Assembly (NCBI RefSeq): GCF_004010195.1
Contig: NC_057715.1
Coordinates: 114,078,257-114,142,256 of the forward strand
Reading direction: 5' to 3'
DNA from: Chiloscyllium plagiosum
Taxonomy: Eukaryota
Length of the DNA: 64,000 nucleotides
Below, piece after piece: positions 1-64,000 of the stretch. The notes beneath the pieces are model-generated. The model saw only the letters and a list, made by a program, of their open reading frames with translations, was not told where the DNA came from and ran no database searches. The position numbers and the translations under genes were made by a program. Position 1 is the stretch's first letter; each line of letters opens with the position of its first letter.

Positions 1-480
1 GAGCAGAAGACGCTGCCACCCATGGGATGGCTTAAGTCACCTGATGGCAGATTACTCGTGCTGTCTGCGTGCACACTGAGCAAAGTTGTTCCATTCACTT
101 CAGATGATTGCTCAATGATAACCTCTTGTGTCTGGGCCTTTTCATAAACCATGCCATTTTCATTGCTATGCATTCCATTCTTCAAGACATTGTACACAGC
201 CTTCTCCTGGTCTCCACCTTTGAAGGAATCACCTGAAACTTCCAATGCTGAAGAGGTATGCACTTTGCTATCATCTTGTGGTTGTGCCTCGAGGGTTACA
301 GCATGACTTATTGCTGTATTGTAGCTCGGGGGCTGATCTTGTTCAGAGTTCCCATGTGACTGCCTCCAAGCCCTTTCTGGAGAAGCTGCCTCTCTACTGT
401 GGAAAGCAGTATCTGATCCTGCAGATATGCTGGTCGTGTGTCTTCGAGGTACAGGAATGGCACTGGATAGAGGTCGATCA
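1..480 (-). CDS. UVRAG: UVRAG terminal coding exon (partial, runs off the window edge)
   Basis: Minus-strand acceptor ttctttattccccctctttgaag| at 481-483, then an open frame of about 160 codons: (TG|T=C)DRPLSSAIPVPRRHTTSISAGSD...AASPERA...QPPSYNTAISH...EVNGTTLL. It matches the recalled vertebrate UVRAG C-terminal tail (CDR..SSAIPVPKR, PPPSYN, VNGTLL). Phase 2 matches the upstream exon. Confidence 0.93.
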
Positions 481-559
481 CTTCAAAGAGGGGGAATAAA
501 AGAACCAGTTAACTTGGAACACACAAAATTTATCAATTATGTAATTTCACTACATTACC

Positions 560-1080
560 ACAACAACTTGCATTTATAGAGCATTTTCAAAAGCATCCTA
601 AAGCACTTCACAGGAACAAAGTTGAACCATATACTAGGAAATATTAAGCCAAGTTGGTCAGAGATAAGTTTTAAGAAGCACTTTAAAATGCAAGACAGAG
701 CACTAGACAGGAAAATCTATAGGAGAAAGCGAGGACTGCAAATACTGGAGATCAGAGTTGGGAGTGTGGTGCTGGAAAAGCAAGGCCAGTCAGGCAGCAT
801 CAGAGGAGCAGGAGCATTGATGTTTAGGGCATAAGCCCTTCATCAGGGCTTAGGCCCTGGAGTATCTGAAGACATGGTGCTACACGATGATGCAATCAAA
901 TGTTTAACAAGGCACAACAGATGGAGCCCAGAGGTCTTGGAAGATCTGGGGCTGGGATGACAAGGTTATGAAGGGATTCCAAGGGAAGGATGCCAGTGTT
1001 AAAAATCACTGCGTCACTAGATGGGAGAGCACAATACATCTGTGTAACTGGGATTTGTTTTGAATATCAACAGCTGAGCT
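560..1080 (-). mobile_element. Old L2-like LINE 3' end fragment (interrupted at 724-848)
   Basis: Starts caacaacttgcatttatagagc, the reverse complement of the gctatataaatgcaag tail shared with the Deu-SINE copies in this window; highly diverged. Confidence 0.5.
724..848 (-). mobile_element. Short Penelope-type element, family A (hammerhead-bearing)
   Basis: Matches the copies at 38365-38570 and 62586-62679. Reverse complement begins cCTGATGAagggcttatgcccTAAAc (GAAA mutated). Confidence 0.75.
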
Positions 1081-1505
1081 CTGTATGCACACAGTCATTT
1101 CTATCCATCACTTTGAAAACATTTCATACACTTGCATTATTAAAACAAAAGTTACAATAGTTAAGAACAGCTCACCTCGCTGCACCATTGTAGCTATTTT
1201 CCTCACCAAAACAAATAACATTAATGTCAGGTATATGCTTTGTTCCATGCCAGCAAGAGAATTAAGTGCATGGCTATCCCAGATGGGTAGTGACAGGACT
1301 ATGAAAAATTGAAAGTATTACAAAAGGACTTCCTCTATCTCATGAATTCCAGATGATTTCCACCTTCATGGTAGTGCTTTGATCATCTCACTTAGACAAG
1401 CATTTGAGGGAGAGGGGAATACAGACTGAATTTTGTAACAATCCAGATGAGAAAAGACAAAGAAAGCTCAAGTGGAACATAACATCTTGGCTATTGAGTG
1501 CAGTT

Positions 1506-2100
1506 TTGGTCTCCTCATCTGAGGAAGGGGCTGAAAATGTGTTGCTTGAAGAAGATCTCACCTGAGGAAGGGCATTGTTTCGATTGGTCTCCTCGTCTGA
1601 GGAAGGGCATTGTTTCTATTGGTCCCCCAGTCTGAGGAAGGGCATTGTTTCTATTGGTCTCCTCACCTGAGGAAGGGCATTGTTTCTATTGGTCCCCTAG
1701 TCTGAGGAAGGGCATTGTTTCTATTGGTCCCCTAGTCTGAGGAGGGCATTGTTTCTATTGGTCTCCAAAAAAGAGAAAATGCTGGAAAATCTCAGCAAGT
1801 CTGGCAGCATCTGTAAGGAGAGAAAAGAGCTTACGTTGCGAGTCTAACTGACCCTTTGTCAAAGCTTTTGATTGGTCTAGTCTGAGGAAGGGCACGGTTT
1901 CGATTGGTCTCCTTGTCTGAGGAAGGGCATTGTTTCGATTGGTCTAGTCTGAGGGAGGGAATTGTTTCGATTGGTCTAGTCTGAGGAATGGCATGGTTTC
2001 GATTGGTCTAGTCTGAGGAAGGGCATGGTTTCGATTAGTCTCTTAGTCTGAGGAAAGGCATGGTTTCTATTGGTCTCCTCGTCTGAGGAAAGGTATTGTA
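1506..2100. repeat. Minisatellite, about 14-15 units of 35 bp and 32 bp (ttggtctcctcgtctgaggaagggcattgtttcta), derived from CR1 sequence
   Basis: Units are directly visible, e.g. 1584-1618, 1619-1653, 1654-1688, 1689-1723, 1939-1970, 1971-2002. The array is interrupted by an insertion at 1767-1866. Confidence 0.95.
1767..1866 (-). mobile_element. Short Penelope-type element, family B, inserted in the minisatellite
   Basis: aatgctggaaaatctcagcaagtctggcagcatctgt... is shared with 11576-11725 and 29913-30122. Confidence 0.7.
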
Positions 2101-2577
2101 TCCAGAAAGGTTCACCTGACTGATTCCCGGGATGGCAGAACTGACAATATGAAGACCGACTGGATCAACTGGGCTTGTAATCACTGGAGTTTAGAAGAAT
2201 GAGGGGGAATCTCATTGAAACATGTAAAATCCTGATGGGATTGGATAGGCTAGATGCAGGAAGAAGGTTCTTGATGTTGGGGAAGTCCAGCACGAGAGGT
2301 TACAGTCTAAGAATATGGGGTAAGCCATTCAGGATGAGAAAGAACTTCTTCATGCAGAGTTGCGAAGCTGTGGAATTGTCTTCCACAGAAAGCTGTTGGG
2401 GCAAGTTCATTAGATATATTCAAGTGTGAGCTGGACGTGGACCTTGCTGCTAAAAGGATATAGAGAGAAAATGGGAATGAGATACTGAAATTGCATGATC
2501 AGCCATGATCATATTGAATGGTGCAGCAGGCTCAAAGGGCCGAATGGCCTACTCTTGGACCTATTTTCTATGTTTCT
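2101..2577 (+). mobile_element. CR1 LINE 3' end
   Basis: RGNLIETCKILMGLDRLD-type ORF2 C-terminus and a 3' tail ending gggccgaatggcctactc...ttctatgtttcta. Confidence 0.9.
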
Positions 2578-2644
2578 AAATACTCCAGTAAAGATTGAAG
2601 CTGTTTGTACTCTATAATCCACACAGCCCTATGCAATAGGACAA

Positions 2645-3070
2645 GTAGACCATTTGGCCCTTTGAGCCTGCTCTGCTATTCAATATGAATATCAACAATA
2701 TGATCATCTAATTCAATACCCTGGTCCCACTTTCTCCCCCATAATCTTTGAGCCCTTTATCCCCAAGAACTATATCAAACTCCTTCTTGAAAACAGTGTG
2801 TTTTGGCCTCAATTCCTTTCTGTGCCAAAGGCTTGTTGTTGTCTGGGTGAAGATATTTCTTATCCCAGTCCTAAATGACATACTCTGTATATTTAAGACT
2901 GTGGCCGCTGTTTCTAGACTTTGTAGTCAAAAGGAAATCCATCCTTCTTTTGCCTTGTCTAGTCCTGTTAGAATTTTACATTTCTATGAGATTGTCCCTC
3001 ATTTTTCTAACCTCTCACAGAATATAGTTCTAACCCACCTAGATCACTTCACATGTCAGCCTTGTAGTGA
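2645..3070 (-). mobile_element. CR1 LINE 3' fragment
   Basis: Reverse complement of the same 3' region (ggccctttgagcctgctctgctattcaat...). Confidence 0.8.
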
Positions 3071-3419
3071 CATGTCTCAATTAAACATTTGGAAGCATGA
3101 GAAGGGGATTTCTCTCTGCTGTCACTGCCCAGCAAGAGGGAAAAACTCACATCCCACAGGCTGGGAAATTACAGAGAAAAACACAGATAAAGCCAAGTAG
3201 AAACAGTAAGTCAACATTAACACCAGTTGGCTGCCCCTACAGCATGTGTAGAAACTCTAAACTCTATTCCTGGGCCATATTCATTATTGCTCCAAACAGG
3301 TTTAGCCAGTTTCATTTTTAATGCAGGTTTACCCTCTTCTTCCACTTTAACATTTCTCCTAACAACATGCTTACTTTCCTTGATTAAACCCTGCCCACGT
3401 GACAGAATATCTTGTCTGT

Positions 3420-4570
3420 CAGATTTAATTCAAGTATTTTGTCAATCACTAAGTCAGACTGATTGGCCTATGATTATGTGGCCTATCCCTCATAACTTTT
3501 TTAAACAATGTATAATGCTTGCAGACCACCAATCCTCTGGAATGTTTCCTTTATGTAGTGAGGAATGCTCTAAGAATTCTAACAGGTTTGTCAGGCATGA
3601 TGAAGCTGTGCTGACTCAATGCTATTTTATCACATGAAGACTTCCAAGTACTCCACAACCTCATCCTCAATCATGGACTTGAACATCTTACCAAACACCA
3701 TGGTCAAGCTAACCAGCCTATAGTTTCCGGTCTTCTGCCTCCCTCCCTTCTTTAACAGCAGTGTTACATTAGCCATTTTCCAGTCTGCTGGGACCGTTCC
3801 TGACTCCAGTAATTCCAGAAAGATCAGCACCAATGTCTCTCCTCAGCTATCTACTTCAGATCACTTGGGTGCAGTCGATTTGGTCTGGGTGACTTATCGA
3901 TCTTACCCAGCACTTTGACCTTAGTGATGATCACCACATTCACCTCTGCCCCCTGACCCTCAAAATTCTGGTATGCTGGTGTCTTCCACTGTGAAAACTG
4001 ATGCAAAGTACCAACTCATTTCCTCTGTTATTTCTTTGTTCCCTATTAGGACTTCTCCAGCCTCAATTTCCATAGGTCTAACATTCACTTTTGTCTTTCT
4101 TACCTTACAGATATCTAAAATCTCATGTATTCTTCTTTCACATGACTAGTTAGCTTATACTCACATTTTATCTTCTCCCCCTTCATTGTTTTTTTTAAAA
4201 AGTTTTCCTCTGCTGCTTTTTAAAAGCTTCCAATCTTCTGGCTTCCCACTAATCTTCACATCACCATATGCTTACTTTTTTGCTTTTATGCTGTCCTGAC
4301 TTCTCTCACCAGCCACAGTTGCCTCATCCTCTGCATAGTATGTTTCTTCTTCCTTGGAATGAATTTCTGCTGTCCCTCTCAAACTGCCCCCAGAAATCCA
4401 CATGCTTGGTCACCTCCTCGAAGAATTCTTCTTCCTTGGAATGAATTTCTGCTGTCCCTCCCAAACTGCCCCCAGAAACTCCCACCATTGCTGCTCCACT
4501 GTCTTCCCCGCTAGGCTCCCCTTCCAATTAATTCTGGCCAGCTTCTCCCTCAAGTCTTTGTAGTTACCTT
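3420..4570 (-). mobile_element. CR1 LINE ORF2 fragment (pre-RT region), decayed
   Basis: ORF 3630-3833 reads SGTVPADWKMANVTLLLKKGGRQKTGNYRLVSLT, the typical CR1 P.DW..ANV.P.FKKG....GNYRPVSLT motif. Confidence 0.9.
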
Positions 4571-4882
4571 AACATTACATCTGATTCTAGCTCATGAGGA
4601 TATTCAACCTGGACCTTTTTAGGTGCACACAGTCCAGCTTGGAGGCAGAAACCTTACATTCATTTTAAAAAATACTGTAAGCTATATCCCAGTGCTGCAA
4701 CCTGTAAGGCTGTGGACCAGCTGCAGCAAGTTGGGACTGGAATCAACAGCTACTCATTTCTTTTGAATGGCACAGACGTAACGAGCTGAATGGCTTCTTT
4801 CTGTGCTGTAAGTTTTATACAGTTCTAATATGTTGAGTGCATGCCTTGAGCTGCAGTAATTTCAAATCAAAATTTAACATAC

Positions 4883-5067
4883 TTGGCAAATTCTCCTCCA
4901 CCAAGAACAACGTTTGATCCAAAACAAGGTCTCTGTAAGTACACATTTGAACTATATTTGCTCAGAAGATCATTATTCAAACTGAGCACTTGGTAGCACT
5001 TCTTGGCGTAATCTTTGGTCAAGGGCTTTGACAGAAAGTGTGTTGTTTTAGTTTCTTGTTCAGTGGT
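4883..5067 (-). CDS. Candidate alternative (cassette) exon of UVRAG, 185 nt
   Basis: Acceptor tttgaagttatgtag|, donor AA|gtatgt. The only open frame reads TTEQETKTTHFLSKPLTKDYAKKCYQVLSLNNDLLSKYSSNVYLQRPCFGSNVVLGGGEFA+AA and ends phase 2, matching the terminal exon. Not repeat-derived. No transcript evidence available. Confidence 0.4.
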
Positions 5068-5189
5068 CTACATAACTTCAAACATATGAGACAGAAACTC
5101 AGTATTGTTTTTGTAAAATATGAACCTCAACGTCAGATTGGACACACCAAAATCAACACTTGCAAACTCCCACTAGGATACAGCAGAAG

Positions 5190-5530
5190 ATCATTTTTCT
5201 TTATTTTTTCCATGACATCAGTAGCTGCCAAAAACATATTGCCCATCTTTAACTATCCTTGAGAGGGTGGTACCTTACTACCATCTTGAGCTACTGCAGT
5301 CTGTGCAGCAAAGTATAGCCACATTGCAGTTGGCAATGGAGCCTGAGGATTTTCATTCTGTGATAATGAAGGAACACCAGTATAATTACATGACAGAATG
5401 GCATGTGGCTTAGAAGGAAACTTGAAGGTGGTATTCTATTGGATCTACCATACTAGTCCTTCTAAAGTGCTGGAGATCAGAGAGAAGTTGCTTTGGAAGG
5501 AGCCTTGAGAAATGCAGCAGCACATTTGAG
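5190..5530 (-). mobile_element. Second LINE family (CR1-like), 3' end, diverged
   Basis: Aligns by eye to 7563-7855 and 15478-15755. Confidence 0.65.
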
Positions 5531-6318
5531 AATGTGGTAAAATGCAGCCACACTGGGATGGTGGCAGGGGCCCTAAAAGCAATGGAGGGATTCATATTGA
5601 CCAGGTTATCAGAATAGCCCAGTTCTTAAAAACAAAATGCCATAGAATCTTGTTCCATGATCAGAGGGAACAGATTGGGTTTTCTCATTCCATCCCCAAA
5701 ACCCAGAATTTCTGAAGATATAGAATTCACTCAGTCCTATGCTTGGAATGTTAGCCTAGGTTTTGTGCTGAAGTATCTGGCATAAGATTAGAACCTCCAA
5801 CATTCTGATTGAGAGTTGAGAGTGCTACCACTGAGCTAAGGCTAACACAATGAAAAGTATTATGCAAGCAGCCTTAGTGAAACAAATAATCAAACTTATC
5901 AGGTTTCATGTTTTATAATTGCACATGATTGCAAACTGGTACATAATACTACATAGCTTTACTTACTGCACAAATGTCGACATTGCATTTTTATGGAATA
6001 CAGCACAGGACCTGATTGAACAGACAAACTGAACAACATAGACCAATGCTTCAGTGAACCCCATTGTTATTTAAATACAGATATGGCATTAAAACACCAA
6101 TATTATGTACGCAGGTCTTGAAATTTTAATCAAATTATAAAAGCAAAACCATGATTTTCTGACAGTATTATTTTCATGGTAATTCAGGTGTTATATTGAG
6201 AAATTTAAGGCAAAGTAACTTGTTAATGCAGCTACTGTCACTAAGTAATGCTGTAAGGTTGAAGCAATGTTCCCATTGAAATTCTCAACCTTGAAAATGA
6301 TATCAGACAGCAACATAC

Positions 6319-6343
6319 CAAGACCTGCCACCCTTTGGAGCAA
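6319..6343 (-). CDS. Possible 25-nt micro-exon (phase 2 to 0)
   Basis: First AG after a polypyrimidine tract (ttcatttttccccttgccttg...cccaag|), donor TTG|gtatgt. Reads (C)CSKGWQVL and would bridge exon 9344-9435 to 4883-5067 in frame. Confidence 0.18.
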
Positions 6344-7119
6344 CTTGGGTGGTGATGGTGGTCCACAAGGCAAGGGGAAAAATGAACTTACATTTAATTT
6401 TGAGCCACACTTTCAACTGAGTAATATGAATTAATACCACTGCCAAAGAGCAGGTTTCAGGTTTCCTACTTAGTCATACATAGAAAAGATTTTTTTTGTA
6501 ATGACATTCACTCTAAAGAAAACCCAGGAAAAATGTCAAACGCTCCTGTCTACTAAGACAACGTGCAAAAGTATTGGAGACTTTTAAGAGAATGGTATTT
6601 TTCAGGAAACCTTTCTCCTATAAAAATGAGCGGACAGCTTCTCCAATAACGTACTGTAGGATTGTACATTAATCTTTGATCTTAATGGGATCTTGCTCAG
6701 TGCAAACTAGCTATTGCACCTATCTACAGAACAGTCTGTGCATTTCAAAGTAAGTCATTGTCTCAAAGCACCTCACAAACATTGAGATGTGATAAAGTAC
6801 TGTATCAATGCAAGGCTATCTGACATCCAGATACAAGTTTTTCAACCCTGCATCTGCCAGTTCCCTACCTATTTAAACAAATATTGGCAGAACACACAGA
6901 GTTTAGGGAGCATTAAAAGAATGAGGTATTGTGCATTTAATAATGCTTTCTATAAGAAAGCACAATTGGCAATAAGCTGTAATTTATTAGCAAACAATTA
7001 ATGCATTTCATTAAACTCTCAAAGGAGACAACAATAGTATGGAACAAGAGGAAATGAAGCACAAGGTCATTCAGTTCATTGCTCCACAACTGCAGACGTC
7101 ACATAGCTGAACTATGAGA

Positions 7120-8280
7120 ACACAGTAGAGATGGTTCAGAGTGAATTAGACAAGTTGAATAAGTGGGCAAATGTGTAGTAGATGTAGTATAACATGGATA
7201 AATGTGAGGTTATCTACTTTGGTAGAAAGAACAGAAAGGCAGATTATTTGAATGATGATAGATTGGGAAAGGGGTATGTGCAACGAGACCCTATTGTCCT
7301 TGTACACCAGTTGCTGAAAGAAAGCATGCAGGTGCAGCAGATGGGGAAGGTGGAAAATAGTATGTTGGCATTCATAGCGAGATGATTTGAGTACAAGAGC
7401 AAGGATGTCTTGCTGCAATTGCTCAGGCCTTGGGGAGACTGTACCTGGAGTTATCACTCGGAGTACTGTGTCCAGTTTTGCTCTCCTTTGCTGAGGAAGG
7501 ATGTTCTTGCTAGAGGGAGTGCAATGAAAGTTTACTGGACTGATTTCTGGGATGGCAGGACATTTTTTATTCAATTGTGGGACATGTGTCACTGGCTGAG
7601 CCAGCATTTATTACTTGTCCAGAGTAGCCAGAGGTGATGGTGGTGGTGAGCCGCCTTTTTGGACCGCTGCAGGCCATGAGCTGTAGGTAGACCCATAATG
7701 CCGTGAGGGAGGGAGTTCCAATGACACTGAGGGAATGGTCATACATTTCCAAGTCAGGCTGGTAGGTAGCTTGGAGGGGAACTTGTAGGCGGTGGTGTTC
7801 CCATGTATCTGCTGCCCTTGTCCTTCAAGATGGAAGTGGTTTTGGGCTTGGAAATGGCATATGAAGAGAGACTGGATCAGTTAGGACTATCTTCACTGGA
7901 GTTTAGAAGAATGAGGGGGAATCTCAGAAACCTATAAAATTCCAACAGGACTGGACAGGGTAAATGCAGGATGTTCCTGATGACCAGAGAGTTCAGAACC
8001 TGGGGGCCACAGTCAAAGGACATTATCTAGGACTGAGATCAGTGTGGTGAGCCTGTGAAATTCTGTGCCACAGGAAGTGGTCAAGCCCAAAATATTGAAT
8101 GTTTTCAAGGAGGGGAGAGATCTAGTTCATAGAACCAAAGGATCAAAAGATATTGGGAGAAAGCAGGAACAAGGGATTGAATGGGATGACCAGCCATAAT
8201 CATACCGCGTGATGGAGCAGGCTCAATAAGATTAGCCTACTCCTGTTCCTACTGTCCATGTTTCTAATGTTTTCATATTT
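7120..8280 (+). mobile_element. CR1 LINE 3' portion split by a nested insertion
   Basis: DKCEVIYFGRKN and EYCVQFCSPLLRKDV motifs. The sequence breaks at gatggcagga (7560) and resumes at about 7857 atatgaagagagactggatc, ending in a CR1 tail. Confidence 0.9.
7563..7855 (-). mobile_element. Second LINE family 3' end nested in CR1
   Basis: Begins ttttttattcaattgtgggac (tail) and matches 15478-15755. Confidence 0.75.
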
Positions 8281-8824
8281 TCCAGTAGTAGACATGGCAG
8301 AGCAGAGGTAAATTGTGCGACTTACAAAGGAACAGTTGGAAAGTGATAGAGTAGACACAAATAGTGAGTTAGGACAGATGGAAAACTGCAAGTCACTTGG
8401 AATGGACAGCAGATTTACCCTAACATTGGCATCTACTTATGGACATGATACAGCAATGAGCATCAATGTACATATCAAGGCAGTCTTCGTGCACCTCTGT
8501 ACTAACACAAAGGAAGTATCTGCTTTGTATGACAGGAATATACAGCTGGGACAAGGTGAAACATTAAACAATGCACAATTAAAACTGCAGAGCTTCTACA
8601 ATGGAGAGGAACCACCTTTGGCCCATATTATGCTAATTTATGCTCCACAAGAGCCTCCCCTCTCACCTTACTTCACCTCACCCCATCGACATACCTCTAG
8701 ACCTTTATCAAGTTTCCCCTCAAATGCATCCATACTATCAGGAAGAAATTATAGCAGAGCTTTTCTATGCAAAGAGTTAGAGGGTTTTGCAATAAGAGAG
8801 AAGTTGAATGCAAGGTTGCCAAAG

Positions 8825-9022
8825 TCCTAGAGGACCATAGGGCTGCTCTCTTAGAGATGCAACTGGTGGTGGTTTAACCTGAGAGTCACCACACCTTGGG
8901 CAAGGACGGAGGTTGAGAAAGCAGGACCTTCATAATGAACTCAGCTTGTATAGAAATGGAATCTGCTCTGTTGGTGTCATTCTGCATCGCAAACCAGTTG
9001 TCCAGCCAACTGAGCTAGCCAA
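8825..9022 (-). mobile_element. tRNA-derived SINE (non-HE1 family, possibly Meta-domain type)
   Basis: Reverse complement starts ggctagctcagttgg (A box) and contains ctcaggttaaaccaccaccag. A second copy lies at 46602-46800. Confidence 0.65.
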
Positions 9023-9342
9023 CCTCCTTAATTTCGATGTAGACTTATCTCCAAAGGGCCAAGACAATCATCAAATAGGTTACCAGGGACAGCAACTGAT
9101 AGAGACAGTACAAATGATAAATTGCCATTTTTCTGAGAAAATGAAATTAAGGATAAAAAGATGAGCTTGATCTGTTAAACTAGAAAGGATGTGTTTGTTG
9201 GGCATATTAACAATTTCTTGCTTCTATAATTGTACTGTCCTTTTCACCAGATTTTGATTGGTAATAAATTCAGCTCGTCACATTATAATGTTTAAGCCCA
9301 ATTTATCCTCAACAAGAATTAATTGCAATGCTTGGATACTTA

Positions 9343-9459
<117 letters not shown>

Positions 9460-9748
9460 TTATTTTCTTACTGTTGTAGCCTTCAACAATGCATTTTTCC
9501 AAATGCAATAAAACAAAGGCCAGGCACACAGTCATTGATAAGCTCCTTTTACCCCCTCCAAATGCAATAGAGTTAGGGTTAGGATTAGGATTAATGTTAG
9601 GGTTTATAGAACAGTACCGGAAATATGAGAAGGTGGCAAAAAAAATATTTCATACCAATGGATCATATAATCAAAGTTTTGTTTCATTCCACAGTGGGAA
9701 TTAAGGAATTGATCATTGCATTGGATGCCTTTTCAACCCGGGTTTAGT

Positions 9749-10066
9749 GGGCGGCACGGTGGCACAGTGGTTAGCACTGCTGCCTCACAGCGCCAGAGAC
9801 CCGGGTTCAGTTCCCGCCTCAGGCGACTGACTGTGTGGAGTTTGCACATTCTCCCCGTGTCTGCGTGGGTTTCCTCCGGGTGCTCCGGTTTCCTCCCACA
9901 GTTCCAAAGATGTGCAGGTCAGGTGAATTGGCCATGCTAAATTGTCCGTAGTGTTAGGTAAGGGGTAAATGTAGGGGTATGGGTGGTTTGCGCTTCGGCG
10001 GGTCGGTGTGGACTTGTTGGGCCGAAGGGCCTGTTTCCACACTGTAAAGTAATCTAATCTAATCTA
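9749..10066 (+). mobile_element. HE1-type V-SINE, full length, young
   Basis: tRNA-like head (tggcacagtgg A box, ggttcagttccc B box), V-domain gtggagtttgcacattctccccgtgtctgcgtgggtttcctccgggtgctccggtttcctcccaca, CR1-like tail and (aatct)n end. CpGs are retained. Confidence 0.93.
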
Positions 10067-11029
10067 AACCACAATATGAAACATTGTGCAGACTAATTTA
10101 CAAATCAAAGGAAGCCATAGGCAAACTCTCAGGGAATGCTAGTTAGACTGTACCTCAAGCATGGTGTCCAGTCTGGTCACCGAAAGAGAAGGAAGATGCT
10201 CAAATACTGGAAGGTGCACCAATAAGATCCTTAATGTCAGAAGAATGAATTAGAGTAGAAAAAAATGCCCGTTCTCAACTGTGAAACTGAGTTGAAAAAA
10301 ATGAACAACTCAAAAGATTTTTGCAAAGTAAACTGTGAGATAAGATAATGACAAAATTTCAAGCAAGTTTTTATTTGCTAAGGGTAGCTAATAGATGGAA
10401 CAGAATCCTGGATAGAACACTGAAGTAGAAAACATAATTATTTAAAAGAGTACCCACTTCTGTTGTCTTTCATGATCTCAGATGACTCAAATGCTTTATA
10501 GTTAAAGTTGCTTATTCACTGTTGTCACGCAGGAAATGCTGCAGCTTATTTCAACACAGTTTAGCTGTAACTTTACTGCCTCATGGATAGATGAAATAAG
10601 GAGTAAATCACCTTCCTAACTTGTTCCTCTTTATATGCATTTCATGGGACATAGGCATTGCCAGCATCTGGTATTTGTTGCCACATCCCAAACAGCTCTG
10701 AAAAAGACGGTGACTTCTCCAAATAACGGAGGCTTGCTAGGCTATTTCAGAGAATAGTTAAGTCATTAGCCACACTGCTGTGGGTTAATCAAGACAACCG
10801 AAGTGGATTAGTGGTCTTGACGTTGATAGTTGAAGGTGAGGGTTCTTGAGGTGTAGTGGCAATGTTCCTAACTCTGAGCCAAGAGGGTTGGTTTAGGTCC
10901 CATTTGCTCCAGGTGTGTAATAACATCTCTGAACAAGTTGACTAGAAAATATTCTAACCTTGATAGTTGAAGATACATTGCACATTCACACTTGTATTTG
11001 AGCTATGATCCATGCAACCATACCCTTCA

Positions 11030-11830
11030 CCTGACTGTTTAGTTTGAAGCCCCATCTCCAGCTCCAACTCTGGTTCTAGCATGATTAAGGTGGAGCCCCT
11101 CACATCAGACAGCTCCCTCTTTTCCCCAGTACGTGTGTCTATGACCCATGAATGCCATTCCCTATAGTATGGTGCAGCAGGCTTGAAGGGTCAACTGACC
11201 TACTCCTGTTATTGTTACTTATGGTCTTTTGGAACTCAAATCCATTTCTCCCACACCAATCTTTGAGCCACACATTTATGGCTTTAATCATATTGATCCT
11301 GTGCCTTGTGGCTCGGGTAATCTGGAGATCACCACCATTTTAGTTCTGCTTTTTAATTTAGCCCCCAGTTGCTCATATTCCCTCTGCAGGACCTTTTATT
11401 TCTTTCTACTCATATCATTGTTACCTATCTGAGCCATGATAACCAGATCTTTCCTCTCCCTTTTCAATTTCCTCTGCAGCCCAGATAAGATATCCTGAAG
11501 CCGAGCACCTGGCAGGTAACATTGCCTTCAGGACTCTCGATCTTGGCTGCTACTTAAAACAGTGCCTGCTACTTAAAAAAAACCCCGGAATAACTGCAGA
11601 TTCTGGAAATCAAAAATTGCTGGAAAAGCTCAGTTCTGAGGAAGGGTCACTGGACCTGAAATGTGAACTGATTTTTCTCCACAGATGCTGCCAGACATGC
11701 TGAGCTTTCCTAGCAATTTGTCTTTGTGTCTATTACCTTAACTCTACTGTCACCAATTACAATGTTTCTCTTTATTCCCTGACTTGAATGGCTCCCTGTA
11801 CCATGGTGCTATGGTCAGTTTGCTTATTTT
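11030..11830 (-). mobile_element. CR1 ORF1 (SGNH esterase-like) remnant
   Basis: Minus strand reads VIGDS...CYLPGARLQDILSGLQRKL...VIMAQIGNNDM, matching the CR1 ORF1 GDS / PGA / GTND blocks. Interrupted at 11576-11725. Confidence 0.7.
11576..11725 (+). mobile_element. Short fold-back Penelope-type element, family B
   Basis: Inverted arms (aattgctggaaaagctcag / ctgagctttcctagcaatt) and an internal cagttCTGAGGAagggtcactggacctGAAAtgtgaactg. Confidence 0.75.
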
Positions 11831-14800
11831 CTCCATAGTTCCCACAGGCTGTGCAGAAGATGGAGTGAAGAAACATCACTTTGGCAAGTCCAGATACTAC
11901 TTGCAGGGTAACATTACTTGAAGCCTGCGTTTGTTTTCAATTCTTCTGCTGCTGAACATACATCAAAATTGGCCATGAATTAAGAATGCTCCAAACATTT
12001 ATATGACAGGTCCTCAAAATGCCCCAAAGGCAGTAAATTGCTGTAATTGTAGTCACTTGCTACACAGACAAATGCAGTAGCTAATTTCCGCACTGCAAGG
12101 TATCACAAACAGCACTGAGACAACTGAAACAGATTAATGCCTTCGTTGAGTGTTCAAGGTACCTAATACTTGTCCTGTATATACACTTAGGAACTCTCAC
12201 CAATAAACAAAGCAGAATCAGCAACATGTCCTCTGTGTAAACACAGACTCAGCAGGACTACCTTCCATTTATCACAGCTCTTAATATACCAATACATAGT
12301 TTATGACTCCCTTAATAACAGTTTAGAAAAATTGCCTCTTCCAGTAACTTCTCTCTTTGTGATGCATTTTCTTATGGCTCCCAAAGGCAATATAATTAAG
12401 AGCAGCTATTGTATTGGAGTTATTTTAAACTACAATAGTTCAAACTTTTGGCAAGAACTAAAGATGCATAATTTCAGAGTCAAAGACTTTAAAACGTCCT
12501 TTGAGTAGTAAAGGTTGGATAATAGATGTGTGTTACATCGCTGTTTTCTGTATTTCAGAGCTAGAGTAACTAAAACATCTGCAACTATGATAAATAATTT
12601 TAAACATAAGCTGTACTGTTGGCACAAACATAAGCTCAGCAGGTAGAGCAGAGTTTACAAAAAACTTCAAATTGGAATAGGTGTGCCAACATGTGTGGCC
12701 AACTATGAAGACTGTGCTCTGGGCAGATGTGCTGCTAAAGGGTTTGGTTTGAAAACTTTTGGTGTTAAATTGTGATAATAACATAGATTTTAAAGCACAT
12801 GCAAGTGGTGGTCAGAGTAGAATTAAATAAATATCATTGAGACTTCCAAATGAAAATGAAGACATACTTTTGAAAATCTAATTTTTATTTCCAACTGCAA
12901 GCAAGGAACCCAATTTCCTTGACTTCAGTGTGGCACTGAGAGACTAGTTGAAGGCAAAGCAATGTCTGAATTGCTACAAATAAAGTCGCAGGATTGTCAT
13001 GTAGTTGTGCATTAGAGGTTACAGGAATTAAGTGTGCTAGCATTTAGAAACCAGTGGTTTCTAAAAAAATGTTTTGTCAAGCTCCCCTTCTCATTGACTC
13101 TAAGTTAAGTTATTATACAACTATACTCATAATACTGTTGCATATGAAGTGTTGTTTCAACAATGCTTTTAAAGAGGTGGGTGTGCCTATGTCTCAGTGC
13201 AGAGGTAGGCTAAGAGGAGCACAGAAAAGTGTTTCAAGCGCACACTGAAAGCACAGGGGAGTGTGCAAGAGCCCAAAGGAAAGAGAGACATCGGATGCTG
13301 CTCACTCACTTCCTCTTGACCATTTCACCCTGTGCGGTTAACCACATTGCTGACCTGTAATTATAACCCAGTGTTGAGAGCCTTCTGGAAGGTCTCTGCA
13401 GACCTCCGTTTGAAAACCACTTACCCCAGTGCACAATTAGTGGAATTTGAGGTTATACAGGGCTCTCACACCATATTACTGGTATCATTGTGTCCTGTAG
13501 CTTCCATAGCAACTTAGATTTACCAATTCAGAATAAATGAAGCTCAACATGCCACTGAATTGCATTTATGTGCACAAAGTTTTCAACACATATTGCATCA
13601 TGTAGTCACCATTATCAGTAATCCCTTGTGTCAAGGATTGTTTTTCTTGTGGATAGCTGTCAGTGCTGGCTGAAATTTCACAAATGGCTTATCAACCCCA
13701 TCTTGCTCCAAGGACATCGGCTGTAAGCCAGTAGCAAAGGTGGCAGAACATTGGCTCAAGCCTCTCTCCAAGACTGTTCTTGGCGACTGCAAGGTTTGGT
13801 GCAATTTTTGATAATAGATTGTTATTTTGGTTGCGACTGGGCAACCAGGTTTTGATGTTGATAATGAGCAGAACTTCATGAAGGCTTTGAGAATATCTGA
13901 AATAATTTGGACATGACAAAGGTTGACCCTGCAAGTTTTTCTCACTAACGCGAGGATTTATGCTCAGGTTGAAGAAGCTGTCCAACAGACTCTGGAATCA
14001 ATTTTAAGTCATAATGCCTCATTGTTGAAAACAGCGCAGCACTCAGACTGTGGAAGATCCACTCTGTGGCACAGTTCTGAGGAGAAAGTTGCTCCAGCAA
14101 TGCACAACTGCAGCTTCTGATTGGTGCAGGATGAGCCTGAAGATTGGATGAAGCCTCGAGAACAAATTTCTTTTTAAAAACAGAAATCTGATGTTCCATG
14201 GCGAAAGGTTACTGGCTGCTGTCTAAATCAATCCTAAGTGGTGACATACATGATGCCTCAAATCTGATAGATACAAGACTGCCTGATTGAAAAGGCCATT
14301 TCTTTCCTCTGAACCTGTGCCTCAAAACAGGTGTACTTCAGAATAATTAATAAAATAAAGCTTTAACTATTTAAAATTTGATTTTATAATTCAAATAACA
14401 TACCATGACAAAATCTGCTTTGCACGTGTACAAGAAAAACAATGCAACCTTTCTTACAAGAGCTTGGATTATTTATTCAGTATAACATATGAATTGTAAT
14501 GAATTTAAATAAAAGCTGAGCCACCTTCTTTTACAAATTTGTATTTATAACAGCCATTTTAATGTTAGAAGGCAGCCACAGTTTCTTTTCTGCACGACCC
14601 GCATATACTTAATTTTCACTCTATTATTCAACTCCAAATCACTGGCTCTCAGCTAAAAACTATACAATCCCTGGTCATTCTGAACTTAAAGCAAACTCAC
14701 CTTTTGTGCTTACCTCAGCCAAAGGAGGCCTTCAGAAATTTGTTACTACTCCTCCAGAAGTTTCTTAACTGTTTCTGGAGCTGTCAGATGTACTTGTTCA

Positions 14801-14835
14801 AAGCTCAGAGTGGTGAGGTACTGGATTTTGTTTAG

Positions 14836-14910
14836 AACATAGAACATAGAAGAATACAGCGCAGTACAGGCCCTTGGGCCCTCGATGTTGCGCCGATCCA
14901 AGCCCACCTA
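14836..14910 (-). mobile_element. Extremely 5'-truncated young CR1 tail with a 48-bp flanking duplication
   Basis: Near-identical reverse complement of the tail at 17386-17458. Flanks 14788-14835 and 14911-14958 are identical. Confidence 0.92.
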
Positions 14911-15477
14911 ATGTACTTGTTCAAAGCTCAGAGTGGTGAGGTACTGGATTTTGTTTAGTGCAGATGTCTGTCATTTCATGATGTGTGTGAGAAGATAATA
15001 GTAGAACAATTTACCCAACAAAAACACTGATATGATTAAAGTCTTGGGGCAAATTAAAAAAATTGTAACAAATAGTTATGTTGCAAAATTTATCCTAAAC
15101 AGAATTGAGAGGATATTCTTTTACACTGTGAATTCTCATCATCCTCTTTAGCTGTTTCATTATAGGCAGAGTGAATTCTCTGATTTCAAAATTCTTCCCC
15201 ACCCTACCAGTCTTTCTGTAGCCTTAACAATATAGATTGCTATATCTTTAACTACTACACTCTTCCAAACATCTTTTGTATTCCTGACTTTCACTGTCCA
15301 TCATGAGGAGATGTATCTTTGGTTTTCTAGGCCCTCAGCTCCAATTCCTCTTTTGGCATCTCTCTGAATATCTCATGTGGCACAGTGCCAAATCTTATTC
15401 AATAATATCCACAAAGCGACTGAGCGTTTTACTATGCTACATAAATGCATTTTGTTGTTTTTGAAAACTCACGGTTT

Positions 15478-16490
15478 TTATTTGTGTACAGGATAGGTGT
15501 GTCTCTGACTAGGCTAGCATTTATTGTCCATCCCCAACTGCACTTGAGAAGTTAGAGAGCTACCTTCTTAAACTGCTGCAGAGCTTACAGTGCAGCTACC
15601 TCCATAGCTATTAGTGAAGGTTTCCAAGTTTTGACTCAGTGACAGTGAAGAAATGATGATATATTTCCAAGTCAGGATGGTGAGTGGCGCCAAGAGGAAC
15701 TTGCAGTTGATGGACCTGCTGCCCTTGTCCTTCTCAATGGAAGTGGTCGTGGAATTGAAAGGAATCTTTCTGCAACTTCTTCACCCAGAGAGTGGTGAGT
15801 GTGTGGAATGCTGTGCCCCAGAAGGCTGTGGAGGCCAAGACTCTGGAAAGAATCAAGGAAGAGTTGGATAGAGCTCTTAAGGATAGTGGAATCAAGGGTT
15901 ATGGGGATAATGCAGGAACAGGATACTGATTGAAAATGATCAGCCATGATAATAATGAATGGTAGTGCTGGCTCGAAGGGCAGAATGGCCTACTCCAGCA
16001 CCTATTGTCTATTATCTTGTAGACAATACACACTGTTGCTACTGAGCATTGGCAGGAGTGGATGCTTGTGGGTGTGATGCCATTTAAGTGGGCTGCTCTT
16101 TTCTGAATGGTGCCAATATTCCTGAGTGTTGTTGGAGGCACACCCATCCAGGCAAGTGGGGAGTACCCCATCACACCCCTGACTCATGCCTTGTAGATGT
16201 TGGACAGACTTTTGGGGAGTCAGGTGGTGAGTTACTCACCACAGTATTCCAAGCCTCTAACCTGCTCTTGTGGCTATAATACTTATGTGACGAATCCAGT
16301 TGAGTTTCTGGTCAATAGCAACCTTAAGGATATTACTAGTGGGGGATTCAGTGAAGGTCAAGGGGTGGCGATTAGGTTGTCACATATGTGAGATGGTGAT
16401 TGCCTAGCATTTGTGTGGCACAAATGTTACTTGCCACTGAGCAGTCCAACCCTAGATATTATCCTGATCTTGTTGCATTTGTACATGGAC
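15478..16490 (-). mobile_element. Second LINE family fragment with a nested plus-strand CR1 tail (about 15757-16010)
   Basis: Minus ORF MMGYSPLAWMGVPPTTLRNIGTIQKRAA resembles the LINE ORF2 C-terminal EYS...W region. The nested piece ends gaatggcctactccagcacctattgtcta. Confidence 0.75.
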
Positions 16491-16817
16491 ATGTAGTCCT
16501 CCAAAATTGTTTCAGAGCTCTCATGGAGTACCAGTGCGCCAGTACAAGGAAATGCTTGATCTGTTTGACAGCTGCAATACAGTGGTAAATTGTGTGAATA
16601 AAGAATGAATTGATAATATCACTACAATTAGCAAATGTACTCTACTCACGCATACACAGATTGATGTTTTTAAACTAGACACTGAGGTCCATTTTCTTTA
16701 AATGAAGACATCTGATGATCAATTACACATTGAGGAAGGGCCAAAAAAAGCTGGAGCTTTAAAAAAATGAAAAGGTGAAACTAAAAGCTTCCAACAGCTG
16801 GAAGACAAAAAATTCAT

Positions 16818-17458
16818 CTTGGTAAAGGTTCATCTTGGAGTGCAGTTATTAGCGGTGTTCCGCAAGGATCTGTTTTGGGACCATTGCTGTTTTGGGACCA
16901 TTTTTATAAATGACCTGGAGGAGGGGCTAGAAGGTTGGGTGAGCAAGTTTGCGGATGATACGAAAGTCGGTGGAGTTGTTGACAGTGAGGAAGGATGTGT
17001 CAGGTTACAGCGGGATATAGATAAGCTGCAGAGCTGGTCAGAAAGGTGGCAAATGGAGTTCAATGTAGGTAAGTGTGAAGTGATTCACTTTGGTAAGAGT
17101 AACAAAAAGACGGGGTACTGGGCTAATGGTCGGATACTTGGTAGTGTGGATGAGCAGAGGGATCTTGGTGTCCATGTACACAGATCTCCGAAAGTTNNAT
17201 TACGAGGGGGCATTGCTTTAAATTAAGGGGTGGTAGGTATGGGACATATGTTAGGGGTAGATTCTTTACTCAGCGAGTCGTGAGTTCATGGAATGCCCTG
17301 CCAGTAGCAGTGGTGGACTCTCCCTCTTTATGGGCATTTAATCGGGCATTGGATAGGCATATGGAGGATAGTGGGCTAGTGTAGGTTAGGTGGGCTTGGA
17401 TCGGCGCAACATCGAGGGCCAAAGGGCCTGTACTGCGCTGTATTTTTCTATGTTCTAT
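16818..17458 (+). mobile_element. Young CR1 LINE (RT C-terminus plus 3' tail) spanning an assembly gap
   Basis: FINDLEEGLEGWVSKFADDTKVGG (FADD catalytic motif), KCEVIHFG; nn at 17197-17198; tail ttctatgttcta. Confidence 0.95.
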
Positions 17459-17519
17459 TACGAGAGATAAAACACAGCACTTTCCACATTTTAAATTCAA
17501 GAATTTTCCAGTCAACTGG

Positions 17520-18385
17520 CCATAAAATATAGGAGAAAAAGGCCATTCAGCCCATCAAGTCTACTCTGCCATTCAATGAGATCATGTCTGATCTGATAAT
17601 CTTCAACTCCATTTTCTTGCCTTTTCCCCATAACCATTGATTCCTTTACTGATTAAGGATTTGTCTATGTCAGCCTTGAATATGCTTAACAATCCAATCT
17701 TTACAGTCCTCTTTAGTACATGATTCCACAGATTCACTACCCTGGCAGAAGAAATTCTTCATCATCTCGGTTTTAAATGTGTGACCCCGTATTCTGAGAT
17801 TATGCCCTCTGGTGCTAGACTCTCCCACAAGGGGAAACAACATTTCCCCTTCTACCCTGTCAAGTCTTCAAAGAATCTTATACTTTTCAATAAGGTCACC
17901 CTTTCATTTTTCTATCTTCCAGTGAATACAGGCTAAATCTACTAAATCTCTCCTCATAAGGCAGCCTCTCCTTACCTGGTATCAGCCAAGTGAACATTCT
18001 CTGGGCTGCTTTTAGTGCCAGTACATATTTCCTTACATAAGGGGCCCAAAACTGTTCACAGTATTCCAGCTGTAGTCTGACTATTGTAAAGAAAAACTCT
18101 TATACTCTGTTTCTTTCAAATCATCTTAGTAAGATTTGAAAGGGATCTAAAGGGGCAACATTTTCACACAGAGGCTGGTATGTGTATGAAATGAGCTACC
18201 AGAGGAAGTGGAAGAGGCTGGTACAATTACAACATTTAAAAGCATCAAGATGGATATATAAACAGGAAGAGTTGAGGGAGACATGGGTCAAGTGCTGGCA
18301 AATGTAACTAGATTAATTTAGGATATCTGGTCGGCATGCACAGTTGGACCAAAGGGTCTGTTTCCATGCTGTACATCTAAGACTC
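17520..18385. mobile_element. Two adjacent CR1 3' fragments (minus about 17520-18085, plus about 18130-18385)
   Basis: Characteristic CR1 3' regions and tails in opposite orientation. Confidence 0.75.
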
Positions 18386-18389
18386 TAAT

Positions 18390-18677
18390 CCCTACAGGGT
18401 GAAAGCAGGCCCATTGAGCCCATACCAATCTCAAAAGCATCCCACTGCCCTACCCTATCCCCGTAATCCTGCATTTCTCATGGCTAACCCACCTAGCCAG
18501 CACATCCTTGAACAGTATGGGCAATTTAGCATGGCAATCCACCTAACCTGCACATCTTTGGATCGTAGGAGGCACCCGTAGCACCTGGATGAAACCCACA
18601 CAGACACAGGGAGAAGGTGCAAACTCCACACAGACAGTCACCATGAGGCAACAATGCTAACCACCGAGTCACCATGC
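18390..18677 (-). mobile_element. HE1-type V-SINE, diverged
   Basis: Reverse-complement V-domain gaaacccacacagacacagggagaaggtgcaaactccacacag. Confidence 0.85.
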
Positions 18678-19254
18678 CTTTGAAATGAAATCCATCATTC
18701 CAGTGCCTTCCCTATTACCCGTTGAACTTGGATGCCAGCTTTTTGTGATTCGTAGGCAGCCAATGGAAGTGCCTATCACAGGGCACCAGTGTCTACAGCA
18801 CTTGGGCATGAACTGTTGCTTCTGGCAGTTTGCCAGCTAACCTAATGCCAGGATGATTGGTCTGACAACAAAAAGAATAGCTAGATAATCAAAAACAATG
18901 AATTGCACAGATTGTCTCTCCCAGGAGATTATATAGCTGCAGGCAGGTAAGTGAAGTGAAATCTCCAGTTATCACAGTGTGGAAACGAACTTCTTGACTT
19001 ACTAGTTCATTTTCCACCTGTCAATTTTGACATGTTTACAGCATGAATCCAAGATAGTTGGAGTGAAAATTGCTGGTGGAAAGAGGAACAACTTTCAACA
19101 GAATGCAAAGGATGATACAGATACTTAAAAAGCAAATTCAGAGTGCAAGGGAACACATCTTCAAATTACAGAGATTCTTTAGCTCTGCTATGATGTGCCT
19201 CAATGAGCTGTTCCCTTCAGTTGAAATGCAAAAAGTTAGAGAACATGCGGCAGC

Positions 19255-19625
19255 TTATCACAGCTTGATATGGCAACAGGACCATAAGAAACTAGAGTGT
19301 TGTGAACCCAGCCCAGTCTATCACACAAGCCAGCCTTCCATCGAATGACTCCAACTATACGTCCCACTGCCTTGGAAAGGCAGCCAACATAATCAAAGAC
19401 CTCCTCCCCACCCTAGTTATAATCTCTTCCAACCTCTTCTGTCCGAGGATACAAAAGCTTAAACACATGAACCAACAGATTGAACAACAGGTTCTTCCTC
19501 ACTGTTATTAGATTTCTGAATGGAGTAACATTGTACTCCTTGTTCTGTTCTATTACCCCATATGCACGCAAAACAAACGTCTCACTGTACCTAGGTACAT
19601 GCGATAATAATAAATCAAATCAAAA
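19255..19625 (+). mobile_element. Rex1/Babar LINE 3' end
   Basis: YTSHCLGKAANIIKD and NNRFFLTVIRFLN motifs, tail aataaatcaaatcaaa. Same family as 57850-58330. Confidence 0.8.
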
Positions 19626-20627
19626 TACACTGCTTCTTGGAGTTGTAGGGCACAGGCTCAAACTCTCTGCACTGAATGATTTAACTTTTATTCAATTTCA
19701 AATGAATATTTCAGCACAAAACTACCATGCAACTTCGAGGATTCTTTTGGTAAGAAGGCACACATGCAGAAAGATGCAAGTAACAGAAGGAAAGCAGCAC
19801 CTTTCACGATCTCAGGATCTCCTGAACTTCTTTACAGCAACAAAAAGATGGGTGGATATTTTGGGTAACGAAAATAACAGCCATTTTGAGAGTTTCACAG
19901 TGTTATGTGGAAATTATGAGCATCCTGAAATGGGCAAGGGAACAAGTTATAGCTTGTTCACTGATTTTGAATATTATTCCAACATGGAAAGAAATTTAAG
20001 CCATCAGTCTTTTCTGGAATGAATGTAATAATAGTTATACAGTATGTTATTGCACTGAATTATTCTTTGGAATGCATTGACTATTGGGCAGCAATGGCTT
20101 CAATATCAATGTTGCTGCTCACATTGATTTCCTTGCAATGACTACTTAAACGTGGAGAGAATTAAGGGAGAATTTTGACTTTGTCAACCAGAAGAACTCC
20201 ATTCTCATTCAATTTCTGACAACCACCTGAACCGCTGAAATTAGCAGACTCAGTCTCAGGTTATCTCACCCAGGGTGAAACTTTCATGATGTACTCTTTC
20301 AGAATGGCACCTTCTTACTAGTTCAGGTTCTGCACACAACTCAGAACTTCCAACTTTTTGTCCAGAGAGGGTGAATGCACCGTTAAGAGACAAGCTGCCA
20401 TACAGAATATGAAATACAGATGGAATTTTGGAAGAAGAATCTCCACACATCATTTAACTTTTGACCCTCAAAACATTAGATACAACTTGATCTGAGCAAC
20501 ATGACTTTTATTTCACACACACTTTTAAATCTTCTTGAACGCTGAGAGTGAGCACCTAGATAGCGCATTTTACTTCAATGCTTTTGATATGGCCATGCAC
20601 AGTACCTTACCTGGAAGATTCATGACA

Positions 20628-20740
20628 TGGTGGTGCTATTGGACTGGGTTGGACAAAGTCAGAAGTCACATGGCACCAGATTATAGTTCAACAGATTTAT
20701 TTGAAATCACAAACTTTTGGAGCGCTGCTACTTCATCGGC
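20628..20740 (-). mobile_element. Short Penelope-type element, family C (single arm)
   Basis: ggactgggttggacaaagtcagaagtcac...aaatcacaaacttttggagcgctgctacttcatc matches the left arm of 62182-62399. Confidence 0.7.
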
Positions 20741-21269
20741 TGCCATTAGGGAGGGAATTTCAGGATTTTGACCCAAAAATGGGAAAGTGAGGGATAGTAA
20801 AGACATAATTATGCCCATCACTGACTGCTTTGAAAAGGGAGCAGGACAAAACATCATGTCAAAGAAAGAAATTCAAATCGAGTAAGTGCCATTAAGAATG
20901 ACAACATCACCACATTTAAAGTATGATATGGCTGCATCAAGATCGTTTTTGGTGAGTGCTTTCAGTCAACAAAGAGCCTGCTTTACATTCAATGCAAAGT
21001 TAGACTCTTGAGGAATGATAAATAGGCAAGGACCAATCAAGAAAATAGCGAGGCCTTGAGGTAGCAGGCCCCAGGAAAGGTTTGGAGAAATATGGACAAT
21101 TGTTAAATAAAGGTTGGAAAATGACTAAAGCAGCATGTAGAAGATAAAGATGTCACATGTTAACTAATTTCTCTCTCTCTACACCTGCTGCCAGACCTGC
21201 CAGGTATTTCCAGTGGTTTCTCTTTTTCATCTACATAAAGGAAAACTGTAATTGCATTGAAAAAAATTG

Positions 21270-21830
21270 TAGGAGACTGTTCCTTAATTGTAGGCATCCG
21301 CAGCACAGAAAAAAGGTCTCCAGCACATCATTTCTGCACCAGAGAAAAACAGCCACCTAACTATTCTAATCTAATTTTCCAGAACTTAACTCAAAGCGTT
21401 GTATGCCTCGGCATTGCAAATGTACTTTGAAGTTTTTTTTTACAAAAGCCTCTAACACCCTTAAGGGCAGTGAGTTCCAGATTCCCAACTTCCAGTGGGT
21501 GAAAAAGTTTTTCCTCACATCTCTTGTAAACCTTTTGCTCTTACCTCAAGTCATCTACTATTCCTCCTCTCCTCTCCACCCCCCCCCCCCAGCTAGCTGC
21601 TGCTCCTCCTCCCCCAAAGAGAAATGTTCCTTTCTGACTACCCTATCTATATACCCCTCAATTTTATACATCTCAATCCCCCTCCATCTCCTCTGCTCCA
21701 AAGAAAACAACCCCAGTCAGTCCAATCTCTCCTCATAACTGAGTGTCTCCAGCCCAGGCAACATCCTAATAAATGTCCTCTGCATCCTCTAGCGTTATCG
21801 CATCTGCCCTGTAACTGCATTCCAGAATTG
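21270..21830 (-). mobile_element. CR1 3' fragment, diverged
   Basis: ctctgctccaaagaaaacaaccccag and cagcccaggcaacatcct are typical reverse-complement CR1 ORF2 C-terminal sequence. Confidence 0.7.
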
Positions 21831-21879
21831 CACACATTACAACAGGTGCGAAATGAACTTGACAAGCAGATTGGAAAAG

Positions 21880-22032
21880 TTAGAAATCACACACCAGGTT
21901 ATAGTCCAACAGATTTACTTGGAAGCACTAGCTTTCAGAGTGCTGATGGTGGTAGAAATCTGTTGGACTATAACCTAGTGTTGTGTGATCTTTAACTTTG
22001 TACACCCCAGCCCAATACCGGCATCTCCAAAT
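21880..22032. mobile_element. Fold-back Penelope-type element, family C, with 13-bp TSD
   Basis: Arms aggttatagtccaacagattt / aaatctgttggactataacct. TSD cagattggaaaag at 21867-21879 and 22033-22045. Confidence 0.8.
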
Positions 22033-25000
22033 CAGATTGGAAAAGGTAGAGTACTGACACAATTTCAAAAAAACACTGAGCTACTCCACAACTTAGTTAC
22101 ATACTTTGCATTGAGATTAGCAAACAATATATCCAGTGCCCAGTCATATACCAATATTAATTCAAAGTTTAAAAATTATTCTTGTGTTACAAATATCAGC
22201 AATTAGTTATTTAATTACTTGAATAATAGGCCATAAGTATCCTATTTAAACAAAACACATGAAACGATTCAAAGCTGTAGTGAGATCTCCTTTTGTCCTT
22301 TGGGTGAACTTTTCTTCACTGTTTAAGTCCTCCCGAGGTAGAACTGCGAAAAGTTTGCTTTCAGATAAGAGTATAGAGAGGTGAGGTCATTTTGTAGCTG
22401 AGATCTTAGCTTTACATAAGGGGTTTGCAATGGGAACACAGGTCTCTGTTCATCAACATAAGCACCTCCAATGACAGTAATGAGACAGGAAACAAAAGCC
22501 TGTGAAAAATAATATTTCCACTGGACAACGATGATACAGTTCATTCAATACTATGGTTTTGTCTACATGAATACCAACAAGGCTTTCATTCTGCATTTGA
22601 AAAAAATCATAACTTGAAACCTCGGCGGATTATGATAGTATTTCACACTATTTCAAAGACTAGCTTAAGGTTTTCAAGATTTACTTTAGGGCTGGTGGGA
22701 AGGAAGTTGGAGTTTGGTGCTCAGTGGTAGGAGAGACTGGTTTCTTAAAAGGAATATACTGTTGTCGACACTATTTTAGATTTCTAAGTAGCACTTTGTT
22801 TCACAGAACCCTGTGTGCACTTAACTAGAAAAAGTACTGGGCAAGGTGAAAAAGACATTGAGCAGTAAACAGAGTACAATTTGCAGTGATCACATTCCCT
22901 CACAACAAACAGATGAGAAGTGAGCAATGGTTAGAAAAATCCTCCCACACAAGTAGAGGGGTGGAGTACTGGATGCCATTCAAAACAAGACAGAACAAAC
23001 AATTGTGTGGATTAAAGGCTTTATTCAGAACCAGGGCTTGAATACTGACATCTGTGGTATATAGAAAGCAATATGCATGCCACACTTGAACAAAGAATTT
23101 ACAATTAGATAACATACATTAAAAAAAAATACTATTTTTACACATCCATCCAAATTTGGTAAGGTCCAAATCTCAACAATGCTTTCTAAATCCAGGCTTT
23201 TAGAGCATCACCTACTCATCATTTTCAAGTTATTTCATTGCCTTTCATTCTTTTATTCTTGTCCACAGTAAAGAACAAAAGGAAAGTTGCAACAAGCTGA
23301 AAGTGCTTCCTCCACAGGCAGGAAGGAGAGAAAATGTTAAAACAGGTTACTCCAAGATTGAAGTAACACCAAGAATTGCTCTAAATAGTGATGAACTGAG
23401 GATTTCTCCTGTCTTTCCCCTCAGCTACGCCAGGGGTACAGTGGGGTAACTGAGGAAAGGAAGCTGAAGACTGCAAATATGGCTTAATATGCTGGATGCT
23501 GACAAGCAATTACTGAAGGATTGCAAATATGCTTTCATAGTTAGATCATTTAGGACTGAGGGGAGAATATATTTTTTCAGAGCTCTGTTGCAGTCTGGAA
23601 ATGTGAGCCTTTTTTCTCTGCAAAAAGCCACCATGAGCATCTTCAACATTTGCTGCTTTTTTTTTGGTAGATTATTATTATTATTTTGGTCTATTATTTG
23701 TAATAGTTTGCCGTTGGAATTCTCCTTAGTTCGCCGTTGGAATTCTCCTTAGTTCACCCCCAGAGGACGATGGATGCTCAGAATATAGGAAAGACCGAGA
23801 CCGATAGATTCTTAGGCATCGAGGGAATCGAGGTAAAGAGGGCAAAGCTATGGAGTCGATTATCACTTGTGGTGTGGTACAAATTTACTTCCCACTCATC
23901 GGTCTAAGCAGGTGCTGCATTTAGACATTGACTGCTTCAATATCTGAAGGGTCATGAATGGTGCTCAACATTGTGCAATCTTCAGCTAATATCTCCATTT
24001 GTGAGCTTATACTGGAGGGAAGATCATTAATGCAGCTGAAACGTTTGGGCCTGGGTCACCACACTGAATAAATCCTGAGATTATGCGCCAACTGAGATTA
24101 GAACAAAGAAGGAATAGGCCATTCTGTCTGTCGTACCAGCGCACCATTCAATTAGATCCGAGCTCATCATCAGCCTAAACGGCAGTTTCTCTCACTATAT
24201 TGCTCTATAGCCCGAGCGGTCATTACTCTTCAGAAATCTATCGAGTTTTGCATTGAATTTTCAAATATCAAGCTTCTCATAGTCTCATTCTCTATAATAT
24301 TCGACGTGAAATCATGCAGATTACCAAATGAATTCAGGACTTGAAAAGGTTGAAATGAGAGGGCTCGCATTTGTATATCTGCAATTCTTTGCCCCAAAAG
24401 GCTGTGGATGGTGGAACAATTGAAATTTTACACACTGCTTTCGATGTATTTTGATGGATGAAGGTACCAAAGATCAAAGGCAGATAAATAGAGGCAAGGT
24501 GCAGATTATCCATGATCTGCTTGAATGGGGCTCGAGCCTGTTCCTAGTTTGATAATGGTTAGTGAAAGTGACAGTGGAAAGACTGGTGCTGTCTAGTTTA
24601 CTAATTGGTACCCTGAAGGTAACTACTGAAAGTCAAATACACTTTGATCTCTGAAAACTGCTCGAGACAGCAAAATTTCCCTTATTGTGCAACATATAAG
24701 AAGTTATAGATTATAAAGTGCAATCTTGTATATTTTTGCAATTTTGTATTTCAGTGGTATTTACATCTTTTTGAAATAGCACATGTATGGATGGCAGGTA
24801 ACAGAGTAGTGGAACCAGAAACAAAATTAAAAAGAGGTAACTTGACCAGTTCAAGGAATGGGATTATAAGATGAACGTGGGAAGCAAAGTCTCGGTGGAG
24901 AACAAACAGTGAAAAAGAACACAAAACAGGCAGCCTTCAAAAAATGCTTTGAAGTTTCTTTAAAAAAATGTTTGACTACTACAAAGGACGTCTTTAAGGA

Positions 25001-26959
25001 CCAATACAATAGACAAGGTCCAACTTTCAAAAATCTGCCATCATGTGTGAACAAGTTGACGCGATTGAAGCTTAATTTAACTTTGACGTACATAATGTTG
25101 AATCTTCAACTCTCTAGCAGCTTTATAATTCAATGGCATTTAAATCGCTTTGTATTCAAATGTTTGTCCAAGGCTACATTAAGATGTTGTCAATCTGGCA
25201 TTCTAATTCATTCTTGCTTAGAACACTCAAACCTCAATACTCTCCATGTTCTTAGTAAATTAAATACTTTGTTTTAAGTCATACATTCATGTAGTAAAAG
25301 ACCACATCACTTAAATTTGCCACAGCCTTTACGAACTGATTTTTTAAAAAAACTGCAGTTACAGACTTAGAGATAAATACAGCTACTATTTTGCTTATGT
25401 ATAGTTTAAAAATAGCAAATGAGATGAATGACCAGCCAATTTACCTGAGGCATCAGATTGAGAGAGAGAGAAATGTTAACCAGAATATCAATGCAATTCC
25501 AAGCCTTTCTCAATAGGATAATGGAACTTCCCTGTTCAAACAGGTTGCCAGGATAATTGAAGAAAACTCAAGTATGGGTGATACCATTTCAAACAAAAAA
25601 AACTTGGAAACTTGTAGCATTTTGATCAAACAGCATTCAAACTCTAGAAATGAGGAATAACCATTCAGTACATCATTGTGCTACGTGCACATGACATCAT
25701 AACCAATAAACAGCTCAGGAGAAACTACTTAACTCAGAGTGGCGACAATGTGAAACTCAGTGACACGAGGAGCAGGTCAGATGAAAAGCAAAGGTACTTT
25801 AGGGAAAACGAGATAAAACCCATTTGGAAGGAAGGAATAGAAGAATATTTTGATAGAGTTGATAGGCAAAAGCAGTAATGAGGTGGCTCATATGGAGCAT
25901 AAACACCAGTACGGACCAGTTGGGCTGAATGGTGTATTTGCACTCCATATTCCATGTAATCTTACAACAGTGCACTAAAGCACAGCTCACTTGTCAAATA
26001 TGCAAAAGGCTATTTTTTGAACTTGAAATGAAATGGAGATTATCTTGTGTCTCTCCAAAGCACAATTCATTGTAAATGGAACAGCAAAGTCCTTTTATAG
26101 TTGACTGAATGACTATTTGGTTGAAGATAAAAGAGCAGCAGGATTTTAAACTCTTGATTATAATGACAGAGCTTATCAAAATGGCAAACACCAGCTGGCA
26201 GGTGCTACAAAGAGGTCCTGTACAATTGCAGGCTATGGTAACAAGCTGGTTTATAAATTCATTTCCTTTACAGAAAGCTTGCATTACATTAATAACATAT
26301 TCAAAATTGCATCAAGAATTTATACTTGCAAAGAACTAAACTGACAATCATCTTCAAAAATGGTTCCAGCAATGTCTATGAATCAACAATTTTATTTAGA
26401 ACCTGGTCTCAACTTCCTAACCAGCAAGAGAAAGGTAACAAATAGATTTGGATAATTAATAAAGTTATAGATTAAGAAGCAGATTATCGACATTCATGAC
26501 TTATTCTCTTCGCATTCGGAGTTGGGAATAAAAGCAGATTGAACACTGCACTTAATCAAATGCAAGTTTTTGTAATTGAACTCGTTCAAGACTGGTTTGA
26601 AAAAAAATAGTTACCCATTTGATGATTGCGTAAAAGGTTACCCAGCCCAACACAAACCAGACTCCATTTCAGCTGTTCCTTAAACTTAAGTTCTTATGCT
26701 TGAATGCAAAAGTTTTTAAGGATCAACAACTGAGCTTGCATGTAGAGAACTGCTTTGATGTCACTGCTGTGCTCTGGAACTAAACTGGAACCACTGGAAC
26801 TGTTGTTTAATTTGGTGGCACAGGTGAGCAATTGGGTGAACTTTGAAAGTTTCACAGAGCATGTACTTTCAGCAAAACATTTGGCAGCATCATTGGTTCT
26901 TCTCATACACCCATTCCAAGCTCAAAGCATCGCTGCAACATTTTGCTCCCATTCTTGAA

Positions 26960-27330
26960 TGGATAGTACTTTTGTCTCTGTCAGAAAATAATCTGAGACT
27001 TTGGCTCAAAGACTGAGGTTGACATTCCCCAGTGCACTAAGGGAGTGCACTGCAACAGATGTTATCTTTTGGATAAGTTGTTAGTTTGTGGCTGTCTACC
27101 CTCTTCATGTCATTATTTTCAAGATGAGCAGTTTTACTCATGTCCTGGCTAATATTTAGAACTCAATTATTATTGAATCATATCAAATTGCTGTTTATGA
27201 AAGCTTGCTGTGCAAAACTGGCTTCTGACTTACCTACATTACAGAAATAATTTCTTTTCAGGAATTATTTCATTGCCTGCAAAGTGCTTTGGCATGCCCT
27301 GAGCTTGCTATAATGTAGTGCCTCCTTATT
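26960..27330 (+). mobile_element. Deu-domain SINE (SacSINE1-like), old
   Basis: cagtgcactaagggagtgc...tcttttggataagttgtta...tgtcctggctaatattta...gcttgctgtgcaaaactggc...cctacattaca. Confidence 0.65.
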
Positions 27331-29044
27331 TTCTCCTTGTATAACCAATCTTAATGCCTCAGACTTTGTAAGACCTCAGTGAAAGTCTTTGGAGTGTGGG
27401 ATGGGCATTGCTGGGTTGCAGTTATTGAAGTAGCATTTGATGGAGGTGAAGGTGGGAGAGTTCAATTGCTGGGTGTAAATGGCAGCGTGTAGACTTCAGT
27501 TGCTAAAGTGAGGGTTGGGAGGCTTCAGTTGCTGTGTGCACAGGGGTACATGCATCAGTTGCTGAAGGGGAGGGGATAGAGGTTTCAATTGGGAGGGTAC
27601 GAAGGGGCACAAGGAGATAGAGAAAAAGCTTCAGTAACAATGCCCTGTCCCTGCTGCCACCCCCACACCCCGAATCTCCCTATTATTCTGTCATATGGCT
27701 TAGCTTTGCTCCTGTATCATACGGTTGAATGGGTTGGATGACTCCCTGTGGATCCATGTGCTGCTGTTGCGACATATAATGTTAGCTGAATGGCCGTATG
27801 AGGAGAAGGAAAACATGTGAAATGATGTGTCACCAAGGCTCTGACAAACAGAAATGTACAATTTCTTTAAGAGGAGGGAGATTCAAAAAGTGTATAAAAG
27901 GATACAATTTTTCTCTGTGTTGGGGGCAGGGAAGGGAAGGAGTCCTTTTCATTGAAATATTCCTTCCCACTCTAAACCACAAACAGGTTATTATTACCAT
28001 TAGTCACTGGTTGGCAGCTCCTAGATGGCAGAAAATGATTTCACATTATAATACTGTCTGCCACACATCTCCATGTTATTTACTATTTTCATTCTTCCTA
28101 TTGGGGAGTTTATGAGGATAATAAATACATTGGGACATTTCACAGTCTTTTGTGTTGCCGATTCTTTTGGCTTGAATTTATTTGACATCTTGCTGATAAT
28201 ATGCAGACCCCAAAGCTTACAGCCCAAAAGGATGGAAACTGTATTATGTGACAGAAGGCATTACGTAAAGCGACAGGTGGGTTTGCAGAGGAATGCTCTT
28301 AAAAAGTGATCACTGCTTGCAGGCGGACACACGCAGCTTTAATCACAAATTACATTTCCCAAGGACATCCCAAGAACAGTTGTGGGTCACGAAACTTCAC
28401 TAATAATTCTCTCCTTTCAAAACCTTTGCTATTCCTCTCTCTAATAAAAGAAACTTCATCATTTATCACTCTGTCAACAATGGAGAGTCCCTGACAATAA
28501 CATGGAATAAAAAGCAAAGCTTAAACTTGAAGAGCTTACAAGTCATTTCTGACCCAAAAACACAGTTTACATTGCACTTTCACAACTAGTTGAATTCGGC
28601 TGGTTTGAGAGCTATTAACAAAACACAGATTTTTGTTAACCGTAAACCATTTATTCTCGGTTTTACAGCAATTAGCACTCAGTTGTAAAGAGACAGCTTT
28701 GGAAGAGAATGCTGTGGATTACTTTATCAAATGCCAAAAGTTGAAGAGGGTATGGGGAGAGAAGAGAACCAGTGAGTCTTTTGACTCCATATAGTGTCTC
28801 AGACAGCTTGAAGTGAGAAAATCCAAAAGTCTACAGTTGACAGTTTCTTTAACCTTTCATTTTAGAAGTAAATTCATTACTACAATTGTTCTCTGGCTAA
28901 TATTTTCAGTCAGCTGGGTTTTGTGGTCTATTAAGTTTGGGCAAAGCAGAGGGTTCAGAATTGAGAGTAGACCAAACCAATGAGCTTTAATGGTACCAAT
29001 ACTAAGGGGACTAGAAAGAGATGAGTCTACAAGCAATCACATCA

Positions 29045-29175
29045 TTACTGTTTCACTGCTGCTCACTGATGTTACCTAGCATGGTGACAAAACATCTGAG
29101 AACAAATCCAATAGCTCAGTGAGCAAACTTACAACCTGACCAACAACCTGAGCTACAAATCTTCTGCAACATCTC
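29045..29175 (+). mobile_element. Decayed Penelope terminal repeat (family D)
   Basis: cactgatgttacctagcatggtgacaaaacatctg...agctcagtgagcaaacttaca resembles 42745-42842. Confidence 0.7.
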
Positions 29176-29912
29176 AAACATCATTACTTCTCGTGAGTAC
29201 ATAACTTTAAAAGTTAAGAAAAAGTCTTGTACAGAAGCTATCACACAGTTTTTTTTTTAATATTAAAAAAATTTGGGGAAGGGCAATGTACACAGAACAG
29301 AGTGACATCGAAGACCATTGGGGGAGGGGGAAGAGAGAGATAGTGGAGGAGGGGATGTGAAGAAACTCAAATGGTAGGTGATACTAAATTTGAGGCCTAT
29401 GGTTCACTTAACCAGACATCATAGTTTTAGCATTAGGTGAGTTTGTGCATTCTGACAATGAAGTGCTAAATGTAACATCTGAGCCAGGACATTGCTCTAA
29501 ATGAGGGACGCTTTATTCCTCCAAATCTGGAATCTGTCTAGAATTGCATTGGACGTTTAATGTCAGTCTCATTTTTTGCACAGATGTTAGTAAAGCCAGC
29601 CAAGTTAGATTGTAGAAAAAAAGGATAAGCCTAGGAAGTTAAATAGAGTGCAACAGTTTTTGGGTCACACCAAACAAAGTTCAGAACAGGAGAAGGGAAC
29701 ATGACACTATGATACTCAGGAAAATAAATGCATGCTCAAAGTAATCAGCAAAAAACAGCATTAATCAGTCAAGAGAAGCGAGAGATAAAGCTAAGGTGAA
29801 TGGCAGTGACTGCCGATCAGACAAATGTGAGGGTGAGACAGCTGATTGAGTGCATTCCAGGAATTGGAGCACTGACATTTTGGTTGGATTTGGCACAGCT
29901 GAATTATTTCTT

Positions 29913-30122
29913 AAAAACCAAAGAAACTGCAGATGCTGTAAATCAGAAATAGTCAGAAGTTGCTGGCAAAGCTCAGCAGGTCTGGCAGCATCTGTGAAGA
30001 AAAACCAAAGTTAATGTTTCAAGTGTGGTGATCCTTTAACCAGACTCAAAACATTAATTTTGATTTCTCTACACAGATGTTGCCTTACCTGCTGAGCTTT
30101 TCCAGCAAGATTTGAGTTTGTT
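29913..30122. mobile_element. Fold-back Penelope-type element, family B, with 13-bp TSD
   Basis: Arms ttgctggcaaagctcagcaggtctggcagcatctgtg / cacagatgttgccttacctgctgagctttttccagcaa. TSD tgaattatttctt (29900-29912) and tgagttatttctt (30123-30135). Confidence 0.8.
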
Positions 30123-30254
30123 TGAGTTATTTCTTGCTTATGTTGATAATTATTTAATTTTCTCCTCTGGCATCTGAATTAATGAGGATAGCAAGTACCT
30201 GGATCTGCAAAAAACAGCAATCTTTCAAGTTCAACCCTTGCTTTCTAGAGTCAG

Positions 30255-31160
30255 TTTTACAGCATGTAAAGAGGTCCTTCAGCCCATCTTTCCTGTGCTG
30301 ATCATTTCATACCTGTCTACTCTGACCCCATTTTTCAGTTTTTGGACTGTAGCCTTGTCTACTTAGCTTTCTAAATATTTATTTAAATATTTCTTAAATA
30401 TTCTAACAGTTCCTGATTCTTCCACCCATTCAGGGAGTGAGTTTCAGAATCCTATCCCCTCAAATCTCCTCTAAACCTCCAGGCCCTTATCTTAAATCTA
30501 TGCTCCTGGTTATTGATGCACCCATGAAGAGTACAAGTTCCTTCCTATTTATGTTCTTCATAATTCTGGACATCTCAAACATCTGTCCTACGGCTTTCAA
30601 GGATTTATGGACAAGCACAGTAATGAGCCTTGGATGTGCTGTACTCCTCAGGGTCCTATCATCCATTGTGCAATCCTTTGTCTGATTCATCATCTCAAAA
30701 TGCAGCACCTCTCCCTTTTCAGGATTAAACTCATCTGCCACTGTCCACTCAACTGAATACCCAGTCTATATTGTCCTGTAGACGAAGGCTTGCTGCCTCA
30801 CTATTTGTCATACTAATGTGTGCCATCTGTAAACTTTCTGATCAAAATCTCCTACATTTACACTTAGATCATTAACATACTCTACAAGCAGTGTACCAGC
30901 ACCAGGGCCTGCAGTATGCTATTGAATACAGCCTTCCAGTCACAATAACAAACTTCAACAGTACTTTCTGCCTCGTACCACTAAGACAATTTTAGGGTCC
31001 AATTTTCCAAATTGCCTTGGATCCCCTAGACTCTCACCTACTTGACCAGTCTCCTATTGAGACCTTAGAGTTCCACGTAGTCAACATCAACTACACAATC
31101 CTCATCAACATACTTAGTCATGACATTCAAAAATTCAGTCAAGCTTGACAGGATCACTCT
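30255..31160 (-). mobile_element. CR1 LINE RT to 3' end, internally deleted and decayed
   Basis: ORF 30487-30741 EFNPEKGEVLHF...VLVHKSLKA; reverse-complement RT region through 31150. Confidence 0.8.
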
Positions 31161-31174
31161 GATCAAAGCCACAT

Positions 31175-31815
31175 TGAGCTGAAACAAAAATTATTGGAGA
31201 AACTCAGTAGGTCAAGCACCATCTTTGGTAAGAATGCAGAATTAAAGTTCTGAATCTGGCTGGTGGTAGATGCAGACAAAGCCCAGGGAGAGAAATATGA
31301 ATTGGGTAGATTGTGAAGGAGATAATGGATGGTAGATAGCAGGCCAGGAAACAAGAGGAGCTGAAGGGGAAATAATAAGAAGTGTAAGAAAATGGGCTAG
31401 CTGTGCTGAATATAACCCAATAATGTGAGAATGGACCTAGGAGTATGTGGAAATGTAAAAGCCGAACAGGTCATAACAGGATCATTTGTGGGGTGGCCAA
31501 AAAGCACAGGAGAATGGAATCAGGTGCTAAAGTTATTGAATTTAATGTTGAGTTTTAGAGGCTGCACGGTTCCCAAGTGGAAAATGGAAATATTGTGCTG
31601 AGGTAGGCAGGAATTAGAGGGTTACAACTGGCCTCAGCATCACCAGGTTAGGCAAAGCATAAGAAATACACCAAGAGCTCCACATGCAGATATCAGATAG
31701 AGATAGGATTGGGTTAGTTCAAATCATCTTTGGACCATGCAACATTAACTCTGTTTCTCCCTCCACAGATGTTGCCAGACCAGCTGAACTTCCCCAGTAC
31801 TTCTCGCTTATGTTT
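31175..31815 (-). mobile_element. Longer Penelope-derived element with family-B inverted ends
   Basis: Family-B arms at about 31178-31250 and 31738-31810. Internal 31530-31597 on the minus strand resembles the Penelope endonuclease C-terminus (FHLGTVQPLKLNIKFN). Confidence 0.6.
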
Positions 31816-32739
31816 CTGGCCTTTCCCTTAATGTCACCATGCACTTGAGGGTAGACCACCAATAAGTTATTGGCTGTAGAGACACTGACTTACTTCTCCT
31901 CCTCAGGGCACTAAAGTCAACACCGGCATTAGAGTCAGAAGCAAAGCCCATTGTGCATTATAAGAGGGGAAATTGACCCAGTTCAAATAATTGAATACTG
32001 CACAATAAGCTCTATGTGCTGCAAACACTTTCTCCCCCACCCAGTGGGAAAAGCAGGTCCTCTGATGTGCAATCTCAACGAAAGGAGATTTAAAATTGAA
32101 ATGCTTGATGCTTGAAGTGAAGCAGACTGCATAGATTACTCTTTTGCAGCTTAGCCAATAGGCAAAATGGGAATCTCAGCATAGTGACAGCACCTGCTAC
32201 AACTTTCAGCTCTGCTGTGTCAGATTACCTCAAACACAACTTATAAATAAAAATTCATCTCCAGGTGGATAGCACTTCAAAGAGTACATGCTGTTACTGG
32301 CCTTGAGCCAGCTGTCTGGGATCAATTTTAAACACTGTGGAAGAAGCCTCTCATTGAAATGCACTTTAAAACAAAACTTACCAGAAGTAAAACATCAAAA
32401 TTATTTGCTATAATTTAAAAATATAAAGAAGGACCATCCTGTACAAACTAGCTGCAATTACAGCTAGCAGTTGAAGTCAACAAGTAAGAAACAGCTGTCT
32501 TTACTATCATTAGGATGCTAGCTTCTTTCCTGTTAATGCCTAAAAAGACTGAAAAGATTACCACATACTTGGGAACTTCAGCCTTTGAAATCACCAGTAA
32601 GCTACATTCCAGGTCGGATGTACTGAAAGAAACAACAGGAGCTAGTGTGTTTTGACAAGGACATCATCAGGGAACCTGTCACCTGACCCCACTCATCCAA
32701 CTCTTTGAGTGCAAATCTCATCAGGTCATCCCTACCCAA

Positions 32740-33460
32740 CAAGCTCAATGCATTCTAAGCTCGCTTTGAACACAAGGTCAGTGCAATGATACCACCCAAT
32801 CCAACCTGCACCTGTACGCAGCATCACTCTAAGACCTAGGACTTGGCCATACTCTAATTGGATCTTGACTTCCGTAATCATTAAGAATAGGCAACACCTC
32901 CTCCACCAAAATCCTCAACACTGGTGCCCTGCAAGGCTGCATACTCAGCCCTCTATTATATCCTTAAACACTCACAACCATGTGGTCAAATTCTGCCCAA
33001 CTCTATTTACAAGTTTGCTGACAAAACCACAGTTGTAGGTGGATCTCAAATAACGATGAGACAGAATATAGGAAAGAGATATAGTGCTAAGCAGCATGGT
33101 GTAACAATCTCTCCATAGATATCAGGAAAATGAAGCTGGTCATTAACTTCAGGGAGCAGACTGGAGGGCATGCCCCTGTCAGCATTAATGGTGCTGAAAT
33201 GGAGATGGTTCACACTGTCAAATTCCTGGAAGTGATGATCACCAACAATTTGTCCTGGACCATCCATAACAAAGCAACAGTCAAGAGAGCACAATTATGT
33301 CTCTATTTTCTCAGTAAACTAAGGAAATTTGGCAAGTCCACAAGCACTCTTATTAATTAGAAAGCATCCTTTCTGGAGGCATCACAATATGGTATGGCAA
33401 TTTTCTTCCCGAGGCCGCAACAAATTACAGAGCCATGAACCCAGCCCAGTCAGCATGCAA
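32740..33460 (+). mobile_element. Rex1/Babar LINE RT fragment
   Basis: LNTGALQGCILSPL, NSIYKFADKTTVVG and KRAQLCLYFLSKLRKFG motifs. Confidence 0.85.
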
Positions 33461-33839
33461 ATCGACATTTCAGGCAAAAACCCTTCATCAGGACAGACAT
33501 CTACCCGGTTCCAATGCTAAGCTTTAGAAAGCACTAAGGAAACCACACAATGTTTGGAAGAAAAAGCTTGCCCAAAGCCAAACTCTTTGGTTCTGCATCA
33601 CAGCTTTTCGTTTTCTCCCTTTATTCTTTAATGGGACGTGGGCACTTCTGGTAGGTGTTTTTCTTAAAGCTCCAAAATTGCTGAAAAATTTCAGCAGGTC
33701 TGACAGATTCTGTATGGGCCCATTGATCATTCTTCAGAGCTAATTTTTGTTTTAAATCAAGGTGTTCAAAGATGTTACCATACATTCTGGAGCTGGTGGG
33801 ACGTGAACCTGGGCCTCCAGGCCCGCTGTGGTACAAGAG

Positions 33840-34200
33840 TCCCCACGGACATTGCTATTAAGACCAGCATTTGTTGCCGATCCCCAATGGTCCTTGAACT
33901 GGCTACTCTGCTTGGCCATTTCACAGGGCAATTACGAATCATTAAGAGTCATTGCTGTGGGTCCACAGTCACCTGCAGACCAGATTGGGTCAGGATGGCA
34001 GGTTTTCATGAACTTGATGGGTTTTTTACAACAGTTGGTGATAGTTGTCATGATTATTATCACAGTGTGACTTTCAATTCCATATATTTTAATTGAATTT
34101 AAATTCTGCCAGGTAATGAAGTGAAATTTGACCCTCATGCTCCCCAGAGTATATTTTATCCTCTGGTTCACTGGTCCAGTGATATTATATACTTGCCACC
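33840..34200 (-). mobile_element. tRNA-derived SINE sharing its tail with the second LINE family
   Basis: tRNA-like head at about 34200 (minus) and tail like 7563-7620. Related copies at about 10640-10785, 43255-43560 and 58410-58630. Confidence 0.6.
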
Positions 34201-34256
34201 TTAAAACCATGGTTTACTTTGCAAGTGCAAGCTCTGAGCAGCAAGCGTAAACATTA

Positions 34257-34350
34257 TTCCTGATGAAATGCTTATGCCCAAAATGTTGATTCTCCTGCTC
34301 CTCGACTGCTGCCTGATCGGCTGCGCTTTTCCAGCGCACACTCTGACTTG
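34257..34350 (+). mobile_element. Short Penelope-type element, family A
   Basis: ttcCTGATGAaatgcttatgcccAAAAtgttgattctcctgctcctc...ttttccagcgcacactctgac. Confidence 0.75.
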
Positions 34351-34499
34351 CAAACATTTGTTTGCTTTCTGGAACATTATCACTTCTAGAAAGGAGATGG
34401 AAATAAATCAGAAAGGATTCTGTATAATTTTATATAACACTGGTGAGACACATCAATAGTACAACTTTTTTTTCTCCTCACCTAATAAAGACTGGATAT

Positions 34500-35770
34500 G
34501 CTGACAGAAAAGGAAACATTTTGGAGAAGATACACTCGATGCATTTCTGAGATGAGCAGATATCTTACTTAGAAAGCTTAAACTGGTTAGACCTATATCC
34601 CTTGCAGTTTAGAATGAGTGACATTCTTATTGAAACATCTGAAATCATGAGGGGTCTTCGTGGGGCGTATGCTCTCCTTTGTGGGGGACTCTAGTAATGG
34701 AAAACCATCTCAAAAATAATGGGCTTCCAATTTAAAACTGAGATGAAGAGAAATTCTCTCCGAGGATTGACAGTCTGTGGACTCTGGATTTCAAGAGCAA
34801 CGAAGGCAGTGTCATTGATTATTTTCAAGGCGGAATTAGATAAATTCTTGACTGCAAGGGGTCAAAAAGTATCAAGCCGGAGCAGAAGGTAGGCTTCTTA
34901 CGAAGAGATCCTGACCGATTGCAGAATTGTCAACTTCATTTTCCTGCCTTTTCTCCATAACCCAATCTCTCTACGAAGTAAAAAAATCTCTATCAGCCAC
35001 AAATACTTATTAGTATTAAGAATACTTAATGGCCCAGTTAATAGCAGTTTGCAGCAAAGAATTCCACAGATTCATCACTCTCAGAAGAAATTCCTCTTCA
35101 TCTGTCTTAAATGGACAACTCCTTATCCTGAGTCAGAGTTACACAGCAGAGAAACAGACCTTTTGGTCCGACCAGTCCATGCTGATCAAAATCCTAAACT
35201 AAACAAGTTCCATTTGCCTACTCTTGGCCCATATTGCTATTATTTCTCATTCATGTACTTTGCTAAATGTCTTTTAAACATTGTAACATCCACCACTTCC
35301 TCTGGAGGTTCATTCCACACACAAACCACACTATTAAAAAAAGGCACCCCTCATGTCTTTTTCACATCTTTCTCCTCTCATCTTAAAAGTATGCCCCCAG
35401 TCTTGAAATCCTCAGCCCTAGTGGTAAAGGCACCCACCATTCACTCTACTTATTACCCCTTAGTATTTGATAAATCTTTGTAATTTGATAACTGTCTTAC
35501 ACACCCAGTGAAAAAGTTCCCAGTCTATCCAGCCTCTCCCTATTACTCATACCAGCCATTCCTGGCAACACCCTGGAACCCTCTCCAGCTTAATAATATC
35601 CTTCCTATAATGGAGACCAGAACTAGACACAGTTTGCCCTCCCTATGGCCCTATACTCTCCCACAATCTGAAAGAATCTTTGAACGCAGGACATACTCTA
35701 AGGCTCTTATGTTTCAATAAGGTCATCTCTCATTCTTCTAAATTCCAATGCGTATGGGCCGTACCTACTC
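34500..35770. mobile_element. Cluster of nested, decayed CR1 3' fragments
   Basis: Plus fragment at about 34530-34870 and minus fragments at about 34880-35770 with typical CR1 3' sequence. Confidence 0.7.
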
Positions 35771-36029
35771 TACCAGTTCTATGGAAACAATAACATAAAA
35801 ATGTTTCTTTGCTTTTGCAAGTACCAGGAATCACCCACAGACCTGGGTTTCACCAAAGCTATCTTCACTCAAGGCAGCAAGATTATCAGTGTGGGCAGAA
35901 CATAACACTCGGATGCATTAGTTTGGGATTTCTGTTCAAGTTAGAGTTATTGACATTAATTGCAAAGAAAACCTCAGAACTAAAATAAATATAGTTTGTG
36001 TTTATTCGGTGTCTTTTACAACATTAGTA

Positions 36030-36507
36030 CCGAACACACGAGAGTAAAAGTAAGTCTCATGTAAAGGTTGACCCCCTAATTTTGGCCAAAGGTCTGGGAT
36101 CTTCCATACATTTCATGTAAAAGTTGACCCTAGTTCTTCATAAATTACAGACCAACATTTGAGTGTCAAGGTATTATCCTGTACATAAATGTTATGTTGA
36201 TGAAATGAATTTTTTTGTGCTGTTGTTTTGCTGTAGAATTCACACTAATTTGATGTGACAGCTTTAAGATGCGTCCAGTTAGAGTCAGGTGACAACTTCC
36301 CTTTGTGTGCAGCTCAGCTTACCATAATTTATTGTTTTTTTCTCTTTATTAGTTTAGAGATCAATTGGGCTTCTGCTAATGATATAGTATTTTGAACTAT
36401 AGCAGGAATTTCAGCCCCTCAAAAGTAGTATCCATATAATAGTTGACCCCATAAATTTAACCAGAAAAATAAGGTTAAAAAATCGGCTTCTACATGAGTA
36501 TACACAG
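36030..36507. mobile_element. Non-autonomous Tc1/mariner (Tc2/pogo-like) DNA transposon, decayed
   Basis: TA on both sides. Ends ccgaacacacgagagtaaaagt and tcggcttctacatgagtatacacag resemble the CCGTATATACTCGAGTATAAG-type TIR. Three subterminal gttgaccc repeats. Confidence 0.6.
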
Positions 36508-36509
36508 TA

Positions 36510-36850
36510 CATGTCCCCAAGCTGTATACAAATAATGTAACGTTTGAGATGGTCGCTTGTAATTTACAAAACACAGTAACCAATTTACACACAGTACCAT
36601 CTCACGATTGATCCAGCAAAACTAAATTATTTATTTGGGAGATGTCTGTTGAAAACATTAGCATCAACCAATACCCGAAGGAAATCTCCCCTTTGCTTCT
36701 TTGAAATAGAGTTTAGAGATCAGTTATGTTTTGTTTTACAACTCTTCCTAAAGATGGTACATCCAACTGTCTAACACTCCCTAAGTATTGCACTGGAGTG
36801 TCAGGCTACATTTTTGTGCTCAATTCTCTGGGGTGGGATTTCCTTTGAGC
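36510..36850 (-). mobile_element. Deu-domain SINE, old
   Basis: aaagatggtacatccaactgtctaacactccctaagtattgcactggagtgtcagg is the reverse-complement Deu-SINE body. Confidence 0.6.
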
Positions 36851-38364
36851 CATGGCTGACACGTACAATGCATTTTTTTTTGAAGTTTTGAATTTATAGC
36901 CTTTTTTTCTTTCAGAAGCAAGACCTGGTATTTCCATTAGTGCATATCTAGATTTATTATCAACATTTCCTTCTAAACCTCAATATGTACATCCATTTGA
37001 ATCCTAGTGAGTGGAATCCTAGCGAGTGGGCTTCCTGCATCTTTAATCTATTCTTGATATATACATATTTATTTCTGTAAAAACGGTCTTGTCTTGTATA
37101 GCTTAACTAGTAATTAGCATCTTGACAATGTAAAGACTGTCAACACTCAAAACAGTTTAAGCACAGGTTGAAAATGCAGTTCTTAGTAAATATTCAGTGG
37201 TCCTTGCTCCTGGCCATTCCCCTAAATGTACCTTTTCCCCATCAATCAAACCTGCCACAAATAGATGACCAGTTAACCCTGGCATTCTGGAGTTCCCTTC
37301 CTACACTCATTTTCCTCTTCTCATTTGTGACCCCCCTTACAGCCCTCCTCTTTGACCAAGCTTTTGGTCACCACCTAATGTTTCTTCCTGTAACCTTATT
37401 GATTTTTGGATCCATTTCTTTAATGAGTCTACCTATTATTAGACTTCCCAAGAGCCCAAGTATGGAATGTCAACTCAAACTCAAAGGCATCGTCAGTCAC
37501 CAACTGTAACTGCCATCATTATCCTATTCAAGTCATCCCAGGAACTCTGAGTAAACTTTCTCTAAAACCCTTCTATCATCATTTCCCCAGTTTTGCCTGT
37601 CCTTAGGAGAGCAAATCTGGATTGCAAATACAGTCTCACCAGTGCTGTATAAAATTGTAGCAAAGCTTCCTTATCATTTTATTTCATTCTCTTTCCTATC
37701 AATGAACAAAGTTCCAGAAATCAAATAAATGTTTGTCTGGAGCTTGTGCACAATTGGTTACTGAGCTTCCCTACATTACAATACTGGCTTCAATTCAAAA
37801 CAACTTTATTCAAGTTAGTGTTTTGGGATGTTTGTGAGGTGCTGTAGAAATGCAAATATTTCTCTCTCTTTTTGGGTTCAGATAAAAGCAATGCTCAAGG
37901 TTTGTGCCACATTGAATGTAAATAAGGAAAATGGTTTACAAGTAACATTAGATAAAACAGAAAGATACTTAAAAGCAACTTATTTTTGGATGAAATGGAT
38001 AGCACCATTTTCACGTGTATTTTTGACATTTAATTATAATTCTCAATGAAACAACACTTGGTTCATTTTGTTTTAATTTAACTTGGAGGGAGAAGGGAAG
38101 CAGGAGAGATACAGGTATGAACTGTGTAAATAATTGCTTGTGGTAGAAAGTTCTGTGTTTCTTTAAATTCTGTGACATTTAAAGAAAACCAAGATAAATA
38201 ACGGCAGACAGATCAACAATAAAATTAATAACACCTTTTTAATCAGGTCTAGACTGTGCCATTTGGGAAATTAATACCAAACTTGAAATGTATACAATAC
38301 TATCATATTAGATGCAACATTCAGGTGGGTGTTTTCAACTATAACAGCAATATGAAGTGCAGGC

Positions 38365-38570
38365 AAAAGTGAGGACTGCTGGAAATCGAAGTTTAGATTA
38401 GAGTGATGCTGGAAAAGCACAGCCAGTCAGGCAGCATCCGAGGAGCAGGAAAATCGACGTTTTGGGCAAAAGCCCTTCATCACGACCCACTCCTGATGAA
38501 GGGTTTTTGCCCGAAATGTCGATTTTCCTGCTCCTCGAATGCTGCCTGACTGGCTGTGCTTTTCCAGCAC
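38365..38570. mobile_element. Fold-back Penelope-type element, family A, with 15-bp TSD
   Basis: Arms 38406-38482 and 38494-38570 are reverse complements around an 11-nt loop. TSD caatatgaagtgcag at 38348-38362 and 38571-38585. Confidence 0.9.
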
Positions 38571-41549
38571 CAATATGAAGTGCAGCTTTATTTTAGAAAT
38601 AAATGATAATTGCCGTACATGAAGGTACTAGGTGCCTAAGGAGGTTTCATCAACATTAAATATATGTCAGTGAATGGAAATGGCCTACGTGGAGAACTTT
38701 ATTCCCATTTCTATCCATTTATGACTAAAAATGTAACAGTAGAACTGCTAGGCCAAAACAAACTTGCTCTTCAAGGGTGCCTGCATTTCTTCAGATGAAT
38801 ATCGGAATATAGTTGTGAAACAGGATGAATGTTTGAGTTGTTGCACTGGCATGTTTCACTTGGCCATAGGAGAAGGGACATTTACTGCTCTTCACAGGTG
38901 TTTATTTCAATCGATATTAAAACATATTGAAAAGAAAGAGAACAGAAAAAGCAACATGTCATTGCAGACCTTTCATCAATGCATTCTCCCATCTCATCCG
39001 TTTTGAGAGCTGTGTGGATTGTGGGTGTGAAGAGACGAGAAATAAAATATATTTTGAGATCATCAAAACTTCAATGTTGGAATCAGACACGTTGTGGAAA
39101 TATCTGGCAAACTCAACATAGTTAAATCATGATTTGGAGATTCGGTATTGGACTGGGGTGTACAAAGTTAAAAATCAACATCAGGAGCTACTTCAGTGTA
39201 ACATCCCACTACCTGCATTGTAAACGCAACCCATTGCAAATGAAAGTTTAAAAAATTCTCTGGTGCTCCTTCGCATTCGGAATCCAGGACATATGAAAGT
39301 AATATGCTACATTCTGCAACAGACAAAAATGAACAATGACATTTTACAAACATTTTTAAAGCAGCCATAGCTGAAGCAGAGAAATGTCAACATGGACTGA
39401 CACTGCTAGAAAGGGACAAGCTATCGTAATTTCTCTTACACTTCTGATCAAAGTTTTTTTAATTCCAAGTATGGCACTTGCAAGCACGAACAGTAGCAGA
39501 GACACACTTAAGGGGAAGCTAGATAAATACATAATGGAGAAAGGCACGGAAGGTTAAGCCAGTAGCATTAGACAAAAGAGGGCTGGAGAAGGTTCAAGTG
39601 TAGAATAAACACCATCACAAAACAAGTGAGCCAAAAGACCTGTTTCAGTATCGTAAATTCTATGTAAAAGGTATAGGGACAATGCATTGTGTCACACAAA
39701 TTCTCAGATTGATTATAATGCACCAAATGTGCACAATAATCTTTCACAAAGCTACATCTCTCATCCCTCCTGCAGTTAATAATATAGCAGTCTCCCAATG
39801 CTAAACAAAAACAAAGTATTCATTTTCATAACTAACACTAGGATGAAAGCAATATTCAAATATTTTGGAACCACTTAAAAGATGACTGCTCCACTGCGTT
39901 ATGGGATAAGAATTCCATTATTGACCAGAGAGATTATGGTGGAATGTCGCCACATGTGAACTTGGTCTAATTAGTCATCAGATTTCCTTCCAGGCCAGAA
40001 AATAACTCGTACCTCACTCGTGCAAAATGCACAGGAAATCTCCTGTTTGAGTCATGTATGGGGTGCTAAATGGCCTCACAGCTGCACCTCACTGCAATAT
40101 ATTGCTTACTTTAAATTAACGCTTTTTTCCAGTGATCAGAAAACTTGAACACAGGAGTAGGTGTAAATCCAAAGGTCCAACAATTCCCTTCTGTTCATAC
40201 GTACTAAATTTGTTTTCAGTGCTTCACATTCTTTGTGCTTCTGTAACTGTTTCACAGGACAGAGATTAAAAAAAATCCCAAGTAAAAGAGGTGAAATATG
40301 AAGGAAAAATACTATGCAACAAGAGCTCCTGTAGTGAAAGGAATAGATAAGCAAACTATTACTTCAATGGCTAGTTGGGAAAGAAAGGAAGCAGTGAAAG
40401 TTTGAAATAATACGACAGGTTGATAATAGAGTAAAACAGTTTGCAACTATCCTGATGCTAATACATAATCAATGTTGAAGCCTGATGATATTTTATATGA
40501 TTTTTTAAAAATGCACAATTTTAATACTCCAAAATCTTTTCAGAAAATGGAAATTGCTAAGTCTTTATGTAACAGGTGAACTTTTAAATTACAATTTGCT
40601 CTGTAGACAATGTTCCTGGGAGTATAACAGTGGATTGGCAAGGGGGAAAATACATCTGTATTTATAGCACGTCGAGATTTTATTGTCAGTCATACACACA
40701 AACAGATGCTTATGTTGGTTGCAATGTGCAGAAGCGTGATTGATGTATAATCACTCTCAGGCAAGCATGAGCAATTCATCAACAAATTGATATACTCAAC
40801 AAATATTTGCCAGCATATATTCAGCTGTGCATATTCATCTCTCAAAATAATCCCAAGAGGATACAGAGGATCACTTTTATCTATCAAAGTGGTGAAATCT
40901 TTCACATAATGTAATTAAACATTAATTTTATTTAATTTCTACAAGAAAATCAAGATCCATAATGACTGCTGCGATATACAATGTCACCTGGTGCAGTTCT
41001 CAGCATAAAAGGTTTAGAAAGTGCCAGATTCAATCCTCACTCTATGCAGAATTTTCTGATGGGCATTAAGTCAGCCTTTCTGGGGAAAGCTTTTGAAGTT
41101 CCTCATGAAGGTACAGAGAGGACGCGAGAAACAATCTTTGGTGTTGTTGAGGATTTTAAGACTTGGGGAGAGTTCAAACTCAAATTGGAGGTTTGCGATA
41201 GTTAGGAAACCTTTCTAACTCTATTTTGTGTGCAGAAGTCTGGAAGTCTCTTCATGCAACCATGTGAATTATGAACAAGTGTAGGTCCTCGGCACTTACT
41301 CCACAATTCAGTAAGAATACGGCTGATCGGATTACTCCACATTCTCACCTACCCAATGCTAACCTCTTGCCCCTGTGCTCATCAAGAATCCATCAACCTC
41401 TGCCTCAAAAAACAGAAGGACTCTGCTTTCACACCTTTTGAGGAAGTGTGTTCTAAAGGCACTCTGCCTCAAAAGAAACCACTCCTACCCCCTTATTTTC
41501 AAAACAGTTACTCCTGAATTCTAAATTATCCCACCAGAGGATATATACT

Positions 41550-42841
41550 GCAAGGCTTGTAGCTCAGGTTGAGGTTTAGGGTGTAGGTTTGCTCGCTGAG
41601 CTGTAGCTTTGATATCCAGACGTTTCATTACCTGGCTAGGTATCATCAGTGGCAACCTCCAAGTGAAGCAAAGCTGTTGTCTCCTGCTTTCTATTTAAAT
41701 GTTTGTCCTGGATGGGGCTCCTGGGGTTGGTAGTTATGTAATTTCCTGTTCGTTTTCTGAGGGGTTGATAGATGGTATCTAGATCGGTTTGTTTATGGCG
41801 TAGTGGTTGGAGTGCCAGGCCTCTAGGAATTCTCTGGCATGTCTTTGCTTAGCCTGTCCTAGGACAGATGTGTTGTCCTAGTCGAAATGGCAGTTTTTTC
41901 CTCCGTGTATAGGGCTACGAGGGAGAGAGGGTCGTGTCTTTTTGTGGCTAGCTGGTGTTCATGTATCCTGGTGGCTAACTTTCTTCCTGTTTGTCCTCCG
42001 TAGTGTTTGTGGCAGTCCTTGCATGGAATTTTGTAGACGACGTTGGTGTTGTCCATGGGTTGTACTGGGTCTTTTAAGTTTGTTAGTTTTTGTTTGAGAG
42101 TGTTGGTGGGTTTGTGTGCTACTAGGATTCTGAGGGGTCTTAGTAGTCTGGCTGTCATTTCTGAAGCTTCTTTGATGTATGGTAAGGTGGTTAGGGTTTC
42201 TGGCTGTGTTTGGTCTGCTTATCGTGGTTTGTTCTTGAGGAATCTGCGGACTGTATTTTTTGAGTATCCGTTCTTCTTGAATACATTGTATAGGTGGTTC
42301 TCCTCTGTTTTCCGAAACAAAAACTAACAAACTTAAAAGACCCAGTACAACCCATGGATAAAACCAATGTCGTCTACAAAATTCCACGCAAGGACTGCCA
42401 CAAACACTACGTAGGACAAACCGGAAGAAAGTTAGCCACCAGGATACGCGAACACCAGCTAGCCACAAAAAGACACCACCCTCTTCTCCCTCGTAGCCCT
42501 ACACACGGAGGCAAAAAAACCACCATTTCGACTGGGACAACACATTTATCCTGGGACAGGCTAAGCAAATACATGCCAGAGAATTCCTAGAGGCCTGGCA
42601 CTCTAACCACAATGCCATAAACAAACACATAGATCTAGATGCCATCTATCAACTCCTCAGAAAATGAACAGGAAATGACATCACCACAAACCCCAGGAAC
42701 CCCATCCAGGACAAACATATAAATAGAAAGCAGGAGACAACAGCTTCGCTTAACTAGGAGGTGGCCACTGATGATGTTTGAGCCAGGCAATGAAACGTCT
42801 GGATATCAAACCTACAGCTCAGCGAGCAAACCTACACCCTA
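41550..42841. mobile_element. Penelope-like retroelement (GIY-YIG endonuclease 3' part) as an inverted repeat, 12-bp TSD
   Basis: Both arms encode NVVYKIP(C/R)KDCHKHY(V/G)GQTGRKLATRI.EH (Penelope/Poseidon GIY-YIG). Arms at about 41575-42095 (minus) and 42315-42842 (plus). TSD aggatatatact at 41538-41549 and 42842-42853. Confidence 0.93.
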
Positions 42842-43639
42842 AGGATATATACTTTTGCAAACACCCTATCAAGACCCTCAAGATCTTACGTGCTTCAACC
42901 AATTGTGGTTTTACTTTTCTAAATTTCAAGGTATATAAAGTCTACTGTACCCTGTCTCTTCTCGCAAGGAACACCCCCCACCCCCATCATTCCACACAGT
43001 CTCTTTGCTAGATCTTTGCCCACTAGTTTAACTTATCTATACTCCCTTGTAGTCTCCATTGCCTCTTCACAGTTACTTTCACAACTTTGTGTTATGAACA
43101 AATTTAGCAACGATACCTTTACTTCCTACACCCAAATAGTTTATATAAATTGTATAAAGTTGAGGAGACAGCACAGGTCCTTGTGGCACATCCCTCTTAA
43201 CATCTTGCCAAACAGAAAATTATACTGCCAATAATCTTCGCTAACATAGTTAGGATATGGTAGCACATCAGTGAGGTTATATAGCTAATTGCCTCAAACC
43301 CTGGGCTACTGAATCAGAAAGGAGTGCTCAAATAACACTAAATCAAATAAATCAATAACAGCAACTGGGTGATTTAAATTTAATTAAATATAGAAGAAAT
43401 TCAAAAGCTAGTATTAATAGTGGTGGGAATAAAACAACTGGTTCAATAATGTCCGATAGAAAATTAAACTCTTTGGTGCTTACACAGGACTTCAAACTCT
43501 CAGCAATCTCCATGACTCAGTCACCCACTGAAATGGCCAACCAAGTTACTCAGTTATATCATACGCCATATGACAGACTGCAACACTCAATAGCAATCAG
43601 CAATAAATAGAGCAAAGAGAGTGGATAGCTGAGTAAACT

Positions 43640-44220
43640 GAAGTATCACAGAACCCGGAGTAGACCTTTCAGCCCTTTGATCCTGCTGCACAAGTCATTA
43701 AGACCATGAATGATCAGGTTATCTTCTCAGCTGCCCTTTCCTGTCTGCACTCTATAATCCTCGACTCTCTTGTCTATCAAAAATCTAAGTTGGCCCATTT
43801 AAAGATTAAAACTTCACTGCTTTCTGTGGAAACAAATAACCCACAGAGGAAATGAAACCTCATTTCTTAAAAGGGAAACCTCTTAATCTTAAGATATGCT
43901 CCTTAATGTTAACTTACCCAAAAAGCAGCAAACTCTTGGCCCACCCTATCCACCTTTCTCACTATTCTAAACTCTAATGAGTAAAATCCCAAACTAATAG
44001 TTCAACTTTCATAACATAAACTCTTTTCCCAGGAATAAATCGAATGAATCTTCTCTGAACTGCTTCTACAACTTTTATTAAAAACAACAAATTGCACAAA
44101 GATTTCAGATGTGTTCTCACCAACATCTTGTGACATTGCAGGAAGTTTCTCTACTGTTATATTCCATTCTCCTTGCAATGAAAGGTAACATGCCATTTGC
44201 TTCGCTTCTTGTGTCCTCAT
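43640..44220 (-). mobile_element. CR1 3' fragment, old
   Basis: ggagtagacctttcagccctttgatcctgc tail and a decayed ORF2 C-terminus. Confidence 0.65.
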
Positions 44221-45794
44221 AATACTTATATTCAAAGACTGTGCTGAACAATTTTGTTAATTTCATATTGAACTTTGGTGCTTAAACTACACTAAAGTTT
44301 TAAACCTAGAATGTGAGTTTGTAAGTATTTCCTCAAAGTTGTGGATGAGTAGAGCCCACAGCATGAGATCTTAAAAGTTTAATCTTAAAACGAGAGCTAG
44401 GACATTCAGGGGTGATGCCAGGAAGCACTCTTTCACAAGAGGATGTAAGGAATCAAGAACATTCTTCCCCAAAAAGCTATCAAGGCTCCGGATCAACTGA
44501 AGATGCTAAAGCAGAGGGTGAGAGTTTTACGAGTGAAGGTGCACAATTGGTTTTAAGATGGAGATAAATCATTACAGATTGGTCTATGCTTTTCTTACAA
44601 TTCGATTCCATTAAAGTGGCTTGCTTCAGCTTAAATAACTGCTTAGCTTAACATATCAAGACATTTTTCACTTTAATATTGAGTATGCATTGCACGCATA
44701 TTTGATTAAAAAATGTTAACCAAAACCAGCAACAATATATGGTAATTAACAAATGACTTCAGATCAAAAGGCATTGACAGAAACACATCAACAAATGCAA
44801 CATGCAGATCTCACGTGTTGATTTTGATACATTGATTTTAGGCCCAATTGGATTTAATAAATCTTGCAGATGGTGTACTGCCTTTAGATTTGAAATTACC
44901 AACACACTGTCCCATATGCTGTCCTTTAGCAGGCCAAGGTCGCAGCAAAATCTCTTACTGCTGCTTTTACTTTCAAGTACATATGGAATGGGATTAGGGA
45001 GAAATTAAAATCTGACAAACCACGAGACAGACACCAAGTCAAAGTTTAGGAAGTTAAGAAGCATGACCACAAATAGTCAGAGTTCCTTGAGCTTTAAGGG
45101 CTGTTCCTCAGAGGAGGGGTCGAGCATCCTGCTCCAACTCCGAATACCACCAAAACTCCATATCTCATTTGCATCCTTAATTCGAAAACTTTGGGATCAA
45201 CTCATTTGGATCCACTTAAGTCCGTTCAGGCCCTTGGCTAATAAACTTCGTTTAACCCAAATAGACCTTAAAGCACAGCGCCAAATGGATCTGTAGACAT
45301 GCTGAGTTTGACACTTAGGGGGAAAAAAAATTACTCTTCAGTCCATTCAGACTAAGCAAAGTTTTTTTTTTAATCTAAAGAGCCAAATAGAAGACATTTC
45401 AGTTTTAGGTCTTTTCTGCTTTTGAGCATATGTTTAACAGGCACTCAATCTACATTCTGTTACATGCAATCTAAGAAGTCACAATTGGCCAAATAACCAG
45501 CCCTTTTGCAGCAGCGTCATTGATGAAAATTAGCTTTCCCGAGATGAAGAAAATCAGAAAAAAAATTAAATTTCTCTATGTATGTACAATGCGCGCAACA
45601 ATACAGAGACATATATGAAATAAATCTTCAGATGGGGTAACAGAGTCAAACATTCAAACAATTTGATACTTAGGTGAAATGATTGTGAGGGTGCAGCACT
45701 GGTAAGCAAGATGGAGGATTTTGGTGTTAGAACGAGCACAGCAGTTAGATTGACATTCAAATATATTTATCTTCTGATCAGGGTCAACTCAAGT

Positions 45795-46130
45795 GGGCAG
45801 GACGGAGGATCAATGGTTAGCACTGATGCCTCTCACCCTCAAAGACCCGGGTTCAATTCCAGCCCTGGCTGAGTGCCTGGATGGAGTTTGCACATTTGCC
45901 TCATGTCTTTGTGGTTTTCCTCCAGGTGCTGTGACTTGCTTTCATGATACAAAAATTAGGTGGATTGGCCATGCTAAAGTTGTCTATAGTATTCAGGGAT
46001 TTGTATGCTAGGTGGATTAGTTCTGATAAATGTGGGGTTATGGGGATACAGTATGGCTCTGGGTTGGATGCTCTTCGGAGCATCAGTACAGACACAATGG
46101 GCTGAATGGCCTCCTTCTGCACTGTATGAG
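45795..46130 (+). mobile_element. HE1-type V-SINE, older subfamily
   Basis: tRNA-like head (tggttagcactg, gggttcaattcc), V-domain and CR1-like tail. Confidence 0.85.
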
Positions 46131-46284
46131 TTCAGATTCTAAGTAAGCAGCCAATTCTAAACATGATCAGAGTCATTTAAGGAAACAGCAATCACTTGTG
46201 TAGGATGTGCTTCAAGTCCACCCTTAGAACAGGCCGGGGCTATTTTTAAAGGGAGGTTCACCATCTCTCTAGGAGTCAATTTGT

Positions 46285-46601
46285 GGGCAGCATGGTCGCA
46301 AGTTGGTTAGCACTGCTGCCTCACAGCACCAGAGACCCTGGTTCAATTCCCGCCTCAGGCGACTATGTGGAGTTTGCACATTCTCCCAGTGTCTGCGTGG
46401 GTTTCCTCCGGGTGCTCCGGTTTCCTCCCCAAAATCCAAAAACGTGCAGGTTAGATGAATTGGCCTGGCTAAATTGCCCGTAGTGTTAGGTGTAGGGGTA
46501 AATGTAGGGGAATGGGTCTAGGTGGGTTGCACTTTGGAGGGTCAGCGTGGACTTGTTGGGCCGAAGGGCCTGTTTCCACACTAAGTAATCTAATCTAATC
46601 T
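46285..46601 (+). mobile_element. HE1-type V-SINE, inserted at the head of another SINE
   Basis: Highly similar to 9749-10066, with an (aatct)n tail and tcaatt repeated on both sides. Confidence 0.92.
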
Positions 46602-46800
46602 CAATTAGCTCAGTTTGCTCGGTAGCTGGTTTGCGATGCACAGTGATGTCAACAGTGTGGGTTCAACTCTGACACCATGAAGGATTCCCCTTCTCAACCC
46701 TTCCCCTCATTGAGGGATAGTAATGCTCAGGTTAAACTACACCAGTTGCCTCTCTTGAAGGGAGTGGCGTTACAATCAGTAGGACATCAATGACTTGACC
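46602..46800 (+). mobile_element. tRNA-derived SINE (same family as 8825-9022)
   Basis: ttagctcagtttgctcggtagctggtttgcgatgca...gtgggttcaactc...ctcaggttaaactacaccag. Confidence 0.65.
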
Positions 46801-47413
46801 TCTCTGAACTGCCCAATCAACTTATGGAAGAACCAAGTTTTAACCGTTTGAAAGCGAAGGAACATGGTCAAATGCTGGTGGTTCCGAACTTGCCAGCTAC
46901 CAAATAGCAAACATTATCTCACTGTAAGAGACTGAAAATTGGATACATGGCATCATTTTGTTACAAAGGCACAAACTCCACATATGTTTATTTATGTCAC
47001 AACACTGCAAATCAAATTTTAAGTGAGGGCATAAACCATTTGATGCAAAAGAAAGGACAGAAGTGGGTCAAAATGGCAACAGGAAACAAAAGGATCATGA
47101 CTGCCATTAGTATATTCCTGCCAAGGCATTAAAACTGTAAGCTAATACAGCTTGAATAAACAGTAAAGCATCCAAGCCTACATCAAATAATCGATAGGCG
47201 TAAAGTAACTAAGCGATTAAGTTGCTGTCTGCGCCTGAGTGGAGGTGTAAAGTATAACATCAAGGAACAACATAAGTATGTGACGGACTTTCAGATATTA
47301 AATACTGTTTTGTTCTACTATGCAATCTGAAGATGGAAGAAAAGATAGATTTCACAACTCCCACAAATCCCAAGGTTCAATTTATATCTGCCACCCCACC
47401 AACAGTCACCTAC

Positions 47414-47492
47414 CTGTGCAATGTTTTTGTTCAGTAAATAAACTCCATATTCAAACTGAAACCTTTCTCCTCCTCTTGGATACAGAGGGAAC
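47414..47492 (-). CDS. UVRAG: UVRAG internal coding exon (79 nt)
   Basis: Acceptor tgtgtttgtgttcacag|, donor CAG|gtaggt. Translates (G)[26 protein letters not shown], ends phase 0 and joins LRYQHG of the next exon as in human UVRAG ([26 protein letters not shown]). Confidence 0.97.
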
Positions 47493-47849
47493 CTGTGAAC
47501 ACAAACACAGGAGAACCTAGTTAATAAAGCTATCTGGGGGAACAAGGACTACAAATTATAGGTGTACATTGCATTTGGTTTTATCTTTCTGTATCAGTGA
47601 CACAAGTTATAATTCAGCTTTGCACATAAGATTATCCTGAATTCTTGCATCACATCAAATGAGACACAAATATTAATGCACTAAATGCAGCAAAGGTATT
47701 GGCACCTAACAATACCCTGGCTCTTACACTATAGCTCCAGACTAGGTATGTTGAGCCAAACTGTTCTAGTACAGCTACAACTTTGGTATGCATCAGTCAT
47801 TGCAGAAAATTGCCAAGGGCATGTTCTGTTACTAAAAGCAAGACAAATT

Positions 47850-48770
47850 CAGTGTGGCCATTTGCTGTCCCATCACACTAGTCAACCTTCAACAAAACAA
47901 TAAAGTGGTATTGGGAACTGGTGTCGAGAACTTACGAATAATAAGGTCACGGATGGTGCAGTTTGGGTTCCAACAAGTCATTTGACTCCAGACTTCAATG
48001 CAGTCTTGGTCCAGACATGAAAAGAAACATTGATGTTTGGATGCGATGCCAAGACAGCTGCCTTTGACACTGAGACAGTATCGGAGTATGGCATCAAGGA
48101 ATCGGGGCAAAATTTAAGGTGAGAAAACGCTCCACTGCTGAGTATAATACCTGGCTTAAAAGTAAGATAGCTATTGTTGTTAGCAGTCAGTCATCTCAGT
48201 TTGTGGACATCTCTGCAGGTACTCCTCCAAGTAACTGACCTTGGGCCAACGACGTTCAGCTGCTTCATCATTGGCCTCCCTCCATCAAAATCAGACACAG
48301 ATATTCATCAAGGATCAGCTCAGGTGCAGACAGCAATTTAAATCACTGAGCTGCTTTATACATGTTCTATGTTCAGTATCGTTCGCAATTTTTCTGATAC
48401 AGAAGCAATCCACTCCCAGAAGTCCTGGATAATATTCAGTCATCATTCAGCACTCTATGATGTACGGGCCACACAACTGCCAATGACCATCTTCAATAAG
48501 ACAGAATCTAAATCAGCCACTCAGGACTTTCAATGACTTCACCATCCTCACTTTCAACATCCTGGTGTCACCACTGACTAGAAAATTAAGCCAACATCAA
48601 TGCTATTGTCACAGGAGCAGGGAATCCTAATCAGCGAGCTCCCCAAAAATCAGTATAATATTCAAATATAGTTCAAAGTGTGTGATAGAGCTGCACTCAT
48701 CTAGTTAAGGGGAGAACACCAAGTTAAAGACCACCCAGTACAAAGTAGGCCACTTGATCAATATCCCATG
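47850..48770 (+). mobile_element. Second LINE family RT fragment, decayed
   Basis: gacagctgcctttgacactgagacagtatcggagtatggcatcaagg (degenerate DI..AFD.VWH.G) and following RT-like blocks. Confidence 0.6.
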
Positions 48771-49689
48771 TTTTTATAGCACCTTTAATGTGATCCAAGG
48801 CTCTTGGCAGGTGTATTACAACATAAAACATGATACTAATCCACATGGGGAGCAATTTGTGCACATGACTAAAACCTTGATCATAAAAGCAGATGTTAAA
48901 AAAAGGTGTCTTAAATGAGCTAAGTGAGGAAATTCATGGAGAGGCAATTCATGGAGAGACATAGGGAGGAAATTCTGGAACTATATCAGAGTAAATCAAA
49001 TTGGGGAATGCAAAGGTGGCCAGAGTTTGAGGCGCACACATGCTGCAAAGAACTGTGGGTGGCGGGAAGCATTGGAAAGTAAAATTGATGTAGAATATCA
49101 GTCATACTCTGTTTAAACGGTTGATCTTCAGGCCGAATGGCCAAATCCTGCTTCTAATTTCTATGTTTCAATATTCTGAGGAAATTATAGGGAGGGGAAG
49201 AACTGAAAACATGGGCAGAAGTTTTAAAATCAATATTAATTGACTAGGAACCAATGAGGGCAAGCAAGCACAGGGATCATAAAGTAACAGAATATGCCAT
49301 AAATTGGGATACAGGCAGTTTTAAATGACCTGAATTTTATGGAGGGTCAACACTGATCAAACCAACCAGGGGTTCATTGAAATAGTCATATCCAAAGACA
49401 AAGTCTTGGTTGAGGGTTTCAGCAGCAGATGAGCTGAGAGAGCAGCAAAACTAAACCACGGTACAATTACAACATTTAAAAGACATCTGGATGAGTATAT
49501 GAATAGGAAGAGTTGAGGGATTTTAGCCAAATGCTGGCAAATGGGAGTAGATTAATTTAGGATACCTGGTCTGCATAGTCAAGTTGAATTGAAGGGTCTG
49601 TTTCATGCTGTACATCTCTCTGACAAAACAGCAGCTTTATTGGTCAAATACAAGCACAGTATAACTCAGCAGGGAAAAAAGTTGAAACA

Positions 49690-50200
49690 ATAGAAGCAAC
49701 ATGAACAGGTAGAGTCAGGCTACCACAGAACCAGGATTTTAGTTTAACTTTCAGTAGTTGTTGGAGTTTTGATGTTTGTTGTGGATGTTACTATACATCT
49801 CTCTTAGCTAGAGCAAAAGGATCAAGTTCTCTCTCTCTGACAGTTCTTTTCTCCTGGACTGGAGAAACATTGCACACGAGACCATCTAAGTTACTCAATT
49901 TACCTTTGCCAAGGGTGCATTTACAGGATATTACTATATTGGTAGTTAAATAATCTATTATTTGTTAAATTCTGCTAAATTTCCCAATTGAATTAAGTTA
50001 TTACAATTCTTTTTTCTTTTGTTTGTATTTTAACCACAGGGCAGGAATAAAAACTTGGCTTGCTTAAAGCTGCGAAATGTGACCAATTGAATTCCATTTT
50101 GAACATAGCACCTTACACGTGCCTTCTAATAAGATAAAAAAATAGGGTCTAGGCTCTCTTCTTGATATATTTGAAGGGGGTTTTGGTCTGGTCCATAACA
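49690..50200. mobile_element. Partial solo LTR (probably Gypsy-type)
   Basis: Ends ...ggtctggtccataaca (CA terminus, TGTTATGGAC on the other strand) with an internal AATAAA. The other end was not found. Confidence 0.5.
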
Positions 50201-51479
50201 CTGTATGCGGTTAGATAATGCAGCAGAATCTTGTTAGCACAGATTTGAATGCACTGCTATATTAAGGTTTTACCAGTTTCTGTCTTATTTGAACAGGAGG
50301 GGAGTATGGACAGAAGCGATGGTGCCAACTAGGTGAGCAGCTTTTCCTGATCGACTGAAACCGGAAGGAACTGCACACACTTTACTACAGCAGCAGTTTA
50401 TTCTGATCTCAATTCTGCATAGCAAACAGTCATCTGGTATGATACATGTTTAACAAACACAATCCACCCCTACTCCCCCAAAAAAATTAATTTTGTGTCA
50501 GCTCCTATAACAAAAGGAATTCATTAAAAATTTCGCTTTCTCATTCCACACCAAAATAGAATAAACTTTCCCATGTCGAGCTACTCGAGGCTTGGCCTTT
50601 CAGGAGACTGAATGTTTGCTTTAGGATGGCCTCAATGCTAAAGGGCCATTGTGTACAAAATCTGCCCTTGGGCTGAACCTGGCTAATTCATCACCTGGCA
50701 TGTTTAATTGGTAGCATACACTGTAGTCAGTCAGTTTGTTTTATACTGTAAAGGGAAGTTTGCTATAACAATTCAAGTTTTAAATTGAGGAATAGAGGAA
50801 AACATGCATTTTTGAAAAAAAAACCCAACAGGGAAAGGATGTTAAACTCAACAATTCAACCATTTAAGGAAGCAGAATCTGGAAAATTGATTTCTTTTGG
50901 ATTCTTCCACTTAAAACCAACCTTTTATAACTTAAGACAGCTTCAATATTCTGCACCATGAGTCTAAATTAGTAACTGTTTAAACTACCACACTGCGCGG
51001 CATACTGTACTGGAACGCTAAGTGCATTGCAGAACACAATGACCAAGCCCCCCAAAGAATTTGTGCTATTGACCAGACCATTATGAAATGGTCCAGCTTT
51101 TGACCCTTTTGTTTCAAGCCAATTAAGGTCAGGAATGAAATTCCTACTTTTCAGACACTCACTGCTGTCATAAGGGGATAACTATGAATGTATAATATGC
51201 TAATATGACTGTATACAGACTTTAGAAAGGTTACGTTGGCATTGCAGACTGCTCAAAATAGATTCACTTGGACTCAACTTATCAAGAACACCTATACAGG
51301 TTAGGCCTTTATCCATTCAAGTTTAGAAAAATGAGAATGAAGCATGCAAGTTTCTGATGGGGCTTGCCATGATAGATGTTGAGATGATATTTTCATCAGT
51401 AGGAGAATCAACCAGCCGGGGTGTGGATCAGCATTGAAATCATGATACCCGTTTCATAAAATCCTGCCATATTTATAAA

Positions 51480-52170
51480 AGGTCTTGAAGCCATTTCCAT
51501 AGTCACTGAGCAAAGCCAAGTGAGTGAGTGGCTTGATGTCTGGTGAGTGAAATGTTGGCTAAAATGTCACTAATGGAATGCCACAGGGTTTCGTCCTCAG
51601 ACCTCAACTACATTAATGGACTTGGAAGCAGAGATACAAGTTACTATAACCAAATTTGCATATAACACTAAAATAGGTGGTAAAGTAAGATTAGATTTCC
51701 TGCGGTAAGGATATAGGCCCTTCAGCCCAATAAGTCCACACCGACCCTCCGAAAGGTTCCCCACCCAGACCTATTCCCCGACCTTATATTTACCCCTGAC
51801 TAATGCACCTGACACTATGGGCAATTTAACATGGCCAATTCACCTGACCTGCTCTTTGCATTGTGGGAGGAAATCTGGAGCACCTGGAGAAAACCCATGC
51901 AGATACGGGGAGAACGTGCAAACTCCACACAGACAGTCACCCGAGGTGGGAATCAAACCCAGGTCCCTGGTACTGTGAGGCCAAGTTGCAATAAAGAAAT
52001 AAGAAATTTACAAATGGATACGATAGGTTAGGAGACTGGGCCAAAACATGGCAGATGGATTTAATCGGTGATAAGCAACAAGTTATCCCTTCTGGTCAGA
52101 AGAACAGAAAGACAACATTTTATCTGAACGGAGTGGTGTAGAGGGGTCTGCATATCTTCATGTATGAATC
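51480..52170 (+). mobile_element. Old CR1 RT fragment interrupted by a SINE
   Basis: NGMPQGFVLRPQL, KFAYNTKIGGKV then SCNKEIRNLQMD after the insertion. Confidence 0.75.
51688..51981 (-). mobile_element. HE1-type V-SINE
   Basis: agattagatt tail and reverse-complement V-domain ggggagaacgtgcaaactccacacagacag. Confidence 0.9.
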
Positions 52171-52179
52171 ACACAATTT

Positions 52180-53500
52180 ACAGCCATTAACATCAGACCC
52201 TGTCTTCCTGTTATTGCTACCAAAAGTGGATAACCTCAACTATCCAAATTATACTGCATCTGTCATGTATTTGCCCATTTATACAACTTGCTCAAATCAC
52301 ACTGAAGTATTTCTGTATCCTCTTCACAGCTTATCCTCCCATCCAGTTTTGTCTCATCTGCAAACGTGGAGATATTACGTTTTGTTCCCTCATCTAATTC
52401 ATTAATATGTATTGTGAATAGCTGGGGTCCATGCATTGATCCCTATGCCACTCCACCATATACCACCTGCCATTTCAAAAAAACGTCATTTATTCCAACT
52501 GTTTATTACCTGTATGCCAACCAGTTTTCTATTCACTACCCCAATCCCACACACTTCAAATTTACATATTCATCTCTTGTGGGACTCTGTCACAAGCCTT
52601 CTGAAATTCCAAATAAATCAGATCCACTAGCTCCCATTCTTCAACTTGACTAGTTACACCCTCAGAGTTCCAACAGATTTGTCAAGCATGATTTGCCTTT
52701 TCAGGTCCATGCTGTCTCTGTCCAAACCTGCCACTGTTTTACAAATGCTCAGCTATTAATTCTTTTATCATGGACTCCAGTATTTTCCTCACTACCAACA
52801 TCAGACTGACTGGCCTATAGTCCCTCCTGGTTTTTCTGTCAATCTCCCCTTTTAAATCGAAGGGTGACATTAGCTTCCACCCAGTATGAACAGACTGTGT
52901 CAGAGGCTACAGAATCTCGAAAGATGACCGTTAATTTCTATTATTTCCACGGCCACTATCGTAAGTAATCTGAGATGTAGATTATCAGGGCTTAGGGATT
53001 TAATCGGCCTTCTCTCCCATCAATTTCAACAACACCGCTGCCCTTTTAAAACTGTTTTCCTTTAGTACCTTCCTCTCTCTCCCAACATTTCTGGTATCCA
53101 ACTGATGTCCTTCTTTTTGAACACTGAACCAAAGTACATATTCATTTGGTCACCCATTTCTTTATTCATTATAGACACTGCTGTTTCTGACATTTTTCTT
53201 CAACAATCTTCCTCTCTTCATATACTTTTTAGAAACTTTTACTGTCAGTTTTTTATGTTCCTAGCAAGTTTATCTTGGACTCTATCTTCCCTTCCTTAAT
53301 CAATCCCTTTGTCTTCCTTAGATTAATTCTAAACTGTTCCCACTCCTCAGGTTAGTTGGACTTTTTTAATGGCCAATTTGTATGCCTCTTCCTTGGATCT
53401 ACTAGTATCTCAAATTTCCTTTATTAGGCAGGGTTTGGCCACCTTTCCCATTTTACTTTTGTGCCAGACAGGATTGAATTGTTGCAGTCCATTACCTTTC
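52180..53500 (-). mobile_element. CR1 ORF2 fragment, decayed (continues at about 54460-54900)
   Basis: Reverse-complement RT blocks (tcatctgcaaac = FADE, acaagccttctgaaattccaaata = YLEFQKAC, gactgactggcctatag = YRPVSL). Confidence 0.85.
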
Positions 53501-53519
53501 CACCAACAGCCCTTTAAAA

Positions 53520-54360
53520 AACGTCCCCCAACTTTCCAAAGTTTTGGAAAGAATTCTGAGGGATAGGCTGTATGACTATTTGGCAAAGCATAGCCTGATT
53601 AAAGGCAGTCAGCATGAGGGGCAGGTCACAACTCTCAAATCTTATTGAGTTCTTTGAGGAGGTGTCAAGACTAGTCAACGACTGTCGAGCAGTGGATGTG
53701 GTGTATATGGACTTCAGCAAGGCATTTGATAGGGTTCCCCATGGTAGGCTCATTCATAAAGTCAGGAAGTATGAGATACAGGGAGATTTGGCTATCTGGA
53801 TTCAGAATTGGCTGGCTGACAGAAGGCAGAGAGTGGTTGTAGATGAAAAGTATTCTACCTAGAGGCCAGTGTTGAGTGGGGTCCCGCAGGGCTCTGTTCT
53901 TGGGCCTCTGCGCATTGTAGTTTTTATAAATGACTTGGATGAGGAGGTTGAGGGATGGGTTAGTAAATTTGCAGATGACACAAAGGTTGAAGGTGTCGTC
54001 GATAGTATAGAGGGTTTCTGCAGGCTGCAGCATACCATAGACAGGATGCAGAGCTGGGCTGAGAAATGGTAGATGGAGCTCAATCTGGATAAATGCGAAG
54101 TGATGCATTTTGGAAGGTCGAACTCAAATGCTGAATATAGGATTAAAGACAGGATTCTTGGCAGTGTGGAGGAACAGAGGGATCTGGGTGTGCAAGTACA
54201 TAGATCTCTCAAAGTTGCCACCCAAGTGGATAGGGTTGTTCAGAAAGCATATGGTGTTTTGACTTTTATTAACAGGGGGATCGAGTTTAAGAGCCGTGAG
54301 TTTTGCTTCATCTCAACAAGTCCCTGGTGAGACCACACTTGGAATATTGTGTCCAGTTCT
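53520..54360 (+). mobile_element. Young CR1 reverse transcriptase fragment
   Basis: NLIEFFEEV, VDVVYMDFSKAFDRVPHGRL, SGVPQGSVLGP, SKFADDTK, LVRPHLEYCVQF; few disablements; lacks a 3' tail. Confidence 0.95.
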
Positions 54361-57300
54361 TCGCAGTTCTTCTTCATATCTTTGCAGTTTACTCTACTGA
54401 GATTCAAGATTCTCATCTCAGGATCAATGACGTCAATCTTCATCTTGATGAGGAATTAGATCACATTTTGGTTGCTCACCCCCAAGGGATGTTTCACACC
54501 CACCTATCAATCCTCGCTCATCAATTAATACCCAGTCTAGAATGACCTGTTACCTGGTTGATTTCTTAATGTATTCATCCAAAAAGCCCAGCCCCTTTAC
54601 AGTCTTAGAATTCACACTCTATTGTATTGTTTCTAATTTGACTTGCCCAATTAAAGGTTAATGTGAGCCATAAGTACAGGTGTTCCTTTATTGCACGTGC
54701 TTCAAATTTACTGTTTAATGCCATTCCCAATGTTACCTCCAGAGCTTTGGTGTCTAAAAATAATCCCCACTAGTGATTTTTGCCTCTTGATTTTTTTGCA
54801 TGTATACCCATTCACAGATTCCATATTGTTGGAGCTAATATTCTTTCTCACTATTACATAATTTCCACTTTAACCAGTATTGCAACTTCACTACTTTTTA
54901 GCCAAAACAAAAAACAAAAGAAGGCATTGAACAAAGATCACATCACAGATCATTCATCTGCCATCTTTTAGCATTCAAGACCTAAATCCATTGTGCTTCT
55001 CCTTGCCCATAGCTTTAGATTGGGTAACTTTTGGAAACAGCAATTTTCCCCTTGGATAATGGAATGACCTCTGCCTCAATCAACAGCTGCTCCAAGGTTC
55101 TGCACAAACAAGTTGCAATGGAATCCTTTCCTCACTGAGGATTGCTCCCATCACCAAATATGTAGGGGAAAAAAAACAACCCTGTTCACTTGGTCAAAAC
55201 CCATTACAAACACTGCAAGTCTGCCAGTTTTCTCCAGTGGAAATTGCCTCCAATAACATCTGAAGTCTTTCCTCATAACTAAACCTTCCCATCCAGACAT
55301 CAATTTTGTGAACGAAAGCTCTTTGTACTGTGATCCAGTATGCTCCAGGCTCAAAGTTAGAACAGAATCCCATATTGCACCAGTATGCATTTCATATTGG
55401 TGCAACTCATCTCAATTGCTATCACAGCCCTCTTCTTCAGTTCTCTTTGCAAGATAACCTAACAATAGAAATAATGAAGACTTGTGAGATGTTAGAAAGT
55501 ATCTAATATTAAACTGGTTTGAGAAATGGCTCAAAGTCATCGCACAGAACTACTTGCGGCAAGGCAATAATTGACTTTTATCCCAATGTGAGCTGTAAAG
55601 ACCAATGATGAAACCTCTGTGCTGAAGGTTGTCTGGAACCAAAACGTTAAATTCTGCTTCCTTTCCACAAAATGATGCAAGGCCTGCTGAGTTTCTTCAG
55701 CAATATCTGCTTTTGTTTCAAAAATGATGATAGGTTGTGCATTCTTAGATTTGCTCCTCATCTCTGCTGCTTTCTAGTAGTTCAACTTAGCATGAACAGA
55801 AACAAGTTGCAGCTTGGCAGTGGCAAAACTAAACCGGTCAATTTTTGTTCCTGTTAGAAACTGCATGCCCCAGTTCCAGATTTCACCATCCAATTTGGGT
55901 CTTTGATCACTGTGAACCTGATAGATGTAATCTCTGTTGTGTTTGGCCCAGACATGAGCACAGAGTACAATTCTCATCAACCATTAAAACTCCTGTTTCC
56001 ACCTTTCTAACATTGCTCAATTTTACTCTGATTTCTCCCTTGCCACAGGCGTAATTCATATCTTAAGCAGATCCCTGCCTGGCTCTTGAATCTCTCAAAA
56101 GCTTGCGACTTCTATACATGCCAAAAACTAGTACTCATAAGTGTTCTCACATTATGCAGCTCATCCATCTTTACCCTTCCAGACACTCACCTCTTTTTAG
56201 CAGTGCACAAATTATAAAATGCGGCTTCATGTTTACACATTACTTCATGCTTTCAGGATCATAGAACTGTAAGGTTATGGTACAGGAGGCTACCATTTGG
56301 CCCATTGTGTTTCTGTTGGTTAAATGATCCACCTTACTTGACATTACTTCCAATCTCCTCAAATTCTACTTTTAATCTCACTTTCGTTTTAAGTTGCTAA
56401 TTATTTTTGATGTTCCATTTCACATATATTTCTACCCCCATAAATTGCGTTGGAATCTTGAATCATAAACACTCCACAACCTATATTTGTCTTTGCAAAT
56501 AAAGTCTATTGATCTTTAAAAGGCCTCTTTAAACTTTAGCAAACTCTATCACCTCAGGAACTATCACCAATTCCTGCTCAATGTCTGATTCTCCTCAGAA
56601 TGGTTCCCAACAATTAAAAAGCAAGTTGCCACAATGATTTCAATCCACTTTTATGGATGCCATTAAAGTCACTGCCTTAAAGTATACTTCCATCCACGAC
56701 TATAAGTTACTGTTCTTGAGTAGTCCAGCAGACAGTGAAGGAACTTATTGTCAGTATTAGCTGAAATCAATACATTATGTATATGTAATTGTCAGTGGTT
56801 CATTGGCACGACAACTACACGATGTAAGATAATCCTTGAGGTTGCAATAAAAATGTCTCGAGGACTATAAACACCAGCAAGTTACAACTTGGGAGTTTCT
56901 TTACTACACTTTCCTTAAAATTAAAAAAGTTAAGTGAAAATGGGTAAAACCTTTTGGCCTTTAATGAAAAGCAAATGCTTTTGTGGCAACGAAGTGTTTA
57001 CAAAAATTATGGCATGACATTTTATGAATCCTTAGCCACATCACCTTGCTCCTCCATTATATTGCTCTGACACCTGTTACTTATTACAGGAAAGTAACAA
57101 AGAATCCTTTTGAGTGGGAAAAATGAAATATTGAGATATTTTAAACTGATTATTGAACCAGTCTTTATTTTGATGATTGCCAGGTCATTCTGCTTCCTCC
57201 ACACGAAATGCAACTCAGAACCATGTTTAGGAATAAACTTGATAGAATGTAGAATACGGCCTCCTAAATTTCAATTGATCTCCTCTTCTCCCACACTTAA

Positions 57301-57849
57301 ACCCTCTCCACAGGCAGACACGTTTTACCAGATACATTGGATTAACTTTTTTTAAAACAATAGTGCAGCCTCAACTAGAACAGCATCAAATTTTGAGTAA
57401 ACTTTAAGCAGGTTGTGAGGGATTGAGAGAGGATACAGAGAAGATCCACGAGAATTATCTCAGGGCAGATGGACTACAGTGATGTGGAGAGATCGGAGAA
57501 GAGAAGAATTGGAGAAGATTCAGAACAGATTGAATAGAAGCTTTCAAAAACCATGAGAGATCCATACACAGTAGTTAGAGAACCCATTTTCATTGGTGGA
57601 ATGTTGAAAAGTAGAGGGACAGGTGAATGGAACCAACTGAGTTGCTCTTGCTGAGTTCTGCTAAAGACAAAAGGCCAATTTGATCCTTTTTCAGCTGTAA
57701 CCATTTATCAACAATTCAAGAAAGAATGAGCTTTACATCAGACAGGGAGAAAGTGAGGACTGCAGATGCTGGAGTTCACAGCATTTCCTAGGTACTGAAG
57801 GTAAGATGCAGAATAACTGTTCCATTCCCTAACAGTGATTAATTTAATA

Positions 57850-58330
57850 AGAGATGTACATAGAAACCATTCTATCTGGGTGCACAATGGTTTGATACAG
57901 CAACTGCTCTGCCCAGGACCGTAAGAAACTACAGAAAGCTGTGCACGCAGCCTAGATCACCATGGAAGCCATCCTCTTGTCCGTGGACTCCCTTTACACT
58001 TCTTGTTGCCATAGAGGCGCTGCCAACAGCAAAGACACCTCTCATCTCAGTAATACTCCCTTCCAACTTCTTCCATCAGGCAGAAGATACAGAAGTTTAA
58101 ACAGGTCCACGAACAGCTTCTTTCCTGATGTTATTAGGTTGAAGAATGGACCTCGCTAATTTCAAGTCTAGTGTTAACCTTGCTTTTGTGCACTCCCTGT
58201 GCAGCTTGTATGCCTCACTGTCTAAACACCCCTATGATCTGCATGTCCTTATGTTATGATCTGCTTGCACTGCTCACAAAACAAAGCTTTTCACTGTACT
58301 TAGGTTCATGTCACAATTACAAATCAAATT
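57850..58330 (+). mobile_element. Rex1/Babar LINE 3' end
   Basis: PFQLLPSGRRYRSLNRSTNSFFPDVIRL motif and Rex-type 3' UTR. Confidence 0.85.
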
Positions 58331-59046
58331 AAACGGATAGACAATGACTTACTAAGCAGAAAATAAGTAGTTGTTGATTACAGAGGAATTGGTTTGGAGG
58401 AGTTACTGAGCTACTAAAATAACCATGAAGCTGAAAGATCAAACATCCTTTAAGGGAGGAAACCTGCATTCCTTACCTTGGACGTGCAGATTTAGTCCCC
58501 AAATGAAACATGAGACTCTTAACCACCCTCTAAAGAGGCCCAACAAGTCGCTATGCTTCACTTCTATTTTCTCATGGTAACTGGGCAAGTGCCAGAAGCA
58601 CAGACCTAAATAATCAGACCTCACATCCTATGATCAAATAAAACTTAGTTCAACTACCATTCATATCAGTTGTTAGTAAATTTGCACCTAGATAAATTAA
58701 TGTGCAACAAAATATTAAGATTTCCTTCATAATCACAGCTTCATAATTCCTATGGAATTAATGAGCTTACAATTTTGTTACTAGTTCGAAAAGCTTGCCC
58801 TCCTCCACAAGGCTAACAGTTTATTTGCCTTCCTTATTAACTGAATTTGGACGCCAGCTTTTTGTGATTCATGCACAAGGACCCCAAGCTTCTGTGCTGC
58901 AGCTTTCTATGGTTTTTTCCTCCATTTAAATAATACTCAGGTAATAAGCTATATTCTCCTGCTTCAAAATCTGTGGCAGAGCATTTTAAGCTCTAACTCC
59001 CTGTAGAAAGGCATTTAACGTGACCTCTTAGCTCTTAACGTGACCC

Positions 59047-59520
59047 TTTGGAGAGGGTGCAGAGAAGGTTTACAAGGATGTTGCCTGGTATGGAAGGTGC
59101 TAGCTATGAAGAGTGGTTGGGTAGGTTAGGTTTATTTTCACTAGATAAAGAGAGATCGAGGGGGGACCTGATTGAGGTTTACAAAATCATGAAGGGTATA
59201 GACAGGGTGGATAGAGACCAGCTATTTCCCAGGGTAAAGGATTCAATAATGAGCGGTCACACTTTCAAGGTGAGAGGTGGAACGTTTAAGGGGGATACAC
59301 GTGGTAAGTACTCCACACAGAGGGTGGTGGGCATTTGGAATGCGTTGCCAGCAGAGGTGGTAGAGGCAGGCATGGTAGATTCATTTAAGATGCGTCTGGA
59401 CAGATGCAGGAGTAGGTGGGGGAGCAGAAGGATACAGATGCTTAGGAATTGACCAACAGGTTTAGACAGTGCATTTGCATCGGCCGAAGGGCCTGTTCCT
59501 GGGCTGTAAATTTTCTTTGT
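59047..59520 (+). mobile_element. CR1 LINE 3' end
   Basis: ERVQRRFTRMLPGM...RGDLIEVYKIMKG...TQRVVGIWNALP. Confidence 0.95.
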
Positions 59521-60834
59521 TCTCTGATCTGGACATAGTGGTAGTATCCCTATCTCTAAGCCACAAGCTCCCACCTCAGTTCAGGTCCCAACTCATGTGA
59601 TGGTCACAAAACAGACGCCATAATATTAAACAAGTTCAGCAACATTCAGTAAACCCTCCAATACAACTCTGGCCAGTGGTAAGAACAGGAGTTACCTGAT
59701 CAGTTGGAATCATGTGGCACTTGTACCACAATCTTCCCACATTTTAAGTGTTCATGTATAGGTCCTGACCATAAGCAATCTTGACCTTGATTCTGAGTCA
59801 AAATCTACCCTAGTATGCTACTCTACTTATTTGTTTCCAAAGGGGAAACTTTGATGGAGTAAAAGCACAAATGATAATGGACATGGAGGCAGTATACTTT
59901 GTAGAAATTGTAGATTCCATGACAGACATCAGAGGTATATTCCTGTTCCTCGGATGTTGCCTGACCTGCTGTGCTTTTCCAGCACCACTCTAATTAGAGG
60001 TATATAGCCTGGTGTTAGCCATGACAGTTATCTGGTTGAGTAAATTTGGAAAATAAGGATTTGCTTCTCAATCCCAAGTTCCCAGAGCCCTTTTTGCACA
60101 AAACTTTTGCAATCACTCCATGCAGGTTTAAACTTTGAACAAGGCATTCCATCCGTGAGAGAGTCTAACAAACATTTCAAGTACTACTTGAAACCAACGT
60201 CATTGGTGGAAAATACTTCAACTTTATAAAGAAAAGCAATTTTACCAAGATGAAATAGAACCAGCTTATTGAAGAATAAACTGATTAGCAGAAATGAATT
60301 CTCTGGCTTTGAGAAGAAAGAGAGAAAATGTTCAATAGTGGGAAGAAAATCTATTTTCACATTTCACAATACTGTAACTGTCATTTCAAACTTCATCCAA
60401 CATTACAGCATGTGGTAGAATCTGCCACCAAAAAACACCTTTATGCACAGGACGGATATCTGGGAGTCATTAGTTGTCAAACAATTGACGGCAAGGTCAA
60501 GCAGTTTATAACCACCTTAACCTAAAGATCAGGTTGCAACCTTGAGGTCACTCCCTAGTATGGACTATTTACAATTATTAATGTGCATGGCTTTAATATT
60601 CTGTTTTAAATTATTTCTGCTTTTCTACTGCCTGTTACCCTTGATATGAGAATTCTTGCACATTCATAATGAGCTACTTTGGCTACATTTTTCAATAAGG
60701 GCAGTGTGAAAGTATTTATCTGGAAAGATAATGCCTCTTGCAAAGATTAGATCATTTTAGACCCATTGATAATGCTAAGATAGATTGACACATCCACTAA
60801 GGTAACACAAGAGAAAACAACTTGGCTCTTAATT

Positions 60835-61100
60835 TTGGATAAGATGTTAAACCAATGCCCTGTCTGTTCTGTCATGTGGATTATAATATGCCATGGCACT
60901 GCATTGTAAAAGAAGAGGGGCAATTCCCCCATTTCCTGGTCAATATTAATTCCTCAATCAACACTGCAAAAATCTCATCATTAGTATTTTTTCACATGCA
61001 GGATTTTGGTTGTGTGCAAATTTGATGGCACACTTCTTCCATCACAACAGTACACCACTGGCTTGGAGAACTTTGGGACGCCCTGTGATTATGAGTGTAC
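60835..61100 (+). mobile_element. Deu-domain SINE (SacSINE1-like)
   Basis: ttttggataagatgttaaacc...ccatggcact...cctggtcaatattaattcctcaa...ctttgggacgccctg...ctatataaacgcaa. Confidence 0.7.
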
Positions 61101-62181
61101 TATATAAACGCAACTCTTCACCAAAAATCCAATTTGTGTATTTAACTGAAAGAGACTGAATTTAATTGGGGAAGTGTTAATGTTTCAGATACTGGAAGGT
61201 GAATAACAATTTCCTGACATTTTCCCAACCAAGTCAAAATTCAGTTGCTAACATTAAAACGAAAAGACTGACCTTAAATCAAATTATTTATGCTTGGTGC
61301 AGCAACTTGCTTCTTAACACTACACAATTTTATAACTCTGTAAAATAAATGACTGTGTTGTGAATTTGGCCACACGTGCCAAACATGTATAATATTAGGC
61401 ATCTTGCTTTTGGGTCTATAAAAACATTTATCTTCAATACAAAAGTCTAATAAAATCTTTTATAATCCAGAGCACAATATTAACTGGCATCAGCTGTTCT
61501 CAATCTTGTAGGAAACATGTGTTTTGCATCCTCATTGCTGACTTGGGCTGATCTCATAAATATGGCAGCAATATGCAGAATACACGACCCTGTTGGTTTC
61601 TAAAACAAAGTAGCTTTCTTTTCCAGCGATCAGTTTTTACAGGTGTACACCTATCTTGAGCCCAACACAGGAGTATAAAGACATGAGGAAGGAATTATGA
61701 TAAAAATAACAGAGACCTAAGATTGATCACAATGAGTTTTGATCCATGCGGAATCAGGGATAGATATTTGTATGTTTACAAGCTGTAGTCTAAGAGGCCC
61801 ACGTAAGTTGAATAATGGATGCCACAAAGTGTTGTGCAGTAAGCTCATTGAGAAGTTCACATGATTTGTATATAGAATTTTGAGTAAATAGCTGTGATTA
61901 ATTTAAGGAAGAAAAAAGCACCATGAGCAAAAAGCCATTTGGTCCGTCAATTTTATTTCTATTACTACCTGTTTATCATTTATAATATCCTAGACTCTAA
62001 TGAACACATTTAATACTCTGATCAAAAGTTCTGCAAGACTGAGAAAGGCAGTCAAACTAAACTCCAGGACAGTCAGTACACCAAGGTAAATGCTGCAAAA
62101 GCTAGAAGTTGGAAATAAAAAATGGAAAATACTAGAAATGCAGACTTTGCCGAGAGATATTTTAACATTCAGAGACGATGT

Positions 62182-62399
62182 GGAGATGCTGGTGTTGGAC
62201 TGGGTTGGACCAAGTCAGACGTCACACAGCATCACATTGTAGTCAAACAGGTTTATTTGAAATCACAAGCTTTCGTAGCGCTGCTCCCTTGTCAGGTGAA
62301 GAGATGCCAGGTCATCTGATGAAGGAGCAGCACTCCTAAAGTTTGCGATTTCAAATAAACCTGGTGGACAATAACCTGGTGTCATATGACTTCTGACTT
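62182..62399. mobile_element. Fold-back Penelope-type element, family C
   Basis: Arms at about 62212-62299 and 62312-62399. Imperfect TSD ttcagagacgatg / ttcaggaacgatg. Central CTGATGAaggagcagcactcc. Confidence 0.85.
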
Positions 62400-62580
62400 C
62401 AGGAACGATGAAAGAGCACAGACAATGTCAGGCTTGTCCAGAATCTGCAAGTTTCACAGCAAAGGCAGGGAATGCAAGAAAGAAAACTGCTCATCTTAAA
62501 TTAATTCTTCTTCAAGGACAGACTAAGTCAATTCCTAAGTCTTACAGAACTTTTGATCAGAGTATTAAATGTATTCATTA

Positions 62581-62618
62581 GAGTCCTGATGAAGGGCTTT
62601 TGCCCGAAACGTCGATTT
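62581..62618 (+). ncRNA. Minimal type I hammerhead ribozyme motif (intact core)
   Basis: GAGUC-CUGAUGA-A-GGGC(UUUU)GCCC-GAAA-CG-UC/GAUUU: core boxes intact, 4-bp stem II, palindromic ACGU in place of stem III, 5-bp stem I with two G-U pairs. Predicted cut after C62613. Activity untested. Confidence 0.65.
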
Positions 62619-62679
62619 TACTGCTCCTCGGATGCTGCCTGAACTGCTGTGCTTTTCCAGCACCACTCTAATCCAGAAA
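62586..62679 (+). mobile_element. Short Penelope-type element, family A, young
   Basis: CpG-intact copy of the family A sequence, bracketed with extra 5' DNA by taagtcaatt repeats. Confidence 0.85.
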
Positions 62680-63239
62680 TAAGTCAATTTTCATTGCGCA
62701 GCTTCACAAAATAGAAAAGTCTCAAGCTCTTTAATGCAGGCAGTCATTTAGACATTATCAAATATTTTGCCAAAGAAAAGGATTATTCTCAGAACAGGAC
62801 GAGTTCATTTCCATTGACATTTCTACCACGAGGCTGTGGACCTTTGGTCTCCTGCTTCTGCTGTTCTGCAACGGCTGCAGCAGCGACAATGGCCACTACC
62901 TGCCTTTGAAGATTGCACTCTAGAGTCAGTTTCATCTTCCGACAGTGCCTGAAGCCTCTAACTGGGGACCAAGCAGACCTCCTTAAAAAATTGCACTTCT
63001 AAAGTATCTTTAACTTAGAAAAAATATCAGATGCAATTAGACAGAGTTGGAGGAAATATTGAGGGAGATGGCCAAATATTTGTGAAGTGGAGTCTTGTAA
63101 CAAGGCAGAGGTATATAGACATGGAATTCTAGAATGCAAGATCTAAGCAACTTAAGGCAAAACTATTCAAAGGGTTTAACGGAAGAAATAAAAAGGAATA
63201 TCAAAAAGCTATATACAGGGGAAGGGATGGGGAGGTTTA

Positions 63240-63840
63240 GAGAAACAGTAACAGAAACTAGGAGCAGGAATAGGATAAATGGCCCTTTGAATCTGCTTTG
63301 CAGTTCAATAGGATCATTGCTGATCTCTTTCTCAATACAATATTCCTGACTTTGCTCTTGATACATTTCAAATATAAAAATGTACCTCTTCCTTTCTTAT
63401 AATTATTAAGTGACTTGGCCTCCACAATCTTCTATTGTCGAGAATTCTGGAAACTCTCTGCCCTTTGAGTGAAGAAATATTTCTTTACCTCAGTCTGATA
63501 TAGCCTACCCAATATACTGAGACTGTGGTCCCTGGTGCTATATATAAAAAGGCTGTCTTAAATGTGGAGCATTTGCGATACAGTGGAGAAGTTTATGTGA
63601 ATGGTTATCATATAATTGCAATTACGGAGACATTACTGTAGGGTAACCAAGGATATGAAGTGAATATTCATGCACATTCATTAAAAGGAAGAACAAATAA
63701 AAAGTGATTGATTGGATAATGGAGTTAAATCATTACAATATTGGGAAGAATATTGATTTGGAAAATCATAATGTGAATCTGTAAGTGAATCAAAGGTCAG
63801 AAAATCTTGGTGGAGATTGTCTTAGGCTCCCAAACAGCAA
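63240..63840. mobile_element. CR1 tail (minus, about 63240-63540) abutting a CR1 endonuclease remnant (plus, about 63550-63840)
   Basis: Typical CR1 tail, then YHIIAITETLL (APE domain IAITETWL motif). Confidence 0.65.
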
Positions 63841-64000
63841 TCTTGGCAGCTTTTTCAGCCCCAAGCTGAGCATCTGACTTTGTTCTTTACAGCAGAAAGA
63901 CTAACTACTGCCACCTTTGCAAGAAAACATCCTTTTCCATGGAGTGAAATGAACAAGCAGTGGTTTAAGAATCCTTCATTCAGTTCAGGTCATTCAAAAC

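Follow-up and report, generated by a model that had tools for sequence, protein, structure and literature searches.

Minimal type I hammerheads were described in the terminal repeats (pLTRs) of metazoan Penelope-like elements (PLEs) by Cervera and de la Peña in 2014 (PMC4209133), where fish elements of the Xena, Poseidon and Neptune groups are reported to bear them, and where a single minimal motif is described as giving no cleavage and dimers as giving low cleavage. The hammerhead of the anole Poseidon element cleaves only in the presence of protein, and its cleavage is dispensable for insertion (Frangieh et al. 2024, PMC11167929). The class of motif found here in the shark Chiloscyllium plagiosum is, in all the sequence features that were tested, this minimal hammerhead of metazoan PLE pLTRs; such motifs have been known at Penelope ends since 2014 and the class is ordinary. 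The features shared with the motifs of PMC4209133, as set out there, are the missing helix III, a palindrome at 15.2-16.2, a single base separating 9 from 10.1, a G10.1-C11.1 pair and a short helix I; in both cases one genome harbors several families, whose copies are mostly single and truncated, with some opposite-strand pairs. Helix II has 4 bp in the shark family A as opposed to 7-8 bp in Schistosoma (PMC4209133). No cartilaginous fish is named in that paper outside its supplements, and among the papers listed by our literature searches none described shark or chondrichthyan PLE hammerheads; the supplements of PMC4209133 and of bioRxiv 10.64898/2026.07.22.740005 may list shark elements.

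Copy anatomy likewise agrees with that given for endonuclease-bearing PLEs in PMC8557442 (Craig et al. 2021) and PMC3846280. As described in PMC8557442, these elements share with the shark families an RT followed by a C-terminal GIY-YIG, heavy 5' truncation, partial tandems, an inverted 5' copy and a tail of 30-40 bp at one end. With Anolis Poseidon (PMC11167929) the shark copies appear to share two neighboring internal priming sites that define the tail and AT-rich targets; uncleaved RNA is the main template in the anole, and probably here as well, whereas the clustering of 5' ends at the edge of the hammerhead reported below is absent from the main text on the anole element. Animal non-LTR retrozymes (PMC7229834; bioRxiv 10.64898/2026.07.22.740005), as portrayed in these accounts, have in common with the shark repeats their type I hammerheads, a link to PLE pLTRs and scattered monomers. 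They differ in being tandem arrays with mostly canonical hammerheads and circular RNA, while the shark copies in the window are solo or inverted and carry minimal motifs.

Hammerhead motifs in the window

Positions are those of the window, the whole 64,000-nt stretch of DNA that was analyzed. A first-pass annotation had described one minimal hammerhead architecture in four short-repeat families (A to D), quoting motifs at 62586, 11636, 62264-62299 (minus strand), 62316, 42768 and 41616-41653 (minus strand). Letters and coordinates of all these motifs were verified in the sequence, and the proposed tie between minimal type I hammerheads and Penelope machinery was borne out by the core consensus and by linkage to PLE coding sequence. 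The count of at least a dozen copies in 64 kb also holds, with about 25 terminal pieces in the window, 16 of them inspected across the hammerhead. A strict descriptor (helix I of at least 2 bp, CUGANGA, 1 base, helix II with G-C or G-U as its first pair, GAAA, 2 bases, UH) gave three window matches (33491, 38493 and 62586), all in family A, and none in 40 dinucleotide shuffles; the CG of the palindrome is kept at 62586 only.

The family A hammerhead at 62586..62613 (plus strand) comprises CUGAUGA, an extra A, a 4-bp helix II, GAAA and an ACGU palindrome, with a predicted cut after GUC (62613). As the annotation had stated, its core is intact, and it is the sole fully intact copy within the window. 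It lies in a 5'-truncated family A pLTR, a Neptune-type PLE end lacking the 35-nt tail (62584..62678, plus strand), flanked by a 10-bp AT-rich target-site duplication (left, 62524..62533 on the plus strand; right, 62680-62689). The "gagtc" strand of helix I (62581-62585) had been taken for family A sequence; the family has ATTC, and the strand instead belongs to a segment at 62532..62585 (minus strand) that matches host DNA at 61993-62046 in inverted orientation with 93% identity and was inserted with the element. This host-derived filler gives 62586 a 7-bp helix I, which is long because 62532-62585 is an inverted host-DNA copy and is therefore an accident of that insertion. The source of the 54-bp copy lies ~490 bp upstream and the copy was inserted inside the target duplication together with the element; a contig of run X15 crosses its junction without differences.

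The remaining family A pieces are more decayed or shorter. An inverted pair at 38361..38572, flanked by a 15-bp duplication (38348-38362 and 38571-38585), has a tailed minus arm and a plus arm whose core letters are intact with CG changed to UG in the palindrome, and the same state is seen in a short fragment at 33452..33493 (minus strand). Decayed ends are found at 712..846 (minus strand, tailed) and 34256..34344 (plus strand). Family B is represented by a pLTR end at 11607..11725 (plus strand), which is preceded by a short inverted piece and bears the hammerhead at 11636, and by a decayed inverted pair at 29916..30123. Hammerhead cleavage triplets follow the NUH rule. The architecture described at 11636 is present, but its cut triplet is GUG, with a G at position 17 where 93% of the family B copies of a random genome sample have U, so that this hammerhead is predicted from its sequence to be uncleavable.

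Family C forms a head-to-head inverted pair at 62177..62397, between duplications of 13 bp with 2 mismatches (62168-62180 and 62398-62410), in which the minus arm is tailed (to +122) and the plus arm tailless (to +83). Both cores are broken, by G8 to A in the minus copy and G12 to T in the plus copy; the family C motif quoted earlier agrees with the family majority but had been merged from these two copies. A decayed tailed family C end (20608..20737, minus strand) and a decayed inverted pair (21876..22034) also occur. The family D inverted pair at 41552..42853 is made up of Poseidon-type PLE ends that are truncated at the 5' side and contain GIY-YIG codons with frameshifts; it has a tail only on the minus arm and a 12-bp duplication at 41538-41549 and 42842-42853. 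Its hammerheads, at 41649 (minus strand) and 42768 (plus strand), were found where the annotation had placed them, although stem II is damaged in both. A decayed short family D-type end lies at 29067..29164 (plus strand).

In the proposed check against Rfam hammerhead models, no hammerhead family was matched at E up to 10, and hairpin-type Rfam matches on the inverted pairs were rejected as chance matches, not hammerheads. The inverted PLE pairs at 21877-21999, 29972-30096 and 38452-38526 gave spurious microRNA-precursor matches in Rfam; hairpins of such pairs, if transcribed, would be a possible source of double-stranded RNA. A locally repeated unit of ~35 bp at 1506-2102 contains CTGAGGA and GAAA words and has no hammerhead fold.

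Family consensus, stem pairing and abundance

Family consensuses were obtained from a random sample of 80 stretches of 10 kb, placed at round coordinates on the 19 largest contigs and totaling 779,210 non-N bases. The CUGANGA/GAAA conservation expected of the families was found, the core letters CUGANGA...GAAA...UH being the commonest everywhere in A, B, C and D, and fully intact cores were present in 49/76, 4/15, 21/42 and 6/9 ungapped random copies of A, B, C and D, respectively. The extra base after CUGANGA described in the annotation is A in families A, B and C and U in D (93-100% of the random genome copies), and the first helix II pair is G-C or G-U in 71/76 A, 11/15 B, 37/42 C and 9/9 D copies. 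The 4-nt palindrome also reappears as the commonest letters of the sampled copies, as ACGU in A, B and D and AGCU in C, with a narrow majority in family B (C in 67% and G in 53% of 15 copies). Departures from the family letters concentrate at CpG sites, as expected from neutral decay after insertion.

Stems I and II differ in sequence between families and keep their pairing, as had been noted. By comparison of aligned copies, stem covariation appears convincing between families and thin within them: pairs II.2 and II.4 of family A scored above every one of 500 shuffles, resting on 3 and 2 double changes with related copies uncorrected, and helix I pair 3 of family D is G-C, U-A, C-G or U-G in 9/9 copies, while most stem pairs give no within-family signal. 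The description of the four families as unrelated has to be amended for A and B, whose post-hammerhead blocks align with a score of 46 that none of 500 shuffles reached; the scores of the other five pairs were not significant (33-467 of 500 shuffles).

A looser descriptor (helix II of at least 3 bp) gave 60 matches in the 779,210 non-N bases as opposed to none in 10 shuffles. The palindromic helix III remnant is retained in 47 of these 60, the departures being mostly of CpG type, and raising helix I to 3 or 4 bp leaves 32 and 7 matches, respectively. The richness of the genome in CR1-like and Penelope-like repeats agrees with the description of the whale shark genome (bioRxiv 10.1101/443036). 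Scaled to 3.56 Gb, the sample gives about 2.7 x 10^5, 1.5 x 10^5 or 3 x 10^4 intact-looking motifs genome-wide with helix I of 2, 3 or 4 bp. The counts given in PMC4209133 are ~4,000 for coelacanth and ~9,000 for Xenopus, as against 0.3-2.7 x 10^5 extrapolated here with a different descriptor; for axolotl, up to 120,000 are given in PMC7229834. Family A includes young subfamilies with a median pairwise identity of 0.95-0.99 over 76 nt; the corresponding value of the 62586 variant is 0.87. Together with the very large number of copies, this 95-99% identity makes the role of PLE hammerheads testable from insertion ends, which is where the value of these repeats as a data set lies.

Coding sequence linked to the four families

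The annotation had regarded the repeats as non-coding elements. This part of it is overturned, each family being the terminal repeat of a protein-coding PLE whose longer copies carry RT/GIY-YIG. With a probability of roughly 0.9, we read the repeats as 5'-truncated pLTRs of four protein-coding PLE families, each bearing a minimal hammerhead, the scattered copies of which were likely inserted by the elements' own RT-endonuclease and are likely inert; most copies are probably dead-on-arrival truncations and not self-propagating non-autonomous elements.

Family D pieces of the window translate, with frameshifts, to a GIY-YIG endonuclease (Pfam E 0.003, below the cut-off), and longer genome copies add an RT (RVT_1, E 3e-12). 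For family A, three decayed full-length copies (L221, L222 and L232) have hammerheads 3.1-3.8 kb apart around an RT, a CX4CxxC linker and a GIY-YIG, although the Pfam matches are weak (RVT_1, E 2e-4 to 1e-2; GIY-YIG, E 0.014). The sequence behind the family A tail, reached via a tandem copy, reads as an ORF start, and in 21/30 loci found with this ORF-start query it is preceded by a family A hammerhead at a distance of 250-285 nt. Among the 30 best-scoring loci per query, which are not a random draw, the hammerhead follows the endonuclease query by ~500 nt in 19/30 loci for family B and by 650-720 nt in 18/30 for family C. Copies of B and C extended at the 5' side enter endonuclease codons, with RT codons further upstream; no Pfam match was found for the protein pieces of these two families, and their putative assignment to PLEs draws on blastp, on linkage and on visual reading of motifs. 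In blastp comparisons the endonucleases of A and B share 52% identity (E 1e-17), and the RTs of A and D 24% (E 2e-11) and of C and D 28% (E 6e-7), while the PLE protein pieces of all four families have no match to a CR1-like RT. A PDB sequence search returned low-complexity matches only.

A CX2-5CxxC linker precedes the endonuclease in A (L225, L353), B (L226) and C (L229) and is absent in D (L231), so that by the linker motif rule given in PMC8557442, as distinct from an RT tree, A, B and C would be Neptune-type and D Poseidon-type; the choice of Neptune over Nematis is based on the vertebrate-type host and the linker motif. Of the loci examined, several young ones of which are interrupted by assembly gaps, none had an intact full-length ORF; the longest stop-free stretch is 600 codons (L325), and long open frames flagged as ORFs in genome loci were not upheld in the 4 examined. 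In one young lineage of family A, the second GIY-YIG motif is covered by a 22-codon unit repeated in tandem and in frame, with three units in L265 (minus strand), L352-L355 and L357 and two in L356; a source copy with the repeated endonuclease motif was amplified in this lineage. The position of the ORF relative to the hammerhead also varies, since the ORF starts in helix II in Anolis Poseidon (PMC11167929) and ~167 nt after the core in family A, whereas the family D frame reads through the hammerhead core, which is thereby read as codons, and stops inside helix II (window 42768-42790; L034, L035, L044 and L047).

Insertion ends and copy anatomy

The random sample contains 144 A, 52 B, 64 C and 11 D terminal pieces, of which 169 span the core. 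Their 3' ends fall into two classes, with or without a tail of about 35-45 nt, and inverted pairs mostly combine one short and one tailed arm (30/33 in A, 18/18 in C). Target duplications of at least 8 bp flank 18/73 solo short copies (A 10/37, B 5/29, C 3/7), as compared with at most 2 per family in mismatched controls. For the 5' ends, subfamily UTRs were corrected for by copy-to-copy comparison and pieces close to gaps or to the limits of a stretch (9 A, 2 C) were dropped; BLAST ends are fuzzy, the arms of one pair are not independent and the family B UTR pool comprises 4 copies.

Among copies reaching the bin, 5' ends fall within 12 nt of the first core base in 69/106 (A), 27/33 (B), 28/51 (C) and 3/11 (D), as compared with 17-20% of family A copies stopping in each neighboring 25-nt bin. 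The pile-up is strongest in inverted pairs (A 43/48, C 23/27); in solo copies it is present in A (26/58, p 1e-5) and B (20/25) and was not seen in C (5/24, p 0.43). The ends are ragged and do not mark one position.

These ends bear directly on whether the 5' end of inserted copies is fixed by hammerhead cleavage of the template RNA. Precursor RNA processing was proposed in PMC4209133, and one family A fragment of the window (59939..59994, plus strand), which has no hammerhead core, starts adjoining the predicted cut; yet a role of this kind for the cut is largely refuted by the end distribution and can be given hardly any credence, as only 9/249 ends lie within 3 nt of the predicted cut (A 7/135, B 1/52, C 1/62), compared with 29 A, 18 B and 19 C ends at -6 to 0 of the core start, and the whole uncut hammerhead is present in most copies. 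Moreover, anole hammerhead mutants leave insertion unchanged (PMC11167929), and no read pile-up at the predicted cut was seen in run X20, a polyA library poorly suited to the question. In this sample the cut site is not what sets the 5' end of insertions; the 5' edge of the hammerhead does.

At that edge, pyrimidine-CA motifs resembling initiators are seen by eye in A and B, and initiator-like motifs in pLTRs are noted in PMC3846280. A cap-derived G was not seen at 5' junctions (G in A 1/14, B 3/15, C 1/4). The idea that this edge is a splice acceptor, as it is in Drosophila Penelope, was considered and set aside, fitting B by eye and not A or C.

The same copies allow a second view of the repeats to be weighed, in which they would be non-coding retroelements in their own right (SINE-like or retrozyme-like) whose transcripts self-cleave and depend on Penelope proteins for copying in trans. 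Short copies do far outnumber long ones (98/135 family A copies have 5' ends downstream of -13), non-LTR retrozymes are reported in one chondrichthyan in the text of bioRxiv 10.64898/2026.07.22.740005, and pLTR-flanked cargo moved in trans in a rotifer is described in PMC3846280. Internally deleted same-strand tandems also exist in family A, joining the ORF start to the 3' UTR (L301 with a 334-nt period, L060 with 266 nt, L072 and L074 with about 370 nt and three units). However, the extension of the longer copies of every family into PLE coding sequence and the raggedness of the 5' ends argue against independent elements, as do the deletion junctions, which differ among the units read, as expected of one-off template jumps. 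The window holds no same-strand tandem, and no head-to-tail units with a hammerhead of the retrozyme type were found in it. Seven same-strand A pairs within 600 nt occur among all loci examined, and those read carry ORF remnants; in 7/7 of these natural pairs a forced dimer fold lies 14-25 kcal/mol above the best fold. We accordingly hold independent non-coding elements to be improbable and retain truncated ends of protein-coding PLEs as the preferred reading. The rare 270-570 nt tandems of family A nevertheless resemble non-LTR retrozymes. L301, which came from the random sample, has two intact cores and is a candidate retrozyme-like dimer; some short tandem A units retain two hammerheads together with the ORF start, and mobilization in trans is conceivable for them.

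A mechanism for truncated PLE ends of this form can be outlined tentatively. The PLE protein would nick AT-rich DNA and priming would occur at either of two internal sites of the pLTR RNA, as shown for anole Poseidon. Copying would then run back through the uncleaved hammerhead, most often stopping at or near its 5' edge, probably because many template RNAs begin at hammerhead helix I. Priming at the 5' pLTR would thus run off after 85-130 nt, and priming at the 3' pLTR would give longer truncated copies. Short copies would end at the priming site, probably lacking the downstream protein-binding region, which would block further movement, and the hammerhead would likely be kept in source elements, where cleavage would need either a dimer or the help of protein. 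A more specific version, to which we give rather less than an even chance, is that the enzyme acts as a dimer and that both strands of the target are primed from the two internal start sites, using two pLTR RNAs with their 5' end (or a hard stop) at helix I. This would yield hammerhead-only stubs of 85-130 nt in very large numbers and one-tailed head-to-head pairs, and would have made this genome one of the richest in minimal hammerheads (on the order of 10^5 intact-looking), with template jumps making short tandem dimers, the raw material of retrozymes. Priming by a dimeric enzyme, if true, would be a step of the Penelope cycle for which no description was found in the literature.

Predicted ribozyme activity and RNA reads

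The hammerhead at 62586 has neither a helix III nor a tandem partner, and inverted pairs would fold back on themselves. As the sole window copy with a full core, helix II and palindrome, and with a 7-bp helix I supplied by the filler, 62586 invites the idea of co-option as an active ribozyme in a host transcript. Such intactness is common, 34/76 ungapped random A copies being equally intact. The structural features just given count against co-option as well, and so do the predicted fold, which mispairs the core and in longer context loses helix I, and run X20 (a polyA single-cell library, 2% read), in which no RNA reads were found on the unique flanks of 62586. Co-option is consequently judged extremely improbable, and 62586 is better seen as another truncated PLE end. 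No RNA record was listed for 62.4-63.0 kb, and run X21 gave no aligned reads. Reads of run X20 come from other copies in both directions, 94-99% of them running into unlike sequence, and fall to near zero just upstream of the hammerhead, which mirrors copy structure.

Host context of the window

A search for host exons, in which 97 of 140 stop-free stretches of at least 72 codons were scanned against Pfam, established no host gene or exon, so that the intronic setting named in the annotation stays putative. A 92-codon stop-free stretch at 30490-30765 (minus strand) showed a weak match to DUF6606 (E 9e-5, below the cut-off) and is possibly a host exon or a chance match. Pfam matches to ALKBH8_N and RVT_1 were obtained at 33091-33357 and 16771-17223; ALKBH8_N is linked to LINEs, and both stretches resemble LINE remnants.
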